DNA of 64,000 nt, from assembly GCA_963796455.1 (NCBI GenBank), contig CAWCLO010000004.1:1024001-1088000 (forward strand). Reading direction: 5' to 3'. This DNA comes from Candidatus Sulfomarinibacteraceae bacterium (GTDB lineage: Bacteria > Acidobacteriota > Thermoanaerobaculia > Thermoanaerobaculales > Sulfomarinibacteraceae). The notes under the pieces were generated by a model that ran no database searches, was not told the DNA's origin, and worked only from the letters and a program-made list of their open reading frames with translations. A program made the position numbers and the translations under genes. Positions 1 to 64,000 of this stretch are shown one piece after another. Numbering within the stretch: the stretch's first letter is position 1; the number at the start of each line of letters is the position of its first letter.

Positions 1-1473
1 CGCCTGGAACCACGGCCGATCGGCATAAGAATGACCGATTCCCGATCCACCTGGAAGCTCACGATCTCCGACCAATTCACGATTGATCACGAACGCGATC
101 ATTGTCCCGGAGATATCGACCATGTAGATCAATTCCAGATATGGGCACTCCTCCGCCAACTCCTCGAGAAGTCCTTCTACCGCCTCGAGATTGCCGGTGT
201 AGTCCTGAAGCTTGTCCGTCCATTTGAAGAGTTGATGTTTGAGTGAATGCTGCGAGTCGATTCGGAAACTCTGGGTCAGGAGTTGGATGGAAAGCGCGAG
301 TTGATTGAGTTTGTCTGCGGCGCCCGTATAGCTCGAAAGGCCCTCGGCAATCCTCTGAACAACCTCACTCACCTCACGAAGGGTCTCGACGACCTGGTCC
401 GAGGCGTTTCGTTGCTCCCGGGTGGCCAGGGAAATCTCACGCGCCGCCTGCGCAGTTGCACCGAGGGCGCCGCGGAGCTGGCCGATGGATTGTTCGGCCG
501 AGTGGCTCTGTTCGAGGACCTGCTGGGCCGCCTTGGTGCCTCCTTCAGTTGCCACCACGACCCCACGAATGGAGCCGGAGAATTCATCGAGGTGCGACCG
601 CACCGAATCGACGGATTCCCGCGAACGTTCCGCGAGCCTTCTTACCTCCTCGGCGACGACCGAGAATCTTTCGCCGTATTCACCCGCCGCAGAGGCTTCG
701 ATAGCGGCGTTGAGGGCGAGAATGTGGGTCTCCTGGGCAATTTCGGTGATCAGATCGAGAATGCGGTAGATCTCGCGAGACCGACTGCCGAGGGCATCAG
801 CGCGACCAGAAATCGCTTCCACGTGCTGGCGAACGGCCTCAACCCCGGAAACTGCCGCTTCGACCGAAGCAACGCCCGCATCCACCGCATCCTGGGCCTC
901 GGTGGCGAGCTCGGCCTGGCTGGCGGCACTGGTGGCGATTTGTCTGGCTGTCCGTGCGAGTTCTTCGGTCGTTGCCGTGATTTGTACCACCGCGGCGGCC
1001 TGTTGGCTCGACGCCGACGCGAGTTCGGATGAGGTCCGCTGGACGGTGCCGGCTGCGGTGGCGACATCAACCGAAGAACTCTGGATCTGTTGGATGAGGG
1101 CGGCCAGTGTGCGGCTCGCCGCGGTGATCTTGTCATGAAGACCCTTCGCAAGGGGGCTGTCCGGGTCGGCCACGGCAACCATGTCGCCGTATCTGAGCTG
1201 GGTCAGCATTTCTTCCAGGGCAACCCTCTGCTTCGCGCAGCTTTTCCGCAGTCGGCGCAGCTCTCGAGCCCGGCGTGTCGCCGGAATGTGAACAAGCATG
1301 ACGTATCCGACCGTGGCCAACAATCCGATAACCATGAAGGCCCTGACGTACCATTCCTTTCCCGATTCGTCGGCGGCTGCTTCCAGAAACGCCCCGGCCG
1401 TGAGAACGACCAACACCACGATCACCGGACCCAACCAGCGTTGGATTCCGGGTTCTGCTCTTCCTTCAGACAT
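1..1473 (-). CDS. Methyl-accepting chemotaxis protein, 3'-partial (runs off the window start)
   Basis: Not in the ORF track; translated by hand from ATG at 1473. Two N-terminal hydrophobic segments, MCP signature LITEIAQETHILALNAAIEASAAGEYGERFSVVAEEVRRLAERS, frame open to position 1. Confidence 0.9.
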   Translation of the reverse strand, partial: MSEGRAEPGIQRWLGPVIVVLVVLTAGAFLEAAADESGKEWYVRAFMVIGLLATVGYVMLVHIPATRRARELRRLRKSCAKQRVALEEMLTQLRYGDMVAVADPDSPLAKGLHDKITAASRTLAALIQQIQSSSVDVATAAGTVQRTSSELASASSQQAAAVVQITATTEELARTARQIATSAASQAELATEAQDAVDAGVASVEAAVSGVEAVRQHVEAISGRADALGSRSREIYRILDLITEIAQETHILALNAAIEASAAGEYGERFSVVAEEVRRLAERSRESVDSVRSHLDEFSGSIRGVVVATEGGTKAAQQVLEQSHSAEQSIGQLRGALGATAQAAREISLATREQRNASDQVVETLREVSEVVQRIAEGLSSYTGAADKLNQLALSIQLLTQSFRIDSQHSLKHQLFKWTDKLQDYTGNLEAVEGLLEELAEECPYLELIYMVDISGTMIAFVINRELVGDRELPGGSGIGHSYADRPWFQA

Positions 1474-1933
1474 CGGTTGATTCCTCCGCTCGACCCCAGT
1501 CTTCCGCAAAAAGCACGTCAGGATTCAAGAGCTTGACATCGATTCCATCGGCGTGCACGGATCCCTGCACCAGGGTGCCCGTTTTGCGGGTCGCATCACT
1601 TGCCGGGATCGCCGTCACCCGGATCGCCTCGTCGACGCCGATTCCCAGAATCGATCGAAGGTTCGGGCGCTTTCCATCCACAATGACCGTGGCCCGGTGG
1701 TTGCCCCTGGGGGCCTCTCCGGTCACCAACGCAAAAAGATCGACCACCGCCAGCGGCTCGCCGCCGAATTGCGCCAACCCGAGAAGATGTGGTTGGCATC
1801 CTGGCAGCGGATGGCAGGTAAGATCTCGAGCCACCCGGCGAACCCGATCAGCTGGAAATGCGCAGTGCAACCCACCGGATCGCATCAGCAAATATCGCCG
1901 ATGTCCCGTGACGTGAGGTGTTTTCCGATCCAT
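1466..1933 (-). CDS. cheW: CheW-like chemotaxis coupling protein
   Basis: PLPGCQPHLLGLAQFGGEPLAVVDL and ILGIGVDEAIRV match CheW patterns; overlaps the MCP start. Confidence 0.75.
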   Translation of the reverse strand: MDRKTPHVTGHRRYLLMRSGGLHCAFPADRVRRVARDLTCHPLPGCQPHLLGLAQFGGEPLAVVDLFALVTGEAPRGNHRATVIVDGKRPNLRSILGIGVDEAIRVTAIPASDATRKTGTLVQGSVHADGIDVKLLNPDVLFAEDWGRAEESTDV

Positions 1934-1946
1934 TCCGATCAGGATA

Positions 1947-2807
1947 TCACCGTACTTCAGACTGCGTGGTTGCGGGCTCGACGGAAGACCAATCCAGCTC
2001 GGATCCCCGCATGCTGTGGGGAACCAGAAAGACGCCCATCATCACGATCCAGCCGATGACGACAACGGCACGGGTCTTCATCCCCCGGGCTGCCGCCACG
2101 GCCGCAGGCAACCAGGCGATAAAGGCGATGAGGGTCTTGTTGTCGGTCAGGTCATGCCCCATCGGCCAACCCGTCCAATAGGCCCCGAAAGCGAATTTTT
2201 GCACGATAGGGCCGAGGATCAGGCCACCAACAATCAAAAAACCCATTGCAACAAGCACCAATCCGCGACCGCGCGGTTGATCGGGGCGAAGCACCTCGAA
2301 AAGGGCCCGGGTCGAGACCAACATGCTTGAAAACATCGCCAGAATGTGAGGGATCAGGATTCCCGCCGGCACGCTCCCGCGGTATCGCGCCACCACCGTT
2401 TCGGTGGCCGGAATGAGAGATGGTGTCCCCTCCGAATTCTCGCGAATGCGGTACTCGACCTTGCCCGCTGCGGGTTGTTGCGGTATCGAGGCTTCCAGCA
2501 GATCGTCCCCAGAGTCGGTCATTGGAATGATCGAGAATTCTTCGTCGGTCGGCCAGCGCCTCCATTCGAGACTCAATGACTGATCGGCGGCCGGCTTGGG
2601 CAGGGTTACCCGAAGGGTGCCTCGACCCTCATCGGATCGCGGCAAGCGGAAGGTGATGACCTCCCCTGTCGACAAACTGGCCTCCCCCCGCAAGGGATAG
2701 CTCGGCCCGGTCATTCGTTGAAATAGCGCCAACAGGACCGTGACGACAAAGGCGGCAGCCCACAACGCGGCGGATATTTTTCTGCTTCCCATGATGAGCG
2801 GGCTCAA
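1947..2807 (-). CDS. Hypothetical membrane protein
   Basis: 286 aa ORF with several hydrophobic helices around a soluble loop; overlaps the upstream gene's stop. Start may be ATG 2792. Confidence 0.75.
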   Translation of the reverse strand: MSPLIMGSRKISAALWAAAFVVTVLLALFQRMTGPSYPLRGEASLSTGEVITFRLPRSDEGRGTLRVTLPKPAADQSLSLEWRRWPTDEEFSIIPMTDSGDDLLEASIPQQPAAGKVEYRIRENSEGTPSLIPATETVVARYRGSVPAGILIPHILAMFSSMLVSTRALFEVLRPDQPRGRGLVLVAMGFLIVGGLILGPIVQKFAFGAYWTGWPMGHDLTDNKTLIAFIAWLPAAVAAARGMKTRAVVVIGWIVMMGVFLVPHSMRGSELDWSSVEPATTQSEVR

Positions 2808-4126
2808 TCCTTTCCGACCACGCCGGCTACCATCTCCTCGATCACACCTGGATCGACTTCTTCGAGTTCGTAGCTGACGTTTGCGATCGGCTTGTTCACA
2901 GTGATGATTCTCTTCAGATCAATGGGAGTTCCTTCGACGACCACATCCGCATCAACTGCGTTGATCGTTTCCTGGAGATCGGCGACCTGCTGGTCGCCAT
3001 ATCCCATCGCCGGCAGAATTCGGGCTGCATTCGGAAATTTCTCATAGGTCGCCAGGATCGACCCGACAGCGTGGGGACGGGCGTCGATGATCTCCGCGGC
3101 GCCGGCCTGTTTGGCGGCAAACCAACCGGCTCCGTACTCCATGCCGCCGTGGGTCAGGGTCGGACCGTCTTCCACCACCAGCGCCCGCTTTCCTTTGATG
3201 AGTTCCGGCTCGTCCACCGTGATCACCGATCGGCATTTGATCACTCGCGCGTCAGGGTTCGTCTCACGGCAGGTATCAAATACCTGCTCGACCTTGACCG
3301 GATCGGCGGTGTCGACCTTGTTGACGATCAACAGATGAGAAATCCGCAAATTGGTCTCGCCGGGATAATAGCTGAGCTCATGGCCGGCGCGGTGGGGGTC
3401 CACCAGCGTGATATGGAGATCGGGCCGGTAGAAGGGCGTATCGTTGTTGCCGCCATCCCACAAAATGACGTCGGCCTCTTTTTCGGCCTCTCGGACGATT
3501 TTTTCGTAGTCGACGCCTGCGTACACCACAAAACCATTGTCGATGTGCGGTTCGTACTCTTCTCGTTCTTCAATGGTGCACTGGTGGCGATCGAGGTCTT
3601 CATAGTTCTCGAATCGTTGACAGGCCTGTTTGGCAAGATCGCCGTAAGGCATGGGATGGCGGATCGCGACAACCTTCTGACCCATCGCCTTGAGGAGGCG
3701 TGACACATAACGTGTGGTTTGAGATTTCCCGACACCGGTTCGAACTGCAGTGATCGCGATGACCGGCTTGGTCGACTCGATCATGGTTTTGGTAGCCGAA
3801 CAGATACCGAAGTGGGGGCCCCAACCGATGACTTCACTGCCCTTGTTCATCACATAGGTGTGGGGAACGTCGGAGTATGAAAACCACACCTCATCCACAT
3901 TGTTTTCTTTGATCACTTTCTCGAGATCACTTTCCGGGAGGATCGGAATGCCGGTGGGATAGAGCGATCCTGCCAGCACCGTCGGATAGACACGATCCTC
4001 GATATCGGGGATCTGGGTGGCAGTGAAGGCCACCACATCGTAGTCCTCGTTGTCGCGGAAGAGACAGTTGAAATTGTGAAAATCGCGGCCGGCCGCACCC
4101 ATGATCACGACCTTGGTTCGAGCCAT
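2804..4126 (-). CDS. COG2403 P-loop protein (cyclic 2,3-diphosphoglycerate synthetase-like GTPase; possible arginine synthetase)
   Basis: MGAAGRDFHNFN N-terminus, AVRTGVGKSQT Walker A, RHPMPYGDL, WDGGNND, EDGPTLTHG; RBS CAGGAG before ATG 4126. Confidence 0.8.
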   Translation of the reverse strand: MARTKVVIMGAAGRDFHNFNCLFRDNEDYDVVAFTATQIPDIEDRVYPTVLAGSLYPTGIPILPESDLEKVIKENNVDEVWFSYSDVPHTYVMNKGSEVIGWGPHFGICSATKTMIESTKPVIAITAVRTGVGKSQTTRYVSRLLKAMGQKVVAIRHPMPYGDLAKQACQRFENYEDLDRHQCTIEEREEYEPHIDNGFVVYAGVDYEKIVREAEKEADVILWDGGNNDTPFYRPDLHITLVDPHRAGHELSYYPGETNLRISHLLIVNKVDTADPVKVEQVFDTCRETNPDARVIKCRSVITVDEPELIKGKRALVVEDGPTLTHGGMEYGAGWFAAKQAGAAEIIDARPHAVGSILATYEKFPNAARILPAMGYGDQQVADLQETINAVDADVVVEGTPIDLKRIITVNKPIANVSYELEEVDPGVIEEMVAGVVGKD

Positions 4127-4211
4127 GCTGAATTCTCCTGAATGGCTCATCTGGGATTGATTCATCCCGAGAGCCGAACCGCCGGGTAAAGCTGAACCGG
4201 TGGCGGCGAAA

Positions 4212-4220
4212 ATTCTACCA
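4212..4220 (-). promoter_or_regulatory. Possible extended -10 promoter (TGGTAGAAT)
   Basis: TGn-TAGAAT about 85 nt upstream of the 4126 start codon. Confidence 0.3.
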
Positions 4221-4235
4221 CCACAAGTCGCAGCA

Positions 4236-4366
4236 ATCCGGAATTCGGAGTTCGGAATTCGGAGTTCCGGCATCGGATCCGAGTAGATCAGCCGATATGG
4301 AACAGCCGGGACGGAATTCACGTGGGGACTCCGAACCCAGAAATCCGAATTCAGAACTCGAAAATC
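4236..4366. repeat. Inverted pair of degenerate heptamer arrays (TTCGGAR / YTCCGAA), family D
   Basis: gaattcggagttcggaattcggagttccg (~4241-4270) faces ctccgaacccagaaatccgaattcagaactcgaaaatc (~4329-4366). Confidence 0.8.
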
Positions 4367-5897
4367 ACTCCCATTCGATGGTGCCCGGCGGCTTCGATGT
4401 GACGTCGTAAACAACGCGATTGATTCCCGCGACTTCGTTGACGACCCTCCGGGCGATCCGATCGAGAACCTCAGGCGGAAAACGGTACCAATCGGCGGTC
4501 ATGAAATCAGTCGTGGTAACCGCACGCACTGCGACCACGTTTTCGTAGGTTCGGGAGTCCCCCATCACGCCGACGCTTTTGATCGGAAGAAGGACGGACA
4601 GGGCCTGCGAGATCTCGTCGTAAAGCCCGGCGGCTCTGATCTCCTCGATGACGATGGCGTCCGCTTCCTGGAGAATGGCAACCCGAACCGGATCAACCGC
4701 GCCGAGGATCCTGACCGCCAGACCGGGGCCTGGAAAAGGGTGACGCCAGACAAAGTCGTGCGGCAGACCGAGTTCCTCCCCAACTCTTCGAACCTCATCT
4801 TTGAAGAGATCCCGCAGCGGCTCCACGAGATCCAGACCCAGCCGTTCCGGCAGACCGCCGACGTTGTGGTGTGTCTTGATGACCGCAGCCGTTCCGAGAA
4901 CCCCGGAGGATTCGATCACATCCGGGTACAGGGTTCCCTGAGCCAGGTAGCGGGCGTCGCTGAAACGTGCGGCCTCGAATTGGAAGACCTCGACGAACTC
5001 CCGCCCGATGATTTTGCGTTTTTGCTCCGGGTCGCCGACGCCGTCGAGGGCGGAAAAAAACCTTTCCGCGGCATCGATTCGATCGAGTTCGAATCCAAAG
5101 TCCCGAAATCGCTCGGAAACCGTATCCCCTTCGTTCTTTCGCAGCAGACCGGTATCGACAAAAATCGGAATCACCCGATCACCGATCGCCTCTCGCAACA
5201 ACATGGCCGTCACCGAAGAGTCAACGCCACCGGAAACGCCGCAGATCACCCTTCCTTCAGGAATATTTGCCTTCAGATCCGCGACCAATTCGTGCCGGAT
5301 CGCTTCCGGGTTCCAGTCACGCCGGGCTCCCGCCAGGGTGATGAAATGTTCGAGCATGGTCGTTCCGTGCGGGGTGTGACGAACCTCAGGGTGGAATTGC
5401 AGCCCGATAAACCGACGCTTCGGATCATGGGTCGCCGCGATCTCGGTGGTTGATGTCCTGGCAAGGACCTCAAAACCGTCCGGGAGTCGCTTGACGAGAT
5501 CGCCGTGACTCATCCAAACGGGTTGCCTCGCAGGCGTGGCGTCGAATACGGCGCTCGGGTCCACAACCTCGAGGTCGGCCAACCCGTACTCCCGGTGATC
5601 CGACGAACGGACCTCTCCACCGAGGTCTCTCGCCATCAGGTGGAGCCCGTAACAGATTCCCAGGACCGGCACACCCATTTTGAATACGGTCGGGTCCACC
5701 TGAAGTGCGCCACTTTCAAAAACACTGGCTGGCCCACCGGAAAGTACGATGGCGATCGGGTTCTCCTGCAAGATCTCTGATGCACCGAGATCTCCACGAG
5801 CGACGACGGTCTTGACACCGAGTTCGCGGAGCCGACGCGCGATCAGCTGCGTGTACTGAGAACCGAAATCGAGGATGAGAATGATTTCGTGCTGCAT
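4365..5897 (-). CDS. guaA: GMP synthase (glutamine-hydrolysing)
   Basis: LDFGSQYTQLIARR, GICYG, SHGD, QFHPEV, SGGVDSSV, IKTHHNVGGLP, C-terminal SKPPGTIEWE; ATG 5897 with GGAG RBS. Confidence 0.98.
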   Translation of the reverse strand: MQHEIILILDFGSQYTQLIARRLRELGVKTVVARGDLGASEILQENPIAIVLSGGPASVFESGALQVDPTVFKMGVPVLGICYGLHLMARDLGGEVRSSDHREYGLADLEVVDPSAVFDATPARQPVWMSHGDLVKRLPDGFEVLARTSTTEIAATHDPKRRFIGLQFHPEVRHTPHGTTMLEHFITLAGARRDWNPEAIRHELVADLKANIPEGRVICGVSGGVDSSVTAMLLREAIGDRVIPIFVDTGLLRKNEGDTVSERFRDFGFELDRIDAAERFFSALDGVGDPEQKRKIIGREFVEVFQFEAARFSDARYLAQGTLYPDVIESSGVLGTAAVIKTHHNVGGLPERLGLDLVEPLRDLFKDEVRRVGEELGLPHDFVWRHPFPGPGLAVRILGAVDPVRVAILQEADAIVIEEIRAAGLYDEISQALSVLLPIKSVGVMGDSRTYENVVAVRAVTTTDFMTADWYRFPPEVLDRIARRVVNEVAGINRVVYDVTSKPPGTIEWE

Positions 5898-5960
5898 GAA
5901 TGCTCCAGGTAGAGGCTCGAACCGCCAGACTGATGAAGCGGAGAATAACAGAAGAACGGT

Positions 5961-6060
5961 ATTTGGGATTTCGAAATTCGGATTTCGGAATTTCCTGGTT
6001 CGGCCCATCTTATCTGCCGCGGCTCATCAATTCGAAATCCGAAATCCCAATTCCGAAATC
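5961..6060. repeat. Inverted pair of heptamer arrays (GATTTCG / CGAAATC), family D
   Basis: atttgggatttcgaaattcggatttcggaatttc (5961-5994) and aattcgaaatccgaaatcccaattccgaaatc (6029-6060) are approximate reverse complements. Confidence 0.85.
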
Positions 6061-6191
6061 GGCCGCGTCCTTGCGGCCCGACGGTAACCGGATGGCTCCC
6101 GTATGTATAAAAGCTGTCAAGCTGCAGGTGCGGGCGACCCGGTCCGTGTGATGATGGTTCGAGGGCGGCGTTCGAGAGAGGAACAAACTGT

Positions 6192-6647
6192 ATGTACGGT
6201 TGGATACGCTCCGTCACCCCCGATCTTTTCCTCGCCGCCCTGGTTGCCCTGCTGATCACCCTGGCTCTGCACAAGATGGAGGGCTACGAAAAAAAACGCA
6301 TTGCGGCCGAAACCTACGAGGCATCGGAGGGCGGTTTGACCTTCGACGAAGCCATTCAAGTTGTCGGTGACTCGATCCGGCGGTCCACCCGTTTTTATAT
6401 ACCGTTGTTGATCGTTCTCGGTGGCGCTGGAGTCGGGCTGGCCTGCCGGCACCGCCGATGGGCTTGGTTGACCACCGGGCTCGCCATCATTCCGGCGATC
6501 CTGACCGGGGTCAGCTTTTACCTCGACACACCTGCCTCAGGTGGCGCTCTGACACTGACATATCTCCTGCTGGCGGCATTTGTCGCCACCTCGATGGTGG
6601 CCGCCCGCAGCCGATTCGAACCTGTGAAGATTTCACTCGAAGACTGA
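6192..6647 (+). CDS. Hypothetical membrane protein
   Basis: 151 aa, about four hydrophobic segments, GAGG RBS upstream. Confidence 0.7.
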   Translation: MYGWIRSVTPDLFLAALVALLITLALHKMEGYEKKRIAAETYEASEGGLTFDEAIQVVGDSIRRSTRFYIPLLIVLGGAGVGLACRHRRWAWLTTGLAIIPAILTGVSFYLDTPASGGALTLTYLLLAAFVATSMVAARSRFEPVKISLED

Positions 6648-6690
6648 GATTTCGCCCCTTCACCGGGTCGATCCTGCGCCCCCTTTCGAT

Positions 6691-6719
6691 TTGACCTCCC
6701 CAGACAGCACGGCTAGGAT
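6691..6719 (+). promoter_or_regulatory. Putative sigma70 promoter of the nuo operon
   Basis: TTGACC-17 nt-TAGGAT, 36 nt upstream of the nuoA ATG. Confidence 0.5.
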
Positions 6720-6755
6720 GCGCACAGCAATAGAGAGTCAATTTAGGGGATTGTC

Positions 6756-7169
6756 ATGGCCCTTCAATTTCTGCCGGTGCTGATCACGCTCGCCGCCGCG
6801 ATTGCATTCGCTGTGGTGCTCATCGGTGCGGCGAAACTCTTCGGTCAGCGAACTCGCCACCACGCACCGGCAAAAAACGAGAGCTACGAAACCGGTATGC
6901 CGATCCTCGATTCCGCATTCAAACGAATATCCGTCCGCTTCTATCTCGTTGCTCTGGTTTTCGTCGTGCTCGACGTTGAGGTCGCATTTCTCTACCCATG
7001 GGCCATCAACTATCGTGATCTCGTCAGCAACGGATCGATGGCGGTCTACTGGGAGATGGTCGCTTTTCTGGCCCTTCTCGCACTCGCCTACGCCTATCTC
7101 TGGCGCAAGGGGATCTTCGATTGGGGCCGCCGAAGACTGCCGCAGGTCGACGAGCGCCAGAACCCATGA
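6756..7169 (+). CDS. nuoA: NADH-quinone oxidoreductase subunit A
   Basis: KNESYETG, ISVRFYLVALVFVVLDVEVAFLYPWA, YLWRKGIFDW. Confidence 0.95.
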   Translation: MALQFLPVLITLAAAIAFAVVLIGAAKLFGQRTRHHAPAKNESYETGMPILDSAFKRISVRFYLVALVFVVLDVEVAFLYPWAINYRDLVSNGSMAVYWEMVAFLALLALAYAYLWRKGIFDWGRRRLPQVDERQNP

Positions 7170-7696
7170 CCCGTCTCGCCACCCGTCCGATTGCTGTCGC
7201 CTCGTCCGAAGAGGTTTGCAATGTCCGTTTTGGCGACTCGATGGATCGTCAGATCGACGAGATCCTCGACCGCTATCCAACCAAGGGCGCCGCGCTGCTC
7301 CCGGTGCTCTGGCTTTGTCAGGAGCGGTGGGGCTGGATCTCGCCGGGCATGATGGAGGCGGTTGCCAAGCGTCTCGACCTGGCGCCCGCTTTTGTCGAAG
7401 GCGTTGCGAGTTTCTACACCATGTACCATCTCCGGCCTCCCGGTCGGCATGTGCTCCAGGTCTGCACAACTCTGTCCTGCCAACTCTGCGGCGCGGCATC
7501 ATTGGTTGATCACCTGAAAGAAAAACTCGCGATCGATTTCGGCGAAACCACCCCGGATGGCGCCTTCACCCTGGTCGACGTCCAGTGCCTCGGCGCGTGC
7601 GGAGAAGCACCGGTCATACAGATCAACGACGATTACTACACGGACTTGAATCGGGAGCGTCTGAACGAGATCCTCGACGAGTTGGCAGCCTCGTGA
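7166..7696 (+). CDS. nuoE: NADH-quinone oxidoreductase subunit E
   Basis: VASFYTMY, CTTLSC...CLGAC 2Fe-2S motif; ATGA overlap with nuoA. Confidence 0.95.
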   Translation: MTRLATRPIAVASSEEVCNVRFGDSMDRQIDEILDRYPTKGAALLPVLWLCQERWGWISPGMMEAVAKRLDLAPAFVEGVASFYTMYHLRPPGRHVLQVCTTLSCQLCGAASLVDHLKEKLAIDFGETTPDGAFTLVDVQCLGACGEAPVIQINDDYYTDLNRERLNEILDELAAS

Positions 7697-9018
7697 GCGA
7701 AGAACTGCTCCTCCGGGCGAAAAGCGTCAAGAATTCTCGCGACCTCTCGACATATCTCGATCGAGGCGGTTATCGAGCTCTCAAAAAATGCCTCTCGATG
7801 GATCCCTCGCAAGTGATCGAAGAGGTCAAGAAATCGGGGGTTCGGGGCCGCGGCGGCGCGGGCTTTCCGGCCGGTGTCAAATGGGGATTCGTTCCCAAGG
7901 ACTCGGCGAAGCCGAAGTACATGATCTGCAACGCCGACGAATCGGAACCGGGGACGTTCAAGGATCGCGAGTTGATCTTGATCGATCCTCACCTCGTCCT
8001 CGAAGGCATCGCCATCGCCTCCTACGCGATCGGCGCCAACGTTTCCTACATCTACATCCGCGGCGAATTTGTCCGCGAGGCCGAGATTCTCGAGAATGCA
8101 ATCAAAGAGGCGCGCGACAAGAAGCACATCGGCCAGAACATCGGTTCTTCGGGATACGACCTCCAGATATACGTTCACCGTGGCGCCGGAGCTTACATCT
8201 GTGGTGAAGAGACCGCTCTCATTGAGTCGCTTGAAGGGAAACGGGGCCTCCCTCGGCTGAAACCCCCTTTCCCGGCGGTGGTCGGGCTCTTCGGCTGCCC
8301 GACAGTGGTCAATAACGTGGAGACTCTTGCGTGCGTGCCGCATATCATGAATCAGGGCGGCGATTGGTTCGCACGCATCGGGACCGAACGCAGCACCGGG
8401 ACAAAACTCTTCTCCGTCTCGGGTCACGTCGAACGCCCCGGGGTCTACGAGGCTCCCATGGGGACCTCATTCCGCACGATCTTCGAAGATCTCTGCGGCG
8501 GCATTCGTGGTGGAAAGAAGCTCAAGGCATTCATTCCGGGTGGGTCCTCAGCGCCGATCCTGCCGGCCGAAAAAATCGACACCAAAGCCGATTTCGAATC
8601 GGTCGCGGAGGCCGGGTCGATGCTGGGCTCAGGCGGCGTCATTGTCATGGACGAGACCGTCGACATGGTGTGGGCGCTCGAAAACCTGCTTGTCTTCTAC
8701 GCCCATGAGTCCTGCGGCCAGTGCACTCCCTGTCGCGAGGGATCCGATTGGGCGGTGGACATCGTTCGTCGGATTCGCTGCGGAAACGGCAGACCGGAGG
8801 ATCTCGAAACCCTGCACCGGATCTCCAGATTTGCCAGCCAGGGCATGACGATCTGTCCCCTTGGCGATGCATTTTGCGGACCGATCTCGAGCTTTCTCGA
8901 ACACTTCGGAACTGAGTTCACAGCCGCTATCGAAAGTGCGACGCCCCTTCCCCCACCCAGCCGGCCGATCCTTCCGGTCACTGTCGACCGCGGTCTATTC
9001 GGGATGGACGACGGATGA
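7693..9018 (+). CDS. nuoF: NADH-quinone oxidoreductase subunit F
   Basis: GRGGAGFPAGVKW, NADESEPGTFKDR, GAGAYICGEETAL, ESCGQCTPCREG; GTG start overlaps the nuoE stop. Confidence 0.97.
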   Translation: MSEELLLRAKSVKNSRDLSTYLDRGGYRALKKCLSMDPSQVIEEVKKSGVRGRGGAGFPAGVKWGFVPKDSAKPKYMICNADESEPGTFKDRELILIDPHLVLEGIAIASYAIGANVSYIYIRGEFVREAEILENAIKEARDKKHIGQNIGSSGYDLQIYVHRGAGAYICGEETALIESLEGKRGLPRLKPPFPAVVGLFGCPTVVNNVETLACVPHIMNQGGDWFARIGTERSTGTKLFSVSGHVERPGVYEAPMGTSFRTIFEDLCGGIRGGKKLKAFIPGGSSAPILPAEKIDTKADFESVAEAGSMLGSGGVIVMDETVDMVWALENLLVFYAHESCGQCTPCREGSDWAVDIVRRIRCGNGRPEDLETLHRISRFASQGMTICPLGDAFCGPISSFLEHFGTEFTAAIESATPLPPPSRPILPVTVDRGLFGMDDG

Positions 9019-10604
9019 TCGCGCTTTCAATCGACGGCCGGCCGGTGGAGGTTGCCGAGGGCACCAACCTGGTCGAGGCAGCAAAGGCCGCCGGCGTCGA
9101 GATACCGACCTATTGTTATCACCCGGGTCTGACGGTTGTCGGCCAGTGCCGGATCTGTTTTGTCGAGATCGAGGGCCTGCCGCGCCTGGTCACCGCCTGT
9201 TCGACCCCCGCCCAGAACGAGATGGTGGTTCTGACTGAGTCCGAGCGGGTCCGCGAAGCGCGCGCGGCGGTCATGGAGTTTCTGCTCGAAAACCACCCGC
9301 TCGACTGTCCGGTCTGCGACCAGGCAGGCGAATGCGGGCTGCAGGACTATTCGGTCGAACACGGACTCGACTCCACGCACATGATCGACGAACGCCGCCG
9401 CTACGCGGGCTTCGAACGTCGCCAGATCGGACCACACGTCGTTCAGAATCAGAACCGCTGCATCCATTGCACACGGTGTGTGAGATTTACCGAAGAAATA
9501 TCAGAAACCGCCGATCTGACAATGAAGTCGCGGGGCAACCATTCCTTCATCGACACCTTTGACGGCCGCCCGCTCGACAATCCATGGTCTGCGTGCGTCG
9601 CTGACGTGTGTCCTGTGGGTGCCCTGACCGTCACCGATTTCCGTTTCCGGGCTCGGGTCTGGCATCTGCAGGAAGCGCCATCGGTTTGCCCCGGTTGCAG
9701 TATCGGATGCAACACCCACCTGGGCCACCTCGACGGCGTCATTCACCGTTTCGTGCCTCGCCACAACCCCGAGATCAACGGTTGGTGGATGTGCGATTAC
9801 GGCCGGTTCCTTGCCGACGGTTTCAACAACCGAGACATCGATGTTCCGCTCCGTCGGTCTGATGAGGGTCTGCACGCAGTTTCGTGGAACCGTGCGCTCG
9901 AGATCCTGGCGGGACTGCTCCGGGTGGCAGCGCGGCCGTTGGTCATTGCATCCGCAAATATGAGCAACGAGGCGCTTTTTTCGATCAAACGAAACCTGAT
10001 CGAGCAGGAGGCCCTCGATGTCGTAGTGCCGGTCCACAGCGGTGAATCGCGTTCGATCAAGAACGCTGAGGGTCGGTGGCTGACAAGCACCGATGCCCAC
10101 CCCAACAGTACCGGCGCGCGAAGCCTGGGGTTGAATCTGATCGACGCCGCAAATCTCGAATCCTATCTCCGCGACGGCGACGGTCCGGTTTTGGTTCTCG
10201 ACGCCCACGCCCATCCCTGGTTGGTGTCATCCGCGGCCGCGGAGGCGGTCGCTGATCGCCCCACCGCTGTTTTCGCCCGTTCGAGCACCCCGCTCGTCGA
10301 ACAGGCCGCCCTGGTGTTGCCGCTTTCATCGTGGGCCGAGACCGAAGGAAGCTACACCTCGTCGACCGGGGTCGTCCAGCACGTTCAACGAACGCTTCGA
10401 CCGAAAGGACAGGCGCGCCCTGGGTGGGAGATTCTGTATCGCCTCGCGGTGTCGCTCGGCCACGACCAGGAGCGCATCATGTCGCCACGGATCCTGTTTG
10501 CCGAGATGGCTGCCGAAAGCCATGCCTTTTCGGGTATGAGCTATGGCGAGCTGGCAAGCGGTCATTGCCTCCGGCTGCGAGAGGAGGCCCGCGATGTGGG
10601 ATGA
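9015..10604 (+). CDS. nuoG: NADH-quinone oxidoreductase subunit G (short, 529 aa)
   Basis: IPTYCYHPGL, CRIC, NHPLDCPVCDQAGEC, CIHCTRC, CPVGAL, CPGCSIGC...WMCD. Confidence 0.92.
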   Translation: MIALSIDGRPVEVAEGTNLVEAAKAAGVEIPTYCYHPGLTVVGQCRICFVEIEGLPRLVTACSTPAQNEMVVLTESERVREARAAVMEFLLENHPLDCPVCDQAGECGLQDYSVEHGLDSTHMIDERRRYAGFERRQIGPHVVQNQNRCIHCTRCVRFTEEISETADLTMKSRGNHSFIDTFDGRPLDNPWSACVADVCPVGALTVTDFRFRARVWHLQEAPSVCPGCSIGCNTHLGHLDGVIHRFVPRHNPEINGWWMCDYGRFLADGFNNRDIDVPLRRSDEGLHAVSWNRALEILAGLLRVAARPLVIASANMSNEALFSIKRNLIEQEALDVVVPVHSGESRSIKNAEGRWLTSTDAHPNSTGARSLGLNLIDAANLESYLRDGDGPVLVLDAHAHPWLVSSAAAEAVADRPTAVFARSSTPLVEQAALVLPLSSWAETEGSYTSSTGVVQHVQRTLRPKGQARPGWEILYRLAVSLGHDQERIMSPRILFAEMAAESHAFSGMSYGELASGHCLRLREEARDVG

Positions 10605-11646
10605 CCTCCTCGTTACATGCATCAAACTCGCTTTTGGTTTTGCGGTTCTGCTGACCACGGTGCCGATCATGGTGTGGGTGGAACGCAGGGGCTCGGCACT
10701 GATCCAGGACCGCCTCGGTCCCAACCGGGTCGGGCCATTCGGCCTGTTGCAGCCGGTGGTCGATGTGGTCAAGCTCCTGACCAAGGAAAACATCTCACCG
10801 GCCGGTGTTCAAGGGGTCTTCTATGTTCTGGCGCCGATCATTGCGGTGGTCATCGCGCTCAGTACATTTATCGCCGTGCCCTTTGGCAACGACTCGGGTC
10901 TCGAGCTTTTTGGATACGAGGTCGATGGGTTCATCGTCGCCCCGGACCTCAATGTGGGGATCCTCTACATCTTTGCCATCGCCTCCCTCGGCGTCTACTC
11001 CCTGGTCCTCGCCGGGTGGTCCTCGGACAACAAATACGCCCTCTATGGTGGCATCCGCGCCTCTGCACAGGCCATTTCCTACGAACTTGCAATGACGATC
11101 GCGGTCGTCGGCGTGTTGATGACCGCCGGTTCACTTCACCTCCACCAGATCGTAGATTCTCAGACCGGAACCTGGCTGGGCATCCTGCCGAGGTGGAACC
11201 TCTTCACGCAGTTCCTCGGAGCGATCACCTTTATCGTGGCGGTCTTTGCCGAGACCAACCGTCTGCCATTCGACCTGCCGGAGGCGGAGGCGGAACTCGT
11301 CGCCGGCTACCACACGGAGTACTCTTCGATCCGCTTTGCAGCTTTCTATATGAGCGAGTACATCCACATGACCGTCGCCGCCGCGCTGATCACGATCCTC
11401 TTCCTCGGCGGTTGGAACCTTCCGTGGATCGATCTCTCCTTCGCGGGCTGGACCGGGGCATTGCTTTCGATGACCGTTTTCGCCGCCAAGGTCGCATTCC
11501 TGTTGTGGTTCTTCGTCTGGGTGCGCTGGACCCTCCCCCGCTTCAGATACGATCAACTCATGGCTCTTGGTTGGAAGGTCATGATCCCGCTGGCGATCAT
11601 GAATTTTTTGTGGGTCGGGGCCGCCATGGGCCTCGGATACCTCTAG
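10594..11646 (+). CDS. nuoH: NADH-quinone oxidoreductase subunit H
   Basis: [50 protein letters not shown]. Confidence 0.97.
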
Positions 11647-11655
11647 GGAGCACCG

Positions 11656-12159
11656 GTGGTCACCTACGCATTTCTCGCTGCAGCGGCCATCGCGGTCATT
11701 TTCGCCCTCCTGGCGGTGGTGCCGCGGAATCCGATGGTCAATGTGCTCTCCCTGGTCGTGATGTTTTTTGCCATGGCCGCGGTTTTTGCCATCCTGGGCA
11801 TGGATTTTCTGGCCGCCATCCAGGTCATCGTCTATTCCGGGGCGATCCTCGTTCTCTTCCTCTTCGTCGTGATGTTGCTCAATATCCGCAAAGTCGAGGC
11901 CTTTGGCAGCGGGCGAAAGATGCAGGCTCTGCTCGGGTCGCTCGTCGCGGCCGCGGTCGGCGCCATGGTCCTGGTGGTCGCCGGTCTGCTGATTCCCGAA
12001 CAGGGTTCGGTGCTCCCCGGCGCACTCGAACACGGCACCGCCATGCCGATCGGCCGGGCGCTGCTCAGCACCCATCTCCTGGCGTTCGAGTTCATCACCC
12101 TCCTCCTGGTCGCGGCCATCGTGGGTGCGGTGTACCTCGGGAAGAGAGAACTTCGATGA
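11656..12159 (+). CDS. nuoJ: NADH-quinone oxidoreductase subunit J
   Basis: [35 protein letters not shown]. Confidence 0.95.
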
Positions 12160-12503
12160 TCCCGGCAGAGATGGTTCCGGTTCCCTACACCTGGGTGCTC
12201 GCCCTGTCGGCCGTGCTCTTTGCCATCGGCACAATGGGGGTGCTCCTCAGACGCAACGGCATTGCCATCTTCTTGTCCCTGGAGATCATGCTCAATTCCG
12301 CCAATCTCGCTTTCGCCGCCTTTGCATTTCGAATGGCGTCGGCTCACTCGACCGCAGCCGCGGCAATCGACGGACAGATCTTCATCTTCTTCGTCATCGC
12401 TGTCGCAGCCGCCGAGGCGGCGGTCGGGCTCGCTTTATTTATTGCCGTCCACCGGCTCAAGGATTCCATCGATGTCGATCGCATCAACATACTGCGCTGG
12501 TAG
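12156..12503 (+). CDS. nuoK: NADH-quinone oxidoreductase subunit K
   Basis: [38 protein letters not shown] 12156 overlaps the nuoJ stop. Confidence 0.95.
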
Positions 12504-12509
12504 GGAATC

Positions 12510-14495
12510 GTGATTCTCGGTTCCCTGTGGTTGATTCCGGCTTGTTGCCTGGCCGGCGCGATCCTCAACCTTGTATTTGGTGCGCTCAAGGCGCCCAAGG
12601 GGCTGGTCACGCTTGTCGGCGTCGGCTCGGTCGGGGGTTCGACGATACTCGCTTATGGGGCGCTCTGGGAGTATCTCAATCACACTGAAGTGATCATTAT
12701 CGAGCGCTATTTCACCTGGATTTCGGCAGGATCGATCACCGTCAATGCGTCCTTTCTCCTCGATCCCCTGTCGGCGGTGATGCTGGCCTTTGTCACCCTG
12801 GTAGGTTTTCTGATCCATATCTACTCGGTCGGCTACATGCACGACGAGTCGGATCCGGGTTATGCGCGTTATTTCGCCTATCTCAATCTCTTCATGTTTT
12901 CGATGCTGGTCCTCATCCTCGGATCCAACCTCCCGGTCCTTTTTGTTGGCTGGGAGGGTGTCGGCCTGTGCTCCTACCTCCTGATCGGTTTCTACTACCA
13001 AAAAGAGTGGTGCGCCTCCGCCGGCAAAAAGGCCTTCATCGTCAACCGGATCGGCGACCTCGGCTTTCTGCTGGCGATCTTCGCGGTTCTCGCGATCTTC
13101 GGCAGTACGGAATTCATGCACTTCCTTCCCGAAGCCGCCGCCCACCCGGGCAGTCATACCGCCGCCATCACCCTGATCGCGCTTTTGCTCTTTGTCGGCG
13201 CGATCGGCAAATCGGCTCAGATCCCGCTCTATGTGTGGCTGCCGGATGCGATGGCTGGGCCGACACCGGTCTCAGCTCTCATTCACGCCGCAACCATGGT
13301 CACCGCCGGGGTCTACATGGTCGTGCGATGTAACGTCATCTATCGCCTCAGCCCGACGGCAATGTTGGTGGTCGCCGTTGTCGGCGGCGCGACAGCACTC
13401 TTTGCCGCCACCATCGGTCTGGTCCAGAACGACATCAAAAAGGTCCTCGCCTATTCGACCGTGTCCCAGCTCGGCTATATGTTCCTCGCCGCCGGCGTCG
13501 GCGCCTGGGTCGCGGCCATATTTCACGTCCTGACCCACGCCTTCTTCAAGGCTTGTCTCTTCCTCGGGTCGGGCTCGGTGATCCACGCGTGTTCGGGCGA
13601 ACAGGACATACGGCAGATGGGTGGTCTTCGGAAATACATGCCGACCACCTACTGGACCTTTCTGACCGCCACCCTGGCGATCTCCGGGATCCCGATCTTC
13701 GCCGGGTTTTTCTCCAAGGACGAGATTCTGGCCAAGGCCTTCGAAGCCGGTGCCTCAGACCTCAACCATCTCGGCAATATCTACTATGCCCTGTGGGGCC
13801 TGGCGATGGTTGCCGCGCTGTTGACAGCCTTCTACATGTTTCGCCTCGTCTTCGTGACCTTCCACGGGACCTACCGCGGAGGCGAAGACGCCGAACACCA
13901 TCTCCACGAATCGCCGCGGTCCATGACCGTTCCGCTGATTGTTTTGGCGGTGTTTTCGACCATCGGGGGCCTGGTCGGTTTTCCGGGCAAGCTCTTCGGG
14001 CACTCTGAGTGGAACCTCATCGAGAGCTTTTTGCAGCCCATATTGCTGCCGATCGGGGTCGCAATCGAGCATTCCGGTGATCCTGCGGGTCATCACGCCG
14101 TCAGCATCGGTCTCGAGTGGGGGCTGGTCCTGTGCTCGGTGCTGGTTGCGGTGATGGGAATATGGATTGCCGCCCGCTTCTACCTCGGCGACCGGTCCTT
14201 CGAACGATCCCGTCGTCTGGCTGAGGCCCTGCCCATGGCCCACAAACTTCTCTTTAACAAATACTGGATCGATGAGATCTACGCCGTGCTCCTCATTCGC
14301 CCGATCCACGTCTTTGCGGTCCTTTGTTGGAAAGTGATCGACGAACTCGTGATCGACACGATTTTTGTCAACGGCGCGGCCTTTACGGTCGAACTCACCG
14401 GAGATTTGATGCGATTTACCACCACGGGGAACGTGCGCAACTATGCGCTGTCGGTAGCCCTGGCGGTCGCCGTCCTGGCCGCGTGGTTGTGGTGA
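12510..14495 (+). CDS. nuoL: NADH-quinone oxidoreductase subunit L
   Basis: GWEGVGLCSYLLIGF, NRIGD, WLPDAMAGPTPVSALIHAATMV, THAFFKACLFL. Confidence 0.97.
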   Translation: MILGSLWLIPACCLAGAILNLVFGALKAPKGLVTLVGVGSVGGSTILAYGALWEYLNHTEVIIIERYFTWISAGSITVNASFLLDPLSAVMLAFVTLVGFLIHIYSVGYMHDESDPGYARYFAYLNLFMFSMLVLILGSNLPVLFVGWEGVGLCSYLLIGFYYQKEWCASAGKKAFIVNRIGDLGFLLAIFAVLAIFGSTEFMHFLPEAAAHPGSHTAAITLIALLLFVGAIGKSAQIPLYVWLPDAMAGPTPVSALIHAATMVTAGVYMVVRCNVIYRLSPTAMLVVAVVGGATALFAATIGLVQNDIKKVLAYSTVSQLGYMFLAAGVGAWVAAIFHVLTHAFFKACLFLGSGSVIHACSGEQDIRQMGGLRKYMPTTYWTFLTATLAISGIPIFAGFFSKDEILAKAFEAGASDLNHLGNIYYALWGLAMVAALLTAFYMFRLVFVTFHGTYRGGEDAEHHLHESPRSMTVPLIVLAVFSTIGGLVGFPGKLFGHSEWNLIESFLQPILLPIGVAIEHSGDPAGHHAVSIGLEWGLVLCSVLVAVMGIWIAARFYLGDRSFERSRRLAEALPMAHKLLFNKYWIDEIYAVLLIRPIHVFAVLCWKVIDELVIDTIFVNGAAFTVELTGDLMRFTTTGNVRNYALSVALAVAVLAAWLW

Positions 14496-14507
14496 GGGGG
14501 TGGCTCG

Positions 14508-16004
14508 ATGATCAATGACCACGCCCTGTCGATCGTTCTCCTCATCCCGACGATCTTTGCGATCGTACTGCTGCCGATCCCGATGCAGTGGAAAAAGGTC
14601 CACCGGGTCATCACACTCATCGCCTCGGTTGCCATGTTCGTTTTCTCCATCCGTCTGTGGATCAACTTCGACCCCAACGATCCCGGCTTTCAATTCGTCA
14701 ACATCTACCCCTGGATTCCTCAATTCGGCATCAATTATCACGTCGGGTTGGATGGCATTTCCCTGCTTCTGGTCATGCTGACCACGTTCCTCCTGCCGGT
14801 GGTCGTGCTGGCGGCGTGGTCCCTGAACATCCAGCACATCAAGTCGCTCCACATCACCTTTCTCCTTTTGACGACGGGAATGATCGGCACCTTTGTTTCT
14901 CTCGATCTCTTCCTTTTCTACGTCTTCTGGGAGATCACCCTGATCCCGATGTATTTCATCATCGGCGTCTGGGGAGGACCGCGCCGGGTCTACGCCGCTG
15001 TGAAATTCTTCATCTTCACGATGGTGGGTTCGGTGCTGATGCTGGTGGCGGTTCTTTATCTTGTCTGGTTCCACCACCAACAAACCGGTATCTGGACCTA
15101 CGGGTATCTCGACCTCTTGACGACTGCGCCGTTGTTGACGACCTCGGGAGGTTGGTTGGCGCCCGGGTTGCTGGTTTTTGCGGCCTTCGGACTGGCCTTT
15201 GCGATCAAGGTCCCGATCTTTCCCTTCCATACCTGGCTCCCGGACGCACACGTCGAAGCGCCCACCACCGGGTCGGTTTTTCTCGCCGGTGTCCTGCTCA
15301 AGATGGGCACTTACGGTCTGCTGCGTTTCAATCGCGCGCTCCTGCCTGATGCGTGGGAGATCTTTGTTCCGTTCATGGTCGTTTTGGCGGTTATCGGAAT
15401 TATCTATGGCGCCCTGGTCGCCATGGTGCAGCCGGATGTCAAAAAGCTGGTGGCCTATTCATCCGTAAGCCACATGGGATTTATCATCCTCGGCCTCGCC
15501 GCCGGCTCTCAGGCATCAACCCAGGGCGCGATCATTCAAATGGTGAATCACGGTCTGACGACCGGGGCCCTCTTTCTGCTGGTCGGAATGATTTACGAGC
15601 GCACCTATTCGCGTGAGATTTCGGATTTTGGCGGCATCGCAAAGCGGATGCCGATCTACACCGGGATCTTCTTGTTGGTCACCCTGGGATCCATCGGTTT
15701 GCCCGGTCTCAACGGTTTCGTCGGTGAGTTCCTGATTCTCGCGGGCTCGTGGTCCCGCTTCCCGGTTGCGGTGGCAATTGCCGGTCTCGGAATCGTCCTT
15801 GGGGCCGTCTACATGCTGTGGATGGTCCAGCGGGTCTTCTGGGGGCCCCTTGACAGCCCGGTCACCCAGAAGATGGCCGATATCACCCTCCGCGAAGTCG
15901 TGGTCATCCTTCCTCTCGTGGTCATGATCATCTGGATCGGTGTCTATCCAATCACCTTCCTCTCCCCGATGGAGGCCGCGGTGCGCCTCCTTCTGACGCG
16001 GTGA
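14508..16004 (+). CDS. nuoM: NADH-quinone oxidoreductase subunit M
   Basis: FWEITLIPMY, HTWLPDAHVEAPT, LLKMGTYG, AYSSVSHMG, GFVGEF. Confidence 0.97.
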   Translation: MINDHALSIVLLIPTIFAIVLLPIPMQWKKVHRVITLIASVAMFVFSIRLWINFDPNDPGFQFVNIYPWIPQFGINYHVGLDGISLLLVMLTTFLLPVVVLAAWSLNIQHIKSLHITFLLLTTGMIGTFVSLDLFLFYVFWEITLIPMYFIIGVWGGPRRVYAAVKFFIFTMVGSVLMLVAVLYLVWFHHQQTGIWTYGYLDLLTTAPLLTTSGGWLAPGLLVFAAFGLAFAIKVPIFPFHTWLPDAHVEAPTTGSVFLAGVLLKMGTYGLLRFNRALLPDAWEIFVPFMVVLAVIGIIYGALVAMVQPDVKKLVAYSSVSHMGFIILGLAAGSQASTQGAIIQMVNHGLTTGALFLLVGMIYERTYSREISDFGGIAKRMPIYTGIFLLVTLGSIGLPGLNGFVGEFLILAGSWSRFPVAVAIAGLGIVLGAVYMLWMVQRVFWGPLDSPVTQKMADITLREVVVILPLVVMIIWIGVYPITFLSPMEAAVRLLLTR

Positions 16005-16012
16005 AGGGAATC

Positions 16013-17461
16013 ATGTACACACCTACCCATGCCGATTTGGTTGCGATCGCCCCGCAGATCATCCTCGCCCTGATGGCGGGCATTCTGCTGGTCGTTGAGG
16101 CTTTTCTCCCCAGGATTCGCAGAGCCTGCGCCGAAATCGCGATTCTCGCTGTGCTCGCCGCGATCTGGGCAAGGCTTCACTTCGACTTTCCAGGCGAGGT
16201 CTGGTACGGAATGTTGCGAGTCGACCAGCTGGCCGCATTTGTTGATCTCTACATTCTCGCTGCATTGCTGCTCTCGTTGTGGATCGCGGGCCCGTTTCTA
16301 CGCCGGATCGGTGCCGATCATGGAGAGTTCTATTCCCTGATGTTGTTGGCCACGGCAGGCGCGATGGTGATGGCTTCCTCGATCCATCTCCTGCCGCTCT
16401 TCCTCGGGCTCGAGTTGCTTTCGATCCCACTCTACGTCCTCAACGCATTCCTCCGTCGTTGTGAGGTGAGCGTCGAAGCAGGGCTCAAATACTTCGTTGT
16501 CGGGTCCTTTGCCTCCGCCTTCGTGCTTTATGGTATGGCTCTTTTGTTCGGATCCGCAGCCAGCATGAACCTCGAAGAGATCGGCCGCCAGGTTGTCGCC
16601 ACGGGAAGCCTGACCCCCTTGGTAGCCGTCGGTCTGGCGATGGTCGTCGGGGGTCTGGCGTTCAAACTCGCGATCGTCCCCTGCCACGCCTGGGCGCCCG
16701 ATGTTTATCAGGGCAGTCCGACTCCGGTGACCGCATACCTCTCGGTGGTGCCGAAAGGAGCTGCGTTGGTGGTCTTGCTTCGTGTCGCCGAGAGCATGGA
16801 TCTTCTCCACCTTTCACAAAGTTGGGTGTTGGCTCTCAGCATCGCGGCGGTGGCGTCGCAGTTTATCGGCAATATCGTCGCTATCGTCCAACGCGACATC
16901 AAACGAATGTTGGCCTATTCCGGCATTGCGCACATGGGTTATGCACTGGTTGGGATCCTGGTCGCCGGCTCCGATGGCGGCGCCTCGGTATTGGTATACC
17001 TCGCCGGCTATGCCCTGATGAACATGGGCGCGTTTGCATGCATCGCCATGTTTTCCGAGCGGGAAGACAAACCCCATCTCATTTCGGATCTCCAGGGGCA
17101 GGGATATCGGCGGCCCATCGCCGCCCTCGCCCTCACGGTATGTCTCTTCTCCCTGGCCGGGGTGCCACCGTTTCTCGGGTTCACCGGAAAATTCATGGTT
17201 TTCCGGGCCGCCGTCAACCAGGGATTCGTGCTTCTGGCCGTGATTGGGATGTTGAATTCGCTGATCTCCGCGTTTTATTATCTGCGGGTGATCTACGCGA
17301 TGTATATGCAACCCCTACCGCGCCGGGAGCCATCCTTCCTGCCCTCGTTTCAGATCGCGGCAGCGGCTGCCGTCGCGGCACTGGGCGTTTTGTTGCTGGG
17401 CATCTATCCGACCCCCTTGCTCACAGTGGCTCAGACAGCGATACTGGGTCTAGTGAGGTAG
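16013..17461 (+). CDS. nuoN: NADH-quinone oxidoreductase subunit N
   Basis: EAGLKYF, HAWAPDVYQGSPTP, KRMLAYSGIAHMG, SLAGVPP. Start is ATG 16013 or GTG 16001. Confidence 0.97.
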   Translation: MYTPTHADLVAIAPQIILALMAGILLVVEAFLPRIRRACAEIAILAVLAAIWARLHFDFPGEVWYGMLRVDQLAAFVDLYILAALLLSLWIAGPFLRRIGADHGEFYSLMLLATAGAMVMASSIHLLPLFLGLELLSIPLYVLNAFLRRCEVSVEAGLKYFVVGSFASAFVLYGMALLFGSAASMNLEEIGRQVVATGSLTPLVAVGLAMVVGGLAFKLAIVPCHAWAPDVYQGSPTPVTAYLSVVPKGAALVVLLRVAESMDLLHLSQSWVLALSIAAVASQFIGNIVAIVQRDIKRMLAYSGIAHMGYALVGILVAGSDGGASVLVYLAGYALMNMGAFACIAMFSEREDKPHLISDLQGQGYRRPIAALALTVCLFSLAGVPPFLGFTGKFMVFRAAVNQGFVLLAVIGMLNSLISAFYYLRVIYAMYMQPLPRREPSFLPSFQIAAAAAVAALGVLLLGIYPTPLLTVAQTAILGLVR

Positions 17462-17464
17462 CGG

Positions 17465-18121
17465 ATGGTTGCATACAAACGTCACATCGATACCAGTAAT
17501 ATTTCAGAACTCACGATTTCGCGGCTGTCGATCTATCTGCGCTGTGTCGACCAGTTGCTCGAGTCCGGAGTCGATACCGTCTCGAGCCAGGAACTGGCGG
17601 AACGCTTCAATCTCAATTCCGCGCAGATTCGCAAAGACCTCGCCTACTTCGGTGAGTTCGGCGTGCGCGGCGTGGGCTATAACGTCAGCGAGCTGAGACA
17701 GTATGTCGTCGAGATCCTCGGTCTCGACCGCGAACGCCGGTTGCTGATCGTCGGTGCCGGCAATCTCGGGAGCGCGCTCTGCCACTACTCGGGTTTTTCC
17801 GGCGGGAACTTCCTGGTGGTGGGGGTTCTCGATTCGGATCCAACGAGGATCGGTGATGCGACTCCGGCGGGGCTTTTGGTGGAAGACTCGGAGCGTTTGT
17901 CCGAAATCGTCGTGCAACGAAACGTCGAAATCGGTATCATCACCACACCGGCGGCCTCCGCCCAGGCGGTCTGCGATCAGATGGTTGAAGCGGGGCTGCG
18001 GACAATTCTCAACTTTGCGCCGGTTCGCGTGCGCGCCCCCGAGGGGGTTCTCGCCAAGACCGTCGACCTCAAGGTCTACCTGGAAGAACTGAGCTTCTTT
18101 CTGGCTCACGTCGAGGACTGA
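17465..18121 (+). CDS. rex: Redox-sensing transcriptional repressor Rex
   Basis: RLSIYLR, SSQELAE, QIRKDLAYFGEFGVRGVGYNV, GAGNLG Rossmann motif, ILNFAP. Confidence 0.96.
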   Translation: MVAYKRHIDTSNISELTISRLSIYLRCVDQLLESGVDTVSSQELAERFNLNSAQIRKDLAYFGEFGVRGVGYNVSELRQYVVEILGLDRERRLLIVGAGNLGSALCHYSGFSGGNFLVVGVLDSDPTRIGDATPAGLLVEDSERLSEIVVQRNVEIGIITTPAASAQAVCDQMVEAGLRTILNFAPVRVRAPEGVLAKTVDLKVYLEELSFFLAHVED

Positions 18122-18329
18122 AGCCGAAGGCGTGACCGATGGATCAGGATGTTTCGGGTCCGTGCGTTCCGGAAAAAGGTTGCAGAGTCTGGTCTACGTC
18201 TCCCGCCAATTCCGCCCGGCCGGCCGCTCGCGGTCGGATCCTCTCAACCCTTGATCTTTCACTTTCGCCCGACCCGATAGCTGCCTGCGGCCCTAGCTAA
18301 GATCAAACTGATCAGCTAAAGTACAACGG

Positions 18330-20033
18330 ATGGAGACGCCGGAAAAAATTGGTAAGTATGAGGTGATCGAGAAGATTGCCGTCGGCGGATTCGGCGTGAT
18401 CTTCAAGGGCTGGGACCCTTTTATCAAGCGCACCGTGGCGATCAAGATGTGCGCCACGCCCGACGACGAAGTGCGACAGCGCTTCCAGCAAGAGGCCGAA
18501 TTCGTCGGCAATCTCGTGCACCGCAACATCACGCTCGTATTCGATTACGGCGTCGAGGACGACGTGCCGTACATCGTTCAGGAGTTCCTCTCCGGCTACG
18601 ACCTCGATGAACTTCTCAAGGCGGGTGTGGTCGCCGACGAAAACACGATCGTTTCGATCCTGCTTCAGATCTGCGAAGGGCTGGAGTTCGCCCATGACAA
18701 AGGAATCGTTCACCGCGATATCAAACCGTCGAACATCCGCGTCCTCGAGGACGGCACCGTCAAGATCATGGATTTCGGGATCGCCAAATCGGTGCTGGCA
18801 TCGAGCAAACTGACCCAGACCGGCATTGCGCTCGGAACCGCCGGCTATCTTGCTCCAGAACAGATTCAGGGCAAACCGATCGACGCCCGCACCGATATCT
18901 TCGCCCTTGGGGTGGTCGCCTACGAGCTGGTAACCGGCATCAGGCCGTTCGAAAGCGCCACTCTCAGCAACGTCCTCTACAAGATCCTCAACGAAGAACC
19001 GGCCGATCCTTCCGACGTCGGCGGCCAATGTTCACAACAGCTCGAGACCATGATCCGGCGGACCATGGCCAAGGAGCCCGAGGACCGCTATCAGTCCACC
19101 AACGAGCTTCTCAACGATCTTCGCCAGGTCGCCCTCGAATCGGCGCCCGACGTCGGCAGCACCAAAGAGCTGACCACCGGAGTGATTCGGCGCGCCATGC
19201 AGGGAATGGACTCACGAGGCGAGGACAGCCAGGCGCCTACCGCCCGGGTCGCCACACCGCGATCCCAACAAACAAAACCGACGCCGCAGCCGAGTTCGCG
19301 GCCCACACCGCAGGCAACCAAGCTCCACCGGACGCCACAACCTGCCCAGGAAGACCGGGAGCGACGCAGCCTGGTCCCGGTTATTTTTCTGGTTCTTGTG
19401 GTTTTGTTGATCGGCGCCGGAGCCGCGCTGTATTTCTCGAAAGACGCCCAGGACCTCGTTTTTGGCGAGGCCGGCGCACCGTGGATTCCGACACCGACTG
19501 CAACACCGACGATGACCCCGACGCCGACCAGCACCGCACGTCCGACAACCACCCCAACCGCGACGCCGGAACCGAGCCCGACCTCCACTCCGTCGCCGGT
19601 CCAGGTCAGGTTGATCATTGACCCGCCTGCCCAGGTGACGGTGGATGGCCGCTCGCCACTTGGAACAGGACGCACGCCGGGAGGAACCATCAGGCTCTCT
19701 CCAGGAACCCACACCTTTACCTTGTCGCTCCCGGATTTCCCGAAACGGACCGTCAACAGAACGGTTCCGCCCGGAGGCGGCAAAATCATCCTGAACCTCG
19801 AAATCGGACAGCTGTCGGTTCTTGCCGAGCCGGGCGTGACCCCCACGGGTGGCGTCGTCTATCTCGACGGGAACGCACTCGGACCTGTTCCGCTGGTCCG
19901 AGCCAAGGTGCCGGCGGGCGAACATGAGTTGATCGTTCGATGGAATGGTGTGATGCCCTACAAAAAGACCATTGTTGTTCCACAACTTCCCAATCCGGGA
20001 ATTCGCATCGTGGCGATCCCACCGTCTGAATAG
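18330..20033 (+). CDS. Ser/Thr protein kinase with TM helix, Pro/Thr linker and PEGA-like C-terminal domains
   Basis: VAIK, HRDIKPSN, DFG, GTAGYLAPEQ; TM near aa 350-370; TPTATP repeats. Confidence 0.92.
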   Translation: METPEKIGKYEVIEKIAVGGFGVIFKGWDPFIKRTVAIKMCATPDDEVRQRFQQEAEFVGNLVHRNITLVFDYGVEDDVPYIVQEFLSGYDLDELLKAGVVADENTIVSILLQICEGLEFAHDKGIVHRDIKPSNIRVLEDGTVKIMDFGIAKSVLASSKLTQTGIALGTAGYLAPEQIQGKPIDARTDIFALGVVAYELVTGIRPFESATLSNVLYKILNEEPADPSDVGGQCSQQLETMIRRTMAKEPEDRYQSTNELLNDLRQVALESAPDVGSTKELTTGVIRRAMQGMDSRGEDSQAPTARVATPRSQQTKPTPQPSSRPTPQATKLHRTPQPAQEDRERRSLVPVIFLVLVVLLIGAGAALYFSKDAQDLVFGEAGAPWIPTPTATPTMTPTPTSTARPTTTPTATPEPSPTSTPSPVQVRLIIDPPAQVTVDGRSPLGTGRTPGGTIRLSPGTHTFTLSLPDFPKRTVNRTVPPGGGKIILNLEIGQLSVLAEPGVTPTGGVVYLDGNALGPVPLVRAKVPAGEHELIVRWNGVMPYKKTIVVPQLPNPGIRIVAIPPSE

Positions 20034-20110
20034 GATCAGCCTTCTCGGCTCGAGGTATAGGCGATTGACGTAACGTAGACCTCGCAGCCAAAACACGTTA
20101 CAGTTGGCCC

Positions 20111-21745
20111 ATGAAGATCGCAGCGATGCTTTTTCGTGTGTCTCTCCTGTTGGTACTTGTGGCGCTGCCGTTGCCGACGACCGCGCAGGACTCCACTCCA
20201 AGTGAAGAACTCGCCCTCGATGCCTATCGCGAAGGTGAAAACGGCCGCGCGGTGGAGCTTTATACGAAGGCTCTCACTGAGACCGAGGACCCGAACCACC
20301 GGGCGAGAATCCAGGTTCAGATTGCCTGGAACCTCTATGTTCTCGGGCGCGAAGGTGAGGTCACGACCCGCCTGCGAGCTGCGCTCATGGAAGACCCGAA
20401 CCTGACACCGATAGCCGACTACTATCCGCCGGATTTCATGGCTCTGTTCGAGCAGGCGCGGCGTAGCAACTTCGACAACAGCGGCGGCGGCACACCCCCG
20501 CCCGATCTCGAATCAACCATCGCCGCCATCAACGATCGGATCAGTACCGAGAGCGATCTCGAAGGCGCCATGGCCGACGTTGATCGTCTGCTTGACGTCT
20601 ATCCCCGCGATGGGCGGCTGATTCCTCTCAAGGCCCAGATCCTGCGTCAGCTCGGCCGCGAGGACGAAGCAAACAACCTCAGTCTTTCCCACGGCGCCGG
20701 AGCCGATGGCCTCGGTTATGTCAACGGCTACTCGGTTTCAGATCTGATCCTGCGCGCGAATCGCCTTCTCGATGCGGGCGACGCCACCACTGCTCTGCAG
20801 ACGGTGCGGCAGGCGGTTGCCCGGGCACCCAACAACCCCTATGCCCTGGAGTTGATGGCGGAAGCCGCCATGCAAACCGCCAGCTGGCAGGACGCGGAAT
20901 TTGCCCTCAAGAGCGCCTTGGGTCTGCAACCCGACAATATCGGGCTCAAGCTCCGGTTGGGCGAGGTCTATCTCGCCACATTTGAAGCATCGGCGGCGCG
21001 GGACGTTTTCAAATCACTGACGGAGACCTACCCGACCTCTGATCGGGCGTGGGCTTCGTTGGGGCTTCTCGAGGCGCGTCTTCAAAACAACGACCGCGCA
21101 CTGGATGCCCTCGGCAAGGCCCTGGTCGAGAACCCCATGCTCCCGGAAGTGCAGCTGGCGCACGGCGAGCTCCTGCTTCTCGGGGGTGATGTGGATGGCG
21201 CCATGGCGTCCCTGGAGGCAGCCGAAAAGCTGATTCCGAACGACCCTCAGATCGAAGCCCGGCTCGGTCAGGCGCTGCTTGCGAAGGGTCGTTACGAGGA
21301 GGCCCTCACCCATCTTCGCGCGGCTGTTGCAGCCGAAGTCACGAGCCCGGATGTTCAACGGTCGCTGGCGCTCGCCCTCGCAATGAATGATCGCTATGCG
21401 GAAAGCCAACGCCTGCTCGATGAGATCGTTGCCGACGAGAGCGGTGATCGACAGATCGTCCAGGGCTTTCTGCAGCTCCAACGAGCAGAATACCCACAGG
21501 CAGAGACGACCCTGAAAAACCTCGCCACTCAACGGCCGAATGATCCCCCATCGGTCAACATCCTTGCGGCCACGCTCTACCCGCAGTACCGCTTTGACGA
21601 GTCGGTAGCCCTTCTCAAACTGGCCCACGACCTGGAACCGGACCAGGAAACCATCGAGAAGAATCTGCAACGGGCTCAAGCCGCTCGCTCGGCCGAGCTG
21701 CTTGCTCAGAACGCACGCGACGTCAAACCGATCGTCAAGAAATAG
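20111..21745 (+). CDS. Tetratricopeptide-repeat protein with signal peptide
   Basis: Hydrophobic N-terminus; repeated helical units such as ALGLQPDN, ALVENP, LIPNDP. Confidence 0.85.
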   Translation: MKIAAMLFRVSLLLVLVALPLPTTAQDSTPSEELALDAYREGENGRAVELYTKALTETEDPNHRARIQVQIAWNLYVLGREGEVTTRLRAALMEDPNLTPIADYYPPDFMALFEQARRSNFDNSGGGTPPPDLESTIAAINDRISTESDLEGAMADVDRLLDVYPRDGRLIPLKAQILRQLGREDEANNLSLSHGAGADGLGYVNGYSVSDLILRANRLLDAGDATTALQTVRQAVARAPNNPYALELMAEAAMQTASWQDAEFALKSALGLQPDNIGLKLRLGEVYLATFEASAARDVFKSLTETYPTSDRAWASLGLLEARLQNNDRALDALGKALVENPMLPEVQLAHGELLLLGGDVDGAMASLEAAEKLIPNDPQIEARLGQALLAKGRYEEALTHLRAAVAAEVTSPDVQRSLALALAMNDRYAESQRLLDEIVADESGDRQIVQGFLQLQRAEYPQAETTLKNLATQRPNDPPSVNILAATLYPQYRFDESVALLKLAHDLEPDQETIEKNLQRAQAARSAELLAQNARDVKPIVKK

Positions 21746-22915
21746 TCAGCCAACCGTCTCGAGAAACGAAAACAGCTCCTCAGCCACCTGCCGGGGACGG
21801 TGAGATGTCTCGTAGCACGCGCGAGCCGATCGACGGCGGGCGGTCCAGCCATCGCGGTTAACGGCGATCTCTGCAAGCAATCGGGCCAGATCCGCCGATG
21901 CCGACGGACCCGGGGTGATCCGTGGCGCTGCCGTCTCCGGCCACTCGAGGAACTGGTGCAGCCCGACTACTGCCACCGGCGTGCCGCATGAGAGGAATCG
22001 CACCACAGCAGCCGAGGTCTCACCCGCTGAAGGCGTCCGCAGTACGACACCCACATCGGCACCAGCCGGCACGCGGATGAAGTCATCGAGACCGAGGAAA
22101 CCTGTGCTCTGAACCCGGTCACCGATACCGACCGCCTCAGCCGCAATCAGGATCTCATCGAGACCATCCCCCTGCCCGACCAGGATCAATCGCGCGGGCA
22201 CGCCCGAACGGACGGCCGCTGCCAAACCGGTGAGAACCTCGCGAAGGCCTTTTTCGGGAGTCAAGAACCCGAGGTGCATGATCACGACATCATCCGCCTG
22301 CGCGCCGATGAGGGAACGCTGCGCCTCGCGGTCGATGGGTCCGGGATCGAGTGCCGGGAGGTTGATTTGACGACTCTGCACAGAGGGAAACTCGGTCTGT
22401 ATGATCGAGTCGGCCCAACGTGAATGCACGACCGCGAAACGGGCACGCTCCAAAAAATGCGATCGGGCGGGAAAGAGGAACGGGTCCCTTGGTCCACTCA
22501 AACCATAGGATCGGGCATGCGCCAGAACAGCCCCTGCGTCACCGTGGGCCGCAACGAGATGACGCTGCAAATCCTCCCCTGCCCCTGCCGCCATGGTGGT
22601 TTCGACCAGTAAATGGTGGAGCACCAGATCGTGCAGCACCACGACTGCAAGTGGATCGTCGATTCGATCCAGAAGCCAACTGTGATGCAAATTGTTGCCG
22701 AGATGGATCAGGCTGATCTCGTCAGCTTCAGGTCGTGTGTCCGTCGCCACGACCTCGACCGATTGCCCGAGGCTCCAATCGGAATGAACTTCCCATGAGG
22801 GTGGCGCGACCACTCGGATCCGTGCCCTCGTGGCGAGTTCGGTCAGAAGCTCGACGGCGTAGTCGCTCACGCCCGACCTGATCGGAGGCAACGGCGATGC
22901 CCAGAGGATCTTCAC
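21746..22915 (-). CDS. Glycosyltransferase, GT4-like
   Basis: SPLPPIRSGVSDY, VVLHDLVLHH, GFLTPEKG, LRTPSAGETSA. Confidence 0.85.
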   Translation of the reverse strand: MKILWASPLPPIRSGVSDYAVELLTELATRARIRVVAPPSWEVHSDWSLGQSVEVVATDTRPEADEISLIHLGNNLHHSWLLDRIDDPLAVVVLHDLVLHHLLVETTMAAGAGEDLQRHLVAAHGDAGAVLAHARSYGLSGPRDPFLFPARSHFLERARFAVVHSRWADSIIQTEFPSVQSRQINLPALDPGPIDREAQRSLIGAQADDVVIMHLGFLTPEKGLREVLTGLAAAVRSGVPARLILVGQGDGLDEILIAAEAVGIGDRVQSTGFLGLDDFIRVPAGADVGVVLRTPSAGETSAAVVRFLSCGTPVAVVGLHQFLEWPETAAPRITPGPSASADLARLLAEIAVNRDGWTARRRSARACYETSHRPRQVAEELFSFLETVG

Positions 22916-22998
22916 ACGCCAACGTTAGCAGGGATTCTCCTATTTTCAGCTTCGTTTGATATGGAGGAAAACCGCGGCGACACAGGACCAGTAGCGTT

Positions 22999-23876
<878 letters not shown>

Positions 23877-23967
23877 GGGCGAGCTCAATCGATCGGCGCT
23901 GCCCGAGATGGTCTGCGGCCGAAATAGGGCCGATCCGGCGAAGGTGGCTCACTCCGGTTAAGATGAG

Positions 23968-24252
23968 GTGGTGAAAGTCACTCGCTTCCTCCTGATCGTC
24001 GTCTACATCGGCTACCTGGTCAACGTCGGTCTCTTCCTGATGATGGTGCCGTGGTCTCGTGCCTGGGGGGCCTTGGTGACCCAGTTGCCGGCCTCCGCTT
24101 CAGTTCTCTTCGATCTTCCCTGGTTCCGGGGCCTGTTGTCGGCTTTTGGCGTCCTCCACCTGCTCCTCGTCGTCTGGGAACTGATGCACCCGACCCTCCT
24201 GACACCGCCCGAGCCATCACAGCTCGAATCTCAGAACCTGCATCAATCTTGA
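23968..24252 (+). CDS. Small hypothetical membrane protein
   Basis: 94 aa, two hydrophobic segments, GAGG RBS. Confidence 0.65.
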   Translation: MVKVTRFLLIVVYIGYLVNVGLFLMMVPWSRAWGALVTQLPASASVLFDLPWFRGLLSAFGVLHLLLVVWELMHPTLLTPPEPSQLESQNLHQS

Positions 24253-24283
24253 TTTGTGGCATTTAGGGTCGTACACTGCGCAA

Positions 24284-24652
24284 GTGGGGCGCCGGGTTCT
24301 TATCGTTGACGATGAGCCGTACATACGGCGAATCTTGTCATTCAAACTTCGTCGGGAAGGTTTTGCGACGCTCGAAGCCGCCTCGGCTGAAGCCGCCGAA
24401 GAAATCCTCGGTGAGCACGATATCGATCTCGTTCTGCTCGACGTCGGTCTTGCGACCCCGACCAACGGCTTCGATCTCGCGGCCGGCCTCCGCCGAAATG
24501 CGAAGACTCAACACCTGCCCGTGATCATGCTGACGGCCCGCGGGTTTGCTTCGGACGTGCTTCGTGGAAGAGAGGTCGGAGCCGCCGGTTACATCACCAA
24601 ACCCTTCACGGCGGAAGAGGTCATTCGGCGCGTACGGGCTCTTCTCGGTTGA
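24284..24652 (+). CDS. Single-domain response regulator (CheY-like receiver)
   Basis: VLIVDDE, LVLLDV, IMLTA, YITKPF. Start uncertain (24254 or 24284). Confidence 0.9.
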   Translation: MGRRVLIVDDEPYIRRILSFKLRREGFATLEAASAEAAEEILGEHDIDLVLLDVGLATPTNGFDLAAGLRRNAKTQHLPVIMLTARGFASDVLRGREVGAAGYITKPFTAEEVIRRVRALLG

Positions 24653-24677
24653 CGTCGTAGACCTCGCCGCGTAGGCT
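24649..24677 (+). promoter_or_regulatory. Putative sigma70 promoter of the ileS-lspA-lgt-rluD operon
   Basis: TTGACG-17 nt-TAGGCT upstream of the GGAGG RBS of ileS. Confidence 0.4.
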
Positions 24678-24700
24678 CACATCCCGGAGGCCGCGACCAG

Positions 24701-27527
24701 ATGTACCGAAAAACACTGAACCTACCCAAGACGAGCTTTGCCATGCGTGCCCAGCTGCCGCAGCGGGAACCGGCAATGCTCAAACAGTGGCAGAAAATGG
24801 ATCTGTATGGAAAGATCCGCAAAGCGCGCGCGGGCGCGCCACGGTTCATTCTCCACGACGGACCTCCCTATGCCAACGGCTCGATTCACGTTGGAACGGC
24901 TCTCAACAAGATTCTCAAGGACATCGTCGTCAAATCCCGCTCCATGCTCGGGTACGACAGCCCCTATGTTCCGGGTTGGGATTGCCACGGTCTGCCCATC
25001 GAGCACAAGGTCGATAAGGACCTGGGAGCCAAAAAGCTCGAGATGAGCATCCCGTCGATTCGGGGCGCCTGCCGAAAGTATGCCGAGAAGTACTTCAAGC
25101 TGCAACGCAAGGAATTCGTTCGCTTGGGTGTTCTCGGGCGCTGGGAAGATCCTTACCTGACCATGGATCATCTCTATGAGGCGGAGATTGCCGCCGCGCT
25201 GCACGGATTCATGCTCGCCGGCTATGTGGAACGAGGGCTGAAACCCGTTCACTGGTGCTCCGAGTGCCGTACTGCCCTGGCCGAAGCTGAGGTTGAATAC
25301 CACGACCATTCGAGCCCCTCGATCACCGTTGCCTTCGAGCTCTCAGATGATGCCCGCAAATGCCTGGATCTGGAACAGGACGAGGCGGTGGCCGCGCTGA
25401 TCTGGACCACCACTCCATGGACCCTGCCTGCAAACCTCGCGATCGCCCTGCATCCGGATTTCGAGTATCAGCTGGTGCGCGCCGAGGGCCGGTTGTGGAT
25501 CGTTGCTGCCGAGCTCTTGCAAACAAACGCCGAAGCTGCCGGGTGGGGCGAAACAGAAATCGTGTCGACATTCAAGGGCGCTGCCCTCGAAGGCACCCAC
25601 TATCACCACCCCTTTGCCGACCGCGAAGGAGTCTTTCCTCATCGCACCCTACGTGACCCTGGAGCAGGGAACCGGTCTCGTTCACACGGCTCCCGGTCAT
25701 GGTGCCGAAGATTACGTGATCGGCACCCAATACGGTCTCGAGCCTTATGCGCCGGTGGATGACGACGGGCGCTTCACCGATGAGGTTCCCGATTGGGCAG
25801 GCATGCACGTGCACGAGGCCAACCAACCGATCGTCGAACGACTACGCGAACTCGGTGTGCTGGTGGCCTACAGCGAGATCGAACACTCCTATCCGCACTG
25901 CTGGCGATCGAAGAACCCGGTGATTTTCCGCGCCACCAACCAGTGGTTTATCCGGATGGATCGCCACGACCTCCGTGAAAGGGCCCGGGCGGGCGTCGAT
26001 GAGGCCGTCTGGTTGCCAAAATGGGGCAAAGCGCGGATCGACGGCATGGTGGAGAACCGTCCCGATTGGTGTATCTCGCGGCAGCGTATGTGGGGCGTGC
26101 CCATCGCCGTCCTGACCTGCGAATCGTGCGGAGCCGCCACCATCGACGAATCTGTCTTCGATCACATCCGCAAAGTCTTTGTCGCAGAGGGCTCCGACGC
26201 CTGGTATACCCGCGAGGCCAGCGAGTTGCTGCCGCCCGGTTATACCTGCGCCGATTGCGGAGCCACGTCGTTCAAAAAAGAAAATGACATTCTCGATGTC
26301 TGGTTCGACTCCGGTGTCAGCCACCTCGCGGTTCTCGACACCGATCGATACGAATTGAACTGGCCCGCCGATCTCTATCTCGAAGGTCAGGATCAATACC
26401 GCGGCTGGTTCCAGTCCTCGCTGGTGGCCTCGATCGGTCTCAAGGGCTCACCGCCCTACCGCCAGGTCGTGACCCACGGGTTCGTGGTCGATGCCGATGG
26501 CCACAAGATGTCGAAGTCACTCGGCAATGTGGTCACCCCGGAGGAACTGCTCAAAACCTACGGAGCCGACATTCTCCGACTCTGGGTGGCGATGGTTGAT
26601 TTCCGCGAGGATATCCGGATCTCCGACGAGATCATGGCTCGAAACGCAGAAGCCTATCGAAAGATGCGCAACACCCTGCGCTTCCTGCTCGGCAATCTGA
26701 AGGATTTTGAACCCGAGCGGGACGCGGTGGCTGAAAGCGAGCTGCGGGGCATCGACGCCTATTTGCTCCGGGCGGCCCGTCGGCTGTCGGAGGATGTCTC
26801 AAAGGCCTATCAGGAATTCGAACACTCCGCGCTGGCCCACCGTATCGTCAACTTCTGCACGATCGAGCTGTCGAACCTCTATCTGGATATCAACAAGGAC
26901 CGCCTCTATTGTGATTACCCCGAGGACACCGACCGGCGCGCAACCCAGACGGTAATATTCCGGGTGGCCGAGATCCTCGCCACTCTTTTGGCGCCCGTTC
27001 TCTCCTTCACGGCCGAAGAGGTCTGGCAGATGCTTCCCGGAGCGCGAGAAGAATCGGTTCATCTCGCAACCTTTGCCGAACCGGTCGCGGCTGTGCCGGA
27101 AACGGCCGCGGCCGACGAAAGGATCTCACGCCTCCTGAAGTTGCGAGAGACCGTTCTGGTCGCTTTGGAGGAACTGCGTCAGGCCGGATCCATCGGCAAG
27201 GCGGAAGAGGCCGGGGTACTGCTCGCCGGCGACACCGTCCTGCTGGAAGAAGATCTCGAGGCGACGGGTGTCGATCTCGCGCGGTTGCTGATTGTCTCGA
27301 AATGTGAGAATGACGCCCGGGCGACCGACGGTTTGGGAGTTCAGGAGTATCCCGGGCTCCAGCTTGTGGTGGAGCCCTATGAGGCCGCCACCTGCAGCCG
27401 GTGCTGGCGAAGATTCGACACACTGGTCGAAGACGACGATCTTCCCGATCTTTGCCCGCGCTGCCACGACGTGGTGGGCCGGCTCCTGGCTGAAGGTCGG
27501 GCCGAACTCCGTGAGGCGAAAAGCTGA
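24701..27527 (+). CDS. ileS: Isoleucine--tRNA ligase, split by one extra base near 25634 (probable sequence error)
   Basis: First [31 protein letters not shown]. Second [29 protein letters not shown]-terminal Zn motif. Deleting one T from GTCTTTCCTC joins them as [13 protein letters not shown]. Confidence 0.95.
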
Positions 27528-28033
27528 TGCGAAGCGTTTTGCCCTGGATCGCCGCTGCCCTGGTGGTCTTTTTCGACCGTATCACCAAGGGCATGATCAT
27601 GTCCCATCTCGCACCCGGTGCGTGGCACGAGGTCATGCCGGGATTCGCCCTGACCCACGTCCACAACCGTGGCATCGCATTCAGCCTCTTCGCCAACAGC
27701 GGCAACCTGACTCGCGTCTTGCTCCATCTGGTGATCTTCACATCGGTGGTGATCATCGCCGCAATGCTGGTGCGCCACGCTCATCACAGCCGGGTCGCCG
27801 GGCTTGCCTTTGGGCTGATTCTGGGTGGGGCCGTAGGAAACCTCATCGATCGGGTCCTCTATGGATGGGTGGTGGACTTCCTCCATATCTGGGTGAGGAT
27901 CAGCGGCCGCACCTTCGCCTGGCCGGATTTCAATGTCGCCGACGCCTCGATTTCGGTCGGCGCGATCCTGCTGATCATCAACGAGTTCCGAGGTTATCGT
28001 TTGGACGCGAAGCATGCACCCGATACTGATTGA
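27527..28033 (+). CDS. lspA: Lipoprotein signal peptidase II
   Basis: HNRGIAFS, GGAVGNLIDR, VVDF, FNVAD. Confidence 0.96.
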   Translation: MRSVLPWIAAALVVFFDRITKGMIMSHLAPGAWHEVMPGFALTHVHNRGIAFSLFANSGNLTRVLLHLVIFTSVVIIAAMLVRHAHHSRVAGLAFGLILGGAVGNLIDRVLYGWVVDFLHIWVRISGRTFAWPDFNVADASISVGAILLIINEFRGYRLDAKHAPDTD

Positions 28034-28793
28034 TTTCGGCCCCTTCGAACTCCCAACCTATGGGTTGCTGCTCGCCACCGGAGTCATCGTTGCCCTGTGG
28101 ACCCTGCGACGCAGGGCCGATGCGGCCGGTATGGACGGCATCCGGCTGGTGGATTTCGCCCTGTGGTTGGTGATCTGGGCGCTCCTCGGTTCCAAGTTGC
28201 TTTTGGTGCTCATCGAGCTTCCCCGCTATCTCTCCAATCCGGCTCAGTTGATCCCGGTCCTTCGAGCAGGGGGCGTTTTCCTCGGAGGATTCATCGCGGC
28301 GGTCATCGCGGCCTTTGTCCTGCTTCGTCGCTACAAGCTCTCCTTCCTTCCTTCCGCCGATGTGATCGCGCCATCGCTCGCCCTCGGGTCAGCGATCGGC
28401 CGACTTGCCTGTTTGATGGCGGGCTGTTGCTGGGGCGGCCGTTGTGATCTGCCGTGGGCCATCACCTATACCAGCGAAATCGCGGCCGAACGTCTGGGAA
28501 CTCCCCTCCACATACCGCTCCATCCATTCCCGATCTACGCCGTCCTCTTCAATTTCGCTCTCTTTCTGATCCTGGCTTTCATCTTCAAAAAGCCCCACGC
28601 CGACGGGCGCGTCTTTGCCTGGTACCTTGTCCTGTACGGTGTTGGGCGCTTCCTCTTCGAATACACCCGGGGTGATCAGGCTCGCGGCTTCGTCCTCGAC
28701 GGTTTTCTGTCAACCAGCCAACTGATCTCGGTCTTCATGATTTTGATCGGCATCAGTCTGCATTTCTGGATCAGCCGGAGAAAGGCCACGTGA
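28014..28793 (+). CDS. lgt: Prolipoprotein diacylglyceryl transferase
   Basis: YG motif, IGRLACLMAGCCWG, YGVGRFLFEYTRGD; follows lspA. Confidence 0.93.
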   Translation: MHPILIDFGPFELPTYGLLLATGVIVALWTLRRRADAAGMDGIRLVDFALWLVIWALLGSKLLLVLIELPRYLSNPAQLIPVLRAGGVFLGGFIAAVIAAFVLLRRYKLSFLPSADVIAPSLALGSAIGRLACLMAGCCWGGRCDLPWAITYTSEIAAERLGTPLHIPLHPFPIYAVLFNFALFLILAFIFKKPHADGRVFAWYLVLYGVGRFLFEYTRGDQARGFVLDGFLSTSQLISVFMILIGISLHFWISRRKAT

Positions 28794-29740
28794 GTACCCG
28801 GCACCGATTCCTGGTGCCGGATGATCTCGAAGGATCGCGACTCGATCGATGCCTGGCGGCACTGCAAACCGATTGGACGCGGTCACGAGCCCGGAAGTTG
28901 ATCGACGGAGGCTTTGTTCTTCTCGGCGACTCGACCGTCAAGGCCTCAACAGTGGTCCATGCCGGAGACGAGATCACTGTCGACGAACCCGACCCGCAGC
29001 CCCTCGACGCCGCGCCCGAGGACATCCCGCTCGACATTCTCTATGAAGACTCCGAGCTGTTGATTCTGAACAAACCCACGGGGATGGTCATTCACCCGGC
29101 CGCGGGCAACCCCAGCGGGACCCTCGTCAACGCCCTGCTGCATCACTGCAGCGATCTGTCCGGGATCGGCGGCGTCGAACGACCGGGAATCGTGCACCGT
29201 CTCGACAAGGACACAACAGGGCTGCTGATCGTGGCCAAGACCGATCGCGCACATCTCAATTTGTCCATCGCCTTTCGCCAACGCAAGGTCCACAAGACCT
29301 ACCTTGGAGTCTGTTACGGCACGCCTGAGTCCACGGGTGTGATCGACGCACCGATCGACCGCAATCCTCGCGAACGGCAACAGATGGCCGTCGTGTCTTC
29401 GGGGCGCCCTGCACGCACACTTTATGAGGTGATCTCGACGAACACCGGAATGGCAACGGTGGCGTGCAAACCGATCTCGGGTCGGACCCACCAGATTCGC
29501 GTCCATATGGCGCATATCGGCCATGCCCTGGTCGGCGATGCCCTCTACTCCGGACGCCAGTGGCGGAATCTCTCCGATCCCACTATCCAGGCGGCGTGCC
29601 GATCCTTCCCCCGCCAGGCTCTCCACGCCTGGCGGATCGGATTCACCCACCCGGTGAGTGGTGACGATGTTGAGTTCGAGGCACCGGTGCCCGATGATCT
29701 CCGCCGGCTCATCGAGATCCTCAGACTGAGTCTGCCCTGA
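28790..29740 (+). CDS. rluD: RluA/RluD-family pseudouridine synthase
   Basis: S4-like N-terminus, NKPTGMVIHP, HRLDKDTTG, GRTHQIRVH, RQALHA. Confidence 0.93.
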   Translation: MSTRHRFLVPDDLEGSRLDRCLAALQTDWTRSRARKLIDGGFVLLGDSTVKASTVVHAGDEITVDEPDPQPLDAAPEDIPLDILYEDSELLILNKPTGMVIHPAAGNPSGTLVNALLHHCSDLSGIGGVERPGIVHRLDKDTTGLLIVAKTDRAHLNLSIAFRQRKVHKTYLGVCYGTPESTGVIDAPIDRNPRERQQMAVVSSGRPARTLYEVISTNTGMATVACKPISGRTHQIRVHMAHIGHALVGDALYSGRQWRNLSDPTIQAACRSFPRQALHAWRIGFTHPVSGDDVEFEAPVPDDLRRLIEILRLSLP

Positions 29741-29754
29741 CCGAGCCGCACCAA

Positions 29755-30706
29755 AAACCACGGAGACACAGAGCTTGCCCACATGTCCGATGCGGACGAT
29801 CCGTGTTCCGGAGAAACCGCAGATCACGCAGATAGACGCAGATCCATCGCAAACGGTCTCGTCGCAAACACGAAGACACAAAGGCACCAAGTCATCACAA
29901 AGCCGGTCAATCGTAAAGACCCACAGACCACCAGAAGGACACAGGAGCCATCGCGCACACGCGACGCAGATAGACGCAGATGGCAGACTGATTACGGAGA
30001 CATCAGCCACCGCCGCAAACAATCCACGTCCACCTCCCGAGTTCTTAACGCAGAGACGCAGAGTCGCGGAGACGCAGAGGACTTCCCGGAAGAACCCTCC
30101 ACTCGGCGAGATCCCGGCCGCCAGGGGCGGCCAGGAATCGCTGGGTCAGGAAATCGCCCCAAAAACCAGCTTTCGTCGCGATTTCCTGACCCAGCGGCCT
30201 GCGCGACCGCGCAGGTCTCGCCTCCTTCCTCCCCTTTCCTTCAATCAAGAGAGGGTGTCTCCGAAGCAAGGCAGAACCGGCATGCCGGAGGCGTGCCGGA
30301 CGGTGGGAAGCGGGGTGACTCCGAGCGCTGGCGATTGGAGTCGCCCCTCTTCTCACCGGCGACGGGCGATCGGAGATCGTCTGTCGATCTGCCGACACTG
30401 ATGGCACCACCGCACAAGCTCGCTAACCAGGCCTTTGCGTCTCTGCGACTTTGCGTTCTTTGCGGTTCAACCATGTGCACGCGAGACGCGTGCACCACCA
30501 TGGTGGTGCAGCCGTCCCGGCTGCACTCCGGTCGTGCCTTTGCGATGGCTTCTGTGTTCTTCTGTGTGTTCTGTGGGCCATTGTGGTTGCGACGAGACCG
30601 TTTGCGATGAATCTGCGTCTATTTGCGTGATCTGCGGGCGTTTTCTCTCTGTGTCTCTGTGCCTCTGTGGTTTTCCTGGTGTCAGTCCTTGGTGTCTTGG
30701 TGGTTG
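29755..30706 (+). mobile_element. Family A structured non-coding element, copy 2
   Basis: ~51-bp inverted repeat (~29817-29867 vs ~30587-30637, 2 mismatches) plus outer CACAGAG/CTCTGTG arms; same core as copy 1; lies between convergent genes. Confidence 0.8.
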
Positions 30707-30709
30707 CCG

Positions 30710-31348
30710 CTAGGATCGCACTGCGAGGAGTTTGTCTCGCAGGTCTGTTGGGGTGCGGGGATCGGTCAGGACACGATCGAGGTCGGCGATGGTATCGATA
30801 TCGGTGAGCTCTTCGAGTTCGATCCACGTAACTCCGAGTTGCTCGAGCCGTTGCCGCGTCTGAGAGAGGGTTTCGGGACAGGACCATGGGATATCCGTGA
30901 AGAGTTCAACACCGGGCGGGCGCTGGGCCACAAGCCAGTAGCCCCCGTCGTCCGCCGGACCGAGCACCACCTCTCCCCTCTCCAGCTCGTCGATCGCCTG
31001 ATGAAGATGTGGGGCGCCGAGCCACGGGCAGTCGGAGCCGATGACCACCACACGATCCTCCCCTTCATCAAAGCGCCGGGAGAATGCATCACCCATTCGT
31101 GCGCCGAGGTCAGAGCCGGATTGAAGCTCGGTCGACACCGGCAGGGAATCGATCCAATCTGAAGCCGAGTCATCCGCGAGGGACAGTATGACCCGCAGCC
31201 CGCTGGTCGTTGCGGCCGCCAGGGTGTGATCGAGCGTTGCCGCATAGACGGCCGCCGCCTGCCTGGCTCCGACTCCTTTCGCAAGTCTGGTTTTGACCCG
31301 GCCCGGGACCGGTTCGCGACCGAAAACCACGATGCACCCGGTGCTCAT
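30710..31348 (-). CDS. TIGR04282/DUF2064-family nucleotidyl/glycosyltransferase-like protein
   Basis: PGRVKTRL, QSGSDLGARM, IGSDCP, LGPADDGGYWL, DIDT. Confidence 0.88.
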   Translation of the reverse strand: MSTGCIVVFGREPVPGRVKTRLAKGVGARQAAAVYAATLDHTLAAATTSGLRVILSLADDSASDWIDSLPVSTELQSGSDLGARMGDAFSRRFDEGEDRVVVIGSDCPWLGAPHLHQAIDELERGEVVLGPADDGGYWLVAQRPPGVELFTDIPWSCPETLSQTRQRLEQLGVTWIELEELTDIDTIADLDRVLTDPRTPTDLRDKLLAVRS

Positions 31349-32034
31349 CTGACCTCCCGATACCATCGAGCGAGTTGGTGCGGCGATACACCACAACGAA
31401 AAAGAACCGGAAAAACGAGATTCATCACCCTTGTTCTGATTGGAAAACGCCGGTAGCGCCGGGCCGTCGTCCGCATCAACAAAGGGATCCGTCGAATGGC
31501 TCCTTGGCGGCGGCATCTTCCGGCAAAAACGAGGTCTTCCATCAACGGGATGTCGGGGAATCCGCCAACCGCGTCAAAGATCTCGCGCCGGACAGCAAAT
31601 CCCTGATCTCCATAAGGGAGCCGCCAGCCCCTCGAACGGAGATCGAGGGTCCACAGCCACATCCTCGTGAGCACCGTACCTTCGGTGGCGTCCCCCGTTT
31701 CCGTTCGGAGCCGAAAACACGCGAGACTGGTGCGGCGATCCTGAAGGGCTCTCTCGAGTACCGGTCGCCACCCGGGTGGCAGCCTGCAATCAGAATGAAC
31801 AAAAAGCAAATCCGGTGCAGATGTGGACGCCGCTCCGAGATTGAGCTGGGACCCTCGACCCGGTTTTCCTTCGACCACCCTCGCGCCTGCTTCGGCGGCG
31901 CGCTGACATGTGGCGTCGGTGCTACCCCCATCCACCACCACGACGTCCAAATCGGAGTGCGCGCCCACCGCCTCGAGGCACGATCCGATCGTGCGCTCCT
32001 CGTTGAGAGTCGGGATGATGACGGCGAGCTTCAA
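31345..32034 (-). CDS. TIGR04283-family GT2 glycosyltransferase
   Basis: IIPTLNEE, VDGGSTD, GRGSQLNLGA, PYGDQG, PLMED. Confidence 0.9.
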   Translation of the reverse strand: MKLAVIIPTLNEERTIGSCLEAVGAHSDLDVVVVDGGSTDATCQRAAEAGARVVEGKPGRGSQLNLGAASTSAPDLLFVHSDCRLPPGWRPVLERALQDRRTSLACFRLRTETGDATEGTVLTRMWLWTLDLRSRGWRLPYGDQGFAVRREIFDAVGGFPDIPLMEDLVFAGRCRRQGAIRRIPLLMRTTARRYRRFPIRTRVMNLVFPVLFRCGVSPHQLARWYREVR

Positions 32035-32123
32035 GGTGGGGTGCCTCCTCGGTGGGTTGATTCTAGACGAGACGAGTTGAGACCTTCGAACCCGGGGACC
32101 GGATACGCTATTATTCCCCGGCT

Positions 32124-32483
32124 ATGGAGAAGATCACTACCGTTGACGAGATTCCCGGCAAGGGCCTGCGATTCACTTACAAGGAGGGCCCTTTCGACGA
32201 GGAGGGAATCCTCCTGAAGATGGCTGACGGGTCGGTGCGAGCATTCAAAAACGAGTGCCGACACCTGCCGATGCGTCTCGACGACCGCGAACCACGCGAA
32301 CTCTGGGACCCAACCGGTCGCTATCTTGTTTGTTCATCACACGGCGCCCGTTACCAGCCTCACGACGGCCTTTGCGTCGGCGGACCGTGCGAGGGATCAC
32401 ACCTGAGAACCCTCCCGATCGAAGTCCAGGATGGTGTTGTATACCTCGACACATCCAAGGTCGGTGGCTTTTTCAACGTCTGA
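32124..32483 (+). CDS. Rieske 2Fe-2S ferredoxin-like protein
   Basis: NECRH...CSSHGA Rieske motif, CVGGPC. Confidence 0.88.
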   Translation: MEKITTVDEIPGKGLRFTYKEGPFDEEGILLKMADGSVRAFKNECRHLPMRLDDREPRELWDPTGRYLVCSSHGARYQPHDGLCVGGPCEGSHLRTLPIEVQDGVVYLDTSKVGGFFNV

Positions 32484-32520
32484 CGCATTCGGACAAAACG
32501 CAGCGGCCCGGAGCCGGCCA

Positions 32521-33413
32521 TCTCGTCGCAACCACCACGTCACCAAGGACGGACACCAGGAAAACCACAGGGGCACAGAGACACAGAGAGAGAACGCCCG
32601 CAGATCACGCAGATAGACGCAGATGACAGCCTGATTGCGGAGACATCAGCCACCGCTGCAAACAAACCACCTCCGCCTCCCGAGTTCTTAACGCAGAGAC
32701 GCAAAGGCGCTAAGGCGCAGAGGACTTCCCGGCGCCATCCCCGGTCCGGCGAGATCCTGGCCGCCCAGGGCGGCCAGAAACCGCTGGGTCAGGAAACCGC
32801 TCCGAAAACCAGCTCTCGTCTCGGTTTCCTGACCCAGCGGCCTGCGCAGTCGCGCAGGTCTCGCCTTCTTCCTCTCCCTTTCTTCAATTGAGGATGGGTG
32901 CCCCCCGAAGCAAGGCAGAACCGGCATGCCGTAGGCGTGCCGGACGGTGGGAAGCGGGGTGACTCCGAGCGCTGGCGATTGGAGTCTCCCCTCTTCTCAC
33001 CGGCGACGGGCGATCGGAGATCGTCTGGCGATCTGCCGACACTGATGGCGCCCTCGCACAAGTTCGCCAACCAGGCCTTGGCGTCTCTGCGACTTTGCGT
33101 TCTTTGCGTTCTTTGCGGTTCAACCATGTGCACGCGAGACGCGTGCACCACCATGGTGGTGCAGCCGTCCCGGCTGCACTTCGGTCGTGCCTTTGCGATG
33201 GCTTCTGTGTTTTTCTGTGTGCTCTGTGGTCCTTTACGCCAGCCCTCTTCGTTCCCTCTCTGTGTCTCCGTGCCTCCGTGGTTTTCCTGGTGTGACCCCT
33301 TAGTGCCTTTGTGTCTTCGTGTTTGCGGCGAGTTCGTGTGCGATGGATCTGCGTCCATCTGCGTGATCTGCGGGCGTTCTCTCTCTCTGTGTCTCTGTGC
33401 CTCCGTGGTTTTC
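32521..33413 (+). mobile_element. Family A structured non-coding element, copy 3
   Basis: ~65-bp inverted repeat (32560-32624 vs 33347-33413); same core; lies between the convergent Rieske and phhA genes. Confidence 0.8.
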
Positions 33414-33423
33414 GGCCTCGGAA

Positions 33424-34227
33424 TCACATCGAGTCGACGAACTCATTCATCTTGTCGAAAGCCTCGCCGATCGACTCAACGCTCCACAAAAGCGGCTGAT
33501 AGGTGGTGATCGGATACTCGGTGTCCTTCGCCGCCCAGGGATCAAATGGTCTGATCTCGACCTCACCGGACAACGAGTGCTCGAGCTCGCCAAAGCTCGA
33601 CAGCAGCCCCGCACCATAGGCCTTCACCTGACCGTTCTCGATCAGCACGCCATACTCGATAGTGAACCAATAAAGGGTCGCCAACTGTTCGATCTGCTCG
33701 TCGTTGGCACGCAATGATCCTTCCCCTATTTTTTGCGAGAGGTCGGCAAACTGGGGAATTCCAAGCATCGGCGCGTGCCCCATCAATTCGTGCACGATGT
33801 CGGGTTCCGGCGTATAAAGCGGTTGCGAGTGGTGCCTGATGTACTGCGTGGCGCAGAAGACGCGCCGCGACAGCGCCTCCAGAAACTGACGCGCCGAAAC
33901 GAGACCTGCGACCGGGTGCAGGCGGAAACCCGTCCGTTGGGTCAGAAACTCGCTCACGTCGGCGAGTTGCGGAACCTGGTCCTCGCGATGCCCGATGTCA
34001 TCGATGACATCAACGAACTCGTGGCATGCGTGGGTCGGGTAGAGGGCTGTGAGTTTGCGAAATGCGGTGCCCCATGTCTGTCTTTCGGTCTCGGTGTAGA
34101 CCACTCGCTGCGGGGGTATATCCGAATCCAGAGGCGGTGCGAGCACCGCGATCTCTCCGCGCCGCTTCCTGTATTCCTCGTCGTTGAATCCAGGATGATC
34201 CGCTTCGAGCTCGACAATGTGTTCCAT
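33424..34227 (-). CDS. phhA: Phenylalanine 4-monooxygenase (aromatic amino acid hydroxylase)
   Basis: DHPGF, TQYIRH, YTPEPDIVHELMGH, LYWFTIEYG, YGAGLLSSFGE; ATG 34227 with GGAG RBS. Confidence 0.93.
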   Translation of the reverse strand: MEHIVELEADHPGFNDEEYRKRRGEIAVLAPPLDSDIPPQRVVYTETERQTWGTAFRKLTALYPTHACHEFVDVIDDIGHREDQVPQLADVSEFLTQRTGFRLHPVAGLVSARQFLEALSRRVFCATQYIRHHSQPLYTPEPDIVHELMGHAPMLGIPQFADLSQKIGEGSLRANDEQIEQLATLYWFTIEYGVLIENGQVKAYGAGLLSSFGELEHSLSGEVEIRPFDPWAAKDTEYPITTYQPLLWSVESIGEAFDKMNEFVDSM

Positions 34228-34246
34228 ACGCCACTCCAATTCAATT

Positions 34247-34280
34247 GCAGGATACAAGATGCAGGATACAAGATGCGGGA
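34247..34280 (+). repeat. Heptamer array GATGCAG/GATACAA abutting the family B cassette
   Basis: gcaggatacaagatgcaggatacaagatgcggga. Confidence 0.7.
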
Positions 34281-34289
34281 TTACTCTTT

Positions 34290-35095
34290 TCCAAGAGTGT
34301 GTCTCGGACAGCGTTCAGGGACAGCGACCGCAATCAGTGTTCAGCGGCAGCGTTCAGTCATCAGCGATCAGCTGCAGGGACTGCGAACAGCGCTCACTTT
34401 GTCGGGTTCAACATCCGCCAAGTCATGGCACGGACCTGATCGAAGCCCTTCATCGCCTGACTGGCATCAATCCGGCTGATCGCCCCGGCGTGAGCGAGGA
34501 GTTCCAAGTGGCTGTCGACCTCTTTCGCCGAGGCGTAGGCGATTCTCCAGTGATTCAACCGGTCTCTACCGAATCGGCCGTGCCCTTCTGCCAGGTTCGC
34601 AGGGACCGAACTTGGCGACCGGATTACCTGATCGGCTATGGATTTCAGCGGAGCTGGAACCCTCATCACGAGCTTGATCGCGATTCCTGCTGCTTCGAGG
34701 GCTTTCGAGTGGGCAATGAGGTTGGTGGTCGTGGCGGCTTTGGACATGGTCACCTCCGGGTCGTTCATGCCCAGACCCACAAGCCGGTGTGGCGGTCGAT
34801 GTCAAGGATGCCCTGCACCCTGCCTGTCCTTGACATCGGCCGCCCACCGGCTACCCCTTCCTTTGAACGACCCGGAGGCGGCCACTTCGTCGCCTGTACT
34901 CCTGACCGCTGGCCGCTGTTCCCTGACGCTGTTCCCTGACGCTGTTGCCTGTCGCTGTTCTCTGTCGCTGTCCCTGGACGCTGTCCCTGCCGCTGTCCCT
35001 GGACGCTGTCCCTGCCGCTGTCCCTGGACGCTGTCCCTGAACGCTGTCCCTGCAGCTGTTCGCTGCCCCCTGGATGAACCCCACGACCTGGACTG
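34290..35095. mobile_element. Family B cassette: inverted CAGGGACAGCG arrays enclosing a four-helix-bundle gene
   Basis: Left arm 34305-34392 (CAGGGACAGCG-like units); right arm ~34905-35075 (12-13 nt CGCTGTCCCTG units); TCCARG motif outside each arm. Confidence 0.75.
34394..34747 (-). CDS. Four helix bundle protein (TIGR02436 / 23S rRNA IVP / Avd-like fold)
   Basis: 117 aa; DQVIRSPSSVPANLAEGHGR and IAYASAKE match the family pattern Q..R...S...N.AEG..R; strong RBS GGAGGTG before ATG 34747. Confidence 0.88.
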   Translation of the reverse strand: MSKAATTTNLIAHSKALEAAGIAIKLVMRVPAPLKSIADQVIRSPSSVPANLAEGHGRFGRDRLNHWRIAYASAKEVDSHLELLAHAGAISRIDASQAMKGFDQVRAMTWRMLNPTK

Positions 35096-35156
35096 GGGTC
35101 GTGCAGAATCCACGATTCGGGAGGCACGATGATCGGACAGATTCGGTCCATTGGGG

Positions 35157-35194
35157 GCGAAAATCCGAAATTCGAAATCCGAAATCCGAAATCT
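35157..35194 (+). repeat. Heptamer array CGAAATC/CGAAATT (family D, single arm)
   Basis: gcgaaaatccgaaattcgaaatccgaaatccgaaatct. Confidence 0.8.
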
Positions 35195-35245
35195 GAGCTC
35201 GTGGGCTGCGAATTTCCGTTAATCTCACCCCTGGAGGTTCGTTTA

Positions 35246-35824
35246 ATGGTTGACGAGAAAGAAGAGGAGGACCGAGTGGAAGCTGCTCTCGCCAATTCTG
35301 ACAACGACACCGCCGGCTGGCTGGAAACGATCTATCGCGACGACGCGACGGTGGTGCTCCAGACCGCCTACCGGGTCACCGGCAATGCTGCGGATGCCGA
35401 GGACGTGTTGCAAACCGTTTTCACACGGCTCGCCCGGCGCACCGACCGGCCCGACTTCTCCACCGGTTCGCGCGCCTATCTCAGGCGAGCGGCGACAAAC
35501 GCCGCCCTCGACATCGTGCAATCCAAGCGAGCCAGGAGCGGCGTCTCCCTCGAGGCCGTTGGTGATGATGGAGCTCCGGACGAAGGTCCGTCCCCGGCCC
35601 GGCAACACCTCGGTCGTGAGATGCACCGGCATCTTCGGCAGGCCTTGACGAAGCTGAGCCGCCGCGGTGCCGAGGTCTTCGTCCTGCGCTATTTCGAGGG
35701 ACTCGACAACACCGAAATCGCCGAACACCTCGGTACAAGCACCAACACCGTCGCGGTGACCCTTCACCGCGCACGCGCCCGCCTTAAAGAAGAGATGGGC
35801 CCATTCATGGGAGGCATCCAATGA
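35246..35824 (+). CDS. ECF sigma-70 factor
   Basis: DAEDVLQTVF (region 2); LRYFEGLDNTEIAEHLG...LHRARARL (region 4); GGAGG RBS. Confidence 0.93.
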   Translation: MVDEKEEEDRVEAALANSDNDTAGWLETIYRDDATVVLQTAYRVTGNAADAEDVLQTVFTRLARRTDRPDFSTGSRAYLRRAATNAALDIVQSKRARSGVSLEAVGDDGAPDEGPSPARQHLGREMHRHLRQALTKLSRRGAEVFVLRYFEGLDNTEIAEHLGTSTNTVAVTLHRARARLKEEMGPFMGGIQ

Positions 35825-38451
35825 CCGATCACAGCAATGACATCGACCGCCAGATTGAACTCGCTGCGCGGGAAATCGAAGCAAAACAGCTCGATCAACA
35901 AACAGAAACCGAGGCCATCGACCGGGTTTGGGAGAAGATTTCAACCGATCTCGGCGCCACCAGGCCCTTGACGAGCTGTGAGGACTTTCAGACCGAGATT
36001 CCGGCTTTTGTTGCCGGCGAGCTCTCGGACGCCCGTGCCCTCCTGGTGGGCGATCACACCCGTGAGTGCGTCCCGTGCCGCCGGGCCCTTTTGGAAGCGC
36101 GGAGCGGAGTCCGGGTCGCCCCGGCTGCGGTCAGGACCAGCTCGTGGTCGGCTTTCCGCACGAATGCCCTCCGAATCGCCGCTGCGATCGTTCTCTGTGC
36201 CGGTGGATACGGCGCCTACATCGCTGTCGGCAACTCGATGGCCGATCGCCGGCTCGAGGCCACCATCGAGTCGATCGATGGTTCGCTGCAACTCGTGGAA
36301 GGCTCCAGTTCTGCGGCCCTCGCGCCGGGCGACGTCTTTCGGGCGCGTCAAGTTCTCCGGACGAACAAAGATTCCGGCGCTCTCTTCCGTCTCGCCGATG
36401 GCTCACTGATCGAGATGGACGAACGTTCAGAGATCAGCCTCCGCGCCACACGGCAGGGCTCTACAATTGACCTGTCGCGGGGCAATATCATCGTCCACGC
36501 CGCCAAACAAAACGATGGCCGGCTGTTTGTCGACACCAATGACTGCCGGGTCGCCGTCAAGGGAACCATCTTTGCGGTAGATCACGGGCTCAAGGGCTCC
36601 CGGGTGTCGGTGATCGAGGGTGAAGTCGAAGTCAGAGAAGGTGCGGCGCTGGCCGTGCTGCGTCCCGGAGACCAGATCACAACCGGCAGCCGGCTCCGCC
36701 GGGTGCCGCTCGAAGACCAGTTCGGGTGGAGCCGCGACGCCGAAAAACACCGCGCACTCCTGCGCGAGTTAACCGTCCTCCGTCGGGTCGTGGCCGACGC
36801 CGTCGATACGGCGCCTCCCCGGACCTCGACGTTCCTCCTCGATCTCGTGCCCCCCGACACCATGTTCTATGCGGCGATGCCAAATGTGGCGGAAGACTTC
36901 GATGCCGCCCGTGCAGCTTTTTATGAACGCCTCGAAGCCAGTGAGGTGCTCGCGAGCTGGTGGCAGGAAACTGTGGTCGACAAGGGTTTCGACACCCAGA
37001 TCGAAGAGCTCCTGGACCGCGTGCAGCCTCTTGGCGATGCCATCGGTGCTGAGGCCGCGATCGCTGTCCCCGCTTCGATGATGCTCAACGATGGTCCCCC
37101 GGTTTTCATGGCCGAAGTGGACGACCCGGAGACCGTCCGCCAGTTCATTTCGAGCTTGATTGAGGAGGCCGATGCCGACGGTGAAATGAACGGCGAAGTT
37201 GTTCTGATTGACGATCCACGCACCGCAGCCCCGGTTGAAGCCGAGGTGGTCGTGTGGGTGGATGGAGATCTGCTCGCGGCCGCCTCCGATCTCGAGGCGC
37301 TCCGGGCTCTCGCCTTCCGGGTCGATAATCCCGGACAGCGTGAATTCATCGGAACAGATCTCCACACTCGCCTCAGCCAGGCCTATGCACAGGGCGTGGG
37401 CTGGATCGCCGGTGTCGACATCAAAGCGGCCATGGCGCGTGCGGCTGAGGAGATGGAAGCCGACGAGGTTGAGGTCCTGGAGGATCTCGGCATACTCGAT
37501 GCAACCACGATGGTGATCGAGCGCCACCGCGACGGTGACTGGTACGCCACCGATGCCGAGGTGTTGTTCGACCAACCGCGACGCGGTGTGATGGCGTGGC
37601 TTGCCGAGCCGGCGGCAATGGGCAGCCTCGAGTTTGTTTCACCAGAGGCATATATCGCTGCTTCGGCCGTGACGCGCGACGCGTCCGAGATGTTCGACGA
37701 TCTCATGGCCTTCGTGTCAACGCAGGACGAAAACGCGTTTGAACAACTGCGGCTCTTCGAGGAACGTTTCGGCATCAACATCCGGGATGACCTGGCCGCG
37801 ACATTCGGCGGCGAAGCGACGCTGGCCCTTGACGGACCGATGCTACCGGTTCCGTCGTGGAAGTTGATCGTCGAGGTCTATGATCCGGAAACGCTCCTGC
37901 ACACGATTGAAAGGGCCGTTGCCGAGGTCAATGTCATGCTCGCCGAAAAGGACGAGGGTTCGGTTCAACTCGAAGCGGCGGATTTCGCAGGACGTACCTA
38001 CTTCACGCTGAGCCGTGAGGGGATCGATGGTGCGGTTGTGTTGACGACCGTCGACGGCTATATGGTGATGGCGCCGAGCCGGGCACTCATCGAGCAGGCA
38101 ATCGGTTATCGGAGCTCGGGTGTGACCCTGGCAAGTTCCGATGCATTTCGGGCTCTGCTGCCCGACAACGGCTACACCGATTGTTCGGCCCTGGTTTACC
38201 GCGATCTCAATTCACTTTTAGATGCTGTGCCGGCCGAGATGCTCGGCGACGCCGAGATCATCGACAGCCTCAGCGACGAACTCAGCAAGGGTCTGGTCTG
38301 CGTCTTCGGTGAGAGCGACCGGGTGCGTGCGAGCGCCACCGGCGGCAGCCTGATGGGGCTCGGTTCAATGCTCGGGATGCACGGGGCCATGCAAGCTGAC
38401 ACTGTCATCGAGGAGATCGAAACGACAGACACGGTATCATCTGAGGGATGA
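35821..38451 (+). CDS. Anti-sigma factor: ZAS zinc finger + TM + FecR domain + large C-terminal domain
   Basis: HTRECVPC (HxxxCxxC), TM near aa 118-136, FecR-like LADGS...VKGTIFAV...[14 protein letters not shown] overlap with the sigma gene. Confidence 0.85.
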
Positions 38452-39401
38452 ATCCAGCCGAAACGTCATCGCAGCCGGCGATCGAGCTCGACGGACTCTC
38501 CGTCAACCTCGGCGGCCGACCGATCCTGGTGGATCTGCACGCCTCCCTCCGGGGGCGTGCGATCGGTCTCCTCGGGCCCAACGGTGCGGGCAAGACCACC
38601 CTCTTGAGGACCATGCTCGGCTTCTTCCCACCGACCTCCGGAAACGCAGCCGTCCTCGGCCTCTCCCTTGCCTCAGAAGGGAAAGAGCTTCGCGCTCAGG
38701 TCGGTTACATGCCGGAAAACGACGCCTTTATCGCGGGCATGACGGCAGTCCACTTCGTGCGATTCATGGCCGAGCTCAGTGGTGTGGCCGCCGAACCGGC
38801 CCTCGAACGGGCCCACGAGACCCTCTTCTATGTCGGCCTCGGTGAAGCCCGTTATCGCAAGCTCGGGACCTTCTCCACCGGGATGAAACAGATGGTCAAG
38901 CTGGCTCAGGCCCTTGTCCACGGGCCGCGGCTCCTGATGCTCGATGAACCCACCAACGGTCTCGATCCGCCAGCCCGCAAAAGGATGTTGGATCTGGTGA
39001 TGGAAATCCGCGACCGAGGCGAAACCAATATTCTCCTCTCGTCACACCTCCTGCAGGACGTCGAAATGGTCTGCGACGAGGTCGTGATTCTGAAAGATGG
39101 GCGTATCGCCGCCAGCTGTGATCTCGAGTCCGAGCGTCGCGCCAACAAGTCCTTTGTCGAAGTCGAGCTTCACACGCCCACCCCGGCTTTTGCCGACGCC
39201 CTTACCGAGCTCGGGTGTGAATTCGCCGTCAGGGACGGCGGCCGAATTAAACTCGTGCTGCCGGAGGGACGAACCGTTCGCGACCTCTACACCGCGGCCG
39301 ATCGCCTCGGAGTCGGCATCCGCCACCTCGATCTCAAACGCGACTCGCTGCAGGACATCTTCCTGCGTGCGATGGAGGGAGATGTCAATGGCGGTGTATG
39401 A
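38448..39401 (+). CDS. ABC transporter ATP-binding protein
   Basis: [29 protein letters not shown]. Confidence 0.95.
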
Positions 39402-40248
39402 GCGGATCTGGCGCCGCTACACGGGCGAATTGACTCCCCTCAAGTGGCGCTTTCTGGTGGTCAGTAAATATGCCCTCGGAGACACTTTCGCTTCCAGGAT
39501 CTTTACCGCTTTCTACGCACTGTGTTTTCTTCCTTCGGTGGTCGGCATTTTGTTCATCTACCTCAGCCACAACGTGTCGTTGCTGCAACAACTCGGCATG
39601 CCCGAAGATCTGATGAAGGTGCTCACATCCAAGTTCTTCATGGTTTTGTTTTCCTGGCAGGCTATCCCCGCCTTTCTGGTGGCGGTCCTGGTTTCACCGA
39701 GCCTGATCGCGGCCGATCTCTCGAACAACGCCATGCCGCTCTACCTCAGCCGCCCTCTGACCCGTTCGGAGTACGTGCTCGGAAAAATGACCGTTTTGGC
39801 TCTGCTGCTTTCACCGATGACCTGGATCATGGGTCTCCTGATCTTCGGGCTCCAGGCCTATCTCGAGGGCGGGCGCTGGTGGATCGACAACTACCAGATC
39901 GGGATGGCCTATCTCGTCGGCCACCTGACCTGGATCGTCGTCATTTCCTTCCTGACCCTCGCGATCTCGGCATGGGTGCGTTACAAACCGGTGGCTCGTG
40001 GCGCGCTCTTCGCGATCATCTTCATCCTTGCGGGCTTCGCCACAGCGGTGAACGGGGTGACCCGGACCTCATGGGGTGATCTCATCCATATCGTCCAGGC
40101 AATCAACAGCGTGGTCATGTCGCTCTTCGGCGCGCCAACCCCGAGCGGGCTGCCCGTTTTCTATAACTGGCTCACCCTGGCCGGCGTGACGGCGCTCAGC
40201 ATCTGGCTCATTCATCGGAAATTGCGCGCCCACGAGGTCGTCAAATGA
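39388..40248 (+). CDS. ABC-2 type permease
   Basis: [16 protein letters not shown], six hydrophobic segments. Confidence 0.85.
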
Positions 40249-41192
40249 GCTCGGACCGCATCGTTTTCCATGACGTTTCGAAGTTCTACGGCGAGGTCCT
40301 CGGTGTCAACAAGGTCAGCCTGGAAGTGTCTCCCGGGCTGACCGGCCTGGTAGGTCCGAATGGATCCGGCAAGAGCACGCTCATGCATCTGATGACGGGC
40401 CTTCTGCGTCCGAGCCGCGGTGAGATCTCGGTGCTCGGCATCAGTCCAGATAAACCCGAGGAGCTTTTTCGGGTTCTCGGCTATTGCACTCAATACGACA
40501 CATTTCCAAACGGTTCCACGGGTTTGAGTTTTCTCCGCCACACCCTGGCGATGCACGGTTTCAAGGGCCCCGAGGCCGACGAGCGCGCCTGGGCGTCTCT
40601 CGAGCGGGTCGGTCTGACCGACGCCGCCCGGCGGCGAATTGCCGGCTACTCCAAGGGCATGCGGCAACGAATCAAGTTGGCTCACGCCAACTGTCACGGC
40701 CCCAAGGTGCTCGTCCTCGACGAACCTCTGAACGGTCTCGATCCCATGGGGCGAGCCGAAATGATCGAGCTCTTTTCCGAACTCGCCCACGAAGGCCGGC
40801 ACGTCATCGTCTCCAGCCACATCCTGCACGAGGTGGACATCATCTCCGATGGGGTCATCATGATTCATGGAGGGGCCATCGTCGCCGAAGGCGAAATCCG
40901 CGCGGTCCGCGGTGAGATCACCTCGCACCCGATCCAGGTTCTGATCAGGTGCGATCGACCGCACGCTGTCGCGGCCAGGGTCTTCGAGCTCGAACACGTG
41001 GTCGAGGCCCGGATCATCGATACCGAGGGTCTGCTGGTCCGTACCCGTGAGGCCACGTCCTTTTTTACCGAACTGAACCGGATCGTCCTCGATACGGAGG
41101 TCGTCATCGAGACCGTGGCGCCGGCGGACGAAAGCGTGCACGCGGTCTATGACTATCTCATCGGCGAGAGCTCGGGTGGAGGTGGTGCATGA
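40245..41192 (+). CDS. ABC transporter ATP-binding protein
   Basis: GPNGSGKST, YSKGMRQR, VLDEPLNGLD. Confidence 0.95.
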   Translation: MSSDRIVFHDVSKFYGEVLGVNKVSLEVSPGLTGLVGPNGSGKSTLMHLMTGLLRPSRGEISVLGISPDKPEELFRVLGYCTQYDTFPNGSTGLSFLRHTLAMHGFKGPEADERAWASLERVGLTDAARRRIAGYSKGMRQRIKLAHANCHGPKVLVLDEPLNGLDPMGRAEMIELFSELAHEGRHVIVSSHILHEVDIISDGVIMIHGGAIVAEGEIRAVRGEITSHPIQVLIRCDRPHAVAARVFELEHVVEARIIDTEGLLVRTREATSFFTELNRIVLDTEVVIETVAPADESVHAVYDYLIGESSGGGGA

Positions 41193-42016
41193 ATCCGGAG
41201 ACCACCAGCACCCCTTTGTGGCGCACCCAACTGTCGACCATCGTGCGTACCGAAGTCGTGCGGACCCTCTTCAGCCGGCGATCGATCGCAGTCTACCTGC
41301 TGGTCGCAATGCCACTGGCGCTCATGTTGTTGCGGGCGCTCTTCATGCCGTCATCGATGCGGGCGAACGCCACCCACGCCACCACCGAATTCGCCGAGGT
41401 CTTCCACATTTTCATTCTTCGATTCGTGATCTTCTTTTCCAACGCCATGATCTTTGTCCGCCTCTTTCGCGGCGAGATGCTCGAGAAATCGCTGCACTAT
41501 ACGCTGCTGGCTCCGGTTCGGAGGGACCTGCTGGTGGCCGGGAAGTATCTTGGTGGGGTTATTTCGGCCATGCTGATCCTCCTCCCGACCACCGTTCTTT
41601 CTTATGTCCTGGTTTTTCTGCCGCACGGCAGCAAAGGCTTGGCACTCATGGCCTCGCGCAACGGGCTTGCAAATCTGGGCGGTTATCTCCTGATCACGAC
41701 CCTCGCCTGCTTCGCCTATGGGTCTCTCTTCATGCTCGCCGGTCTTTTCTTCAAAAACCCGATGGTGCCTGCGGTTCTCTTTTTGGGGTGGGAGATCTTG
41801 ACGCCCTTCCTACCGACCCTGCTGAAGTACCTCAGCTTTGTTCACTATCTGGTTTCCTTCGCGCCGGTTCCCGTGAGCCTCGGGGCCTTTGCCCTCCTCG
41901 CAAGACCGGTCCCGTGGTGGATCGCTCTGCTGGCGATTTTCTCGGTATCGGCGGCGCTGGTCTTTCTTGCCTCGATGGTCGCGAAGCGTTTGGAAGTTAC
42001 CTACTCGGTCGACTGA
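41189..42016 (+). CDS. ABC-2 type permease
   Basis: LLAPVRRDLLVAGKY, multiple TM segments. Confidence 0.85.
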   Translation: MNPETTSTPLWRTQLSTIVRTEVVRTLFSRRSIAVYLLVAMPLALMLLRALFMPSSMRANATHATTEFAEVFHIFILRFVIFFSNAMIFVRLFRGEMLEKSLHYTLLAPVRRDLLVAGKYLGGVISAMLILLPTTVLSYVLVFLPHGSKGLALMASRNGLANLGGYLLITTLACFAYGSLFMLAGLFFKNPMVPAVLFLGWEILTPFLPTLLKYLSFVHYLVSFAPVPVSLGAFALLARPVPWWIALLAIFSVSAALVFLASMVAKRLEVTYSVD

Positions 42017-42088
42017 GCAGCGGTGAAAGCACACGAGTGAGCAAGGAAAAAGAAGGCTCTGAGGAGGCCAGAAGCATCAGGATTGCCC

Positions 42089-42120
42089 GTCTCCCTTTCC
42101 CCCTTTCTCCCTTTCCCATT
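42089..42120 (+). repeat. Short octamer array (CCCTTTCT-type) starting at GTCTCC, family C remnant
   Basis: gtctccctttccccctttctccctttcccatt. Confidence 0.6.
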
Positions 42121-42121
42121 T

Positions 42122-43222
42122 CTAGCCCAGAGGATCCGGAGAATCGAAACCCAAAAATACAGGTTCGGGTCGCAACTCGATCCCGAAGCGCTCAACGACT
42201 TGCTGTCGAATCTCCCGGGCAAATGCCACGAGATCGCCGGCGGAACCGCCTCCGTAGTGAATCAGTGCAAGCGCGTGGGCGGAGGAGATCCCGACAGAAC
42301 CCCGCCGCTCTCCCTTTGAAAACCCCGCTTTCTCGATGAGCCACGCCGCCGGGATTTTATGTTGCCCCTTCCTCATTTCGAAAGTGGGGACGATCTCTTC
42401 GGTTGGAAGATCACCTTGGATCATCGCCAACGCCGCATCATCGACCACGGGATTGATGAAAAAGGAACCAACGCTGCGGCTGTTCGGGTCGTCGGAGTCG
42501 ATGACCATCGACTTGGCTCTCCGAAGTTCCAAAACGGCGTCTCGAGTTTCGGCAAGCGACGCCGAAGCCGATCGGGCGTCGAGCATCTTCTGCAACTCCC
42601 GGTATTTGATCGACGGTGCACCTCCGCGGCGCAGGCGGTAGCACACGGTGAGCACCAGGTACCGTCCCGGCCGCTCTCGAAAAAAGCTCGTCCGATAGCC
42701 AAAGCCGCATTCCGCAGCGCGCAACGAGCGCACCGAGAGGTCGGTCAGATCCAGAACTTGCACCATGTCGATCACCGATGCCACGTCCTGTCCGTAGGCG
42801 CCCACGTTCTGGATCGGAGTTGCTCCGACCCGACCGGGGATCCCCGACAGACACTCCAGACCTGCGAGATCTTCCTCCACCGTCCGTTCCACGAGCGCGT
42901 CCCACTCTTCACCGGCGGCCGCGGTCAGCTTGACCTCTGCTCCAGATTCTCCCGTCGAGATACCTTGAAGAGCCACATGGAGCACGATGCCGGGCCAACC
43001 ACCGTCAGCCACCACGAGGTTGGATCCGCCCCCGACTATCGCCACCGGTAAATCCTCCTGTCGCGCCCATCGCAGCGCTTCAGAAGCGGTTTCGATGGTG
43101 TCCACTTTCACCAGATAGCGGGCTTCCCCTCCCAGATCGAGGGTGGTCAGTGGAGCCAGGGGCACGCCCGAGAGAATTTTTTGGCGCAGGGTCTGGGCTG
43201 AGTTGTCATTGCGTTCGGTCAT
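42122..43222 (-). CDS. murB: UDP-N-acetylenolpyruvoylglucosamine reductase
   Basis: GGGSNL, SGIPGRVGATPIQNVGAYG, FGYRTS, GSFFINP, HALAL, LRPEP. Confidence 0.96.
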   Translation of the reverse strand: MTERNDNSAQTLRQKILSGVPLAPLTTLDLGGEARYLVKVDTIETASEALRWARQEDLPVAIVGGGSNLVVADGGWPGIVLHVALQGISTGESGAEVKLTAAAGEEWDALVERTVEEDLAGLECLSGIPGRVGATPIQNVGAYGQDVASVIDMVQVLDLTDLSVRSLRAAECGFGYRTSFFRERPGRYLVLTVCYRLRRGGAPSIKYRELQKMLDARSASASLAETRDAVLELRRAKSMVIDSDDPNSRSVGSFFINPVVDDAALAMIQGDLPTEEIVPTFEMRKGQHKIPAAWLIEKAGFSKGERRGSVGISSAHALALIHYGGGSAGDLVAFAREIRQQVVERFGIELRPEPVFLGFDSPDPLG

Positions 43223-43410
43223 CAGGCGCTCAGTGTGCCTCAACGGAAGACAATCGACAAATCGTGAGATTTAAATTTCAAAGTTCGGTTGTGAAAATCT
43301 GCTCTCGAAGCGAGCATTTTTTGCGAAAAACTCCGCAAGTTCAACGATATTTGAACATATATATGGATATTCGTCTCCACTTGGATATAATGAGAAGAGG
43401 GCGGGGACAT

Positions 43411-44100
43411 ATGAAAAGACAGGTGGTCATGACACGTGTGGACAAGCCTGCGTTCGAGCAGGCGAGAAAGGCTCTCCACACGAGCGATATCGATCTCCAC
43501 CATGCTCCGTGGGACGACAACACCCTTGAACTTGTCCAGAGCACCAGATTCGATGTCATCATCATCGGTTTTCCCGGCCCGATCACCTCGCTCCGGCGGT
43601 TCGTCCGGTGTGTCAGGGCACCTGGTTCGGCCTGCCAACGATGCGGTGTCATCCTCCTCTCCGAACCCGACCATCTCGATGCCGCCCAGACCTTCGTCGG
43701 GGTCGGCATCAACCGCGCCGTCGCCTCGGACAACATCGGTGAGCTTCTCGACGCATCAATCGTCGAGCTCTCTTCGGTAGCGCCGCGGATTCCACTCCGC
43801 GCCCCGACCCGGGTGGTGCTTCACCTCGAGGACCGCCCGCTGCGAACCTTCTGCCAAACCGAAAACGTCTCGGAGACGGGCATGCTCCTGCGTGGATTCG
43901 GTCACTACCCTCCCGGTACGACGATCGATTTCGAAATCAATATTCCGGGCCAGAGCGACCCCATCCGCGGGTCGGCGACCATCGCCCGCACCACCAATGT
44001 CACCCTCGAACGGCTGGAGGGGGTTGGCGCCCGATTCGAAAACTTCCTCGGTGCGGATGGCGGAAGATTAACCGAATACCTCAACGACCACCTGCACTGA
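43411..44100 (+). CDS. Degenerate receiver-like domain + PilZ domain protein
   Basis: C-terminal half has PRIPLR...NVSETG...GARF, a PilZ-like pattern; N-terminal half is alpha/beta. Confidence 0.7.
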   Translation: MKRQVVMTRVDKPAFEQARKALHTSDIDLHHAPWDDNTLELVQSTRFDVIIIGFPGPITSLRRFVRCVRAPGSACQRCGVILLSEPDHLDAAQTFVGVGINRAVASDNIGELLDASIVELSSVAPRIPLRAPTRVVLHLEDRPLRTFCQTENVSETGMLLRGFGHYPPGTTIDFEINIPGQSDPIRGSATIARTTNVTLERLEGVGARFENFLGADGGRLTEYLNDHLH

Positions 44101-44142
44101 AGACCGGTCCGATATCAAACCGATTGAATCTGGGGGCTGGGT

Positions 44143-45123
44143 CTATCCCGGCCCTTCTTCATTCCATTCCCGCCACATTCTTTCGAGCTCGTCGACCAAC
44201 TCGATGTCGGCGCGGATGTCGTTGACCCGGTTGATCTGAACGATGGTGGTGGGCGAGGTGAAGTTGACCTCGGTGAGGTGCTCGCCGATGAAATCGAGGC
44301 CGAGCAGATAGAGACCCTCGGGGTTGAGATCCTCGGCCACGACGCGGCACGCCTCGAGTTGTCGCGGCGTCGGTTCGAGCCGCGCGGCCACCGCCCCCTG
44401 ATGGAGATTTGCGAGGCGCGATCCCGACGCCGGAACCCGCAGGACCGAACCGAGAACCCGATCATTTATAGTCAGTATGCGGAGATCACCGGACGATTCG
44501 ATCGCCTCGAGAAAGGGCTGCACGATCACGTGCGGTTGCCATTCCTGCCAGTATCGCTGGAGGGCTTCAACGGTTACATCCGGCTCGACAAAGGTCACAC
44601 CGATGCCGCAATAGGTGTTCTCCGGTTTGAGCACCACCTCACCTGAATGTGCCCGTACAGCGGCTTCCAGCTCGTCGAGGTTCGTACACACTGCGGTGGG
44701 CGCCGCAAATTCGGGGTATCGGAGTGCCGTTGTGTGCTCGGACAACTCGTAGGTCGCCGGCGGGCGGTTGATCTGAACGATCCGTTCCGGAGCGGACTCG
44801 AAGTGGCGGGTTCTCGAGATGAAGAGCTCATCCACCGGTGGGTCCTTGCGCTGCAGGATGACGCGGTACTCCTCGACCGAGGCCGAGCGCACGGGCCCGA
44901 GCTCCCAGAATGGCTTGCGATCCGCATCGGATACCAGAACAGATCGCACCGGGAGGTTGCCGAGAAATTTTTCCGAACTCTGATCGGGATCGGTTGCCGG
45001 CAGATCCAAATAGTCCACCGCGATCCCACGGGAGAGCAATTCCGTGCTCAAACACACTCCGAGATCGAATTCGGGGTTGAGATCCCCGAGGCTGTCAGCG
45101 ACCAGCAAGTATCGCGTCTTCAT
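44143..45123 (-). CDS. gshB: Glutathione synthetase-like ATP-grasp ligase
   Basis: QRKDPPVD, VLKP, GDLRIL, LANLHQGA, GLDFIGEHLTEVNFTSPT. Confidence 0.82.
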   Translation of the reverse strand: MKTRYLLVADSLGDLNPEFDLGVCLSTELLSRGIAVDYLDLPATDPDQSSEKFLGNLPVRSVLVSDADRKPFWELGPVRSASVEEYRVILQRKDPPVDELFISRTRHFESAPERIVQINRPPATYELSEHTTALRYPEFAAPTAVCTNLDELEAAVRAHSGEVVLKPENTYCGIGVTFVEPDVTVEALQRYWQEWQPHVIVQPFLEAIESSGDLRILTINDRVLGSVLRVPASGSRLANLHQGAVAARLEPTPRQLEACRVVAEDLNPEGLYLLGLDFIGEHLTEVNFTSPTTIVQINRVNDIRADIELVDELERMWREWNEEGPG

Positions 45124-45222
45124 GTCTGGCATTCTGCCATGGCCAAGCACCGAAGGTCACCCGTTGGGTTCAGGTGCCCGGACTCATTGACGTGGACAGG
45201 TTGTCCCTGTCAGCATGGATGG

Positions 45223-45999
45223 GTGCTTCATATCGAACCGATCTGTGCATTCTCCGATAATTATGTCTGGCTCATGTGGGCGCCGCCATTCGATGCCGCA
45301 GTTATCGTCGACCCCGGCGAAGCCCGTCCGGTCCTTCGCCAGGTTGAACGGCGCGACCTGCGGATCTCGGCGATTCTCCTGACCCACCACCACGATGACC
45401 ATGTCGGCGGCGTCCGAGACCTCCTGAAACGCGGTCCCGCCCCGGTTTACGGACCGAGTCACGAGTCGATCCCCGTAATCGACCACCCCCTCGACGAAGG
45501 AGATCGGGTTTCGCTCTCGGAATTCGGAATCGAGCTCGAGGTTCTTGATGTTCCAGGCCACACCATCGACCACATCGCATACGTCGGTCCTGGTTTTGCG
45601 CTCGTGGGCGATTCACTCTTCGCGGGTGGCTGTGGGCGAATCTTCGAAGGGACTCCGCACCAGATGTACAAGTCTCTGGCAAAAATCGCGGCGCTGCCAC
45701 CCGATACCTCCATCTATTGCGCTCACGAATACACCGCCGCCAACCTTCGATTCGCCCTCGAACTCGAACCCGAAAACCGGCAACTCTCCGATCGCCTCGA
45801 CAAAACCCGCGAGACCCGTATCCAGGGCCTCCCAACCGTCCCTTCGACCCTCGCAGAGGAATTGGCAACCAATCCGTTTCTGCGCTGTGACGAACCGGAG
45901 ATCAAGGCTGCGGCGGAAGCGCGTGTGGGCCGTCCTCTTGATGGACCTGCCGAGGTCTTCGCCGTCATCAGGCGCTGGAAGGACGGCTGGCCGGGATGA
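45223..45999 (+). CDS. gloB: Hydroxyacylglutathione hydrolase (glyoxalase II)
   Basis: FSDNYVW, THHHDDHVGG, PGHT, GDSLFAGGCGR, CAHEYT, TNPFLR; GTG start at 45223. Confidence 0.95.
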   Translation: MLHIEPICAFSDNYVWLMWAPPFDAAVIVDPGEARPVLRQVERRDLRISAILLTHHHDDHVGGVRDLLKRGPAPVYGPSHESIPVIDHPLDEGDRVSLSEFGIELEVLDVPGHTIDHIAYVGPGFALVGDSLFAGGCGRIFEGTPHQMYKSLAKIAALPPDTSIYCAHEYTAANLRFALELEPENRQLSDRLDKTRETRIQGLPTVPSTLAEELATNPFLRCDEPEIKAAAEARVGRPLDGPAEVFAVIRRWKDGWPG

Positions 46000-46271
46000 C
46001 GGATGCAAAAAAGATAACCATCTATACCAAAAGGTGGTGCGGCTACTGCTGGGCAGCCCGCAGGCTCTTTTCGAAGCTCGGGCTTTTGTTCGAAGAAATT
46101 CCGCTCGACGGTCGCCCGGAGCTGCGTCGTGAAGTTTCCTCGGCCGCCGGAGGTTGGCCCACAGTGCCGATGATTTTCCTTGGTGATGAGTTCATCGGAG
46201 GCTACACCGAAGCGGCAAAGCTCCACCGTCAAGGCGGGTTGCTGAGCGCCTGCGGACAAAGCTCTTCGTAG
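45996..46271 (+). CDS. grxC: Glutaredoxin
   Basis: CGYC active site, TVPMIF, IGG. Confidence 0.9.
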   Translation: MTDAKKITIYTKRWCGYCWAARRLFSKLGLLFEEIPLDGRPELRREVSSAAGGWPTVPMIFLGDEFIGGYTEAAKLHRQGGLLSACGQSSS

Positions 46272-46386
46272 ATCGCCGTGAGCAGCAGGCTTGACTTCGA
46301 AGAACCCTCAAGCCGGCGGTTTCGACGCGTCCGCCGGTTCCGTGTAGAATTCAGAACTCCAACGCGACTGGATATTCGAAATCACA

Positions 46387-47115
46387 ATGCCTACACCCCG
46401 TACCCGACTCCGATTGGTCCTCCTTCAGGTCCGCAGCGAAATCATCTCGTTGCGGCAGGAGCAGAGCTGTTTTATCGAGCGCTGTCGGGTCGCGAGACGG
46501 CAGTTCGAGTTCATCAATCTGGTCGACGAGCCCGAACTCCGCTGGCATCACGTGGAAAACGCACACGCCGTGATCATCGGCGGCGCAGGGGCATTCTCGG
46601 TGACCAAGGAACACCCGTTTACAAAACCCCTGCGCGATGTCGTGCACCAACTCATTGATCTCGACCGGCCGGTGTTCGGCGCGTGTTGGGGTCATCAGTT
46701 CCTTGGCGATCTCGGCGGCGGCACGGTGATCGAAGACAAGGAACGATCCGAGGTCGGCACCTTTCCCATCGAACTCACCGCCGACGGTCGCTCTGACCCT
46801 CTCTTCGAGGAATTCCCCGATCGCTTTCATGTTCAACTCGGGCACAACGACCGGGTCAGCAAACTGGGACCGGGGTGGCTCGATCTCGCGCGGTCGAAGA
46901 TCTGCCCCGCTCAGGCGATTCGTCTTGCAGACAAACCGGTCTACGGCACCCAGTTTCACAGCGAAATGGACGAAGAGAGCCTTCGCGAACGGCTGTTGGT
47001 CTTTCTGAAGGACTATGTAGGCGGCGAGGAAGAGTACCAACAGATCCTGCGCGGCCTGCGGCCGTCAATCGAAGCCGATCGGCTGATGGAGCTGTTTCTC
47101 GAAAAGTATGCATAA
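46387..47115 (+). CDS. Class I glutamine amidotransferase-domain protein
   Basis: GACWGHQ nucleophile elbow, QFHSE His-Glu dyad. Confidence 0.85.
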   Translation: MPTPRTRLRLVLLQVRSEIISLRQEQSCFIERCRVARRQFEFINLVDEPELRWHHVENAHAVIIGGAGAFSVTKEHPFTKPLRDVVHQLIDLDRPVFGACWGHQFLGDLGGGTVIEDKERSEVGTFPIELTADGRSDPLFEEFPDRFHVQLGHNDRVSKLGPGWLDLARSKICPAQAIRLADKPVYGTQFHSEMDEESLRERLLVFLKDYVGGEEEYQQILRGLRPSIEADRLMELFLEKYA

Positions 47116-47166
47116 CCGGACGATGCATCAAAGGGCCGGAGTGCCCAAGAAACCGAACCATTCCTG

Positions 47167-47376
47167 TCCAGGACATTGCCTCGTCCGGCGTTCAGGGACA
47201 GCGATCAGCGGCAGGGGCGGTGAACAGCCGCCGGATCATCGCACGAACCTGGTCAAAGAGGTTCATTGCGTCACGGCACCTGACAGTTGGCGCTGAACAC
47301 TGACAACTGTTCCCGGTCGCTGACAGCTGTCGCTGATCGCTGTTACCTGTCGCTGTCGCTGGACACTGTCCCTGCA
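47167..47376. mobile_element. Family B cassette, internally deleted copy
   Basis: tccagga...cgttcagggacagcgatcagcggcagg at left; cgctgtcgctggacactgtccctg at right. Confidence 0.75.
47221..47280 (-). pseudogene. 3' fragment of a four-helix-bundle gene
   Basis: Translates as DAMNLFDQVRAMIRRLF, versus QAMKGFDQVRAMTWRML at the C-terminus of 34394-34747. Confidence 0.75.
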
Positions 47377-47377
47377 A

Positions 47378-49240
47378 TCACGTGCTGATCAGAAGCGGAA
47401 CAACCACCCACGCTAGGGCCGCCGCTGCGGCATGGACCAACGCGGCGCCCCAGACGCTTCCGCTTCGCTCGCGCACCGCGCCGCAGACGAGACCGAGAAC
47501 AAAGCTCGAAACCATCCAGGCAAGAGTGTTCGTCCCCGCAATACCGAGCCAGGTGGGCGGTGCGAAACAGGCAGTGACCGCCAACATGTATGCGGCGGCC
47601 GACACCAGATTCGGTATCGAGAGGAAACGCCGGCCGCTCCACAGCATGATCGGGTAGGCGGTCACCAATGTCCCGTGGACCACCCCGCGCATCAGCACCT
47701 CGATGCCCACCACGCCAGCCAGCAGGGCCACCGCGTACCACCACCCGGTGATCCTGAACGCTTCAGCACCGAGAGCACCTTGGAGAGGGATCCACGCGCC
47801 TCCGGCCACTGCAGCGAGAGCAGCCACCGGCAGCAGGGCCACAGGGCCCCAGTTCCGCACTCGTCCGAGACCAAAATGGCCTGGGAATCGCGCCTTGCCG
47901 AGAACTGCAAGCGCCAGGGCGAGCCCGAGCAGAACCAGAGTTCCAATCGAGTAGGCCCCTGGACCACGTTCGGCAAAAGCGCCGAATCCGGCAAATCCCC
48001 CGGCGAGCACAGCCAAAACCACGACCGCGCTCGACGCTGCGAGGGCAACCGCGACGGACGCCAGCCGCCGTCCCACGGATGGGGGCTGATAAACCCAGCG
48101 ACAAATGCCGACGATCTCGTTCAGTGACAATGCGGTCCCGGTGGCTCGCGGTGAACCACCAATATCGTCGGAACCACCCCATTTATTGTCCCCTTTTGCC
48201 GCACGATCCAACAGATTGAGTCGTTCATAGACGCTCTCGAGGGTTGTCGACAAAAAGGGGTCGGTCTGACGGAGGGTATAGGTTGTTCCATCTTTCTCGA
48301 GCAGTAGGAGACCGAGGCGGTCGCCGTGACTTTCTTTGAGTTGTTCCTCCACCTCGTAGATCCCGGCATCCGAACGGCAGGCAAGGGCAAAGCGCTGCGG
48401 CCCGATCCAGACCCGTGCCGTTTCTTCGATCTCATGCAGGTCCTTGAAATCGGCGGCACTGTAGAACTCTTCGTCGATCTGTTGCAGAACTGACGCGGTG
48501 TACTCCAGAAAATCGACGTCGTTCCACTCTCCCTCTTTCTTGAGTTCGATTTCGCGGGCGCGAAGAGCGTTGATGAGGCCGAATGTGGCGCGCTGGAGTT
48601 CGTCTGAATAACCCGTGATCCCCGCCAATTCAAGGCCATGAGCGTCGATCGCTCCCTGGAGACGAACCATGGGCATGATTCGCCGCCGGAGATCGCTGCC
48701 GTCGTCGCTCAGACGGCGATGATTGAGCAGCAACCAGATCGCGAGTACGGTATCGAAATCGGGCTCGTTGGCATGAACGGTCCACCGTTCGCCGGCAAGG
48801 TCCAGGCCCTTGAGGATCACAACCATCGCCTGCTCACAGCTGGCGAGCGTAAAGGCTCGGACGCAGCCTTCGTGGTGGTCGAGGTTATAGACCCCGCGCG
48901 AGCCGTCCATAAACGGTTCACCCTGCGCGGCGCCATCCAGATAGATCGTGCCCTTGGGAGACTTTCGAGCCGACGATGCGGAGACGCTGAGACCGCGTTT
49001 GATCCGCACCCGTATATTCGAGGCCTCGACACACATCAGGTAGGACCCGACCTCGTCCTCTTTCCACTGGTAGCGCAAGGGGAGGTGCCGTTGAGTGACC
49101 GAAGCGTCAGAAATCACAGCAGTGACGGCGGTGTGGGGAGCGGTCGGTGTCTTGAGCAGGCCTGCCGCAGTCTTGAAGCGCTTGCTCAGATCTCCGATCC
49201 CTTGACGGCCTTCCTCGTCGGGTGGCGGATTCATGGCCAT
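47378..49240 (-). CDS. DHH-like phosphoesterase domain fused to a CPBP/Abi-like membrane domain
   Basis: NLDHHEGC, NEPDFD, DAHG, WGGS...GGSP in the N-terminal ~400 aa; C-terminal TMs with EVLMRG and RERSGSVWGAALVH. Confidence 0.65.
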   Translation of the reverse strand: MAMNPPPDEEGRQGIGDLSKRFKTAAGLLKTPTAPHTAVTAVISDASVTQRHLPLRYQWKEDEVGSYLMCVEASNIRVRIKRGLSVSASSARKSPKGTIYLDGAAQGEPFMDGSRGVYNLDHHEGCVRAFTLASCEQAMVVILKGLDLAGERWTVHANEPDFDTVLAIWLLLNHRRLSDDGSDLRRRIMPMVRLQGAIDAHGLELAGITGYSDELQRATFGLINALRAREIELKKEGEWNDVDFLEYTASVLQQIDEEFYSAADFKDLHEIEETARVWIGPQRFALACRSDAGIYEVEEQLKESHGDRLGLLLLEKDGTTYTLRQTDPFLSTTLESVYERLNLLDRAAKGDNKWGGSDDIGGSPRATGTALSLNEIVGICRWVYQPPSVGRRLASVAVALAASSAVVVLAVLAGGFAGFGAFAERGPGAYSIGTLVLLGLALALAVLGKARFPGHFGLGRVRNWGPVALLPVAALAAVAGGAWIPLQGALGAEAFRITGWWYAVALLAGVVGIEVLMRGVVHGTLVTAYPIMLWSGRRFLSIPNLVSAAAYMLAVTACFAPPTWLGIAGTNTLAWMVSSFVLGLVCGAVRERSGSVWGAALVHAAAAALAWVVVPLLIST

Positions 49241-49296
49241 GATTGTACCCCTACCCCGCCGTGCGGTTGTAAGATATCGCACGGATGGAGGAGATT

Positions 49297-50370
49297 ATGA
49301 ACAAAAAAATATACGTCGTCTTGGTGATCATCGTTGCGATCGTTGCCCTTTCAGCCTTTGCGGACGAGCCGGATTCAGCCGCGCTCGAGGCGATCGAACG
49401 AACTCGCGAGAGCATGGGCCATCAGTTCGACAGCCTGGCAAAAATGGTTGATGACGTGCTCTGGCACCAACGAGTCGGCGACATCGCCGTTGTCGACAAG
49501 AGCCGGATCTATGGTCCTCCACGTTGGAAAGAGGAAAATCCGACTGGAGTCAATGCGGGCAATCAACTCAAGTTTTATACCTACCTCTTTACACCAAAAA
49601 ACTTCGATGACGCGGGCAAGCTCCCGCTGCTGGTCCTGCCACATGGCGGCGTCCACGCGGATTTCACCACCTACTACGCGCACATCGTGCGTGAGTTGGT
49701 CTCCCAGGGCTACATCGTGGTGGCGCCCGAGTACCGCGGATCCACCGGATATGGACGCGGCATGTACGAAGACATCGACTACGGAGGCCTCGAAGTGGAG
49801 GACACGCTCGCAGCCCGCGACTGGGCCGTCAAAAACCACCCGCGGGTCGATCCGGACCGGGTCGGTGTTCTCGGTTGGAGCCACGGTGGGCTGATCACAC
49901 TCTTCAGCCTCTTCCGTTATCCCGATTCTTATGCCTGCGGTTTTGCCGGTGTCCCGGTCTCGGACCTGGTACAACGGATGGGTTATCACTCGCAGGGGTA
50001 TCGGGATCTCTACGAGGCCGACTATTTCATCGGCGCTTCGGCCCAGGAAAACCTCGAAGAATACAAGCGTCGATCCCCGGTCTGGTCCGTGGACAAGCTC
50101 ACGAAACCACTTCGTATTCACACCAATATCCACGATGAGGATGTCAATTACATCGAGGTTGAACACCTCATCCAGGCCCTCACCGCCGCCGGCAAGGACT
50201 TCGAACACGAGGTCTCCGATGTGCCTGGTGGACACAGCTTTGACCGTCTCGATACCCCTGAAGCCTGGCGCTACCGGAAACAAATCTACGCCTTTCTCGC
50301 GCGCTACCTCAAACCGCCGAATCCGGGGATCTCGCTCGGAATTACGGCGGAGGGCCGCGCCGCTCCTTAG
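49297..50370 (+). CDS. Secreted S9-family (prolyl oligopeptidase-like) serine hydrolase
   Basis: Signal peptide, PHGGVH, YRGSTGYG, GWSHGG, late Asp and His. Confidence 0.9.
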   Translation: MNKKIYVVLVIIVAIVALSAFADEPDSAALEAIERTRESMGHQFDSLAKMVDDVLWHQRVGDIAVVDKSRIYGPPRWKEENPTGVNAGNQLKFYTYLFTPKNFDDAGKLPLLVLPHGGVHADFTTYYAHIVRELVSQGYIVVAPEYRGSTGYGRGMYEDIDYGGLEVEDTLAARDWAVKNHPRVDPDRVGVLGWSHGGLITLFSLFRYPDSYACGFAGVPVSDLVQRMGYHSQGYRDLYEADYFIGASAQENLEEYKRRSPVWSVDKLTKPLRIHTNIHDEDVNYIEVEHLIQALTAAGKDFEHEVSDVPGGHSFDRLDTPEAWRYRKQIYAFLARYLKPPNPGISLGITAEGRAAP

Positions 50371-50435
50371 TCCGTCTGTTCGCGAGGAAAGTAATTCTCC
50401 AGAAGGGGCGAGGTTGATCCTCGCCTCTTTTGCTT

Positions 50436-50749
50436 GAAAGGGAGAAAGGGCGCAGGGGAGAAAGGGGGAACGCACCACACGATGCTCGATACTCGATGCT
50501 GGATGCTGGACGCTCAATCCCGAGACCGTTGCCATTACGGTTAACGAAAGGGGGAAAGGGAGAACCGTACCGGAGACGTCATTCGTGATAAGGGCCGCGT
50601 CTCCTCTGCCCCTCTGCTCCTCTGCTCCTCTGCTCCTCTGCTCCTCTGCTCCTCTGCTCCTCTGCTCCTCTGCTCCTCTGCCCCTCTGCCCCTCTGCCCC
50701 TCTGCCCCTCTTGCCCCTCTGCCCCTCTGCCTCCTCTGCCCCTCTGCTC
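50436..50749. repeat. Family C repeat mosaic, copy 1
   Basis: GGGAGAAA units, GATGCTC/GATGCTG heptamers, TCGTGATAAGG anchor at 50583, then a long CTCCTCTG/CCCCTCTG octamer array (~50600-50749). Confidence 0.9.
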
Positions 50750-50976
50750 CCGTACCCACAACCACCCCACATCCGTCACACTTCTCTCTCACTTTTTGCT
50801 CATCTTGCCCTCATTTCAAATGCGCAGCCGCGGCCAATCCTGAATACAGGACCAAGCGGCACGACAACTCGACCGGGAACGTGAAGGCCGCGGCGGATTC
50901 GCCGCACTTCGATGTGCCATAGAGGAGTTGGCACGCTCCACCTCAACCGAATCCCCGCTTGGTCCGAGGGGGCTCG

Positions 50977-51564
50977 ATGGTCGTTCGCGCTGTGCTGGCA
51001 GCACTCGTGATTCTGGCAACCATCATGAATGCACGTGCAGAAGAAAGCGGTGCGCCTCCCCCCTCTCGGGCCGTGTCCTCAGCGATCAACATCACCGCAT
51101 TTCGATCACCAGAAGTGATTGCTCCATTCGCAACTACCCGGCAAAAACCCTGGATTCACCCCGATCTGACGTCCGAACTCGCCGCAAAACTCACCATCGC
51201 GATCGAGATCGCTAACGACCGGATCAACACGCTACCGGCCTGTTCCGGTCTCTTCAGAAAACTCGGGAGCGAAGCCTCCGATACCCTCGGCTCGGTATTT
51301 ATTCTCCCTGCCCAGGATCAGCACGAAAAATCCGTGTGCAGCCGTGTTGTAGCCTTGACAATGATGGGGACATCAAAGACCTGGGTCTGTCAGAGCCTCG
51401 CGAAACTCTCGGACAAACAGGTGGCTATGGTCCTGATTCACGAAGCACTGCACCACGCCGGTCTCCGTGAACGGCCAAAAAAACTGGGCACCAGAATCAG
51501 GGACCGAACTGCCAAGACGTCGGCTGAGATCAATCAAATGGTCAGCATCTCCTGTCGTCTATGA
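50977..51564 (+). CDS. Secreted hypothetical protein with HEXXH zinc-metallopeptidase motif
   Basis: Signal peptide ending ARA; LIHEALHHAG. Confidence 0.65.
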   Translation: MVVRAVLAALVILATIMNARAEESGAPPPSRAVSSAINITAFRSPEVIAPFATTRQKPWIHPDLTSELAAKLTIAIEIANDRINTLPACSGLFRKLGSEASDTLGSVFILPAQDQHEKSVCSRVVALTMMGTSKTWVCQSLAKLSDKQVAMVLIHEALHHAGLRERPKKLGTRIRDRTAKTSAEINQMVSISCRL

Positions 51565-52180
51565 TTCGGAGAATGGGGCCCAGTCCGAACCATCACTTTC
51601 TCCCCACATTTCCTCCATTTCTTTGATCGAGACACAATACATATTTGAAATACGCATATTTTTTCCAAGAGGACTCCCCTCTTGAATCCTCCGCCCGTGT
51701 ACACGACCACGGGCCCTTTTTATATCTTGAGGAATCAACACAGTTCCCAATAGAAATTTTCGACAGACGGTCGAAGTGTCAGATCAGGAAGACAAGCTTC
51801 AAAGCGTGCCTCTTCTTGAGAACGTTTTCTATTCGGAATGCCCACAAATACCCCACACGAAAATCATATCTTCCTCATTTCTTATCCCACAAATTCCCCC
51901 AAGATTGAGAGAGATTTAAAAATGCGCGAATAAAATTTGGAGCCGAATGTTGACCTGACACCATCAAAAGGCTTGCACTTATGATCAACCGGACCCATAT
52001 TCGAAGAACAACGCCGGCGCGAGGGATGGGGTTCGCTGATTCGAAGATAGCGACTTGCGGTTTTCCGGCGAGTTCCCGGGGAAGAATCAAACCGACGCCG
52101 TCGAATTGGGATCGACAGGGGAATCCACTCAATGGTGGATTGACGGTAGTGCGAGCGAATCTAGGAGGAGGTTGGTTCAG

Positions 52181-52933
52181 ATGGCACGGAAGATCGAGGC
52201 CCTGAGCATGCCGAAGGGTCAGGGATCCCGGTACACTGCGGAGCCTTCATTCAGGCTCCATGAGTGGCTTGTGGAACCCGACCTCAATCTGATCAGCCGA
52301 GACGGTCTCCAGATTCGTCTCGAGGTCAAAATTATGGAACTTCTGACCTTCTTTGCCCAACGCGGATCCCGCCTGCTGACCCGGCAGGAACTGGTTGACG
52401 GTGTCTGGAACGCCGATTTCATCTGCGACAACACATTGACACACGCGATCGCGGAACTGCGCGCCGCCCTGGGCGACAACTGTCGAGAGCCGATGTATAT
52501 CGAAACCATCCACCGGCGTGGCTATCGGTTGGTGGCGCCGGTAACGACACTCGAGGGCCGGATCCCTAAGGAAACCGGAAGCCCCTCCCGTTATCGAATC
52601 GTCGATTCCACCCACAGCATCCAGCTTCGAGAAGGCGCCAATCTGATCGGCCGCGCACCCGAGGCGACGGTTCGTATCGATTCAATCTGGGTCTCGCGAG
52701 ATCATGCACGCATTCTCATCGACGAGGCCGCGGCGACGCTCGAGGACCTCGCGAGCCGCAACGGCACCTTCCTCAATGGTATTGAGGTGGTGAGATCCAT
52801 GCGGCTCGCCGCGGGCGACACGATCTTTCTCGGCAAGCACACCAACCCTCTCCACTTCATGGAGTCGGGACCGCAGGCTTCCACCGAGCCCATGACCGAA
52901 AATACCCCTATGGATCGTCTGGCCAGGAACTGA
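52181..52933 (+). CDS. Winged-helix (CadC/OmpR-type) + FHA domain transcriptional regulator
   Basis: LRAALGD...YIETIHRRGYRL; FHA motifs IGR, VSRDHA, SRNGTFLNG; AGGAGG RBS. Confidence 0.9.
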   Translation: MARKIEALSMPKGQGSRYTAEPSFRLHEWLVEPDLNLISRDGLQIRLEVKIMELLTFFAQRGSRLLTRQELVDGVWNADFICDNTLTHAIAELRAALGDNCREPMYIETIHRRGYRLVAPVTTLEGRIPKETGSPSRYRIVDSTHSIQLREGANLIGRAPEATVRIDSIWVSRDHARILIDEAAATLEDLASRNGTFLNGIEVVRSMRLAAGDTIFLGKHTNPLHFMESGPQASTEPMTENTPMDRLARN

Positions 52934-53000
52934 CAAACGACTCTTTCCGTCCCTGATCACGGTCGCGAAAGTGCAAAAAAGAGTCGGCCTGCGTACCTCC

Positions 53001-53563
53001 CACTCGATACTCGATACTCGATGCTGGATGCTGGATACCGGACCCACGATCCCCTTCCCCACCAACGTCGGAACGGGAGAAAGGGTACAGGGGAGAAAAG
53101 GAGAACGAGCCTCCACATGGCGGAGGGACTGAGTACCCATCGCTATCGGAATCGCTATCGATGGGAAACGGTTGGATTATTCTCCTTGACGCGCTCGCGG
53201 TTCCAATGCTTTCCCGGAAAGTAGAACCAACCAGGACGGACATTTCCAGCATGCGAACAGCGCCTCCCGATGTCATCCTGAGCGAAGCCCCTACAGGGGC
53301 GAAGTCGAAGGATCTATGAGATGAACGGAACAACCCCAGTCCGCAGATCCTTCGACTACGCGCCGAAGGCGCTCCGCTCAGGATGACATATTGAACGACA
53401 GTTCCGATACCGTTACCGAACGGGGGAATAGGGAAAACGCACCGGTGACGACGTTCGTGATAAGGAGAGGGTCTCCCTTTCTCCCTTTCTCCCTTTCTCC
53501 CTTCTCCCTTTCTCCCCTCCTTCTCCCTTTCTCCCTTTCTCCCTTTCTCCCTTTCTCCTCTGC
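53001..53563. repeat. Family C repeat mosaic, copy 2, with GTCATCCTGAGC palindrome (53271-53388)
   Basis: CTCGATA/CTGGATG heptamers, GGGAGAAA units, CGCTAT hexamers, palindrome, TCGTGATAAGG at 53455, CCCTTTCT array. Confidence 0.9.
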
Positions 53564-53617
53564 TCAAACTCCCTGCTCTGCTAAAGTGCAAGCAGAACCG
53601 ACGGGAGGATCAGCGAA

Positions 53618-55012
53618 ATGGCATTGCTCGAGGGCAAGCCCATGTCGAACGTGGATGCGGCGTGGCTTCACATGGAAGACCCCACCAACCTGATGCTGAT
53701 TGCAGGGGTGATGTCCTTCTATGAAAAGCTCGATTTCGGTGAACTCAAAAATATCATCGAGGATCGTCTGTTGCCTTTCGACCGCTTTCGTCAGAAGGTG
53801 ATTGTCTCCACGATTCCAGGCATTGGACCACGCTGGGTTGATGACCCGCACTTCAACCTCAGATCACATCTTCTGCGAGTGGCTCTGCCGGATCCCGGTG
53901 GTCAAGACGAGTTGCAGGAAATGGTCTCCAGCCTTATGAGCACGCCGCTCGACTATTCAAAACCCCTCTGGCAGTTCCAGTACATCGAGAACTATCGCGG
54001 CGGCAGCGCGGTCGTTGCGAGAATCCACCACTGCATCGCCGACGGCATCGCTCTGGTCCGGGTCCTTCTGGGAATGACCGACGATTCGCCCACCGGTTCT
54101 CCCCATGCCCGCCGCAAACGGCGTCGAAGGCGGCCTCTCGGCGGCGGATATTGGCTTCCCGAAGTGGTGAACGACGCCGTCTATTCGGTCGGTCGGATCA
54201 CCGGGCGGATGATCGACAAAACACTCGAAACCGTCACCGACCCGCAACGGGCCGCTCAGTTGATCGCCGAGGGCGCCAAAAGTACGGGGGTGCTGGCCCG
54301 CCTGGCAACGATGCCGGCCGATCCCGACACCGTGTTCGCCGGCGAGCTCTGCACTGCCAAACGCTGTGCCTGGTCGAAGGTCATGCCTCTCGATCAGGTC
54401 AAGGCCTTCAGCAAGGCTCACGACGCGACGATCAACGACGTGCTCCTGGCAGGAGTTGCCGGCGCCTTGCGCCGATACATGATCCAACGAAAAACCGAAG
54501 TTGACGGGGTCGGTATCCGAGCGGTGGTGCCTGTCAATCTGCGACCCGAGTCGGAGATCATCAAGCTCGGCAACAAGTTCGGCCTCGTTTTCCTTGAACT
54601 GCCGGTTGGTGTGGCGGGTCAGATGGACCGGTTACGGGAGCTCAAAAAGCGGATGGACGCGATCAAGGCGTCGTCAGAACCCATGGTGATCTATGCCCTT
54701 CTCAACGCGGTCGGCATCACCGGGCCCAAAGTCGAAAGCCTGGCCCTGCAACTCTTCGGATCCAAAGCGACGGCGGTCATGACCAACGTTCCCGGGCCGC
54801 GCGAGGAGATCTATCTCGCCGGCAAGGCAATGCGCAGCATGATGTTCTGGGTGCCGCAATCAGCTCGTCTCGGCCTTGGTGTGAGCATCTTGAGTTACGC
54901 CGGTCAGGTGCGCCTTGGGATTGCCGTCGATTCCGGGCTCGTGCCCAATCCGGGCGACATCATCGATGCATTCCAGGAGGAGATGGCGGAGATGATGAGT
55001 GAGGCCTCCTGA
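53618..55012 (+). CDS. Wax ester synthase/diacylglycerol acyltransferase (WS/DGAT)
   Basis: DAAWLHME, PLW, HHCIADG, TINDV, TNVPGP, LSYAG. Confidence 0.93.
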   Translation: MALLEGKPMSNVDAAWLHMEDPTNLMLIAGVMSFYEKLDFGELKNIIEDRLLPFDRFRQKVIVSTIPGIGPRWVDDPHFNLRSHLLRVALPDPGGQDELQEMVSSLMSTPLDYSKPLWQFQYIENYRGGSAVVARIHHCIADGIALVRVLLGMTDDSPTGSPHARRKRRRRRPLGGGYWLPEVVNDAVYSVGRITGRMIDKTLETVTDPQRAAQLIAEGAKSTGVLARLATMPADPDTVFAGELCTAKRCAWSKVMPLDQVKAFSKAHDATINDVLLAGVAGALRRYMIQRKTEVDGVGIRAVVPVNLRPESEIIKLGNKFGLVFLELPVGVAGQMDRLRELKKRMDAIKASSEPMVIYALLNAVGITGPKVESLALQLFGSKATAVMTNVPGPREEIYLAGKAMRSMMFWVPQSARLGLGVSILSYAGQVRLGIAVDSGLVPNPGDIIDAFQEEMAEMMSEAS

Positions 55013-55041
55013 GAGAGAGGGTGAAGGGGATAGGGCCCCGT

Positions 55042-55590
55042 CACTCGATACTCGAGGGATGCTGGATGCTGGAACCAAACGTCGAACCCTTCCGATCCCG
55101 ATCCCGTTCCCGAAAGGGAGAAAGGGGGAAAGGGAGAAAGGGAGAAACGGAGAACCGCACCCCACAGCGCAGAGGAGCAGAGGGGCGGAGGGGCAGAGGG
55201 GAAACCACCCGGCACTGATCTGCCCTGCATGGGAATGTCGCCTCCCGATGTCATCCTGAGCGGAGCCCGCAGGGCGTAGTCGAAGGATCTATGAGACGGA
55301 CCGAAGCCCCCTTGTGCCGCAGATCCTTCGACTTCGCGCTCGAAGCGCTCCGCTCAGGATGACATCTTGAACGATCGTTCCGGTCCCGATCCCGCTCCCG
55401 ATCCCGTATGGGGCTGACCGTACCCCCGGGGTTGAGGGAGCGTTCGCTATCGCTATCGCTATCGAACGGCTGCTATGGATACCGACCTCGTAAGAGAGAC
55501 AGGGCCTCACCGGTTCCGTAGATCGTGATAAGGGCAGAGTCTCCTCTGCTCCTCTGCTCCTCTGCTCCTCTGCTCCTCTGCTCCTCTGCT
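55042..55590. repeat. Family C repeat mosaic, copy 3, with GTCATCCTGAGC palindrome (55249-55364)
   Basis: Module order similar to copy 2; TCGTGATAAGG at 55523, then a CTCCTCTG array. Confidence 0.9.
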
Positions 55591-56081
55591 CAGAAGTCCA
55601 GACTCCCCTGACCACTCTCATGTGCCAGCAGCCATTTCTTGCGCCACAGTCCGCCGGCGTAGCCCGTCAACTCCCCGCCCGACCCGATCACACGATGGCA
55701 GGGCACGATGATGGCAATCGGGTTGCGGGCGTTAGCGGTCCCAACCGCCCGCGACGCTCCGGGATCGCCAAGACGGCGCGCAATCGCACCATAGGTTTCC
55801 GTGGATCCATAAGGAATCTGCACCAGGTCATCCCACACCCGTCTTTCGAAATCACTTCCGGAGGGATCGACCTCGAGATCGAAAATCGTTCTTTCGCCGG
55901 CGAAGTACTGTTCGAGCTGCCGCACCACTTGCCCACATCCGGGGTCACTCTCGGTCGCGGGCAGGTCATCCTGATCGAGGAACTTCACTGCAAGGAGTAA
56001 GCCCTCCTCGTTGACCGAGACCTCGATCTGACCGATCGGCGACTCGAGTCGAGCCGAAGCTACACCATCGGGAGAAGTCAC
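55590..56081 (-). CDS. ogt: Methylated-DNA--protein-cysteine methyltransferase
   Basis: IPYG, RAVGTAN, NPIAIIVPCHRV, YAGG. Start uncertain. Confidence 0.93.
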   Translation of the reverse strand: MTSPDGVASARLESPIGQIEVSVNEEGLLLAVKFLDQDDLPATESDPGCGQVVRQLEQYFAGERTIFDLEVDPSGSDFERRVWDDLVQIPYGSTETYGAIARRLGDPGASRAVGTANARNPIAIIVPCHRVIGSGGELTGYAGGLWRKKWLLAHESGQGSLDF

Positions 56082-56287
56082 GCCTCGACCGGACCCCGGA
56101 TCGGTTCGAACACAAATAGTCTGACATCCATATGGTTTTCCCCTTTTTGTAGCAGACCCGCCGGTGATTGAATCGAAGACTACCATGGACCAACCGGTGC
56201 CATTGTTTCGAAGTCGCCGGGATCAGGGGTGATTTCGTCCTCGCGGACACGAAGAAATCCTGACTGAACAACCCTTATACTCATGCG

Positions 56288-58333
56288 GTGAGCGAGTTCT
56301 TCACCACCGCATGCCCGCGGAATTGTTACTCGACCTGTGGTTTCAGGGTGGAGGTTTCGGAAGGGCGAATTCGCACAATCGAAAGCCACCCTGCGAACCT
56401 CGCGACATCCGAGGGCCCCTGTCTCAAAGGCCTGGCCTATGTCGAACGGGTTTATTCCGATGATCGCCTCCTCTATCCGCTCGAGCGAAAAGAGAACGGG
56501 CGATTCGAGCGCATCTCGTGGGATCGAGCCCTCGATCGGATCGCTTCCGAGCTTCTATCGGCCCGCGACCGCCACGGTCCCAGGAGCGTGTTCTTTTATG
56601 CAGGCAGCGGTACCAAGGGGCTGATGAACGAGGTTCCAACCGAATTCTGGCGTCTGTTTGGCGGCTGTACCACGACCTATGGAGATCTCTGTTGGCCGGC
56701 CGGTCTGGAGGCGACCCGGCTGACTCTCGGCGACAATCGCCACAGCGCACCCTGGGATCTGGTCAATGCTCGACTCATCATCCTGTGGGGCAAAAACCCG
56801 GCCGAAACCAACATCCACCAGATGCGTTTTGTTCACAAGGCGGTGGATGGCGGCGCCAAACTCGTCGTGATCGATCCCCGCCGGACGGAATCGGCGGAGG
56901 GTGCGGACCTCCTGGTCCAACCGCGACCCGGTACTGATGGAGCCCTCGCTCTCGGCATCGCCCGTCTGCTGATTTCCAGCTCGGCCATCGACGAGGATTT
57001 CGTCCGGGCCCACGTTCACGGATTTGACGAATTCGCGGCGATGGTTGGTGAATACCCGCCCCATGTGGTTGAAGAAATCACCGACGTTCCAATCCGGGGC
57101 ATCGAGAAGTTGGCGGAGATGATTGCTGCATCCGACGCGGTCAGCATCTGCGCCGGATTCGGAATGCAGCGCTATACCAATTCCGCACAAACGATGCGGG
57201 CGATGATCGCCCTCCTGGCCGTGACCGGTAATCTCGGCAAACCAGGGGCTGGTTGGATCTACGCAAATCTCCAGAGTCACATTTTTTCGCCCTGCAAGGA
57301 CCCACTTGCCCTCTACCCAAACGCAGACGATGAGGACCCGATTCGTGCATCGGTATCCACCGCACGCCTCGGACCCGCGATGGTCGAACAAAATGCCCCG
57401 CCACTCTCGGTGGCCTGGGTGGAGCGAGGCAATCCAGTCACCCAGAACCCGAACACAATGGCGGTTCTCGATGCCTTCCGCAGTCTCGACTTCCGAGTCG
57501 TTGTGGATCAGTTTCTGACCGATACGGCACGCGAGGCCGATATCGTCCTTCCCGCAAAAACCATGTTCGAGCAGACCGATGTCATCAACGCCTATTGGCA
57601 TCCATATATCCAGATCAAGGACAAAATCATCGAATCGCCCGGCGAGGTCCGTCCGGAATCGGAGATCTACTGGGAGCTCGCCCAACGTCTCGGAATGCCC
57701 GAGCGCGAGATCGCGGCTCGGTTGCCCGCTCCCACCGACGAGGCGGTGGAGAAATGGCTCGAAGATCGCCTGGAGCCGTACCGGCAACTCAGCCTCGAGA
57801 TATTGCGAAATGGACCTGTGATCGCACCCGGGGCCCAGGAGATCGCCTGGTCCGACCTTTCCTTCCCGACGCCATCGGGGCGTATCGAGCTCTCTTCCAA
57901 GGAGGCGGCGGACCGGTGGTCAGCTGACACCCTGCCGCGTTTTCGGAAACCGGTCGAAGGCCCGGGCGCCGGCCAAAGGAAATACCCCCTCCATCTTCTG
58001 ACGCCAAACACCAAAAACCGGATCCACTCACAATTCGGGGAGCTGCCGTCGATCAGGGCCCTCGACCCGGAGTGCAGACTCGAGGTCCATCCAACCGACG
58101 CCGTAGCGCGGGGAATCTCCGAGTCCGACCGCGTTCGGGTGTTCAACGACCGCGGCTCGATCGAGGTCCCCGTTCGATTCGATCACAGCCTGCGACCCGG
58201 GTGCATCTCCATTCACAACGGTTGGTGGTTGTCCGAGGGCGGTGGTGTCAACCTGCTTTCAGAGGCTCGAGAAACCGATATGGGACATGGTGCGGCGTTC
58301 CACGAAAACGCCGTCGAGATGGAACGCGCCTGA
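56288..58333 (+). CDS. Molybdopterin oxidoreductase catalytic subunit (DMSO reductase family)
   Basis: CPRNCYSTC...C Fe-S motif, WGKNP, VIDPR, PRPGTDGAL, TDTAREADIVLP, molydopterin-binding C-terminus; no Tat signal. Confidence 0.9.
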   Translation: MSEFFTTACPRNCYSTCGFRVEVSEGRIRTIESHPANLATSEGPCLKGLAYVERVYSDDRLLYPLERKENGRFERISWDRALDRIASELLSARDRHGPRSVFFYAGSGTKGLMNEVPTEFWRLFGGCTTTYGDLCWPAGLEATRLTLGDNRHSAPWDLVNARLIILWGKNPAETNIHQMRFVHKAVDGGAKLVVIDPRRTESAEGADLLVQPRPGTDGALALGIARLLISSSAIDEDFVRAHVHGFDEFAAMVGEYPPHVVEEITDVPIRGIEKLAEMIAASDAVSICAGFGMQRYTNSAQTMRAMIALLAVTGNLGKPGAGWIYANLQSHIFSPCKDPLALYPNADDEDPIRASVSTARLGPAMVEQNAPPLSVAWVERGNPVTQNPNTMAVLDAFRSLDFRVVVDQFLTDTAREADIVLPAKTMFEQTDVINAYWHPYIQIKDKIIESPGEVRPESEIYWELAQRLGMPEREIAARLPAPTDEAVEKWLEDRLEPYRQLSLEILRNGPVIAPGAQEIAWSDLSFPTPSGRIELSSKEAADRWSADTLPRFRKPVEGPGAGQRKYPLHLLTPNTKNRIHSQFGELPSIRALDPECRLEVHPTDAVARGISESDRVRVFNDRGSIEVPVRFDHSLRPGCISIHNGWWLSEGGGVNLLSEARETDMGHGAAFHENAVEMERA

Positions 58334-59637
58334 TGGCTCAGGGGCTCTTCGTTCTCGATGTCGACCGCTGTACCGGGTGTTCCGCCTGCGTCGTGGCCTG
58401 CAGAAACGAGAACCCGGTTGCACAAGATCTCAGTTGGCGTGAGGTCCAAACATACAACCGACAACGCCTCCCGTCTGCTCCGGTCTTTCACTACTCCCTC
58501 AGCTGCAATCACTGCCTCGAACCGGCATGCATGAGGGGTTGTCCCGCCAATGCCTACAGCAAGGACCCCACGACGGGTGCCGTCCTCATCGACCCCGCAC
58601 ACTGTTTCGGCTGCCGGTATTGTTCCTGGCTCTGTCCCTACGATGCCCCTCGTATCAGCAACCAATCCCGCATCATGGAGAAGTGCACCTTCTGTAATCA
58701 CCGCCAGGAAGAAGGCCTCGAGCCTGCCTGTGTGGTCGCCTGCCCCACCGATGCGCTTCGATTCGAAGCCGCTTCCGAGCCCGCGGTTGTCCACCGGCCC
58801 GGCTTTCCCGAGACCGGTCTTCACCCGGCCATCAAGGTGATCGGTCGCCGGCGTGAGGCCGCACCCACGGCGGTGGCCACCTTCGATCGACCGTCGTTGC
58901 CACAAACCGGGCTCCACCTCGATTGGAGCGGGCTCAAAAACGAGTGGTCGCTGTGGCTCTTTTCCACCGTAGCGACCATTCTCGTGGCGTGGTTCACCTC
59001 GGCCGCCACCAACGGTGAGGATGTTGTTCTCGCTCTTTTCGCATCAGTTGGCGCCCTTTCGATGGCTGTCAGCGTCCTCCACCTGGGTCGAATCAGCAGA
59101 TTCTGGCGAGCGATACTGAATATCCGATATTCCTGGGTCAGTCGCGAAGTGTTTTTCTTTTCGATCTTTTTTGCATCCGCCTGCTTCGCCATTATGCGGC
59201 CTCCACCGAATTGGCTCCTCTGGACCATTGCGGGCTTTGGGTTTGCAGCGCTCTATTCAATGGACATGGTTTATCGAATACCCGGCCAGCCGGTCCAAAC
59301 CGTGCCGCACAGCGCCATGGCGATCCTGAGTGCCGCCTTCTACATCGGGATCCTCATCGCGAGTCCGGTGCTCCTGTGGCCGGTCGCCGCGGTGAAGGCG
59401 GTTCTTTATCTGGCGCGACCCATCTACCCTCCACCCGGTCTCGCCGCCCTCGCGCCACTGCGCCTCGGCGTAGGTCTGCTCATTCCGTGCGTGCTGGCAA
59501 CGGCTGCGAGCCCCGCTGTTTCGGGCTTCGCGATATGGGCCGCGATCTTTGGCGAGCTCATCGACCGCGGCGAGTTCTACGCCTCCCTCCGATTCCTGAC
59601 CCCGGCAGAGCAAATTGAGATCGATCTCGAGGAGTGA
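58333..59637 (+). CDS. 4Fe-4S (DmsB-like) domain fused to a DmsC/NrfD-like membrane anchor
   Basis: Four Cys clusters (CTGCSACVVAC, CNHC...C...CP, CFGCRYC...CP, KCTFC...CVVACP), then HLGR, SWVSRE and several TMs. Confidence 0.85.
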   Translation: MAQGLFVLDVDRCTGCSACVVACRNENPVAQDLSWREVQTYNRQRLPSAPVFHYSLSCNHCLEPACMRGCPANAYSKDPTTGAVLIDPAHCFGCRYCSWLCPYDAPRISNQSRIMEKCTFCNHRQEEGLEPACVVACPTDALRFEAASEPAVVHRPGFPETGLHPAIKVIGRRREAAPTAVATFDRPSLPQTGLHLDWSGLKNEWSLWLFSTVATILVAWFTSAATNGEDVVLALFASVGALSMAVSVLHLGRISRFWRAILNIRYSWVSREVFFFSIFFASACFAIMRPPPNWLLWTIAGFGFAALYSMDMVYRIPGQPVQTVPHSAMAILSAAFYIGILIASPVLLWPVAAVKAVLYLARPIYPPPGLAALAPLRLGVGLLIPCVLATAASPAVSGFAIWAAIFGELIDRGEFYASLRFLTPAEQIEIDLEE

Positions 59638-59656
59638 GATAGAAGCCCGAACTCCG

Positions 59657-59986
59657 GAGGCAGCGACAGTGTCCAGCGGCAGCGGCAGAGAGCAGCGACA
59701 GGGGACAGTGATCAGTGTTCAGGGGCAGAGACCGGGGGCTGCAATCAGGTGCAGTGCCGGCGTGGTCACCTCAGGGGCGTTCAACAGAAGATACAGCCGC
59801 AGTGCTGTAGGCGTCTCGCCTGCACACCGTGCGGCCGAGACGGCCGCACCACAAAGACCGGAGCCCCGAGCAACTGAGTGCCGTTCACTGTCCCGGCCGC
59901 TGATCGCTGACGCTGGTGACTGAACGCTGCCGCTGCCGCTGGACACTGTCGCTGTCCCTGTACGTTATCGAAACTCTGTCTTGGAC
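59657..59986. mobile_element. Family B cassette, gene-less copy with REP-like hairpins inside
   Basis: cagcgacagtgtccagcggcagcggcag (left) pairs with ctgccgctgccgctggacactgtcgctg (right); internal palindromes tgtaggcgtctcgcctgca and gtgcggccgagacggccgcac. Confidence 0.75.
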
Positions 59987-59995
59987 TAGCGGTAA

Positions 59996-60036
59996 CCAGT
60001 ATCGAGCATCCAGCATCCAGTATCGAGTATCGAGCG
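59996..60036 (+). repeat. Heptamer array AGCATCC/AGTATCG
   Basis: ccagtatcgagcatccagcatccagtatcgagtatcgagc. Confidence 0.8.
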
Positions 60037-60147
60037 ATGTCGCCCTCACCCTCGCTCCAATCCGTTCAGTCGAATCTCCAACGGAATCATCCAGCTCTTC
60101 ATTCGTAGTCCGTACTACTGCTAACATCCCCGGTGGAGGATTCTCCG

Positions 60148-61278
60148 ATGTCATTTGAACTTACCAAGCGCCAACAAGACACCGCGGCCGCCGCCATCAC
60201 GATTTTATCGGCGGTGGTGATCATCCTCGCGATCGGCACCCTTTTTTATTTTGTCGGTGCATTCCTGGTGAAGTTCTCGGCTGTTTTCCTGCCGTTGGCG
60301 GTCGCTGCCGTCGCTGCACTGGTGGTCAAACCGTTTTACGAGGCGATCAGGAAGCGGCTGCCACTGGGAAAAGTGGCGGCGTTGGTCGTCGTGTTCTTAT
60401 CGGTGATCATCCCGATCGCGGGACTGGTCTGGTTTTTCGGGGCCATCATCGCCGACCAGATCAAGGGCATCGTGCAGAGTTTTCCCCAGTGGTGGGAGGC
60501 CGCAATGGAGTGGGTCAAAGTGCGGGCTCCACAGGCATTTCAGCTCTACCGTGAGACCGAAGTCGGACAGGCCCTCGGGGCGGCGGTCGAGGAACAAAGC
60601 GACGCCCTCGTCAACGTCGCCAGATTCATGGGAGAACGAGCCGTATCAGCCGGCGCCGGTGTTCTCTCGGGCGTCGGACTCCTGTTGGGTTGGGTCGTGA
60701 CCCCGATCTATTTTTCTTTCTTTCTCATGGCCGACACCAAACCGATCAACAATCTCGAGCAGTATCTGCCTTTTCTCAAACCCGATACCCGGCAGGACCT
60801 TGTCTATCTCTTTCGGGAATTCGTCCACATCATCGTTTCCTTTTTTCGCGGTCAGCTCATCATCGCCTTCCTGCAGGGTCTTCTCTTTGCCATCGGCTTC
60901 ACCCTGGTGGGACTCAAATACGGTTTCGTGATCGGTCTGACTCTCGGCTTCCTCAATATCGTGCCCTATCTCGGCAATATCATCGGTCTCGCCACGGCGC
61001 TCCCCCTGGCCTTTTTCCAACCGGATGGAGGCATCGTTCGGGTCCTGCTGGTGCTGGTGGTTTTCGCCGCGGTACAGATCATCGAGGGTTATTTTTTGAC
61101 GCCGAAAATCATGGGCGACCGCACCGGGCTCCACCCGATCGTCATCATCGTCGCCATTTTCTTCTGGGGCACCGCGCTCAATGGGATCATGGGGATGATC
61201 CTGGCGATTCCCTTGACCGCATTCATGGTGGTCTTCTGGCGCCTGGCGCGGGAGAAATATCTGCCTGAACTGGTTTAA
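60148..61278 (+). CDS. AI-2E family transporter
   Basis: FFRGQL, NIVPYLG, EGYFLTPKIMG...GLHP, GMILAIP. Confidence 0.9.
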   Translation: MSFELTKRQQDTAAAAITILSAVVIILAIGTLFYFVGAFLVKFSAVFLPLAVAAVAALVVKPFYEAIRKRLPLGKVAALVVVFLSVIIPIAGLVWFFGAIIADQIKGIVQSFPQWWEAAMEWVKVRAPQAFQLYRETEVGQALGAAVEEQSDALVNVARFMGERAVSAGAGVLSGVGLLLGWVVTPIYFSFFLMADTKPINNLEQYLPFLKPDTRQDLVYLFREFVHIIVSFFRGQLIIAFLQGLLFAIGFTLVGLKYGFVIGLTLGFLNIVPYLGNIIGLATALPLAFFQPDGGIVRVLLVLVVFAAVQIIEGYFLTPKIMGDRTGLHPIVIIVAIFFWGTALNGIMGMILAIPLTAFMVVFWRLAREKYLPELV

Positions 61279-61324
61279 CAACTCTCTTATATAGCGATTT
61301 GGTTATTTTGTGTATCATGAACTC

Positions 61325-63037
61325 ATGAAAGGCTGTCGGAGAATACCGCCGATGCTCATCATCCTCGTGATGGTCGGGTTATCGATCACCGCTTCGCTCG
61401 AGGCCAACAGCTTCGGGATCAACGTCCACGTGCCAAACGCTACGGTCCTCGACCGTGTGACCGAGGCTGGAATCGGTTGGGTGCGAATCGACTTCCTGTG
61501 GTCACTGGTGGAACCCGAAGAAGATTTCTACGACTGGACGATGTACGACGACGTGATTGCCGAGATCGAGAACCGCAATCTTCGGATCCTGGCGAATTTT
61601 CACGGCACCCCGGGGTGGGCGACCGATGGCGACGAATTTTCCGGCGTTCCATCAGATCCGGAGCAGGTTCAGGAAATGGTCTATCTGGCGGCGAAGAGAT
61701 ATCGCGGTCGAATCCATGCCTGGGGTTTGTGGAACGAACCGAACCTCCCCCGGTTTTGGCAGGGCACTCGGGCCGAGTACATCGAGACTGTTCTTCTGCC
61801 GGGATCCGCGGGCATTCGCGCCGCCGATGCCGATGCACTGGTCTCCGCGCCGGACACGGCCCATCTCTCGAGCGGAAATTGGGACGACTGGCTTGACCGG
61901 GTGATTCGGGACGCCGGGCACGCGATCGACGTGCTCACCCACCACGTCTACCCCTCCGACGGACGGGCGGCGGAGGTCACCAACGACCTCGTCCAGGACC
62001 AACGATTTCCGTGGGAGGATCTTTCGGTCAACGAGGTTCTGACCCGGGCGGGTTGGACAGATCGGCCCTTCTGGCTCACCGAAACCGGTGTACAGAGTGT
62101 CGAGCAGGGAAACGTGGGTCAGGCCGAATTTTATGAGAATCTGCTGGTTGACTGGTTTGGATTCAACCCCGAAGCCCGCTGGGTCGATCGGGTCTTTTTC
62201 TATGAGATCCACGATCCACCGGACCCGACCCCCTGGTCCTTCGGAATTCTCTGGTCGCGACCCGATCTGGCGCGTAAACCGTCATTTTATTCTTATCGCG
62301 ATTTCATAGGTGGTGCAGTCGTCGACGATGCCGAGATCGCCAACCTCGAGGTTCCTGGAGTGGTATCACCGGGAGAATTGGTGGCTGTACCGATCACGTT
62401 CCGCAACACCGGCTCCTCGGTGTGGCGCGGATCGAGAGCGTACCGCCTCCACATTCAGAGCGATTCCTTCTGGTCGATCGCGGACCCGGATGTCATCCCC
62501 GCCGATCGCGACGTCCACCCCGGGGACACCGTGGAACTGGTATTCCGGGTTCAATCTCCGCTCTTCACGCCGAACAGCCTACGTTCGGTTGCCTCCTTTC
62601 AGCTTCGGATAGCGGATGGAGGCGGCGACCCCTTTGGCCAACCAACGACCGTAACCATCGTTTCCAGCCCGGTCGCGCCGACCGAAATCGTCGAGCATCC
62701 GCGGTCGGTGACGGTGCTCGAGGGCCGTCGCGCGGTTTTCTGGGTTGCGGCCGAAGCTTCCACCGAGCTTCGTTATCGTTGGCGACGCAACAGCGTTCCG
62801 CTCAACGATGGCGGACCAATCGCAGGGAGCCATTCGGTGCGGCTCATGGTTGACGATGTCGATATTCACCAAGTAGGCGACTACGACTGCGTCATCGAAA
62901 ATGCGGCCGGCAGCGTGATCACGGAGGCTGCAATTCTGGCGACCAGTGAGTTCACTCCTATGCGCAGCGGCAGCCGTCGTCTCTTACCGGGGATCTCGGG
63001 CAAGTTTGGCGGCAAGCGCACGAAAGCAGTTCATTGA
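61325..63037 (+). CDS. Secreted clan GH-A glycoside hydrolase (GH5/GH39-like) with Ig-like domains
   Basis: Signal peptide, WVRIDF, WNEPN (acid/base), WLTETG (nucleophile), FRNTGSSVW Ig-like region, YRWRRN...GDYDCVIEN Ig domain. Start uncertain. Confidence 0.85.
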   Translation: MKGCRRIPPMLIILVMVGLSITASLEANSFGINVHVPNATVLDRVTEAGIGWVRIDFLWSLVEPEEDFYDWTMYDDVIAEIENRNLRILANFHGTPGWATDGDEFSGVPSDPEQVQEMVYLAAKRYRGRIHAWGLWNEPNLPRFWQGTRAEYIETVLLPGSAGIRAADADALVSAPDTAHLSSGNWDDWLDRVIRDAGHAIDVLTHHVYPSDGRAAEVTNDLVQDQRFPWEDLSVNEVLTRAGWTDRPFWLTETGVQSVEQGNVGQAEFYENLLVDWFGFNPEARWVDRVFFYEIHDPPDPTPWSFGILWSRPDLARKPSFYSYRDFIGGAVVDDAEIANLEVPGVVSPGELVAVPITFRNTGSSVWRGSRAYRLHIQSDSFWSIADPDVIPADRDVHPGDTVELVFRVQSPLFTPNSLRSVASFQLRIADGGGDPFGQPTTVTIVSSPVAPTEIVEHPRSVTVLEGRRAVFWVAAEASTELRYRWRRNSVPLNDGGPIAGSHSVRLMVDDVDIHQVGDYDCVIENAAGSVITEAAILATSEFTPMRSGSRRLLPGISGKFGGKRTKAVH

Positions 63038-63044
63038 GCGCGAT

Positions 63045-63869
63045 TCAGCGTCTGTTCAGCCAGTCTGAATAGAGCTCTGGACGCCGATCGCGGAGGAACA
63101 GTTCACGGGCGTGACTCTTGGCGACCTCTGAGAGATCGAGATCGGCAAAAAGAATCGCATCCTCCCCCTCCGGAGCTCGCGCAACAACCCTGCCGTCCGG
63201 TGCGCAGACGAAGGACTCTCCAGCAAAATCGAGGCACTCCTCCGCTCCAACCCGGTTGCACAGGGCCGTGAAATAACCATTCTGAAAGGCTGCCACCCGC
63301 AGTTCGGCCTCGTAGAGTCCATCGGGCCACTCCCCCACCGCGCCCGCCTGGGGCACGATCACGACCTCGGCGCCCGCGAGGGCCAGCGATCGCATGTACT
63401 CGGGATAGTGTCGGTCGTAGCAGATGGAAACCCCGATCCGGCCGGCGCTGGTCTCGAAGACCGGTGTGCCCGTATCGCCGGGTGCGTAGTAGCCCTTTTC
63501 GTGAAAACACGCATAGTCGGTGATGTGGACCATGCGGGTACGACCCAGAAGGGCCCCATCGCTGTCGATCACCGGTGAACAGTCGTAGCAGTTCTCGCCG
63601 TCCCGCTCAAAAAGATTGAGGACGACCACAACGCCGTGTTCGGCGGCTCGTTTGGAGAACAGCTCCGTCACCGGGCCCGGCACCTCTTCCGCCAGATCCT
63701 TCGGATCGCCGGCGGCCGGCCGCTGCGGGTAGAAAGGCTCGAATGCGAGTTCGGCAAAACAGATCAGATCGGCGCCGTCCGCGACGGCGCGATCGAGGGC
63801 CTCAAGCCCCCGTTTGACATTCTCCGGTCGATTCTCGGTTGCGTGTTGTTGGATCAGTGCGATACGCAT
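63045..63869 (-). CDS. Carbon-nitrogen hydrolase (nitrilase superfamily, N-carbamoylputrescine amidase-like)
   Basis: CFAEL, ICYDRHYPE, NRVG, FAGESF; GGAGG RBS. Confidence 0.9.
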   Translation of the reverse strand: MRIALIQQHATENRPENVKRGLEALDRAVADGADLICFAELAFEPFYPQRPAAGDPKDLAEEVPGPVTELFSKRAAEHGVVVVLNLFERDGENCYDCSPVIDSDGALLGRTRMVHITDYACFHEKGYYAPGDTGTPVFETSAGRIGVSICYDRHYPEYMRSLALAGAEVVIVPQAGAVGEWPDGLYEAELRVAAFQNGYFTALCNRVGAEECLDFAGESFVCAPDGRVVARAPEGEDAILFADLDLSEVAKSHARELFLRDRRPELYSDWLNRR

Positions 63870-64000
63870 GTGCCTCCTGCAAGCCTTGCCTATTTTTGTT
63901 TTGTATAGATTCCGACAAATACATGGCGCCAGTTTTCACCGCCATCGAGTGAGGTGCGCCACTGTTGGACCACCCGCCCGTCGGGCATCGGTCGCCAGCT

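Follow-up and report, generated by a model that had tools for sequence, protein, structure and literature searches.

The window considered here, a 64,000-nucleotide stretch from the genome of a Candidatus Sulfomarinibacteraceae bacterium (G000, the source genome, with an assembly 90.5% complete; the other G numbers denote genomes of relatives), carries between its neighbours, phhA and the gene of an ECF sigma factor, an intact gene for a 117-aa four-helix-bundle protein that is embedded in a series of repeats and is read from the minus strand. The features of this segment, together with two sister copies situated elsewhere in the window, are as follows.

34246..34281, plus strand: heptamer target array (GATGCAG/GATACAA), the last 9 bases of which are ATGCGGGAT
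34282..34313, plus strand: IS4-type terminal repeat of the IRL type with conserved subterminal bases; the same end occurs on intact IS4 elements
34314..34393, plus strand: downstream arm, a mosaic array of CAGNG units, complementary to the upstream arm
34394..34747, minus strand: intact four-helix-bundle gene (TIGR02436/PF05635, 117 aa), with an alternative in-frame ATG at 34768
34745..34886, minus strand: conserved leader, consisting of an outer stem and an inner covarying hairpin with TGTCAAGG/CCTTGACA
34830..34857, plus strand: TTGACA, a 16-base spacer and TACCCC, a possible outward promoter antisense to the gene, of conserved geometry
34887..35075, minus strand: upstream arm, a CAGNG array in which a 12-13-mer run is locally expanded; beyond it the IS4 right end is missing
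47159..47375, plus strand: internally deleted sister copy with a degenerate IRL-type end (9/32 mismatches) and the upstream arm, without a right end
59646..59994, plus strand: gene-free sister copy with a REP doublet in place of the hairpin and the gene

An earlier note on this DNA had seen the gene flanked by two arrays, of the CAGNG type at 34307-34390 and of inverted 12-13-mers at 34914-35052, which was confirmed, and had taken the arrays for the boundaries of the element, a role that belongs instead to IS ends. The true end lies 8 bases outside the TCCAAGA with which the note had begun it; it starts at 34282 with TACT, a mutated CACT, and its IRL-type terminal repeat departs from the consensus CACTCTTGTCCAAGAC at 3 of 16 positions. 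The ‘TTAC’ that had been singled out as a separate motif is made up of the AT of the target array and the mutated start of this terminal repeat. The same outer end had been proposed at four places and is indeed found at 34282, 47159 and near 59993 (5, 9 and 11 mismatches in 32, respectively), whereas the fourth, at ~35094, has 17 mismatches in 32 and is background, ordinary stretches of the window scoring 13-21 mismatches with a mode of 18. That heptamer arrays adjoin the element ends also proved correct, the degenerate IRL-type end near 59993, for instance, abutting the array at 59996-60035; at the window copy, ATGCGGGAT is likely to be the surviving half of a target duplication.

When set against the family consensus, the window copy aligns to positions 121-851 at 89%, with the first 120 bases, i.e. 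the IS4 right end, absent; it is one of 9 intact copies in the source genome that have a left-type end only, and it is likely immobile because one of its ends is missing. Its upstream flank begins GGTTCATCCAG and thereby resembles an ISL3 end, a resemblance that was left as probable chance; the source genome has only 4 weak ISL3-end matches, and this flank matches nowhere else in it. On the other side, phhA now starts directly downstream of the cassette in the same orientation, and the motif ACTATGCCACG, which lies upstream of phhA in all 19 congeners examined and is possibly its promoter, is absent at 34230-34281. The window is rich in other repeats as well. A REP-type doublet occupies 33128-33181, and the GTGG-tagged family to which it belongs also forms the core of gene-free cassettes; a palindromic repeat pair, GTCATCCTGAGCG...GAAGGATCT, occurs in two copies within octamer arrays (53270-53390 and 55248-55365) and is found inside some gene-free cassettes too. 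Big composite intergenic arrays of 8-10-base units (CTTTGCGT, TCTCTGTG, GATCTGCGT), nested and inverted, extend over 32500-33420, 23003-23806 and 30048-30669, and the long ORFs tested from these three regions gave no NCBIfam match.

How widespread is this arrangement in the source genome? A profile search returned 73 TIGR02436 matches, and tblastn returned 98 hits belonging to the clade of the window gene, with 58 intact 117-aa ORFs (81-91% identical in protein sequence to the window copy) and 7 that are full-length but broken; about 230 loci (231, amounting to 107 kb or about 2% of the genome) match the 852-bp element consensus. The mobile multi-copy cassette postulated by the earlier note is thus borne out, and its expansion is genome-specific, the 58 copies forming a single clade (support 0.94; FastTree, rooted on G040). 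The complete unit of ~850 bp begins CACTGCTGTCCAAAAC, ends GTCTTGGACAAGAGTG, is flanked by a 9-bp duplication, and contains a single TIGR02436 ORF and no transposase. At least five CAGNG-type units lie upstream of the gene in 57 of the 58 intact copies and, inverted, downstream of it in 55, with direct downstream arrays in none, and only 0.9% of random windows reach five units. IS ends are found on both sides of 33 of the 58 copies; in 3 the two ends are both of the left type, and in 22 at least one end is incomplete or absent. Among 35 two-ended copies, a permissively defined set in which at least two left ends are spurious, the 9-bp target duplication is perfect in 8 and has at most one mismatch in 13 (0.74 and 2.5, respectively, are expected when flanks are swapped between loci), and none of the other lengths from 3 to 13 bp gives such a signal. 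Under more stringent pairing, the two-ended elements number 89 (31 full, 12 partial and 46 gene-free) and 108 ends stay unpaired. Two further peculiarities may be recorded here. Four of 55 short two-ended elements (C1:367921, C1:999780, C3:97862 and C10:438034) have one deletion junction in common, which joins consensus positions 280 and 536 where leader and gene have a short stretch of homology; and the copies at C10:352981-353797 and C1:390883 have their inner module flipped with respect to the IS ends, an arrangement to which recombination between the inverted arms would lead.

The element ends show a pronounced preference for their surroundings: 127 of 286 adjoin 7-periodic DNA, compared with 0.4% of random sites, which identifies the heptamer arrays as insertion targets rather than parts of the element. 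Orthologous sites tell of insertion too. The interval between phhA and the sigma factor gene measures 1020 bp in the source genome and 123-339 bp, without the gene, in all 17 syntenic congeners (19 congener loci were examined, of which one is rearranged and one reaches a contig end), so that the filled and empty states anticipated by the earlier note do both exist. An exact single-copy empty site, checked against G006, was not recovered because the congeners, and with them the flanks, are too diverged; four DNA runs gave fragmented contigs at the locus with no join across the element and are uninformative on strain polymorphism. The gene itself is present in 17 of 24 congeners, with 1-48 matches each. 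Could the copies nonetheless be old inherited loci, homogenised by gene conversion and serving the host in transcript processing or termination, rather than recent insertions? Recombination is certainly strong, with all four gametes seen in 822 of 2211 site pairs, and of the 55 loci that are syntenic with the source genome, among 107 loci of relatives with long flanks, 13 carry the gene there as well. At the other 42, however, the gene is absent from the source genome; the 12 distinct shared sites have the same orientation in 5 cases and the opposite in 7, a mixture that separate insertions into hot spots rich in repeats would give; and the target duplications, specific to each locus, persist. 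Common inheritance was for these reasons already disfavoured and is, in our estimation, very improbable.

What, then, would have moved a cassette that encodes no transposase? The congener G017 harbors an intact IS4-family element of 1411 bp whose transposase (P0002), composed of DUF4372 and DDE_Tnp_1 (PF14294 + PF01609), scores above the cut-off of NF033592 and contains the Y(2)R(3)E(6)K motif, YKDRWQIELFFKALK. Its right end is identical to the upstream end of the cassette over 18 of 18 bases, with a similarity that continues past the repeat (p=0.0005), and the left end of the element corresponds to the downstream end of the cassette; judged by eye, the CA ends and 8-10-bp repeats of the IS4Sa-like subgroup in PMC2266710 Table 1 fit this element. 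Metagenomic relatives of it (80 fetched, 70 examined) include 52 intact elements with both ends readable, and these have the same two ends; a 9-bp duplication is perfect in 7 and no other length gives any, a test that is weak when taken alone, 44 of the 52 being without a matching duplication. The three closest of these relatives (81-88%) and the G017 element itself sit in heptamer arrays, which places the target bias with the transposase lineage. Both autonomous IS4 and autonomous ISL3 elements are seen in such arrays (L033:1355-2765, L064, L079 and L080; L261, L262 and L265), which apparently reflects a convergence of two unrelated transposase families in their choice of target.

In G006, both IS4 ends are present on every one of the 30 copies, and 16 have perfect 9-bp duplications. 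Neither this genome nor the source genome, the two that are full of IS4-ended copies, yielded a cognate transposase, the latter having been searched, within its 90.5% completeness, with PF14706, NF033590, NF033592 and the ISL3 profile NF033550 and, by tblastn, with the G017 transposase; across the 24 congeners, the cognate IS4 transposase occurs in one. The single DDE element that PF01609 detects in the source genome is unrelated and has different ends. An identity of the ends with those of IS50/Tn5 was likewise rejected, the search of that genome with PF14706, among others, being empty. The shared ends make it likely that the cassette was moved in trans by an IS4-family transposase with matching ends, which might have come from an IS4 like that of G017, now lost from the source genome or unassembled in it.

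The gene is not needed in cis for this kind of movement. The earlier note had recognised full, deleted and empty versions of the element in the window, and the first two stand, the deleted copy at 47159..47375 keeping a remnant of the 3′ end of the gene at 47223-47274. The copy near 59985 is not empty, for it carries a REP doublet where the hairpin and the gene would be. This gene-free form numbers 76 copies in the source genome, 66 of which have both junctions in common, and perfect duplications flank 9 of its 28 two-ended copies (0.9 expected), which shows that the gene is dispensable in cis for transposition of the IS4 type. The idea that the gene-bearing form is the autonomous partner of the others has to be given up accordingly: the ends and the 9-bp duplications are those of an IS4-family DDE element, and the gene-free form spreads as well. 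REP sequences of the same type flank a Y1 transposase gene at C1:952748, an association that we take to be of the REPIN/RAYT kind. The leader was considered as a RAYT substrate and dismissed, the leader stem being seen at none of six Y1 loci. At C4:1144044 and C4:1147021, 3 kb from each other, are two further Y1-transposase genes that are near-identical and have inverted repeats at their borders, with AT-rich DNA between them.

If the gene is dispensable in cis for jumping, what does its product do? The ORF (34747-34394, minus strand; 124 aa if the ATG at 34768 were used) matches TIGR02436 at 54.3 bits, with a cut-off of 24, and also PF05635, and the predicted structure of the 117-aa protein consists of four helices (pLDDT 92.6) with no catalytic domain. 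Comparison of this model with the PDB returned Xcc0516 (2GSC) and BT_0352 (2RLD) as the nearest solved relatives, with a TM of about 0.8, and Avd (4DWL, 8UB7) as more distant ones (TM 0.77-0.79 at 8-9% identity; 0.77 and 9% for 4DWL), so that the assignment of the fold to the Avd type in the earlier note agrees with the model. To our knowledge, TIGR02436, a large family with several solved structures, has been assigned no function outside DGRs. The likeness to Xcc0516 and Avd raises the tentative possibility, to which we give well under even chances, that the protein is a nucleic-acid-binding oligomer acting on its own leader.

The leader itself is unusually constant and structured. Over its 142 bases, variability is 0.05, compared with 0.26 at fourfold sites, and in 22 sequences from 11 genomes two-sided changes affect 12 of 46 pairs, more than in any of 500 shuffles and more than in any of the slid controls. 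The outer stem covers the GGAGGT ribosome-binding site and the start codon and is likely to damp translation. The inner hairpin varies almost exclusively by two-sided changes, with a single G-U cell, and this near absence of G-U pairs suggests that it may function at the DNA level or be maintained through conversion between the arms. On the antisense strand, the TTGACA-16/18-TAY geometry recurs in nearly every genome examined and may represent an outward promoter or simply the hairpin; the segment contains no consensus promoter or terminator, TTGACA-16-TACCCC not being scored as a promoter. Rfam gave only hairpin matches far below threshold, and a retron-like or other known RNA was set aside.

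These properties bring to mind a retro-element in which the Avd-like protein would serve as chaperone to the transcript of its own element, with a reverse transcriptase supplied in trans, after the manner of DGRs, and the earlier note had indeed contemplated an RNA-based system. The match of the fold to Avd is compatible with this, as is the fact that the transcript would fold back strongly, the whole segment folding far better than its shuffles (z -9.6). PF00078, however, finds no reverse transcriptase in the source genome or in G003, G004, G010 and G018, which hold 6-36 copies each; the insertions are accounted for by DDE-type ends and duplications; and the two-sided changes of the inner stem suit RNA no better than they suit a palindrome in DNA or conversion between the arms. 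We consider such a route highly improbable.

Purifying selection acts on the ORF of the cassette. Over the 58 copies, which are mosaics and comprise intact copies found by protein search, dN/dS averages 0.16, and in ten relatives with enough copies pN/pS ranges from 0.12 to 0.37. Changes private to one copy number 67 non-synonymous to 40 synonymous, and those that are shared 45 to 100 (p=9e-7), corresponding to a dN/dS of about 0.55-0.7, i.e. closer to neutral, and of 0.15-0.2, respectively. Perhaps individual copies decay nearly neutrally once inserted, while a source pool, mixed by recombination, would stay under selection. Such selection is not explained if the gene is a plain passenger, and in this respect it counts against the explanation preferred here.

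A rival reading is that the module of hairpin, gene and arrays is mobile in its own right, its protein binding fold-back DNA or RNA and favouring the copying of its locus into repeat arrays through host recombination, with the IS ends as secondary amplifiers. The selection seen in all ten relatives tested, the contrast between shared and private substitutions and the heavy mosaicism all speak in its favour, and so do observations on the company that such genes keep. Besides the clade of the window gene, the source genome has four unrelated TIGR02436 genes (C4:1278079, C1:983116, C9:2705 and C10:733016), each of them between inverted simple-repeat arrays, with units of 6-8 bases (GCAGAGGA, GGCTATGA/ATAGCCCC, AGGAATT and CGCTAT), and no IS ends were seen at any of the four. 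The genome-wide tie between four-helix-bundle genes and arrays on which the earlier note had staked its case is therefore real, all five clades lying between inverted arrays, and protein clade goes together with repeat-unit type, each clade having its own unit, as far as five clades can tell. The same or similar units, gene-free, also appear in the window at 50603, 55541, 55444 and 4235.

The relatives add to this picture. In several of them the module rides on ends of another kind: at least one ISL3-type end, GG(C/T)TCATCCGG, is found on 7/7 copies in G008, 8/8 in G014, 7/7 in G017, 5/7 in G016 and 4/7 in G020, and 8 of 13 two-ended copies are flanked by 8-bp duplications with at most one mismatch. 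An intact ISL3 with those ends sits inside an AACGTTN array in G017, and the copies of G014 and of G017 each form a single clade (FastTree, rooted on G040). Neither end type was found on 18/20 copies in G004, 5/6 in G003, 4/6 in G018, 2/2 in G013 and 19/19 in G040. Modules that are end-less and multi-copy, as in G004 (where 14 form one clade) and in G040, would be expected if the module were independently mobile. Within the genus, however, the end-less copies are the most diverged (pS 0.53-0.65 versus 0.10-0.37), as eroded old IS-ended copies would be, and erosion is the simpler reading; 25 of the 58 copies in the source genome have already lost a complete IRR plus IRL pair, and G003, G004 and G018 retain a few ISL3-type ends. 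Moreover, no shared boundary or duplication has been seen for the end-less copies, and the protein lacks a catalytic domain. On balance, independent mobility appears rather improbable. In G040, which belongs to a sister family, the module lies in direct hexamer arrays, and an upstream boundary, CTGGTATAG, is common to 6 of 29 copies (L145, L146, L150, L154, L160 and L165); a third end type was considered there and rejected, the motif being confined to those 6 copies, upstream, without an inverted partner.

We therefore think it quite probable, by a comfortable measure, that the segment in the window is a one-ended copy of a transposase-less cassette of ~850 bp, in which IS4 ends enclose a hairpin-gene module and which likely spread in trans. 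The module would be older than its vehicle and, since it lives among simple-repeat arrays of the sort that these IS4 and ISL3 lineages target, would have been captured at least twice. Is there perhaps more to the module than a passenger? A bolder proposition holds that TIGR02436 genes, with their hairpin and inverted arms, constitute an undescribed class of selfish elements that has no recombinase of its own and whose protein biases the copying of its own fold-back locus. We deem this unlikely; if true, it would account for the selection acting on 58 redundant copies, for repeat arms that differ from clade to clade, for the repeated capture by IS4 and ISL3 ends and for the origin of rRNA intervening sequences. 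Under the preferred reading the vehicle is ordinary, and the puzzle lies in a passenger that is kept under purifying selection in 58 copies and possibly spreads without IS ends. In this family the unit is defined and its ends are known, there is a candidate for the transposase and a preferred target, and gene-free derivatives occur naturally, which makes it testable whether the IS enzyme moves the cassette and whether the protein favours its own locus.

A search of the literature, with subscription journals and supplements outside its scope, gave no description of such a cassette: the terms ‘four helix’ and ‘S23’ do not occur in the accessible part of PMC4679880, which deals with TAACTGA heptamer arrays, and the accessible parts of PMC5524665, PMC3936711, PMC10969869 and PMC6542083 do not describe it. 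Several known systems are nevertheless related to it in one respect or another. With Avd of DGRs the cassette protein shares the four-helix fold, as far as the consulted portion of PMC10053308 and the structures 4DWL and 8UB7 go, but it is only 8-9% identical to Avd, its genome is without a reverse transcriptase match and its neighbours are phhA and an ECF sigma factor; the cassette is not a DGR. Nor is it an rRNA intervening sequence. The ORF-bearing intervening sequences in the 23S rRNA of Coxiella and Leptospira (S23p/PF05635), according to the part of PMC4990558 that was available, have in common with it the protein family, complementary fold-back termini and apparently poor translation initiation, and an old, unproven idea mentioned there sees them as remnants of transposition or once-mobile elements. 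The cassette copies, by contrast, are intergenic and have IS ends and duplications, and none lies in the one rRNA operon found, the nearest being separated from the rRNA markers of C10 by ~7 kb and ~20 kb. The gene-free derivative is a MITE of ~450 bp with a REP doublet as its core, and, unlike REPIN/RAYT repeats, this doublet rides inside IS4 ends.

The closest parallel is offered by mobile insertion cassettes (MICs), which, in the portion of PMC6199540 consulted, comprise two IS inverted repeats and a passenger coding sequence without a transposase in 0.7-3 kb, as exemplified by MIC231 of the IS231 subgroup of IS4. The present element is a MIC variant with an unusual cargo. It shares with MIC231 the IS4-family inverted repeats, the absence of a transposase, a coding sequence, a size within 0.7-3 kb and a cognate IS that could act in trans, here in the congener G017. 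Two IS ends characterize the family (33 of 58 intact copies), the window copy being an exception in that its right end is missing, and the target duplication is 9 bp in the cassettes and in intact relatives of the cognate IS alike. IS231 itself has CAT ends and 10-12 bp duplications (PMC2266710 Table 1), whereas the cassette has the CACT ends and the 9-bp duplications of an IS4 of the DUF4372 type; and, in further contrast to MIC231, the cassette carries a single fixed cargo in dozens of copies per genome, is targeted to heptamer arrays, and has a cargo that rides on ISL3 ends in sister species.
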